The translations under genes and the position numbers were made by a program. From an uncultured Nitrososphaerota archaeon (GTDB taxonomy: Archaea > Korarchaeota > Korarchaeia > Korarchaeales > Korarchaeaceae): a stretch of 22,982 nt of DNA. Shown piece after piece: positions 1-22,982 of this stretch; position 1 is the first letter of the stretch; every line of letters begins with the position of its first letter. Location: the NCBI GenBank assembly GCA_964480775.1, contig CAYZRF010000023.1:3450-26431 (forward strand). The letters are read 5' to 3'. The notes under the pieces were generated by a model. That model worked only from the letters and a program-made list of their open reading frames with translations. It was not told the origin of the DNA and searched no databases.

Positions 1-144
1 AGAAAGAAACTATGAAAGCTGGTGAATGCTCAATTTTCAAAGAATTCAGGCATTTTAGAGAAACTTAAGTTTTGTGTCCAAAAAACAACTTGACTGCCTT
101 TATTAGCATTCTTGCTCCTCAAAATTTAGAAGACAGGTGTTAGG

Positions 145-1360
145 ATGGCTGAGACAACCCTGTTAACTCGACTTCAGCGGGGACTGGCGTTAAAAGGGAA
201 CATAAGGATCTTGCTCGTTCAATCAGTCATAGGATCGATAGGTTACGGGATGCTTTTTCCAATATGGCAGCCATTCGTCTTAAGTTTAGGGGCCTCTATG
301 TCGATTTTGGGTGGCTTAAGGGCAATTATAACCCTACTTTCATCAATTTCTTCTCTTATCTGGGGAAAATTATCAGACATATCTGGTAGAAAACCTTTCA
401 TCGTCTTGTCGTATGCGCTAAGGGCTACAGCCATAGTCATTTGTGTATTTGCAAAAGCCTGGCCATTGCTCATCTTGTACGCCATTTTCATGGGACTCTC
501 AGCAAGTTTTTCAACAGCACAATCCAGCTATAGCGTCGTTGATAGCAGAGTCTGTAAATAGAGAGGAAAGAGGGACTGCGTACAGCGTGATAATGGCATC
601 GTCAACAATCGCGTCTGCAGTTGTTGCGCCTATAGGCGGACTTTTGGCCATGATGTTTGGTTTCAACCTCATATTTGCTGGATGTATCCTCGTGGATTTC
701 ATTGGAATTATGCTGACGGCTTTTTTCATTAAAGAAACTCTTAACGAAGAACACAGGGGACTTAAACAGAGAAAATCTCTATTGACAGCGTTACGGAGCA
801 TGTTTAAGCCAGAACTCACCCTAAGGGGATTTTATCTTGCTCTAACTGTTGATGCATTCGCATGGGGTCTCGGCTCTTACATACTTTATGGCATGTTGGT
901 TAAAACCTACAATTTTACAAAATATCAGCTCGGCCTGTTATCCACAATTCTTTCCTTGGTTTGGGGAATATCACAGGTTCCAATAGGAAAATTTATAGAC
1001 AGATACGGACGCAAGCTGTTTCTTCTCATCTCTGAATTCATCGGAATGATTGCTTTAACTGGTTGGCTGTTCTCAAAAGACTTCATGTCGTTTGCAATAC
1101 TTCAGATCCCCTATGGATTAATGATTTCAGCTTGGGTTCCAGCCATAGCTGCTTTACTTGCAGATAGCGTACCGATGAAAAAAAGAGGTGAGGCCATGGG
1201 AAAATTACAGGCGTTTAGGGGGATATTTGCTTTTCCAGCTCCCTATATCGGTGGTTTATTGTTCGATGCCTTCGGCTTCAGGGCCCCTATTCTTGCTAAC
1301 CTAGTGGGAAGTGTTGTGGCATTTACTCTCATATACTTGTTAGTTAAGGAAGCAACTTAG
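145..1360 (+). pseudogene. MFS-family transporter whose reading frame is broken by a 1-nt frameshift (ORFs 145..561 and 443..1360)
   Basis: Both ORFs encode polytopic hydrophobic sequence. The N part carries the MFS loop motif GKLSDISGRKP. The C part carries ESVNREERGTAYSV and a second GKFIDRYGRK loop, the 6+6 TM duplication pattern. The two frames join cleanly (..GLSASF|QQHNPAIASLIAESV..) if one T is removed from the T5 run at 507-511. Confidence 0.75.
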
Positions 1361-1423
1361 CTTTTGTCTTTCATAGCCCGTTTGGGCTTCTTGTTCACTA
1401 CTATTTCATTGAGAAAAGCAAAG

Positions 1424-1711
1424 CTAGAACTTATCATCGTAGTAGGGCAAGAAGGGATTTCTTTTCAGTGATTTTTGCCTTTCCTTTAAAGCTGCTTCAG
1501 CAGATAACCGCTTGTTTCGTTCACACCACTCGCAATATATTATATACCCTTTCCCACCGCAGTACGGGCATTTATCCTTAGAAGTGAGTCTGAGACTTCC
1601 GACAGGGCTATTACACACGTAACAAGGTATAATTTTCGCTTCTCTGCCGCATTTTGGACAAATAACTTTCTTTGGAGCCCTATCGAGGCTCTTCGGACTT
1701 GACTTTGGCAT
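1424..1711 (-). CDS. Small zinc-finger protein with four CxxC pairs, one in the DnaJ-type CxxCxGxG form
   Basis: The motifs are CPKCGREA, CYVC, CPYCGGKG and CEWC, followed by a basic helix and a YYDDKF tail. The ATG at 1711 is preceded by GAGGG with a 9-nt spacer. The ORF track extends to a TTG at 1720. The gene overlaps the 3' end of the 1016-aa gene by 32 nt in another frame. Confidence 0.6.
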   Translation of the reverse strand: MPKSSPKSLDRAPKKVICPKCGREAKIIPCYVCNSPVGSLRLTSKDKCPYCGGKGYIIYCEWCERNKRLSAEAALKERQKSLKRNPFLPYYDDKF

Positions 1712-4700
1712 CAGGACCAACCCTCTGACGTAACCTAAGCCATATCTGGTCGTTACCCAAGACGAACTCCCTATTTCTAAAGGTGTGTTTTGGCGAAGGT
1801 ACTGTTATCGGTGATCCATCACTCTTTTTACCTACTTTGGTTCCTTCCGGTTTTACATCAAAGGCATTTAGGATCTGACCGTCCTCTCTCCAAGTTATCA
1901 GCGCACGATACCCCTCTTTTGTAGTGTACTCAAGGTTCCACTGCGTTCCTAATTTATCACCCCCGAAATCAGGGTGCTTGTGAAAATCTGCCTTAAACAA
2001 GACAGTATCTGGGTGATCCAAGGCCTCTCTTGCTAATCCAACTATAAGCTCGTTGAACATCCTAGACGCCTCTTGGAAGGCTTTTTCATTAGCCCTTTTT
2101 TCTGCTAGCATGTCTACTAAACGGTCACGTTCGAGATTACTTAAACGCTCTTTTTCTTTGCTAATCTCCGCGTTTAACTTATCTTTAGACAATTCTTCTG
2201 GTTTTATTCCATTATTTTCTAGTCTTTCCTTAGCCATCCTCTCTGCAAGTTCATCCCTTACGGACTCGATATCCTTATCTCTAAGCTCTCTGAGTTCTCT
2301 CTCTTTAAACTCAGCTCTTAAGCTTTTTTCTTTATCAACAATTCTCTCGTACGTTCTTTCGACTCCATTTATCTTCGCAAAATCTCTAGCGTGTTCCTTA
2401 TCCCCATAAAGGTGCTGCCTTAGTGGTGTATCTTTCCCTCTAGACATTTTTAAGCCCGGTTTTTCAACATCCATTTTTGAGATAATCTCCTTTCCTCTTC
2501 TAACCTCTGGAGTATCAAAATGATCAGAGAACCACTTTTCAACCTCTTTATCTAACCTACGAAGTGTTTCACGGTCTGCAGGCCCATGTCTTTCTAAATA
2601 TGAGTCAAGCCTTCTTTTGAACTCTTGTGACTTTATTGCTTGCTTTATGTCTCCTTCATGCACGAATGAAAGCGATCTATTAGCTTCAGCTTCTTTTCCA
2701 TCAAAATACTCATTTTTGTAATATTCGAAAAGCCTATCATGCTTTCCTGTGGGAGCTTCTATCTGTTTAGAACGAGGTCCTGGGATAGTGTCCGCAAGCT
2801 CCGTGGGAACTGGAATGGTGTCCGCGCTTTCAATGTCGACAACAGTGTCCGCTTCCTTTGATACCTGCGATGGAACTTCTCTCTCTGTAGGAACATCTTT
2901 GATTGGTTTTCCAGTCTCGGCTTTTGTCTCAGGCACCATAGCTCCCTCTTCTCTGACCTTTACACTTTCTTTAGGAACGGTAACTTCTCTTCTGATCCTA
3001 CCTATTGCCTCAACGCCTTTTGTTGCCCCAATTTTGACCGCAGAAGTTGCTACAGACATCCCTGTCCCAACTACGAAGTCAGAAATTGTGTGTGCGAACA
3101 TTCTTGCAGCTATGTCTATTTCATCGCGCGTCTCCGCCCCCTTTGCAATGGCGTACGCCTCGCTGAAACTCTTAACAAGATTTGCAGACCACAAGGTAGA
3201 TCCAGCTTCACCTGTAAGGCTCATGAGAATCGTTTCTGCAGGATTTTTGAACATATTGTGAAGTATATCCTTAATAGCCTTTGGCATGTACTTTTCTGAT
3301 CTAGCTAAAGCTGCATCTACCTTATCATATCCTGGGGTATGTTCCCTTGGCATCAAATCCTTCTCCTTAGGAACCCTAATGACCAAGAACCGCTTTCCCT
3401 TTTCCTTTGCTTCCTTTACGACCTTCGTTAAGGCTTCATGACGGTGAGGTGTTCTTTCTTTTGGAGGAAGAAAAATAGAGAATTTTTTCTCCTTTATTAC
3501 TTCGTTCCCGGACATGCGCCAACCATGCCTTTCAAGATCTGAGCGAGTGACAAATTCTCCTTCTAACTTGCCTGTTCTGGCCGAATACACCTTACCAGTT
3601 TCCATGTCCACTACATGCGTTCCTTCTGGTAAGTTGGTAGATGGTCTATCAGTCCCTTCGGTCCCTCTCCAAATGGTTTGGACATCCCCCAAGATGTTTC
3701 CATCTTTATCTAGAACAAAAAGCTTCTCCTTAACTGATAACAAGTAAATAGAATCCTTTGCTCCTTTGAGCTCTGGCCTTATCTTTTCGAGCCTCTCCAC
3801 ATCTTTTCTAGCCTTTTCATGTTCAGATTCCTTAGTGACAACTTCCCATGGTTTTTTGCGTTCAACAGGCTTTTCTAATTCTTTATCAACTACTTTAACT
3901 TCTCCCCAAGTTCTTATCCTATCAGCTCTATCTTTTGGAGCCTGTGACCTATCTCCTGCCCTGCTTACCTCGGATTCCTCTTTTACACCGCTTTCAACCT
4001 TTTCGATCAAGGAATTGAGCTTTTGAACGATTTCATCAACCCATTTTTCTCCTGTCCCCTCTTTCCACTTCCAGTCCTGTCCTACATTCCAACCCTCCTT
4101 AGACAACTCATCCTCATCAGTTTTTGATTCATTAGCTTCCATATTCTCCTGTTTTTGAGCTGATTCTTCCCCCTCAGCTTCAGATTTGGCATCAGCATCT
4201 TTGTCCGAAATCATTACTTCTTCTGGTCGTGTATCATCAATCAGAGCCTTTTGCGATTCGGCGTCCCCAAGAGGTATGAATTCCTTGTCTATGTCCGTCT
4301 CAGGAGGTCCAGTGGTACTTTCATAAAGGTCCTGCATAGGGTCACTTGGAATTTCGGACTGAAGGTCATCTATAGCTTCTCTAACTTCTGGCGAGGAGAA
4401 TGAACTTTCTTCTTGGCCTAATTGATCTAGTGCCTCTGCCGCACCTGACATTATTTCTTCTACAGCTTCTTCAGCATAGCCCTCTATGTCTTCCACGGAT
4501 TCTTGGCTTTGTCCGCTTTCCTTTTCATTTTCCTTCTCTTCTTCCTCCGAATCCTCTGATTGCTCCTCGCTCTGAGACTCTTGACTCTCAGTACTTTCAC
4601 TTTGACCGTAGGACGTGGCGCCTTCTGTCTGTTGAGCAGCATACTGCTCTTCTATCTGCTGATTTGATTGCATTTCTGAGGCTTTATCCTGAGCATCACC

Positions 4701-4730
4701 GCCTCCTGACCCGTAGGAACCTTCTGACAA
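1680..4730 (-). CDS. Large (1016 aa) highly acidic hypothetical protein with a disordered S/E/Q/D-rich N-terminus, a central globular part, a K/E/R coiled-coil region and a beta-rich C-terminal domain
   Basis: This is an uninterrupted 3 kb ORF. The TTG start at 4730 is preceded by GAGGT (4738-4742) with a 7-nt spacer, and a TTTTTAA TATA-like box lies at 4772-4778. The next in-frame ATG is codon 20. I found no signal peptide, clear TM helix or recognisable catalytic motif. Confidence 0.75.
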   Translation of the reverse strand: MSEGSYGSGGGDAQDKASEMQSNQQIEEQYAAQQTEGATSYGQSESTESQESQSEEQSEDSEEEEKENEKESGQSQESVEDIEGYAEEAVEEIMSGAAEALDQLGQEESSFSSPEVREAIDDLQSEIPSDPMQDLYESTTGPPETDIDKEFIPLGDAESQKALIDDTRPEEVMISDKDADAKSEAEGEESAQKQENMEANESKTDEDELSKEGWNVGQDWKWKEGTGEKWVDEIVQKLNSLIEKVESGVKEESEVSRAGDRSQAPKDRADRIRTWGEVKVVDKELEKPVERKKPWEVVTKESEHEKARKDVERLEKIRPELKGAKDSIYLLSVKEKLFVLDKDGNILGDVQTIWRGTEGTDRPSTNLPEGTHVVDMETGKVYSARTGKLEGEFVTRSDLERHGWRMSGNEVIKEKKFSIFLPPKERTPHRHEALTKVVKEAKEKGKRFLVIRVPKEKDLMPREHTPGYDKVDAALARSEKYMPKAIKDILHNMFKNPAETILMSLTGEAGSTLWSANLVKSFSEAYAIAKGAETRDEIDIAARMFAHTISDFVVGTGMSVATSAVKIGATKGVEAIGRIRREVTVPKESVKVREEGAMVPETKAETGKPIKDVPTEREVPSQVSKEADTVVDIESADTIPVPTELADTIPGPRSKQIEAPTGKHDRLFEYYKNEYFDGKEAEANRSLSFVHEGDIKQAIKSQEFKRRLDSYLERHGPADRETLRRLDKEVEKWFSDHFDTPEVRRGKEIISKMDVEKPGLKMSRGKDTPLRQHLYGDKEHARDFAKINGVERTYERIVDKEKSLRAEFKERELRELRDKDIESVRDELAERMAKERLENNGIKPEELSKDKLNAEISKEKERLSNLERDRLVDMLAEKRANEKAFQEASRMFNELIVGLAREALDHPDTVLFKADFHKHPDFGGDKLGTQWNLEYTTKEGYRALITWREDGQILNAFDVKPEGTKVGKKSDGSPITVPSPKHTFRNREFVLGNDQIWLRLRQRVGPDAKVKSEEPR
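2787..2852 (-). repeat. Three imperfect 27-30 bp in-frame tandem repeats inside the 1016-aa gene, encoding (E/S/L)ADT(V/I)(V/P)..
   Basis: The word gtgtccgc recurs at 2788-2795, 2818-2825 and 2845-2852 on the plus strand. The peptide reads EADTVVDIE-SADTIPVPTE-LADTIPGP. Confidence 0.6.
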
Positions 4731-5022
4731 AAAAATTACCTCACTTAATCTCTAAGAATTGAATTTTCTACTTAAAAAGGGTTTGATGGGTTCTAGATGG
4801 GCTTAGTTCAAAAAGGTTTCAAAGGCACCCATTTATCAAAAGCTAAGCAATGACACAAATTAGATGAAAAGACAGGTAACCATCGGAATTTATGAGAAGA
4901 GATACATGTAGATAGGTCATATAAGAAAAAACTGTTGAGTCTAAGCCACGTTAATTTTTCAAGCACTACTCTCTTTCACAAATATAGATCAAGATTTTAT
5001 AGTAATTAAGCCGAAATGGAGT
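4731..5022. promoter_or_regulatory. Divergent promoter region between the acidic-protein gene (-) and the membrane-protein/ATPase operon (+)
   Basis: This is a 292-bp AT-rich spacer. A TATA-like TTTTATAG (4995-5002) lies about 25 nt before ATG 5023, suggesting a leaderless transcript. A TTTTTAA box on the minus strand (4772-4778) lies about 45 nt before TTG 4730 and is followed by a ribosome-binding site. Direct repeats are GATGGG x2 (4785-4790, 4796-4801) and AAAAAGG(G)TTT x2 (4774-4784, 4810-4819). Confidence 0.45.
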
Positions 5023-5847
5023 ATGAAAGGAACTCGGCTCATTGTTGGCATTCCCCTACTCTGCCTTGGACTGTTCTTGCTAACAGCAGGAGGAAAGCAC
5101 TACTTCTTATTTATACCCATAACAAACGCCATGATAGGGCTTTTATTCAGCCTCTTGGGGATAGTTCTCATATTGCAAGCACGTCGGAATTCTGGAGGCT
5201 TTTCCAGGGCAAGAACTGGAGGGTTCAAAGGGATAGTAAAAAACCTAAGAGTTGAGGGGGATCTGACTAATTTTTGGCTTGAACTCCCCGAAAAGAGGGG
5301 AGAATACGTCCCTGTTGAGGCTCGTGTTGCTGGACTAGAGCTTAAAGAGGGAGATGTTGTGTGGGTGAAAGGCTCCCCCGGGAACGACGGGATACTGCGG
5401 ACAACTGAGATACGTAATTTATCAAGGGCATTAGGTAAGAAAAGAGAAGATATTCTTATCGAAGAAGACAGAAAAGGGAACATTGAGTTTACGGGCATTG
5501 TCTTAGGAGAGCCCTATGAGTTAGACGTTAAACGAACGATGGGTCAAGAACTGAAGAAGAAGATAGGATTTAGAGTGCAGCGAGTTGATGCAGAGGGAAA
5601 TCCCATAGATGTAGTTGAAGTTGAAGTAAAGGAAGGAGACTTCAAAGGAATGGTCTATGATAGAGATTCTGTCTGGATAAAAGGCAAATGGACCAAGGAT
5701 GGGAGGGTTAGAGCAAAAATTGCAAAGAACCTGACAACCAGGTCGATAATAACGCGTCGCAGTAGAAAGAAGTTAATAGCAGGAATTGTTCTTATCGTTG
5801 CTTTAGTGATCTTTTTCCTGGTTTTTGCTCCAAGCATACAGATATGA
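5023..5847 (+). CDS. Membrane protein (TM-TM-[repeat1]-[repeat2]-TM) with a tandem OB-fold-like cytoplasmic duplication
   Basis: There are two N-terminal hydrophobic helices (about aa 6-24 and 34-52) and one C-terminal helix (about aa 250-270). Positive charges (QARRNSGGFSRAR and TRRSRKK) flank the central part, which predicts that it is cytoplasmic. The two repeats share F.GIV ... (V/L)KEGD ... VW(V/I)KG ... DG..R...I.NL(S/T). Confidence 0.75.
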   Translation: MKGTRLIVGIPLLCLGLFLLTAGGKHYFLFIPITNAMIGLLFSLLGIVLILQARRNSGGFSRARTGGFKGIVKNLRVEGDLTNFWLELPEKRGEYVPVEARVAGLELKEGDVVWVKGSPGNDGILRTTEIRNLSRALGKKREDILIEEDRKGNIEFTGIVLGEPYELDVKRTMGQELKKKIGFRVQRVDAEGNPIDVVEVEVKEGDFKGMVYDRDSVWIKGKWTKDGRVRAKIAKNLTTRSIITRRSRKKLIAGIVLIVALVIFFLVFAPSIQI

Positions 5848-5861
5848 GATAGGGGTTCCAG

Positions 5862-8800
5862 ATGGCCTTCTCCACTAGACACATAGATTACATAGAACGA
5901 AACTATTTAGACTCGTTAAATGGAAGAGTAGAAGAACCTGGGCTGTTTGAGACTTTGAAAACAGAAGATCTTCGTTTTTTGAAGGTAATAGGCATAACTC
6001 GTCACTGGGAAGATATTGAAGGAAGAATTAGGGCAGCGAGAAGCCTCATGGAGGACATTCTTGCAGGTCTTTCTGGTGAGAGAATACCTCTAATCTTCCT
6101 CATCGTGGGTGAACCAACGAGAATCAACCTGTACGTGGGAACCTACAAAAAGAAAAGTGGAACGGCAGAGGTAAAGGGACATCTTACAGCTGAAGACAAC
6201 CTACAAACCCTAATTGCTGCTTTGGAGAGCGGCTATCCAGGAATAGAGACGAAGGTAATAGAATCTGCTAAGGTAAGGGAGTCTTTGAAAGAATTCAAGT
6301 ACGCTGGCTTACTGACTGGAACTCCGACGATAAAGATAGAGGCTGAAAAAAGGGACGTCGAACAAATGGAAAGGATGATAAGAGGACTCTATCGCTCGCA
6401 TTGGGCTTATTTGATAATTGCAATCCCTGTTGAACAAAGAGAAATCGTCAGGCTTTACAATACAGCCCTTAATGAACTACGCCTTATTGTAGAAGCAGAA
6501 ACAGTCCAAAGAACTAGAGCGGACCTGGGAAACCCTATTGCAAGGATGTACATGGAGTTACTTGAAGCCTACATGGAAAAACTAATTGCTGGTAAGACTC
6601 AAGGCATGTGGAACGTTGCAGTTTACTTCATGTCGGTGGATCCTAAGGTATTCAGCAGGGCTAAAGCAATAATAGGGTCAGTATTTAGCGGTAAAGAGTC
6701 AATTCCCGATCCAATAAGGATTCTAGATTGTCACAGATTCATCGAAGAGGTAAAGCAGTTTGGAGTGATTACCACCCCAGGTCCTCCTCCTCCGGGTCAG
6801 ATCGAACACAAGTACAAATATCTGAGCCTTCTTAGTTCTTCAGAACTCTCGACTTTTGTTTACTTGCCTCTTCAGGAGATGCCAGGTTACTTCGTAAGAG
6901 ATTACGCAAGGTTTGATGTTGCCTCAAAGATAATCGATGACGATGATGCGGTAGAAATAGGAGAAGTGATTGACCAAGGTCGTCGAATGGGCACGCAATA
7001 CCAAGTTAGGATAAAGGACCTGAATAAGCACGGCCTTATAGTAGGTATTACTGGAAGCGGTAAGACAAACACGTGTTTTCATATAATCAGACAGCTGTGG
7101 AAGAAAGGAATACCTTTCCTCGTGATAGAACCAGCTAAAACGGAATACAGAAAGTTGTTACAAAGTGAGGAACTGAAGGATGACTTACAGGTGTTTACTT
7201 TAGGTGATGACGCAACTTCTCCCTTCAGACTAAATCCCTTCGAGATCCTGCCAGGAGTGCCTGTTCAAATGCACATTGATTTGCTAAAATCCGTGTTTAA
7301 CGCTAGTTTCGTTATGTACGCGCCAATGCCATACGTTCTTGAACAATGCATTCACGAAATTTACGAAGACAAGGGTTGGAACTTAGTGACAAATGATAAT
7401 GAAAGAGGGAGGCATCAGAACGCCCATCCAACCCTGACAGACCTATACAGGAAAATAGATGAGTTCGTAGACCGGCTGGGATACGAACAGAAGGTAACGA
7501 TGGACGTGAAAGCGGCCTTGAAGACTAGGATCAATAATCTCAGGGTAGGTAGCAAAGGCCTGATGCTGGATACGAGGAAGTCCATCCCGATCGAGGAGAT
7601 TCTCAAGAAACCAACGATAATTGAACTCGAAAAAATAGGAGATGACGATGAAAAAGCCTTCGTAATGGGTCTGCTCCTGATGTTCATATACGAACACTAC
7701 CTTGCCCAAGGAGTCCGCGAAGGAGGTAGCTTGAAGCATATTACCGTAATAGAGGAAGCCCATAGGCTCCTGAAGAACGTGTCCACAGAAAACTTCGCTG
7801 AGGCCTCCAACATAAGAGGAAAGGCAGTAGAAACCTTCTGTAACGTTTTGTCAGAGATAAGAGCCTATGGTGAGGGCTTCTTGATACTTGAACAGATACC
7901 TTCGAAGCTAGCTCCAGATGCTATAAAGAACACCAGCCTGAAGATAGTACACCGAGTCGTTTCCAGAGACGATCGCTACCTGGTTGGCGGATCTATGAAT
8001 CTGGATAAGGAAGAAGAAAGGAAAATAGCATCCTTACGGGTTGGAGAGGCCGCAGTACACTCAGCAGGCGACGATAGGGCACTTTTAGTGAAAGTGCCCT
8101 ACGTGAAAATACCTTCTGAACTCATGAAAAAGGAGGAGGAAGATCAGAAGTTAAAGAAAGCGATGAAAGCTTTTCATCAAAGATTTAGAGAAGTTTTCCT
8201 ACCTTTCAAGGCTTGTTCAGCCTATTGTAATGACGTTTGCAGGTTCCATAAGCTTGCGCAGAGGGTCGTTGAGGATCCTAAGTTTGAAGAGGTCTTTTCT
8301 ATGTACGTTCTATCTGGCGTAATCAACTGGAAAGCCATCTTCGTAGGGTATCCTCTAATACAACAAAGCATAGAAGAAAGGAAGAAAGGCTTGGATCTGG
8401 ACGTAGGCTTCACGAAATGCGTTATAATACAGGCAGCTGACAGATATTTTGAGAAAAGGGGTCAACAGTACGGGTGGAAGTACGAGGACGTTGAGGAAAT
8501 GAAGGACAGTTTCATAAAAATACTCCAAACCATTGCAAGCGCCTATCCTCAAAGCGATATAGAGGAAGGAGAAAGAGAAACGATAGCTAAAGAGATAAAA
8601 ACTCTTCAAAAGAAGTACAAAGAGTTAAGCAGGCGACAATATGATCCTTTCTTCGGGTGTGAAGAGACTTGCACCGACGGACTTTGCCTTTACAGGTATG
8701 GCGTTGAACCCTTGCTTTATGATGAAAACCTGAGTAGACAGTTCTCAGGCACAATCAGCAGGTTTAAGGGAAACGAAATGTGGGAGAGACTTGGTAGAGT

Positions 8801-8969
8801 TTGCCAGATAGCTGCAAGAAGGGTTGTTTCAGAAGCCGCAGGTCCTGAGGCCAAGAGAAGGGCCAGCATCTGCTTTGCTATACAAAAAAGCTTTACAAAC
8901 CCTTACTTTGACGCGTTTTTGAGAGAAAAGATAGTAACTAACATATTAAGGGTATTCCATAAGGAATAG
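5862..8969 (+). CDS. HerA/FtsK-superfamily (DUF87-like) P-loop ATPase of 1035 aa, with a unique N-terminal domain of about 380 aa and a Cys-rich C-terminal domain of about 280 aa
   Basis: Walker A is LIVGITGSGKTNT (GITGSGKT at 7044-7067). Walker B is ITVIEEAHRLL (VIEEAH at 7746-7763). The HerA-like segments VIEPAKTEYRKL, FRLNPFEIL and SEIRAYGEGFLILEQIPSKL (7851-7880 onward) are present. AGGGG lies upstream of the ATG, and the gene starts 14 nt after the membrane-protein gene, so the two look like an operon. Confidence 0.9.
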   Translation: MAFSTRHIDYIERNYLDSLNGRVEEPGLFETLKTEDLRFLKVIGITRHWEDIEGRIRAARSLMEDILAGLSGERIPLIFLIVGEPTRINLYVGTYKKKSGTAEVKGHLTAEDNLQTLIAALESGYPGIETKVIESAKVRESLKEFKYAGLLTGTPTIKIEAEKRDVEQMERMIRGLYRSHWAYLIIAIPVEQREIVRLYNTALNELRLIVEAETVQRTRADLGNPIARMYMELLEAYMEKLIAGKTQGMWNVAVYFMSVDPKVFSRAKAIIGSVFSGKESIPDPIRILDCHRFIEEVKQFGVITTPGPPPPGQIEHKYKYLSLLSSSELSTFVYLPLQEMPGYFVRDYARFDVASKIIDDDDAVEIGEVIDQGRRMGTQYQVRIKDLNKHGLIVGITGSGKTNTCFHIIRQLWKKGIPFLVIEPAKTEYRKLLQSEELKDDLQVFTLGDDATSPFRLNPFEILPGVPVQMHIDLLKSVFNASFVMYAPMPYVLEQCIHEIYEDKGWNLVTNDNERGRHQNAHPTLTDLYRKIDEFVDRLGYEQKVTMDVKAALKTRINNLRVGSKGLMLDTRKSIPIEEILKKPTIIELEKIGDDDEKAFVMGLLLMFIYEHYLAQGVREGGSLKHITVIEEAHRLLKNVSTENFAEASNIRGKAVETFCNVLSEIRAYGEGFLILEQIPSKLAPDAIKNTSLKIVHRVVSRDDRYLVGGSMNLDKEEERKIASLRVGEAAVHSAGDDRALLVKVPYVKIPSELMKKEEEDQKLKKAMKAFHQRFREVFLPFKACSAYCNDVCRFHKLAQRVVEDPKFEEVFSMYVLSGVINWKAIFVGYPLIQQSIEERKKGLDLDVGFTKCVIIQAADRYFEKRGQQYGWKYEDVEEMKDSFIKILQTIASAYPQSDIEEGERETIAKEIKTLQKKYKELSRRQYDPFFGCEETCTDGLCLYRYGVEPLLYDENLSRQFSGTISRFKGNEMWERLGRVCQIAARRVVSEAAGPEAKRRASICFAIQKSFTNPYFDAFLREKIVTNILRVFHKE

Positions 8970-9023
8970 TTATGGCATTAGCCTCACATAGGCTTTAGAA
9001 ATCCTCACAACTTCCCTGAGATA

Positions 9024-9049
9024 TTTCGTGAAATTGCTCTTTCACGAAA
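9024..9049. terminator. Perfect 10-bp inverted repeat (TTTCGTGAAA-ttgctc-TTTCACGAAA) between convergent genes
   Basis: Read directly from the sequence. It lies between the stop of the ATPase gene (8969) and the stop of the GNAT gene (9104). Its role as a terminator or protein-binding site is inferred. Confidence 0.35.
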
Positions 9050-9103
9050 CATCGAGAATCATGGTCAGGGCGTTTGCCTAAACTATAGATGATTTTCGAT
9101 TTA

Positions 9104-9562
9104 TCACAATATCTTGACATAGATTGCGCAGGGATTTCCAGGCTCCCATTCAGGATAAGGTTCTATCGTTTCCAAGCGTATAAAGCCCTTTTTCCTGTAA
9201 AATCTCCTAGTGATCTCGTATGGAGGGTATTCCACGTCTTCGGATAGGGTCTTAACCATCAACAGCTTGACACCTTCAGATCTAAGGTCATCGACAACAT
9301 GGTCAATTAGTGCAGAGCCAATTCCTTGATGCTGGTATCCTGGCTTAACCGCTATCCACGATATCTCAGCGACTTGTTGACTCTTGCGAAGAATCGTCAT
9401 GAAGCCCACCACCGTACCTAAATCAACAGCAACGTATAACAAGTGCTTTTTCAAGTCCTCAGTAATCATCTCAATGCCTCTTTCGTTGAAATATTGCGGA
9501 AGACTCTTGGCAATCGAAAGACAAGCGTCGATGTGTTTTTCATCTCCTCTCATTATTTCCAT
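9104..9562 (-). CDS. GNAT-family N-acetyltransferase
   Basis: The acetyl-CoA binding motif A is IAVKPGYQHQGIGSALIDHVVDDLRSEG, and the C-terminal FYRKKGF is typical of GNATs. The ATG at 9562 was chosen. The ORF track begins at a TTG at 9577, and an ATG at 9553 is also possible. Confidence 0.85.
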   Translation of the reverse strand: MEIMRGDEKHIDACLSIAKSLPQYFNERGIEMITEDLKKHLLYVAVDLGTVVGFMTILRKSQQVAEISWIAVKPGYQHQGIGSALIDHVVDDLRSEGVKLLMVKTLSEDVEYPPYEITRRFYRKKGFIRLETIEPYPEWEPGNPCAIYVKIL

Positions 9563-9755
9563 CGCTCCACAGCTCAATTAGAATTTTCATTAGCGGTTAT
9601 TAAATGTACTTTTGCTTGCTTAGCCTCTCTGGATTATTGAGCTGTTTTCCTTCCTCCATGAAGGGAAGAGGGAGCCCCATAAAATAACTCCTCATTGAGC
9701 TAATTTGATGTGAATCTCTAGAAAAAATTAAATTCGCTACGAGAATTAACCTGCG

Positions 9756-10808
9756 ATGAAATTCCATAAAGGACTTCTTTTGCTAGGGATCTTACTGATA
9801 GGGCTGGGAACCTCGCTTTACTATAGAGAGATCAGTTCGACTCGTGGCGGAACGAGCGAAACTTACGTAATGCCATGGGAAGAGCCCCCAGGTGAGCTCA
9901 TTACGAACAACATTACTTACTTGGTTGAGGCCTCTTTTCTCTTCAAGAACGACAGAGACGTGACTATGCCGGACGTAATAAAGGTTTATGCACCTCCCAA
10001 CACCTCACATCAGGGCGTCAAAATAATTTCTGTAGAGCCTGAGCCATTTCTTATCGATAAGGATGAAAACGGAAATCTTAGGATGAATATTGGAGTAAAT
10101 CTAAGTCCAAACTCAGAGATTTGGGTAAACGCAACGCTTGAAATAACAGTTCAAGAGTACAGAGCTAGCCTGAATGAGGATGCTTCGATGTGGCCCCCTC
10201 TAAATGTCTCTCTAAAGTACACAGAGCCCACCATAGTCTGGAATGTCGAAAACGAGACGCTTAGACAGTTAGCCCTGGAAATAGTTGGTAAGGAGAAAAC
10301 TCCCTTGAGCATGGCGAAGAAACTTGCTTACTGGATTGATGACAACTTAGAATACGTACCAAATCCAGAAAATCTAACAAGAGGAGCAAATTACTGTGTT
10401 CTCTTTAGAAATGGAAAGTATGTTTTGTACGGCGACTGTACTCAGGCCGCTGATGTTTACATAACCTTAGCTAGGTCCCTAGGCATTCCTGCAAGGGCAG
10501 TTTCTGGCCTAATATTGATGGACAAAGAAGAAGTTCAGTGGCTTAACAGGAGCCTCGATGAGGATTCTGACCAAATGGTGGAGCACTGGAGACCCCACAT
10601 ATGGCCCCAAGTGTACCTAGAACCTTGGGGATGGATAGACGTCGATATGCTAGTGGAACACTCGTGGGGAGTCTACTCTTGGAGGCACCTAATACTAGAG
10701 GTTGAAGGAGAGTTCGTCTTAGATGTGGAGTGGCTTAGAATGGCAGAGTCGATGGTCTTTGACCTAGAGTACATCGAGTATAAGGTAACTCCAATCTCTG
10801 AGGGGTGA
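9756..10808 (+). CDS. Membrane-anchored extracellular transglutaminase-like (Cys-His-Asp) protein
   Basis: There is an N-terminal TM or signal anchor (LLLLGILLIGLGTSL). The transglutaminase core is GDCTQAADVYITLARSLGIPARAVSG ... HIWPQVYLEPWGWIDVD. Eight N-x-S/T sequons suggest a glycosylated ectodomain. A TATA-like AAAATTAAAT lies about 28 nt upstream of the ATG. Confidence 0.85.
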   Translation: MKFHKGLLLLGILLIGLGTSLYYREISSTRGGTSETYVMPWEEPPGELITNNITYLVEASFLFKNDRDVTMPDVIKVYAPPNTSHQGVKIISVEPEPFLIDKDENGNLRMNIGVNLSPNSEIWVNATLEITVQEYRASLNEDASMWPPLNVSLKYTEPTIVWNVENETLRQLALEIVGKEKTPLSMAKKLAYWIDDNLEYVPNPENLTRGANYCVLFRNGKYVLYGDCTQAADVYITLARSLGIPARAVSGLILMDKEEVQWLNRSLDEDSDQMVEHWRPHIWPQVYLEPWGWIDVDMLVEHSWGVYSWRHLILEVEGEFVLDVEWLRMAESMVFDLEYIEYKVTPISEG

Positions 10809-10815
10809 GTTTAGG

Positions 10816-11937
10816 ATGAAGTCCAAGAACAAGTTAGCGAGAAAACCTTCTGTATTGCTCATTTCTGTTGTCTTACTATGTGTCCTATCCCACATGAGCA
10901 TATTAGATGTGAGTTCCCAAGGAGAAAGGCTTATAACAGCAATAAATTACAGGATAACCTTCAACAGCAACGGAACAGCTGTCGTTACCCTTTTGATGCA
11001 TCCATTTCTAGTCGGTAAAGCTGGATTTGAAAGTGCTTACGGCAACGCATCCGTCCTAATGGAGCTTATGGCAGATGAAGAGCAGATAGTTAGCAGAGAA
11101 CTACCCTATCTGTTTGTAAATGACCCAAGAAAACTGGACTACAAGATAGTTAGTCACATAAGGATGGTGGACGACGAAATCGTTCTTCTGTATCTGGAAG
11201 GAAAAAGGATGACGGAGTTCAAAGGAGCAATTGTTCTCGATGTTCTGGTGAATCTGGAAACCATCGATAAAATAGAGAGGTTGAATGGCAGGGTGTACAG
11301 GATAACCATCGCTGATCCGTACACGAGGATGGAAAGGGGATGGATGGATGTCATTGAATTCAGGATGGGAGAAGGCGTTGAACTCATATCCTACAGCTGG
11401 AACCCATCTGGAGCCAAGGGTCCAAAGGTGGTCGAAGAAGGAAGGTTAGTTTGGGAGAATTTCAACGAGCCAGAAGCCCCGAATGAGTATGTTCTGGAGC
11501 TGAAGATGCCGAACTTCAACTATGAGGTGGCTAAGGGCTATGATATAACAGCTCTCTCGAGCTTCTCAAATGGCGTAATAAAGGTTACCCTGAACAACAT
11601 TGGAAACGAAGGACTATTTCTCGTAAGAGCTACAGGAGATGGTATAGATCAAACAAGAGCTGTATACTTAAAGAAAGGAGAAAGCACAGAGATAAGCATC
11701 CCTGCTCCTGAGCCGCTAAAGGTGGAAGTATGGCACGGTTCAACTCTTCTGACAGAGGCAAAATGGGTCGAAGAAAGTGAGCAGGTAAGATCCTTCAAAC
11801 TCCCTAGCACAACAGTCTCAATAATCATGGTGATTGGCGTTATAATCATCATTCTCTCATTTGCGGTAGAGAAGGAACCAACAAAACCAGAAAAAACGGA
11901 AGATCTCGGAGAAGGATTCGAGTTAGTTGTTAAGTAA
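10816..11937 (+). CDS. Cell-surface protein with an N-terminal signal, a CARDB-like beta-sandwich segment and a C-terminal TM anchor
   Basis: The signal or anchor is SVLLISVVLLCVLS. The Ig-like pattern is VIKVTLNNIGNEGLFLVRATGDGIDQTRAVYLKKGESTEISIP. The C-terminal TM is VSIIMVIGVIIIILSFAV, followed by an acidic tail. The gene starts 7 nt after the transglutaminase-like gene and has a GGGGTGAG ribosome-binding site. Confidence 0.7.
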   Translation: MKSKNKLARKPSVLLISVVLLCVLSHMSILDVSSQGERLITAINYRITFNSNGTAVVTLLMHPFLVGKAGFESAYGNASVLMELMADEEQIVSRELPYLFVNDPRKLDYKIVSHIRMVDDEIVLLYLEGKRMTEFKGAIVLDVLVNLETIDKIERLNGRVYRITIADPYTRMERGWMDVIEFRMGEGVELISYSWNPSGAKGPKVVEEGRLVWENFNEPEAPNEYVLELKMPNFNYEVAKGYDITALSSFSNGVIKVTLNNIGNEGLFLVRATGDGIDQTRAVYLKKGESTEISIPAPEPLKVEVWHGSTLLTEAKWVEESEQVRSFKLPSTTVSIIMVIGVIIIILSFAVEKEPTKPEKTEDLGEGFELVVK

Positions 11938-12033
11938 TGATAAAGCCCGTGAAAATAAGAGATCAACCTTATAGAACTTGGCTAAGGGATAAAACCATTA
12001 ATATCTCCTTTATTGCGTTTTCGCTACGAATAC

Positions 12034-12237
12034 CTATCCCTCTAAGGGAAACATCTCTCCTGAAACAAATATAACTACGTTATCATACGATAAAGCCTCA
12101 AGAGTTTTGGGGTCCGGTTTCTTCTTAAAGGCTAAGACGATCTTTCCTTCCCTGCTTTCCCACGCTGCCACTATATTTGGATCTGATCCAAAAAGCTCCA
12201 AAGTTTTCTTTAAATCTATTTTTTTAACCTTAGCCAA
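12034..12237 (-). CDS. Small hypothetical protein (67 aa)
   Basis: The TTG start is preceded by GAGGAG with a spacer of about 6 nt. The composition is protein-like. I recognised no family. Confidence 0.5.
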   Translation of the reverse strand: MAKVKKIDLKKTLELFGSDPNIVAAWESREGKIVLAFKKKPDPKTLEALSYDNVVIFVSGEMFPLEG

Positions 12238-12430
12238 TTGTATCTCCTCTTCTCATCTTTTTTGATGTCTTAAGTTGTTTTTAAAGTTCTTATGTAAATA
12301 CCTATGTCTGATAAACAGAGGAATGCTTGTTTTCCGCCCTACTCATGGGGCCAATACCACTGCACTCTCTCTTTTTGACCTAATAGATTGCATTAAAAAT
12401 CTAAAGAAGACTTTTTATTGGTGGCTCATT

Positions 12431-13141
12431 TTGCCTAGCCCTTCAGCAAGGGGAAGAAGTAGCGAAAGAATAGCGAGAGGCATTTTAGAGAAATTAGGTT
12501 ACAAAATCCTAGAAACCAATAAGGCCATTATCTTAGGTAAATCAGAAGCGTTTGAAGTCGATATATTAGCTCAAGGGCCAGAAGGCGAAAAATACTGCGT
12601 AGAAGTTAAAGCCGGTAAGGCAGGAGTTTCCGATATTCGAAAGGTGTATGCTGATAGCGAGATCTTAGGCTACAAACCTCTCTTGGTTTGTAAAGGGTAT
12701 GCCGATGAAGCGGCAGGAGAAGTAGCTGAAAAACTTGGCGTTAAAGTGATTGAACTCAGCGAGTATCATCTCCTCCTGGATCCTGAAGAACTAGAGATTA
12801 TTGTAAGAAATGCCGTTCAAGAGGTTCTAACTGAATATGGCTTTTATCCACTTCCTGCCTGGGAAGAAATAAAGGAGAGAGATTGGGAAATAATAGAGGC
12901 TATAGCCAACTCAAAAAGCTTTGAAGAAGCTGCTCAGAGCCTTGGGATGAGCACAAAAGATCTGGGACATAAAATAGGTGCTCTTCGTGAGATTGGTGTC
13001 TTTCCAACAAAAGGACAAAGCTTTTCAAACCTCAAGAAACATGCTCAACAGCTAGTTCACCGATATTCCATTATAAGAAAGCTAGAAAGAATAGAAAAGA
13101 CACTAAACATAATTGAAAAATTCCTTTCAGAAAAGAAATAG
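12431..13141 (+). CDS. Hjc/YraN-like PD-(D/E)xK nuclease-fold domain fused to a C-terminal helix-turn-helix region
   Basis: The N-terminal domain reads GRSSERIARGILEKLGYKILE ... FEVDILAQ ... YCVEVKAGK, the D...E.K nuclease-fold signature. The C-terminal part reads SFEEAAQSLGMSTKDLGHKIGALREIG and is HTH-like. The start is uncertain. The TTG at 12431 has GGTGG 6 nt upstream, an ATG lies at 12323, and the ORF is open from a TTG at 12275. Confidence 0.65.
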   Translation: MPSPSARGRSSERIARGILEKLGYKILETNKAIILGKSEAFEVDILAQGPEGEKYCVEVKAGKAGVSDIRKVYADSEILGYKPLLVCKGYADEAAGEVAEKLGVKVIELSEYHLLLDPEELEIIVRNAVQEVLTEYGFYPLPAWEEIKERDWEIIEAIANSKSFEEAAQSLGMSTKDLGHKIGALREIGVFPTKGQSFSNLKKHAQQLVHRYSIIRKLERIEKTLNIIEKFLSEKK

Positions 13142-13170
13142 GGGAATGAGGCCAGTTAACATTCATTAGC

Positions 13171-13338
13171 TCATTTGACTGCTTTAATGTTACTCCACGG
13201 AATTACTAGAAACTTGCCTCCTACCTCTACCTTAATTGCATAATCGTTTTCACCGCGCAAGATCCCCTCGATCTTGTCGGTCCCATCTATCCTGTTTACA
13301 ACCTCAACTATTACTCTCTGACCTACAGCTAGCAACAT
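13171..13338 (-). CDS. Small beta-rich hypothetical protein (55 aa, possibly a Sm/KOW-like barrel)
   Basis: The ATG at 13338 is preceded by GGTGGGAG with a 5-nt spacer. The ORF track extends to an ATG at 13371. The alternating hydrophobic pattern is VGQRVIVEVVNRIDG..IEGIL..YAIKVEVGGKFLVIPWSNI. The fold assignment is a guess. Confidence 0.5.
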   Translation of the reverse strand: MLLAVGQRVIVEVVNRIDGTDKIEGILRGENDYAIKVEVGGKFLVIPWSNIKAVK

Positions 13339-13540
13339 CTTTACTCCCACCGTGGATAAGCTAACCCACATTAAAACTTTTAGACCATGTTTTCAACTGC
13401 CAAGACAATTATAAGAACCATCAAATTGCCTGAAAATGATTTTTCAAAGGTTAATCGTAAGATACTTCCAGTAAAATGATTTTCCATAGAATACCCTAGA
13501 ATTAGAACCAGTGTAGATCACGTAAGAGCGCTTTATTGAT

Positions 13541-14191
13541 CTAAAGATCAAGGATTATACGTAAATTTAAATCTTTTAAATCATTTACAACGAAATCCGC
13601 TCCTGAATAGCTTGAGACTGGGGCATTTGGGTTAATTACAGCTATGCATTTCATTCCAGCAGCTTTGGCAGAAGAGACTCCATGCACGCTATCTTCTATG
13701 ACAACGCATTCCTCTGGCTCTAAGTTTAACCTCTTAGAAGCAAGAAGATATGGTTCAGGGTCTGGTTTAAGATGTTTTACGTCCTCCTGGGCAATAATGA
13801 CGTCAAATGTTCCTTCTATACCAGCCTCTTTTAGAACCAATTCTATCACCTTTCTCTTCGAAGAAGAAACAAGCCCTAACTTTAGTCCGGAAGCTACAAG
13901 CTCCTCAATAAGTCTTTTTGCTCCAGGAAGAAGCTTTATATTGCCTCTTATTATCCTCAAGAACCTTTCTCTACTCTTCTCAGCTAGTGCAAAGGGATCT
14001 CCCTTCAGGTTCCTCTCTTTAAAGATTCCTTTAATCTTATCGACATAAATAAGCCCTGTGTACTTTCCTACCTCTTCATTGGTCAATCTTATCCCTGTTT
14101 CCTCAAAAAAGGTCTCAATTAAAGCCTGAGTGTAGAATCTCTCCGTGTTTACTAGCACCCCGTCCATGTCGAACAAGACAGCCTTTATCAT
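13541..14191 (-). CDS. HAD-superfamily hydrolase, subfamily IA (beta-phosphoglucomutase/phosphatase-like)
   Basis: Motif I is VLFDMDGVLVNTE, motif II is GLVSSS, motif III is K at HLKPDPEPY, and motif IV is VVIEDSVHGVSSAKAAG. The ATG at 14191 was chosen. The ORF track starts at a GTG at 14215. Confidence 0.9.
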   Translation of the reverse strand: MIKAVLFDMDGVLVNTERFYTQALIETFFEETGIRLTNEEVGKYTGLIYVDKIKGIFKERNLKGDPFALAEKSRERFLRIIRGNIKLLPGAKRLIEELVASGLKLGLVSSSKRKVIELVLKEAGIEGTFDVIIAQEDVKHLKPDPEPYLLASKRLNLEPEECVVIEDSVHGVSSAKAAGMKCIAVINPNAPVSSYSGADFVVNDLKDLNLRIILDL

Positions 14192-14293
14192 CAGAAAGAG
14201 ACCTCTTTCATACACTTAATGGTTTTACGTTACATGTATGGTGAAGAATAACGTTATATTTTCTACGTTTCATTCTTTCCGAAGTGTTAGGCC

Positions 14294-15586
14294 TTGAATG
14301 AAGAATTCAGCATCGCAGCTACTGGTGATTCCCTTATAAGTATGAGATTGTCTGTGTACGATGAAAAAAGGTTTCTTTCAATGATAGAACTCATTAGAGG
14401 CGCAGACCTGGCGTTCACAAACCTAGAGATATTGCTACACAATTTTGAAGGCTATCCAGCAGCGGAAAGTGGTGGAACTTATGGCAGAGCAGAACCTTAC
14501 ATGGCTGAAGAGCTAAAATGGGCTGGATTCGACATAGTCTCTCGCGCCAACAACCATTCAATGGACTACTCTGTCGGAGGTTTGGTCGCAACTACTAGAG
14601 CCTTGGACAAGGCTGGTTTGGTGCATGCAGGCGTTGGGATGAACTTGGCGGAAGCAAGAGAACCTGCCTACATAGAAACTAAAAAGGGAAGGGTGGCCCT
14701 GATATCAGCATCGTCGACCTTTGCTTCTTGGGGGAGGGCTGGAAAGGCTCGTAGAGACATGCAAGGTAGGCCTGGACTTAATCCTCTAAGGTACGACACA
14801 GAGATCATTGTTGATGAGGACACCTACGAAAGGCTCAAGAAGATGAAGAAGGAGTTGGGAATAGAAGAATACTTGGAAAAGAAGGAAAAGAACGCATTTA
14901 AGCTTTTTGGACGAAAGTTCATCAAAGGAAAGAAAATAGAGTTGAGGACGAAACCAAATAAGTCAGATTTTGAAGGAAATATTAGATCGATAAAGGACGC
15001 CAGAAGACAAGCTGATTGGGTCCTTTTTTCACTACATGCTCATGAAAAGAAGAAGAAAAGGGAGATTCCAGCTGACTTCATAGTTGAGTTCTCGAGGGCG
15101 GCCATAGATGCTGGAGCAGATTCTATAATAGGCCATGGCCCACATGTCTTAAGGGGAATTGAGATATACAAAGGCAGACCCATCTTCTATAGCCTAGGGA
15201 ACTTCATTTTCCAGAATCAAACCGTTAAGAGACAACCAGCGGACCTATATGAGAGATACGGCCTTGGGAACGAGGCCACTCCAGCGGACCTATACGATGC
15301 CAGGGAGAGGAAGAAGACCGGGGGGAAATTAAGGTGGTTCACTCACAAGCCAGAATATTGGGAGAGCGTCCTCGCGATCTTCACGTTTGAGGGTAAGAAA
15401 TTGCATGAGGTGAAGTTATATCCCCTCGACCTAGGATTCGGAAAGCCAAGATACCAGCAAGGTCGACCAAAGCTTGCAGACGAGAAGCTCTCCAGAAAAA
15501 TCCTCAAACGATTGCAAAAGCTTTCTGCTCCCTTCGGAACAACGATAGAGACCAAGAACAACGTTGGATATGTAAAAATAGAGTGA
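14294..15586 (+). CDS. CapA/PGA_cap-family metallophosphoesterase-like protein
   Basis: Diagnostic segments are AATGDSLI, FTNLE, RANNHSMDY, SLHAHE and GHGPHVLRGIEIYKGRPIFYSLGNFIF. The start is a TTG. The conserved ATGD motif lies right after it, so the ATG at codon 17 is unlikely to be the start. Confidence 0.85.
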   Translation: MNEEFSIAATGDSLISMRLSVYDEKRFLSMIELIRGADLAFTNLEILLHNFEGYPAAESGGTYGRAEPYMAEELKWAGFDIVSRANNHSMDYSVGGLVATTRALDKAGLVHAGVGMNLAEAREPAYIETKKGRVALISASSTFASWGRAGKARRDMQGRPGLNPLRYDTEIIVDEDTYERLKKMKKELGIEEYLEKKEKNAFKLFGRKFIKGKKIELRTKPNKSDFEGNIRSIKDARRQADWVLFSLHAHEKKKKREIPADFIVEFSRAAIDAGADSIIGHGPHVLRGIEIYKGRPIFYSLGNFIFQNQTVKRQPADLYERYGLGNEATPADLYDARERKKTGGKLRWFTHKPEYWESVLAIFTFEGKKLHEVKLYPLDLGFGKPRYQQGRPKLADEKLSRKILKRLQKLSAPFGTTIETKNNVGYVKIE

Positions 15587-15693
15587 GACGATAGTTCAGC
15601 ATGAATTACATTTTGCTGCTTTTACCTAGCATAAGTTCAGGCAATCGAATGAATCTCAATGATTTAGGCTCACAATTCCCCTGCTGCTATAAT

Positions 15694-16929
15694 TTACCAA
15701 ACTTCCTTTAGGAGCCGTAAGGCATTTCCTCCAATTATCTTAGCAATTTCTTCATCCGAATATCCGTGCTTTATGAGCCATCTTGGTATGTTTTCGAACT
15801 CCGATGGGTTCTCAAGCCCTTTAATGTATTGGACATCCTTAACTAGCTCTTCCACATCAAATTTTTCGGCTGGTTTTCCTGGTCTCTCATAGTGTCCGAA
15901 GCCACCAGTCCTTCTTCTCATTTCTGTAACACGATAGAGGCCAGCATGATCTCCGTACAGAGTGTCTGGACCACAGCCCACATGGTCTATTCCCATGAGC
16001 TCTATGCAATACTCTATGTGCTCCATATATCCTTCCAATCCTCCTTCTGGATGCTTCTTCGTTCTTAATCCAAAGCCAGCTGTCTCTATGCCTATTACTC
16101 CGCCCTTCTCAGCTAATGCCTGTAGAACTTCGTCGGGAAACATCCTTTTGCTTGGAGTAAGGGCTCTAGCCCCAGCATGCGATATAACGATGGGCTTATC
16201 GCTTGCTTCAATAGTGTCCAAAGCTGTTTGATCCCCGGCGTGGCTGACATCTATCAGCATCCCCAATTTATTCATCCTCTTAACCGCATCATAACCAAAG
16301 TCCGTAAGTCCGCCATCTCTAAGCTCGTTTAAGCCAGAACCCAACATGTTGGACTCGCTGTAGCATATGCCCATGGATCTTATTCCCAAGCCGTAAAGAA
16401 CGTCAATCCTATCAAGTTCATTCTCAATACAGCTAGCCGACTCCAAAGCCGCTATCCAGGCAAGCTTACCAGTTCTATGCGCCTCTATAATGTCCTCCAC
16501 CTTCTTACAATGGATGACAAAATCCTGATGTGCAATATCACAGAGCCTCATCCCTAGATCGTGGATTATGTCTGTCCACTTCCAACCGTTTTTCGAAGTT
16601 ATTATACTCTCTCCATCCATCATGTTGTCGAATATCGCATCTATGCCTGAGGAAGCAAGGGCTTCATATGCCATGAACTCCCTTCCCTCACGACAAAGTT
16701 CCCAAGCTTGGCTGATGTCCTCGGGGTAAAGGCAAGGATGCTCGTGAAGATCAATCACTATGCATTTGCTCATTAATTCCTCGAATCTCTCCTCCTCCGT
16801 CTTTGATAATGGAACTCTGTATGCCCATTCTTTTTTGATTGCCTCTCTTAGCTTGAACTCCCTGTAGTCTACTCCGGGCTCGAGATACTGATAGGCCTTG
16901 TATCCAGAATATTTCTTATTTCTACCCAT
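15694..16929 (-). CDS. Membrane dipeptidase-family (peptidase M19) zinc hydrolase
   Basis: Diagnostic motifs are VIDLHEH, GIRSMGICYSESN, IDVSHAGD, ISHAGARAL, GCGPD and GGNALRLL. Confidence 0.9.
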   Translation of the reverse strand: MGRNKKYSGYKAYQYLEPGVDYREFKLREAIKKEWAYRVPLSKTEEERFEELMSKCIVIDLHEHPCLYPEDISQAWELCREGREFMAYEALASSGIDAIFDNMMDGESIITSKNGWKWTDIIHDLGMRLCDIAHQDFVIHCKKVEDIIEAHRTGKLAWIAALESASCIENELDRIDVLYGLGIRSMGICYSESNMLGSGLNELRDGGLTDFGYDAVKRMNKLGMLIDVSHAGDQTALDTIEASDKPIVISHAGARALTPSKRMFPDEVLQALAEKGGVIGIETAGFGLRTKKHPEGGLEGYMEHIEYCIELMGIDHVGCGPDTLYGDHAGLYRVTEMRRRTGGFGHYERPGKPAEKFDVEELVKDVQYIKGLENPSEFENIPRWLIKHGYSDEEIAKIIGGNALRLLKEVW

Positions 16930-17162
16930 CTTCCATCGGGTTTTAGCTTTTCTATTACAAAATTAATGTTTGGTCAAACTAACAGCTACCTCTCTACCTT
17001 ATTTCCCGGTCAGCTTGCCACATCCCAAAACGTTCCCTTCCATTGCCTTCAATACTTGTTTTTTGAGAGACTCTACTTCCAGATTCATGCATACGTCTTA
17101 TTGGACTCAAAGCCGAGTAAGATTAAAAGTAAGACCATAATGAGCTTCCAGGATGATAATTT

Positions 17163-17513
17163 ATGGAAAAAGAAGAGATCAAGACAAAAGAAGATGTAAT
17201 TAGATTTCTAAAAGACAAGACCGAGTTCGAAAGAGCAGTTCTACTTGCAACGTTCGAGATCCCAAAGGGGAAGGTTAGCACGTATAAGAGGATTGCTGAA
17301 AAAATCGGAAAGCCTCATGCTTATAGGGCTGTTGGGAATGCTCTCCACAAGAATCCTCTGGCACCAATAGTTCCGTGCCACAGAGTCGTCAGGTCTGACG
17401 GTGGATTTGGAGGGGACAAGAAGGAGGCAGAAGCAAGAAGAAAGCTACTGGAAAAGGAAGGCGTACCAATCGAGAGAGGCAGAGTGAAACTGAGTAAAGA
17501 CATTCTCTTCTAA
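17163..17513 (+). CDS. Short (116 aa) methylated-DNA-protein-cysteine methyltransferase (AGT/MGMT) C-terminal domain protein with the active-site Cys retained
   Basis: The sequence IPKGKVSTYKRIAEKIGKPHAYRAVGNALHKNPLAPIVPCHRVVRSDGGFGG contains the HTH and the PCHRV acceptor motif. The usual N-terminal domain is absent. Confidence 0.85.
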   Translation: MEKEEIKTKEDVIRFLKDKTEFERAVLLATFEIPKGKVSTYKRIAEKIGKPHAYRAVGNALHKNPLAPIVPCHRVVRSDGGFGGDKKEAEARRKLLEKEGVPIERGRVKLSKDILF

Positions 17514-17565
17514 GATTACATTACAATTGGGTTCAATTCAGACATAGAGGCGAAAAACCTCGCAC

Positions 17566-18201
17566 ATGGATGAAGAGGAGGTTGGGTCATTATATAACAA
17601 GTTCGCTAGTTTTCCTCTCTTTTTGCAATTAGATGCCTTGTTTGGCAGAGCCACTGAAAATTCTGTTTACCGAAAAAAGGCGATTGCACTATTGAATTTA
17701 ACTTCAAACTCCACAGTTCTAGATGTAGCCTGTGGAATAGGGTTTAACTTCAAAATATTGGAAAGTTACTTGCAAAACAAAGGAAAGCTTGTTGGAATCG
17801 ATATATCACCCAAATCATTAGAATTGGCAAGGAAAAGGGGAAATAAGAATAAGTGGACCAATATAGAGCTTGTTAACATGAGCATCACGGAATATGAGCC
17901 AGAGATCCGCTTTGATGCTGTTCTCTGTACCTTTGCCCTTGAGGTAATACCCTATTACGAGGCTGCAATTGAAAGGATGTTCAGTCTGCTGAAACCAAAG
18001 GGAAGGTTTGCCATGATCGGGATGAAGTTAAGTTCAAAGAGGCCATATAGTATGTTGAACCCTTTCCTCAGTTGGCTATACAAGATAGGTGGAATAGATA
18101 TTGACAGGAATTTGGTGAAATGCATTAAGTCGAGATTTAATGGGATAGATCACTATGAAGAGTGCTTTTTTGGGCTTTTATTACATCTTAAGCGCATCTA
18201 A
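17566..18201 (+). CDS. Class I SAM-dependent methyltransferase
   Basis: Motif I is VLDVACGIGFN. The post-I acidic segment is LVGIDISPKSLELAR. FDAVLCTFAL and LKPKGRFAM are also present. Confidence 0.85.
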   Translation: MDEEEVGSLYNKFASFPLFLQLDALFGRATENSVYRKKAIALLNLTSNSTVLDVACGIGFNFKILESYLQNKGKLVGIDISPKSLELARKRGNKNKWTNIELVNMSITEYEPEIRFDAVLCTFALEVIPYYEAAIERMFSLLKPKGRFAMIGMKLSSKRPYSMLNPFLSWLYKIGGIDIDRNLVKCIKSRFNGIDHYEECFFGLLLHLKRI

Positions 18202-18301
18202 ACCTCAATAATTTACCAATTATGTTTAAAGCTGTGAGGAGGTTTAACCCTTGAGATCTCCTTTGAAAAGGATTATAAATTAACGTTCTAAAGATTTCAA
18301 C

Positions 18302-18766
18302 ATGTCAGAAGCAATAAAGGAGACATCGAAGAGGATAACTGAGTTACTTGAAAAGATGAAATTGAAGTTCTTCATGGGAAACGATGTTAGGGAATTCATT
18401 GTTCCTTTTCTAATAGATACTTCTAAAGGAAAAGTCAAGACGAATGTGTTGATAAGAATCGCAGGCGACTGGATCCTAACGGTTGCTCCCTTGATTGACA
18501 TAGGTTCTATTCCTAGCAATGATGACAGGCTAAAGCTATTTGAAAGGTTGCTTATCGACAACTATTATTTGAAAGAGGTAACATTCGGCCTGTCTAAAGA
18601 AGGAACGATAGTTGTTCATGCAGAAACGCACAAGGATGCTTTAACCCTTGAAAACTTCAGATCAGAATTTTTCAGTGTAGTATTTGGAGTGCAGCACTTC
18701 GCTGAAAAAATAATTCCTGAGTTCAAGAAATACAAAGAAAAGAGCCATTTGGAATACGTCTTTTGA
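18302..18766 (+). CDS. Hypothetical cytoplasmic protein (possibly a YbjN/secretion-chaperone-like alpha/beta fold)
   Basis: This is a clean ATG-initiated ORF with protein-like composition. The fold suggestion rests only on size and on a pattern of an N-terminal helix followed by beta strands. Confidence 0.55.
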   Translation: MSEAIKETSKRITELLEKMKLKFFMGNDVREFIVPFLIDTSKGKVKTNVLIRIAGDWILTVAPLIDIGSIPSNDDRLKLFERLLIDNYYLKEVTFGLSKEGTIVVHAETHKDALTLENFRSEFFSVVFGVQHFAEKIIPEFKKYKEKSHLEYVF

Positions 18767-18859
18767 ACTATTAAGAGAGGCAGAGATTGGTGAAAGAACT
18801 CTTCACCTCGTTTATGGTGCTATGGGCATGCTTAGGAATACTAGTAGACAGTGTAGGCA

Positions 18860-19369
18860 CTACTGCTGCTCTCGTCTCATTTTACGTGCTCTCTCTAACT
18901 CCTTTAGGTACCAGTTCGTATCCTCCTCTATCCACTTCTTAACATCGTACCTTACAGGCTTCCCCGTGCTGTCCAGTATGATAACTTCCTCTATCTCCGA
19001 GTTGATGATCTTACGCCTGCACCTAAGGCAAGGTTCAGTCGTAACGTAGTTTCCTTCGGCATCGTAGCCAGCAATGTAGAGCTTTGCTCCAATCCTGTCC
19101 TCCCTGTTGGAATTTATAATCGCATTCTCCTCAGCGTGAACCGCAGGACACAGGTCATAGGCCCTGTCGTGTGGGAGGTCAAGCAAGTCCTTAATGCAAC
19201 CGACCTCAATGCAGTTGACGACGCCTTTAGCAGTTCCGTTGTAGCCAGTGCCCACGATCGTGTTCCCCTTGACGATGACTGCCCCTATCTTCCTTCTAAG
19301 GCAGGTTGAACGGGCGGCAACAGCAAGAGCAATATTCAGGAAATACTTTGTCTTATCAGGTCTTTCCAT
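18860..19369 (-). CDS. dCMP/cytidine deaminase-family zinc enzyme (ComEB/dCMP deaminase-like)
   Basis: The zinc motifs HAEENAI and PCLRCRRKI are present, and the N-terminal YFLNIALAVAARSTCLRRKIGAVIV is typical of the family. Confidence 0.9.
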   Translation of the reverse strand: MERPDKTKYFLNIALAVAARSTCLRRKIGAVIVKGNTIVGTGYNGTAKGVVNCIEVGCIKDLLDLPHDRAYDLCPAVHAEENAIINSNREDRIGAKLYIAGYDAEGNYVTTEPCLRCRRKIINSEIEEVIILDSTGKPVRYDVKKWIEEDTNWYLKELERARKMRREQQ

Positions 19370-19752
19370 TCTAGTGACCTCGATTGATCACGAATCAGAA
19401 TTCAATAAAAAGAGGTAAACCCTGATTTCTACTATACCAGGAGATGGGCTGGCCCGTTTGAGTTCACTGCATGTCTCTACTTAAAGCTCCGAGTATTTCT
19501 TTCTCATTTCCCTCTATTTTTTGTGATTTATCCTCTAACCTCGCTCAAGGAAATCTCGTAGTCGAAAAGGGGGAAATCTGAACCAACGCGCTTCTCGAAC
19601 TTTAGCTCCCTCAGCGAGAGTGAAAATCGACCATAGAACAGGCTCGCTTCTTCGAAGATTTTTTCGTCGTAAAGGATGTCTTCAAGCAATGGGATTAAAT
19701 GTTTTCCTGCTAGAGGCAAAGGTAGAGATCAAGGAAATCAGGAGGGTTGATT

Positions 19753-20682
19753 TTGGCTAGATTTATAAGAAAACTCAAGCCAAGCGAGTTGGATCTCATT
19801 CGAAACTGCACGTTCGGTCCCCTCAACGAACCCATTGAAAGTGTGAGACCAGGCGAAGAGCTCATCATTGAGACCTGCGACTGCTACGGAGACGTAGTAA
19901 CGCCGGAGCAACCGCTTGAGGTAATTCTGAGGGAAGGACTCCCGATCTTTGAAAATCCTGTGACAGGACCCCTATTTGTGGAAGGAGCCGAAAAAGGGGA
20001 TGCCCTGGTCGTGGAGATCATGGACATAGAGCTGCCGGAAATGGGCATAATAACGATGGAGCCGAAAGCTGGTGCCTTGCGACCTTGGTTGGAGGAGCAG
20101 GCCACGAGAACCAAGTTCGTAAGGATAGAAGACGGGATCATATACTACAAAACCGAGGATGGAAGGACAATTGAGCTTGAAGCGAAGCCTTTCATAGGGA
20201 CCATAGGCGTCGCTCCAGAAAGCGAGGCCATCTCAACCTTCACGCCTGGGAAGCACGGAGGGAACATGGACTGCCCTGATGTTTGCCCAGGTAACAAGCT
20301 GTACCTGCCTATTTCAGTTGAAGGAGCACTTTTCGGGCTTGGAGATGTACATGCGCTGCAAGGAGATGGGGAAATATGCGGCTACGCAGTGGAGATACCA
20401 TCAAGGGTAAGGCTAAAGTTGAGCTTAAAGAAGAACTGCAAAATAGAGTGGCCTCGTATAGAAACTTCTGACGCAATAATAACGGTTTGCAGCGCTAAGC
20501 CTTTGGAAGATGCTGCCCGGCTGGCTTTCTTGGAGATAATAAAGTGGCTAGAGCAGGATTATGGGTTCGAGAGGTATGATGCGTACATGTTCCTTAGCAT
20601 AGCAGCCAAATCCAGAATAACGCAGATAGTGGATCCCCTTTACACAGTAGAAGCAATCTTGCCAAAGGAACGCTTGTCGTAG
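19753..20682 (+). CDS. Acetamidase/formamidase-family amidohydrolase
   Basis: The family core is GKHGGNMDCPDVCPGNKLYLPISVEGALFGLGDVHALQGDGEICGYAVEIP. GGAGGG (19741-19746) sits 6 nt before the TTG at 19753. The ORF track starts at the adjacent TTG at 19747. Confidence 0.88.
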   Translation: MARFIRKLKPSELDLIRNCTFGPLNEPIESVRPGEELIIETCDCYGDVVTPEQPLEVILREGLPIFENPVTGPLFVEGAEKGDALVVEIMDIELPEMGIITMEPKAGALRPWLEEQATRTKFVRIEDGIIYYKTEDGRTIELEAKPFIGTIGVAPESEAISTFTPGKHGGNMDCPDVCPGNKLYLPISVEGALFGLGDVHALQGDGEICGYAVEIPSRVRLKLSLKKNCKIEWPRIETSDAIITVCSAKPLEDAARLAFLEIIKWLEQDYGFERYDAYMFLSIAAKSRITQIVDPLYTVEAILPKERLS

Positions 20683-20746
20683 GAAATAAACTATGTTAAA
20701 CGTGCTGTCTATGAGTGATGGTCTAGCAGTTTGTCATATGTGATCT

Positions 20747-21028
20747 TTAAGGAGGGAGAATACTGCCCCAAAACGTCACATAATAAGCGTCTTCACAGCT
20801 CGCAACCCGCCTTCCAAAAGGAACCCAGTGCACCTTGTAGTCGCATATCTGCATGTAGGTCCTAATTCCATTGAGAAATTCAATCCATGCAAAGGTTCCG
20901 TCCTTGTGCCCCCTCTCCCTCAGTATTCTATCGTGGATTTCCTTATCATCCAGCCAAGGAGCCCAGGCCAAGATGAAGATGACTAATAAGACTATAGTTT
21001 CAACCGCTATTTTCCTGTTGGCTTCCAT
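20747..21028 (-). CDS. Small hypothetical membrane protein (one N-terminal TM helix)
   Basis: It has an ATG start, a TM helix (VETIVLLVIFILAWAPW) and a Trp/His-rich soluble part. I recognised no family. Confidence 0.45.
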   Translation of the reverse strand: MEANRKIAVETIVLLVIFILAWAPWLDDKEIHDRILRERGHKDGTFAWIEFLNGIRTYMQICDYKVHWVPFGRRVASCEDAYYVTFWGSILPP

Positions 21029-21291
21029 GAGACGTTTCTCAAAGGATTTGAGCAGAAATAAAGCTTTCTAACTAACCACCGACTGATTCATTGATTTAAG
21101 ACACGAATCGGAAGCGTATCAACTTCGTTTTTGCTCTTCCTCCACGTTCTATCATTCTCAGAGGAGTTTCCAATGTAAAATACGTCTCCAAAAGTAGCAT
21201 TTCTAAGTATTTCAAGGAAAGAGATTGCTCGAAGTTAAATATCATGAAGTTGAAGAGGGTCTTGGTAGAAAATGAAAAGAGTTCGTGAGAG

Positions 21292-21729
21292 ATGAGTAAT
21301 GAGATTGTGTTTTTCGATGTAGACGTAATCCTTTGTGGTCATTGGCTATCTTCTTCAAGGAATGATGGAGTTATAGAATCTAAGAAAGCTAAAAGAAGAG
21401 GTTATAGAACTGTAATATTCTCACCGCAAAATGAGCTATTTTACAGGAAAAAAGTTGAGCGGGAATTGAAAGCCGTCGGAGCGGAGTGGGACGAGTTAGT
21501 AATGAGATCAAGCGAAGATTCCGTCGGAAATCTCCAGCTTATAGGAATTAAGCTGAGAAATGAAGTGGAAAGAGGTAACGTAATAGAAGTTCACGTTCCC
21601 ACGAAAGCAAGGCTTCGTGAGCTGATTAAGATAGCTCCAAACGCTTTATTCTTCCTTTATGCAGATTGTACTCTATCGCGAGACAAATGGGGTGAATTGA
21701 TAATCAAAAGAGGCAAGGAGTGGTACTAA
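21292..21729 (+). CDS. Hypothetical protein (145 aa)
   Basis: This is an ATG-initiated ORF with host-like K/E-rich composition. The N-terminal IVFFDVDV resembles HAD motif I only weakly, so I assign no family. Confidence 0.5.
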   Translation: MSNEIVFFDVDVILCGHWLSSSRNDGVIESKKAKRRGYRTVIFSPQNELFYRKKVERELKAVGAEWDELVMRSSEDSVGNLQLIGIKLRNEVERGNVIEVHVPTKARLRELIKIAPNALFFLYADCTLSRDKWGELIIKRGKEWY

Positions 21730-22085
21730 AATCAAATTAATTGAGACCCCTTAGAATACATTATCTTGCCTCCAACGATGCTTGACATCCTCGTTTGAAC
21801 CAACCTTAAGGATTCTGCCATTCGCAATAGCAATTTCCTCGGCGCTAGGTAGTTTTTCTGACATGGTTATTACGTCGGCATTCAATAGAACTAAATGCAC
21901 TACACCCCGCTTTTAATATCCAAAATTTAGCATCCTGCGGCATTTATCTTACATCATTAACACAGTAAGTTAGTCGATCACGCAAAGCCTTTAAATTGAG
22001 ACTTTACACGTGAAACAGAACGCATGGTTTACAAAATAACATGCCTAAACAGAATATCAAAGGATTTGGATGCACAGCTTACTTT

Positions 22086-22925
22086 CTAATGAAAACACCG
22101 AGCTGGAAAGGCATCTTCCAATAGATCCCAGTTCCCCCCAGAGCGTATTCTTGCAATGATTTCTAGAAGTTCATTGTGCACCCTATAACTGTCCAGAGAT
22201 TCCAACATTGGCAGCAACACGCTCAAACCTGCGGATGGTTTTTCTACCCTGTATTTCGTGGAGGAAAGCCCAGGATAGCTCCTTCGGTTAGGGGGCCAGT
22301 TCGCTTGCGATCCGCGTAAAAAGCTTTTTCCTCGTGGCCTTTCTACTATTGCAGCAGATAAGGATTGTAGACGCAACTTAATATCTTTAGGTGCCTGAGC
22401 CCATCGAAACCGATCCTTCAAAGCAGCTGCGCTGAGTTCAGAGAAGGTTTCTTCGGAGGCCGCCCCTCTACCGAGCTTGGTCCCGAACTTCCAAGCGATA
22501 TCCCACGAAACGCAGGATTCGCCCTGGCTTAAGTAAACCTCCACCCACAAGGGAGGAACGGTGTTGTAACTTTGTACCCTAGTCCTAAAGGAGGGTTCCC
22601 TTACGACCATGAGCAAGCGATGGGGCTCTTCAAGGTTAAAAGATGCAAGACATCTTCCGTCGGCAGCGAACAGTTCCACTGAAGGAGGATCATAGATCAA
22701 GCGCAGTGAAGGAGGACGCCATAAAGGGCGTAGAAGGAAAAGGGGTCCAAATATAGAAGCTAGCGCACCCACAATCAACAGTGGTAGCCAAATGACTGGT
22801 GACAGATCCTCTGGAAGGCCTCGAAAGAGCAATATGAGAAGGACCGCGCTAAGGAATACAACGAACAATCCGATGACTGCGTCGCGTAAAGGGCGGTTTG
22901 GCTGAAGAAAGAGCTCGTAGCGCAT
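22086..22925 (-). CDS. Hypothetical membrane protein (two N-terminal TM helices) with atypical composition
   Basis: This is an 837-nt ORF with an ATG start. Two hydrophobic helices (VIGLFVVFLSAVLLILLF and VIWLPLLIVGALASIFGPLFLL) are followed by a soluble domain of about 200 aa rich in R/P/L/S. Sampled 60-nt blocks are 50-58% GC, and Arg is encoded by CGC, unlike the rest of the window. Confidence 0.65.
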   Translation of the reverse strand: MRYELFLQPNRPLRDAVIGLFVVFLSAVLLILLFRGLPEDLSPVIWLPLLIVGALASIFGPLFLLRPLWRPPSLRLIYDPPSVELFAADGRCLASFNLEEPHRLLMVVREPSFRTRVQSYNTVPPLWVEVYLSQGESCVSWDIAWKFGTKLGRGAASEETFSELSAAALKDRFRWAQAPKDIKLRLQSLSAAIVERPRGKSFLRGSQANWPPNRRSYPGLSSTKYRVEKPSAGLSVLLPMLESLDSYRVHNELLEIIARIRSGGNWDLLEDAFPARCFH

Positions 22926-22982
22926 TAATCATAATTCAAGTGCGTTTCTCTTAAATTTTTCTTTAGATTTCTTAGAAAAGAT

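What the first reader, a model, noticed from the sequence alone, without database searches (positions are those of the whole stretch)
1424..8969. Divergent four-gene cluster around an orphan HerA/FtsK-type ATPase as a candidate uncharacterised membrane-associated translocation or defence module
Seen in the sequence:
- Two transcription units diverge from a 292-bp AT-rich spacer.
- The plus unit is a 3-TM protein with a duplicated cytoplasmic module, followed 14 nt later by a 1035-aa ATPase. Its Walker A is GITGSGKT, its Walker B is VIEEAH, and it has an EIRAYGEGF..LEQIPS segment.
- The minus unit is a 1016-aa very acidic protein whose last 32 nt overlap a four-CxxC zinc-finger gene.

Established knowledge: this motif set and order define the HerA/FtsK/VirB4 clade of hexameric pumping ATPases. 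Such ATPases paired with membrane proteins move DNA, as in FtsK, conjugative VirB4/VirD4 and the crenarchaeal Ced DNA-import system (CedA membrane protein plus CedB ATPase). HerA hexamers also scaffold effectors in the SIR2-HerA and DUF4297-HerA anti-phage systems.

Inference: none of the known partners (NurA, Mre11/Rad50, SIR2, DUF4297, relaxase, pilins) is present, and three of the four proteins have no family I can name. The cluster may therefore be an undescribed system. The options are a membrane-docked nucleic-acid or protein translocase with the acidic giant as substrate or adaptor, or a HerA-scaffolded defence module.
Basis: partly seen in the sequence, partly recalled or inferred. Interest (0 to 1): 0.8.

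Follow-up and report, generated by a model that had tools for sequence, protein, structure and literature searches.

The report
Predicted ATPase-driven toxin export module
Three of the four genes (a membrane-anchored partner, a VirB4/HerA-like pumping ATPase and a large signal-less protein with a toxin-type tail) belong to a widespread, apparently undescribed module of archaea and bacteria that most likely exports toxin-like effector proteins; the zinc-finger gene is not demonstrably part of it.

Summary
All four ORFs, the 292-bp AT-rich spacer, the 14-nt gap, the 32-nt overlap and the ATPase motifs are present.

- **ATPase:** it is not an orphan. It belongs to a large family of ~1030-aa proteins found in Archaea, Cyanobacteria, Chloroflexota, Planctomycetota and on actinobacterial plasmids.
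- **Conserved partner:** the 3-TM protein sits directly upstream of the ATPase in 35 of 82 informative loci. It carries OB-like beta-barrel modules anchored in the membrane.
- **Downstream genes in relatives:** they encode signal-less proteins with charged N-termini and variable polymorphic-toxin heads (Colicin-DNase/LHH/WHH, Endonuclease_NS_2, CDI EC869-like, a deaminase). SUKH immunity genes are also present.
- **The acidic giant fits this class:** only its first 270 aa are acidic. Its C-terminal domain also follows an RHS core in another protein. Relatives of it lie immediately downstream of ATPase homologs in two independent loci.
- **ATPase fold:** the model is closest to VirB4, then HerA.

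Best reading: a T7SS/T4SS-like export module for toxin-like effectors, confidence about 0.5. Rival readings are HerA-type defence and DNA transfer.

The zinc-finger gene is missing from the closest relative, so its membership is unproven. I found no published description.

The parts
5862..8969 (+). 1035-aa VirB4/HerA-like P-loop ATPase. It has an alpha/beta N-terminal domain (aa ~1-350), an ATPase core (aa ~355-750; Walker A G395-T402, Walker B E631-H634, R667/Q678), and a helical C-terminal domain (aa ~755-1035) with four invariant cysteines.
   Evidence: Pfam DUF87 3.9e-12. NCBIfam best hits ser_rich_anae_1 (152 bits) and CedD (101 bits) are both far below cut-off. 2498 homologs were found. 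The AF2 model has pLDDT 86.7. Foldseek gives TrwK/VirB4 E 1.6e-15, VirB4 C-terminal domain 4ag5 with target-normalised TM-score 0.76, and HerA 4d2i at 0.54. C933/C937/C942/C1004 are invariant in 50 of 50 sequences.
5023..5847 (+). 274-aa membrane partner (TM274): two N-terminal TM helices, two tandem OB-like beta-barrel modules (aa ~68-134 and ~156-240, predicted cytoplasmic) and a C-terminal TM helix. Its stop is 14 nt before the ATPase start.
   Evidence: Two HMM domain hits to the family module. Family members lie directly upstream of ATPase homologs in 35 of 82 loci, and somewhere in 52 of 101 loci. They are also present on actinobacterial plasmids (E 4e-36 and 1.5e-30). OB-type similarity is weak only: DUF5666 in 9 of 26, CcmE in 5 of 26, OB_YrrC, Prot_ATP_ID_OB_C, and PDB 4gs3 at E 0.017.
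4731..5022 (.). 292-bp AT-rich divergent intergenic spacer (32% GC), presumed to hold promoters for both units.
   Evidence: TTTATA at 4994-4999 lies upstream of the TM274 ATG. A GAGGT lies 8-9 nt upstream of the Acid1016 TTG start. Promoter function was not tested.
1680..4730 (-). 1016-aa candidate exported effector (Acid1016). It has no signal peptide, no TM segment and no cysteine.
   Evidence: No Pfam, NCBIfam or PADLOC hit. One close homolog, P0121 (76% identity), is syntenic in L018 with the TM274 and ATPase homologs. 16 remote, modular relatives were found. Relatives are encoded immediately downstream of ATPase homologs in L026 (E 2.5e-18) and L027 (E 4e-64).
3921..4730 (-). Acid1016 aa 1-270: acidic, Ser/Gln/Glu/Gly-rich low-complexity N-terminal region (pI 4.05). 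Candidate targeting or unfolded leader region.
   Evidence: Comparable charged, signal-less N-termini occur on many proteins encoded downstream of ATPase homologs. Some are kept constant while the C-terminus varies.
2631..3833 (-). Acid1016 aa ~300-700: conserved central domain of unknown function. In P0132 it is joined to a different C-terminus.
   Evidence: The profile hits L026:4006-6585 at E 2.5e-18.
1716..2498 (-). Acid1016 aa ~745-1005: C-terminal toxin-type domain with motifs KPG..RQHLxGD..H..DF / DTvlY.aDY / G.Q.N.EFT / GQILN.FD / FRNR, interrupted by a ~90-aa coiled-coil hairpin. Its fold has no match in the PDB or BFVD structure libraries searched.
   Evidence: The same domain follows an RHS core in the signal-peptide-bearing protein P0137. 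It makes up nearly all of P0141 (190 aa) and P0143 (219 aa). The AF2 model has pLDDT 92 and pTM 0.87. No fold match in PDB (best E 0.31) or BFVD (best E 0.2). No Pfam hit.
1424..1720 (-). 98-aa (95 aa from the ATG at 1711) basic protein with four CxxC motifs (double zinc ribbon). It overlaps the 3' end of the Acid1016 gene. Membership in the module is unproven.
   Evidence: Only sub-threshold Pfam zinc-ribbon hits: Zn_ribbon_19, DZR, Zn_ribbon_3, DUF7575. No homolog in any related locus, and synteny with L018 ends at window position 1696. The same zinc-ribbon families are fused to 13-15 of 50 OB-TM partners. A zinc-ribbon pattern occurs in 20 of 52 OB-TM partners against about 4% background, but stand-alone neighbours are not enriched.

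Best explanation
The window carries a divergently arranged copy of a widespread three-part module.

1. TM274 is a membrane-anchored protein whose cytoplasmic OB-like beta-barrels are proposed to dock the ATPase.
2. The ATPase is ~1030 aa, VirB4/HerA-like and presumably hexameric. Its gene is tightly coupled to TM274.
3. The cargo is one or more signal-less proteins with a charged, disordered N-terminal region and modular toxin-type C-terminal domains. In this window the cargo is Acid1016.

Proposed mechanism: the ATPase ring, held at the membrane by the OB-TM protein, uses ATP to feed the unfolded or extended N-terminal region of the effector through a membrane conduit and exports it. This is functionally analogous to T7SS export of LXG/WXG toxins and to T4SS effector export.

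Shown: the gene arrangement, the homologies, the conserved ATPase/OB-TM pairing, the toxin and immunity domains in neighbours, and the modularity of Acid1016.

Inferred: the ATPase/OB-TM contact, hexamer formation, export itself, the toxicity of the Acid1016 C-terminal domain, and the identity of the membrane conduit.

ZnF98 may be a detached zinc-ribbon accessory, a regulator, or simply a neighbour.
For: **Conserved pair.** OB-TM family members lie within 300 nt upstream, on the same strand, in 35 of 82 loci with enough upstream DNA. This holds across Archaea, Cyanobacteria, Chloroflexota, Planctomycetota and actinobacterial plasmids.

**Toxin and immunity neighbours.** Among 106 proteins encoded in the first three positions downstream of ATPase homologs, Pfam finds:
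- SUKH_6 and SMI1_KNR4 in 4 each, and SUKH_5 in 3;
- Colicin-DNase, LHH and WHH in 3 each;
- Pput2613 deaminase and Endonuclea_NS_2 in 2 each, and CHAT in 1;
- CDI_toxin_EC869_like (4e-13), Endonuclea_NS_2 (7e-26) and DUF6782/Tox-MPTase4 in single loci.

In a control set of 140 other ORFs from the same loci, none of these families reaches 3 members.

**Polymorphic-toxin pattern.** Several pairs keep the N-terminus and differ in the C-terminus: L005/L014, L092/L093 and L099/L103. Most of these proteins have no TM segment, and many are net acidic at the N-terminus.

**Acid1016 belongs to this class.**
- Its C-terminal domain follows an RHS core in the Sec-signal-bearing protein P0137.
- Its central domain is joined to a different C-terminus in P0132.
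- Relatives lie immediately downstream of ATPase homologs in L026 (E 2.5e-18) and L027 (E 4e-64), each with an OB-TM gene upstream.
- In the nearest relative, L018, the trio is syntenic.

**ATPase fold.** The best matches are secretion ATPases: VirB4/TrwK at E 1.6e-15 and 4ag5 with target-normalised TM-score 0.76.

**Accessory domains.** Some OB-TM partners carry FHA/YscD-type cytoplasmic domains of the kind found in secretion systems (3 of 50). Weak hits to the proteasomal-ATPase OB domain also occur.
Against: - No experiment bears on this, and export is inferred from context only.
- Only about 15 of 106 downstream proteins carry a recognisable toxin or immunity domain. The OB-TM partner is undetected in about half of the loci, mainly the more distant ATPases at 31-37% identity.
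- No conserved immunity gene follows Acid1016 or its relatives P0121 and P0128, so the toxicity of its C-terminal domain is unproven.
- In the window the effector gene is divergent rather than downstream.
- A three-TM partner is a small basis for a protein-conducting channel.
- Two relatives sit beside relaxases.
- The window flanks show no island or mobile-element signature.
Confidence: 0.5

Rival explanations
1. The module is an intracellular defence or abortive-infection system. The HerA/VirB4-like ATPase senses or is triggered by invading DNA and activates toxic effectors (nucleases, deaminases, Acid1016) inside the cell, as in SIR2-HerA and DUF4297-HerA. The membrane partner only localises the complex.
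For: Weak partial PADLOC matches to HerA and mad8 models (1e-13 to 1e-14). The fold resembles HerA in the SIR2-HerA and DUF4297-HerA complexes. Effector-like nucleases lie adjacent to the ATPase. Some relatives sit next to type I R-M, HicAB, PIN, NACHT and transposon genes.
Against: NCBIfam HerA_antiphage scores 43 bits against a cut-off of 800. No SIR2 or DUF4297 partner is present. Dedicated SUKH immunity genes and constant-N/variable-C toxins are hallmarks of exported polymorphic toxins, not of HerA defence systems. The Acid1016 C-terminal domain also occurs on a Sec-secreted RHS protein. The membrane-anchored partner is conserved.
Confidence: 0.2
2. The module is a minimal DNA-translocation or conjugation-like apparatus. 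The ATPase would act as a VirB4/TraB/Ced analogue, the OB domains would bind ssDNA at the membrane, and the large acidic proteins would be accessory or co-transferred proteins.
For: Top fold matches are VirB4. The best named NCBIfam hit after the serine-rich family is CedD, a DNA-import ATPase (PMC11868833). The OB module weakly resembles an SSB (E 0.017). Homologs lie next to MobC, a relaxase and a T4CP on Rhodococcus pRoPD630_2, and next to a relaxase and NikA in L110. MOB-suite lists that plasmid as mobilizable only, so no recognised mating-pair apparatus was found on it.
Against: Relaxase homologs were found in only 2 of 110 loci and a T4CP in 1. The window has no relaxase, T4CP, pilin, CedA or VirB6 homolog. 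This reading does not explain the recurrent toxin and immunity genes in the operon position.
Confidence: 0.1
3. There is no functional unit beyond the ATPase/TM274 pair. Acid1016 and ZnF98 are unrelated neighbours that happen to diverge from the same spacer.
For: The divergent orientation is atypical for the family. ZnF98 is not conserved. Acid1016 has only one close homolog.
Against: Acid1016 relatives occupy the position immediately downstream of ATPase homologs in two independent loci. They were the only such hits among 1063 ORFs. The trio is syntenic in L018.
Confidence: 0.05

Closest known systems
Type VII secretion (EssC/EccC FtsK-type ATPase exporting WXG/LXG polymorphic toxins; Zhang et al. 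2011 PMC3113570, Zhang et al. 2012 PMC3482391)
   Same: The motor is a cytoplasmic-face ATPase of the FtsK/HerA/VirB4 superfamily. Substrates are signal-less. Toxins keep a constant N-terminal region and vary in the C-terminal head, with SUKH-type immunity genes next to them. FHA domains occur in the machinery: on EssC in T7SSb (from my own knowledge, not checked here), and on 3 of 50 OB-TM partners in this family.
   Different: There is one ATPase domain rather than three. The ATPase has no TM segment. No WXG100, EssB, EsaA or EccB-E homologs were found. Pfam FtsK_SpoIIIE scores only 14 bits against a cut-off of 24. The membrane partner is an OB-TM protein unknown in T7SS. The module occurs in Archaea.
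VirB4 ATPases of type IV secretion systems (TrwK of R388, PDB 8rtd/7o42; Thermoanaerobacter VirB4, PDB 4ag5)
   Same: VirB4 gives the best structural matches (E 1.6e-15; target-normalised TM-score 0.76 for the ATPase domain). Both are soluble ATPases docked to small membrane proteins. Both are occasionally adjacent to relaxases.
   Different: Global TM-scores are low (0.22-0.33). Pfam AAA_10 and P-loop_TraG are below cut-off. No VirB3, VirB6, VirB8 or T4CP was found in the window or in most loci. The family has an extra helical C-terminal domain with four invariant cysteines.
Crenarchaeal Ced DNA-import system (CedA/A1/A2, CedB, CedD/E; PMC11868833, PMC9905601)
   Same: It is an archaeal HerA/VirB4-clade ATPase working with membrane proteins. 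CedD is the best functionally named NCBIfam hit.
   Different: CedD scores 101 bits against a cut-off of 600, and CedB scores 17.6 against 700. No CedA-like polytopic protein or Ups pilins are present. The family is mostly bacterial and is linked to toxin genes.
SIR2-HerA (Nezha) and DUF4297-HerA anti-phage systems
   Same: A HerA-type hexameric ATPase is encoded next to toxic effectors. The ATPase fold is similar (Foldseek E about 1e-10 to 1e-8).
   Different: There is no SIR2 or DUF4297 partner. The antiphage HerA model scores 43 bits against 800. A membrane partner, immunity genes and polymorphic toxin architecture are present here, and this ATPase is about twice as long.
HerA-NurA DNA end-resection helicase
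   Same: The DUF87/HerA ATPase core.
   Different: There are no NurA, Mre11 or Rad50 neighbours. HerA equivalog models score 33-40 bits against cut-offs of 800-970. The ATPase has no HAS-barrel N-domain. A beta-barrel may instead be supplied in trans by the OB-TM partner (speculative).

Membership tests
HerA/FtsK/VirB4 superfamily of pumping ATPases | P-loop core with Walker A, Walker B, and a conserved Arg/Gln after Walker B; profile match to DUF87/HerA | tested here: met
   Pfam DUF87 scores 47 bits against a cut-off of 23.2. The motifs are invariant in 50 homologs. Foldseek probability is 1.00 to VirB4 and HerA.
HerA-NurA repair helicase | Equivalog-level HerA sequence match and an adjacent nurA/mre11/rad50 | tested here: not met
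   NCBIfam HerA_Thermprot scores 39.9 against 800 and helicase_HerA scores 33.3 against 970. The neighbours are MFS, GNAT and transglutaminase genes.
Anti-phage HerA systems (SIR2-HerA, DUF4297-HerA) | Antiphage HerA model match plus a SIR2 or DUF4297 effector gene | tested here: not met
   NF042943 scores 43 bits against 800. PADLOC HerA hits are partial at E about 1e-14, and there are no hits for the other three proteins.
Ced DNA-import system | CedB/CedD equivalog match plus CedA-type membrane protein(s) | tested here: not met
   CedD scores 100.9 against 600 and CedB scores 17.6 against 700. TM274 has no NCBIfam hit.
Type IV secretion / conjugation | VirB4 family match with VirB3/6/8-type partners, a T4CP and (for conjugation) a relaxase | tested here: not met
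   The fold is similar, but AAA_10 scores 14.2 against 27.5 and P-loop_TraG scores 20.9 against 25.8. The window has no T4CP or relaxase. Relaxase homologs were found in 2 of 110 related loci.
Type VII secretion | Multi-domain FtsK/SpoIIIE ATPase with TM segments, plus WXG100 substrates | tested here: not met
   FtsK_SpoIIIE scores 14 bits against 24. The ATPase has a single ATPase domain and no TM segment. No WXG/LXG domain appeared among the 25 families listed for the downstream proteins.
Polymorphic toxin systems | Conserved N-terminal/central region joined to variable C-terminal toxin domains | tested here: met
   The Acid1016 family has the same central domain with different C-termini (P0132 against Acid1016), and the same C-terminal domain after an RHS core (P0137). 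Among ATPase-linked proteins, N-constant/C-variable pairs occur.
Polymorphic toxin systems | Cognate immunity gene immediately downstream of the toxin gene | tested here: inconclusive
   Relatives have SUKH/SMI1_KNR4 genes in the downstream set. In the window the only candidate is ZnF98, which is absent next to the 76%-identical P0121. Nothing follows P0128.
Polymorphic toxin systems | Demonstrated toxicity of the C-terminal domain and its neutralisation by an immunity protein | not testable with these tools
   The Acid1016 C-terminal domain has no Pfam hit and no fold match in the PDB or BFVD libraries searched. Its activity is unknown.
OB-fold proteins (for the TM274 modules) | Significant profile or structural match to an OB-fold family | tested here: inconclusive
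   Only sub-threshold, though consistent, hits were found: DUF5666 in 9 of 26, CcmE in 5 of 26, OB_YrrC in 3 of 26, Prot_ATP_ID_OB_C, TOBE_2, HAS-barrel, and PDB 4gs3 SSB at E 0.017.

The most novel reading that the evidence does not exclude
The OB-TM protein and the ~1030-aa VirB4/HerA-like ATPase form the core of a previously unrecognised protein secretion system shared by Archaea and many bacterial phyla. It would export polymorphic toxins that carry charged, disordered N-terminal leaders. If so, this window holds an archaeal (probably Bathyarchaeia) toxin-export apparatus, and its cargo carries a toxin domain whose fold has no match in the PDB or BFVD structure libraries searched.
Probability: 0.35. 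Interest if true: 0.9.

Novelty: new variant of a known kind. Interest (0 to 1): 0.75.

Why it matters
- **A possible new secretion route.** If the reading is right, this is a new toxin or effector export route driven by a single VirB4/HerA-like ATPase with a minimal membrane partner. It is present in both Archaea and Bacteria.
- **Relevance to Archaea.** Dedicated toxin-secretion machinery in Archaea is barely known, so this would open archaeal inter-microbial conflict to experiment.
- **Annotation.** It would assign a function to a family of thousands of 'DUF87/ATP-binding' proteins.
- **New toxin and immunity domains.** It would point to many unannotated ones. One is the Acid1016 C-terminal domain: its model is confident, but nothing in the PDB or BFVD structure libraries resembles it.
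- **If the defence reading is correct instead.** The module would still define a new membrane-associated HerA-type system.

Tried and rejected
- **Defence-system databases.** PADLOC gave only weak, partial HerA/mad8/DndH hits for the ATPase and nothing for the other three proteins.
- **Family searches for Acid1016 and TM274.** Pfam and NCBIfam gave nothing usable. Word-indexed homolog searches found only near relatives. Remote relatives of Acid1016 needed the full HMMER scan.
- **Exact-sequence look-ups.** The window ATPase, P0122 and P0104 were not on record, so the source contig was not recovered. The Bathyarchaeota assignment is inferred only from the nearest named homologs.
- **An 'AANxLE' targeting motif.** I saw it by eye in L002, L004, L019 and L021. 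It is confined to a subclade and is not convincing in Acid1016, so I dropped it as a general signal.
- **ZnF98 as an immunity protein.** There is no support: it is absent in L018, and no ORF follows P0128.
- **ZnF98 as a detached zinc-ribbon module.** Zinc ribbons are fused to 20 of 52 OB-TM partners, but stand-alone zinc-ribbon neighbours are not enriched (4.9% against 4.3%). This remains speculation.
- **Fold and profile searches of the Acid1016 C-terminal domain.** There is no significant match in PDB or BFVD. Weak papain-like hits were disregarded because the family alignment has no invariant or near-invariant cysteine and Acid1016 itself contains none.
- **Conjugation link.** Relaxase or T4CP homologs occur in only 2 of 110 loci.
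- **Literature.** I searched with seven queries and read passages of eight papers, including the polymorphic toxin, SUKH, Ced and archaeal dark-matter papers. No description of this module was found. Makarova et al. 2019 (mBio) and Iyer et al. 2004 (NAR) are not held in the library, so prior description there cannot be excluded.

Full report
**1. Checking the observation**

- ZnF98: 1424-1720 on the minus strand. An in-frame ATG at 1711 gives the stated 32-nt overlap.
- Acid1016: 1680-4730, minus strand.
- TM274: 5023-5847, plus strand.
- ATPase: 5862-8969, plus strand, 14 nt after TM274.

The two units diverge from a 292-bp spacer (4731-5022) of 32% GC in a window that averages about 42-44%. 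The spacer holds a TTTATA about 24-29 nt before the TM274 start. A GAGGT lies 8-9 nt before the Acid1016 TTG start.

The ATPase motifs GITGSGKT, VIEEAH and EIRAYGEGF..LEQIPS are present, and they sit on invariant columns of a 50-member family alignment.

ZnF98 has four CxxC motifs.

TM274 has hydrophobic segments near residues 1-25, 27-55 and 247-274. It contains two tandem copies of one module, seen as two HMM domain hits. Arg/Lys-rich stretches flank the module region on both sides, which places it in the cytoplasm by the positive-inside rule (inference).

Two corrections are needed:
- Acid1016 is acidic only in its first 270 residues (D+E 79, K+R 22, pI 4.05; Ser/Gln/Glu/Gly make up 49%). 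The rest has a pI of about 8.4.
- The ATPase is not an orphan, as shown in the next section.

**2. The ATPase family**

Sequence classification:
- Pfam places the core in DUF87/HerA.
- NCBIfam gives only far-sub-threshold hits. The best are a 'serine-rich protein' subfamily (152 bits, cut-off 650) and CedD (101 bits, cut-off 600). HerA repair and antiphage equivalogs score 33-43 bits against cut-offs of 800-970.
- PADLOC gives weak partial HerA/mad8 hits.

Distribution. A database search returned 2498 proteins at E <= 1e-3. Many are full-length, at about 1030 aa and 40-72% identity. They come from:
- Cyanobacteria (Trichocoleus, Moorena, Symploca, Rivularia);
- Chloroflexota (Ktedonobacter, Anaerolineales);
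- Pirellulales, Aegiribacteria and Catalinimonas;
- Methanococcoides and Bathyarchaeota.

Homologs at 33-34% identity lie on Embleya, Rhodococcus and Streptomyces plasmids.

Conservation spans the whole length. Four cysteines in the helical C-terminal domain (C933, C937, C942, C1004) are invariant in 50 of 50 sequences.

Structure. An AlphaFold2 model (pLDDT 86.7) matches best to TrwK/VirB4 of the R388 T4SS (E 1.6e-15). It also matches the VirB4 C-terminal domain 4ag5 (target-normalised TM-score 0.76), then HerA (4d2i, 0.54) and the HerA subunits of SIR2-HerA and DUF4297-HerA. Global TM-scores to full-length VirB4 are low (0.22-0.33), so only the similarity of the ATPase domain is robust.

**3. 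The conserved partner**

I collected 110 related loci. I called ORFs in them and built an HMM from TM274 and its BLAST-level relatives.
- A member of this family lies within 300 nt upstream of the ATPase, on the same strand, in 35 of 82 loci that have at least 500 nt of upstream DNA.
- A member lies somewhere in the locus in 52 of 101 loci.
- The same pairing holds on the Embleya and Rhodococcus plasmids (E 4e-36 and 1.5e-30).

Most members have one module followed by one to four TM helices. TM274 is a tandem duplicate flanked by TM helices.

The module gives only sub-threshold hits, but they point consistently to an OB-type barrel: DUF5666 in 9 of 26, CcmE in 5 of 26, OB_YrrC in 3 of 26, the proteasomal ATPase OB domain, TOBE and HAS-barrel, and a PDB SSB at E 0.017. 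I therefore call it OB-like, as an inference.

About 38% of partners (20 of 52) carry an N-terminal zinc ribbon, against about 4% of other ORFs. Three carry FHA/YscD-type domains.

**4. What lies next to the pair**

In relatives, the genes just downstream of the ATPase typically encode proteins with no TM segment or signal peptide. Many have a net-acidic or highly charged low-complexity N-terminus.

Pfam hits in individual loci:
- L005:13185 has a CDI EC869-like restriction-endonuclease-fold toxin (4e-13).
- L014:13273 has an EsaD/YeeF-type Endonuclea_NS_2 domain (7e-26).
- L016:6246 has a DUF6782/Tox-MPTase4 metallopeptidase.
- L011 has a CHAT protease.

Pfam counts over 106 downstream proteins:
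- SUKH_6 and SMI1_KNR4 in 4 each, and SUKH_5 in 3. These are the classic immunity superfamily of polymorphic toxins (PMC3113570).
- Colicin-DNase, LHH and WHH in 3 each.
- Pput2613 deaminase and Endonuclea_NS_2 in 2 each.

In a control sample of 140 other ORFs from the same loci, no such family reaches 3 members.

Several pairs keep the N-terminal 70-140 residues and differ completely in the C-terminus: L005/L014, L092/L093, L099/L103 and L100/L103. That is the defining pattern of polymorphic toxins (PMC3482391).

**5. Acid1016 belongs to this class of cargo**

Its only close homolog, P0121 (76% identity), lies in L018 (GCA_027491465.1) in the same divergent arrangement, with a TM274 homolog (78%) and the start of a 93%-identical ATPase.

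A full HMMER scan with residues 260-1016 found 16 remote, modular relatives. Two regions recur.

Central domain (aa ~300-700). It recurs in P0128-P0136 and P0140. In P0132 it is joined to a different C-terminus.

C-terminal domain (aa ~745-1005). It carries the motifs KPG..RQHLxGD..H..DF, DTvlY.aDY, G.Q.N.EFT, GQILN.FD and FRNR, and is split by a ~90-aa coiled-coil hairpin.
- It recurs at the end of otherwise different proteins.
- In P0137 it directly follows a canonical RHS core (..GARYYDSNLGRFTSIDP..NPYSYVANNPMNLIDPDG), and P0137 has an N-terminal signal peptide.
- In P0141 (190 aa) and P0143 (219 aa) it makes up nearly the whole protein.

Linkage to the ATPase. Profiles of the two domains hit only two ORFs outside the window and L018, among 1063 ORFs in the collected loci:
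- L026:4006-6585, central domain, E 2.5e-18.
- L027:4526-7960, C-terminal domain, E 4e-64.

Both are the genes immediately downstream of ATPase homologs (43% identity to the window protein), and both loci also have an OB-TM gene upstream. The Acid1016-ATPase linkage is therefore evolutionarily conserved, even though the window has it in divergent orientation.

Fold. The C-terminal domain models with high confidence (pLDDT 92, pTM 0.87). It has no significant fold match in PDB (best E 0.31) or BFVD (best E 0.2), and no Pfam or PDB-sequence match. Its activity is unknown.

**6. ZnF98**

No homolog was found in any related locus. DNA similarity between the window and L018 ends at window position 1696, right at the 3' end of the Acid1016 gene. 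L018 carries AAA-ATPase gene fragments there instead. Nothing follows P0128 in L105.

An immunity role is therefore unsupported.

The only link to the module is indirect. ZnF98 gives sub-threshold hits to the same zinc-ribbon families (DZR, Zn_ribbon_3, DUF7575) that are fused to many OB-TM partners, and TM274 lacks such a domain. I list ZnF98 as a part of unproven membership.

**7. Mechanism and rivals**

Best-supported reading (confidence about 0.5). The module is an ATP-driven export route for toxin-like effectors. The ATPase, presumably a hexamer like its relatives, is held at the membrane by the OB-TM protein. It engages the charged, disordered N-terminal region of signal-less effectors and drives them out. 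An OB ring stacked on an ATPase ring would resemble the substrate-entry architecture of proteasomal ATPases; this is an analogy only.

What is shown is the gene content, the homologies and the conserved neighbourhoods. The contacts, the export itself, the toxicity and the nature of the conduit are all inferred.

Rival readings:
- An intracellular HerA-type defence or abortive-infection system (about 0.2). Some relatives lie in R-M, TA or NACHT contexts. Against it are the immunity genes, the polymorphic architecture, the occurrence of the same domain on a Sec/RHS protein, and the failure of the antiphage HerA models.
- A DNA-transfer machine of the Ced/T4SS type (about 0.1). In its favour are the VirB4-like fold, the CedD hit, and the relaxase neighbours in L107 and L110. 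Against it, relaxase homologs occur in only 2 of 110 loci.
- No functional link between the divergent units (about 0.05 for Acid1016). This remains open for ZnF98.

**8. Comparison with known systems, and novelty**

Functionally the module resembles T7SS, which uses an FtsK-type ATPase with constant-N/variable-C toxins and SUKH immunity. It also resembles T4SS effector export through its VirB4-like ATPase. It fails the membership tests for T7SS, T4SS, Ced, HerA-NurA and antiphage HerA systems (see the membership table).

I found no description of this module in seven full-text searches or in the passages I read of eight papers:
- the polymorphic toxin paper (PMC3482391);
- the SUKH paper (PMC3113570);
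- two Aravind-lab conflict-system papers (PMC7159879, PMC8195603);
- the archaeal dark-matter review (PMC6393860);
- the archaeal peptidoglycan-hydrolase paper (PMC12352652);
- the Ced paper (PMC11868833).

Makarova et al. 2019 (mBio) and Iyer et al. 2004 (NAR) are not held in the library, so I cannot exclude that they mention the family.

I rate it a new variant of a known kind: export driven by an ATPase of the FtsK/HerA/VirB4 superfamily. There is a substantial chance that it deserves recognition as a secretion system in its own right.

**9. Context in the window**

The flanking genes are ordinary: MFS transporter, GNAT, transglutaminase-like, HAD, PGA_cap, M19 dipeptidase, MGMT-like, methyltransferase, deaminase and formamidase. 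The composition profile shows no distinct GC signature for the cluster. There is no evidence that the cluster here lies on a mobile element or in a defence island.

The organism is probably a Bathyarchaeota archaeon. This is inferred from the nearest named homologs of the ATPase.

Noticed in passing
window 8658-8675 and 8871-8873 (ATPase residues C933, C937, C942, C1004); also residues C785, C789, C793, C853: Four cysteines in the helical C-terminal domain of the ATPase are invariant in 50 of 50 family members. A second set of four is present in 33-35 of 50. This suggests one or two Zn or Fe-S sites, which is unusual for HerA/VirB4 ATPases.
   Followed up: partly
window 145-561 and 443-1360 (+): Two overlapping ORFs in different frames both look like parts of one MFS transporter. 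The first carries a GKLSDISGRKP-type motif, and the second matches Pfam MFS_1 at 2.5e-38. This is probably a frameshifted gene or a sequencing error.
   Followed up: no
window 18302-18766 (+): A 154-aa protein gives a sub-threshold hit to CesT_Tir_1, a type III secretion chaperone family (23.5 bits against a cut-off of 27). It lies about 9 kb from the ATPase. A chaperone-like protein in an archaeal window is curious, but no link to the cluster was shown.
   Followed up: no
window 12275-13141 (+): A 288-aa protein combines a weak UPF0102 (YraN-like endonuclease) hit with an HTH, including a weak hit to the archaeal HVO_A0114 HTH. This is consistent with an archaeal origin for the window.
   Followed up: no
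L107 (Rhodococcus opacus PD630 plasmid pRoPD630_2) 1745-17003; L110 16254-17575: In two relatives the OB-TM/ATPase pair sits beside MobC, a relaxase and a T4CP, or beside a relaxase and NikA. MOB-suite calls the Rhodococcus plasmid mobilizable only, so the pair could double as an unrecognised mating-pair ATPase there.
   Followed up: partly
L108 13382-17774: In a 50%-identical relative (P0020; a JGI metagenome contig whose organism is not identified), the ATPase is followed by a VWA - PP2C phosphatase - Ser/Thr kinase trio. The locus is flanked by a NACHT/WD40 protein and a Tn7-like TniB/TniQ/transposase set. This is a different cargo or regulatory context from the toxin cassettes.
   Followed up: no
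L009, L010, L012, L015 (Ktedonobacter and relatives), about 3.7-9.6 kb in each locus: The more distant ATPases of Ktedonobacteria lack an upstream OB-TM gene. Instead they diverge from two to five paralogous large polytopic membrane proteins (500-690 aa). This may be an alternative membrane partner.
   Followed up: no
L019 5286-5582 and 5589-7811; L021 5499-5690 and 5687-7630: In the archaeal-type relatives, a small protein (63-98 aa in the called genes) and the following 647-740-aa protein share an 'EEAANxLE' motif in their N-terminal regions. In L019 the two proteins also share the 'MSNKE..' start. This is reminiscent of a co-substrate or chaperone pair. The motif is confined to this subclade and is not evident in Acid1016.
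   Followed up: partly
L026 6597-6824 (-) and 6938-7588 (+): Next to the Acid1016-like gene of L026 lie a 75-aa zinc-ribbon protein (convergent) and an HNH protein with zinc ribbons. They show no evident sequence similarity to ZnF98, but cysteine-rich small genes again sit at the 3' end of the effector gene.
   Followed up: no
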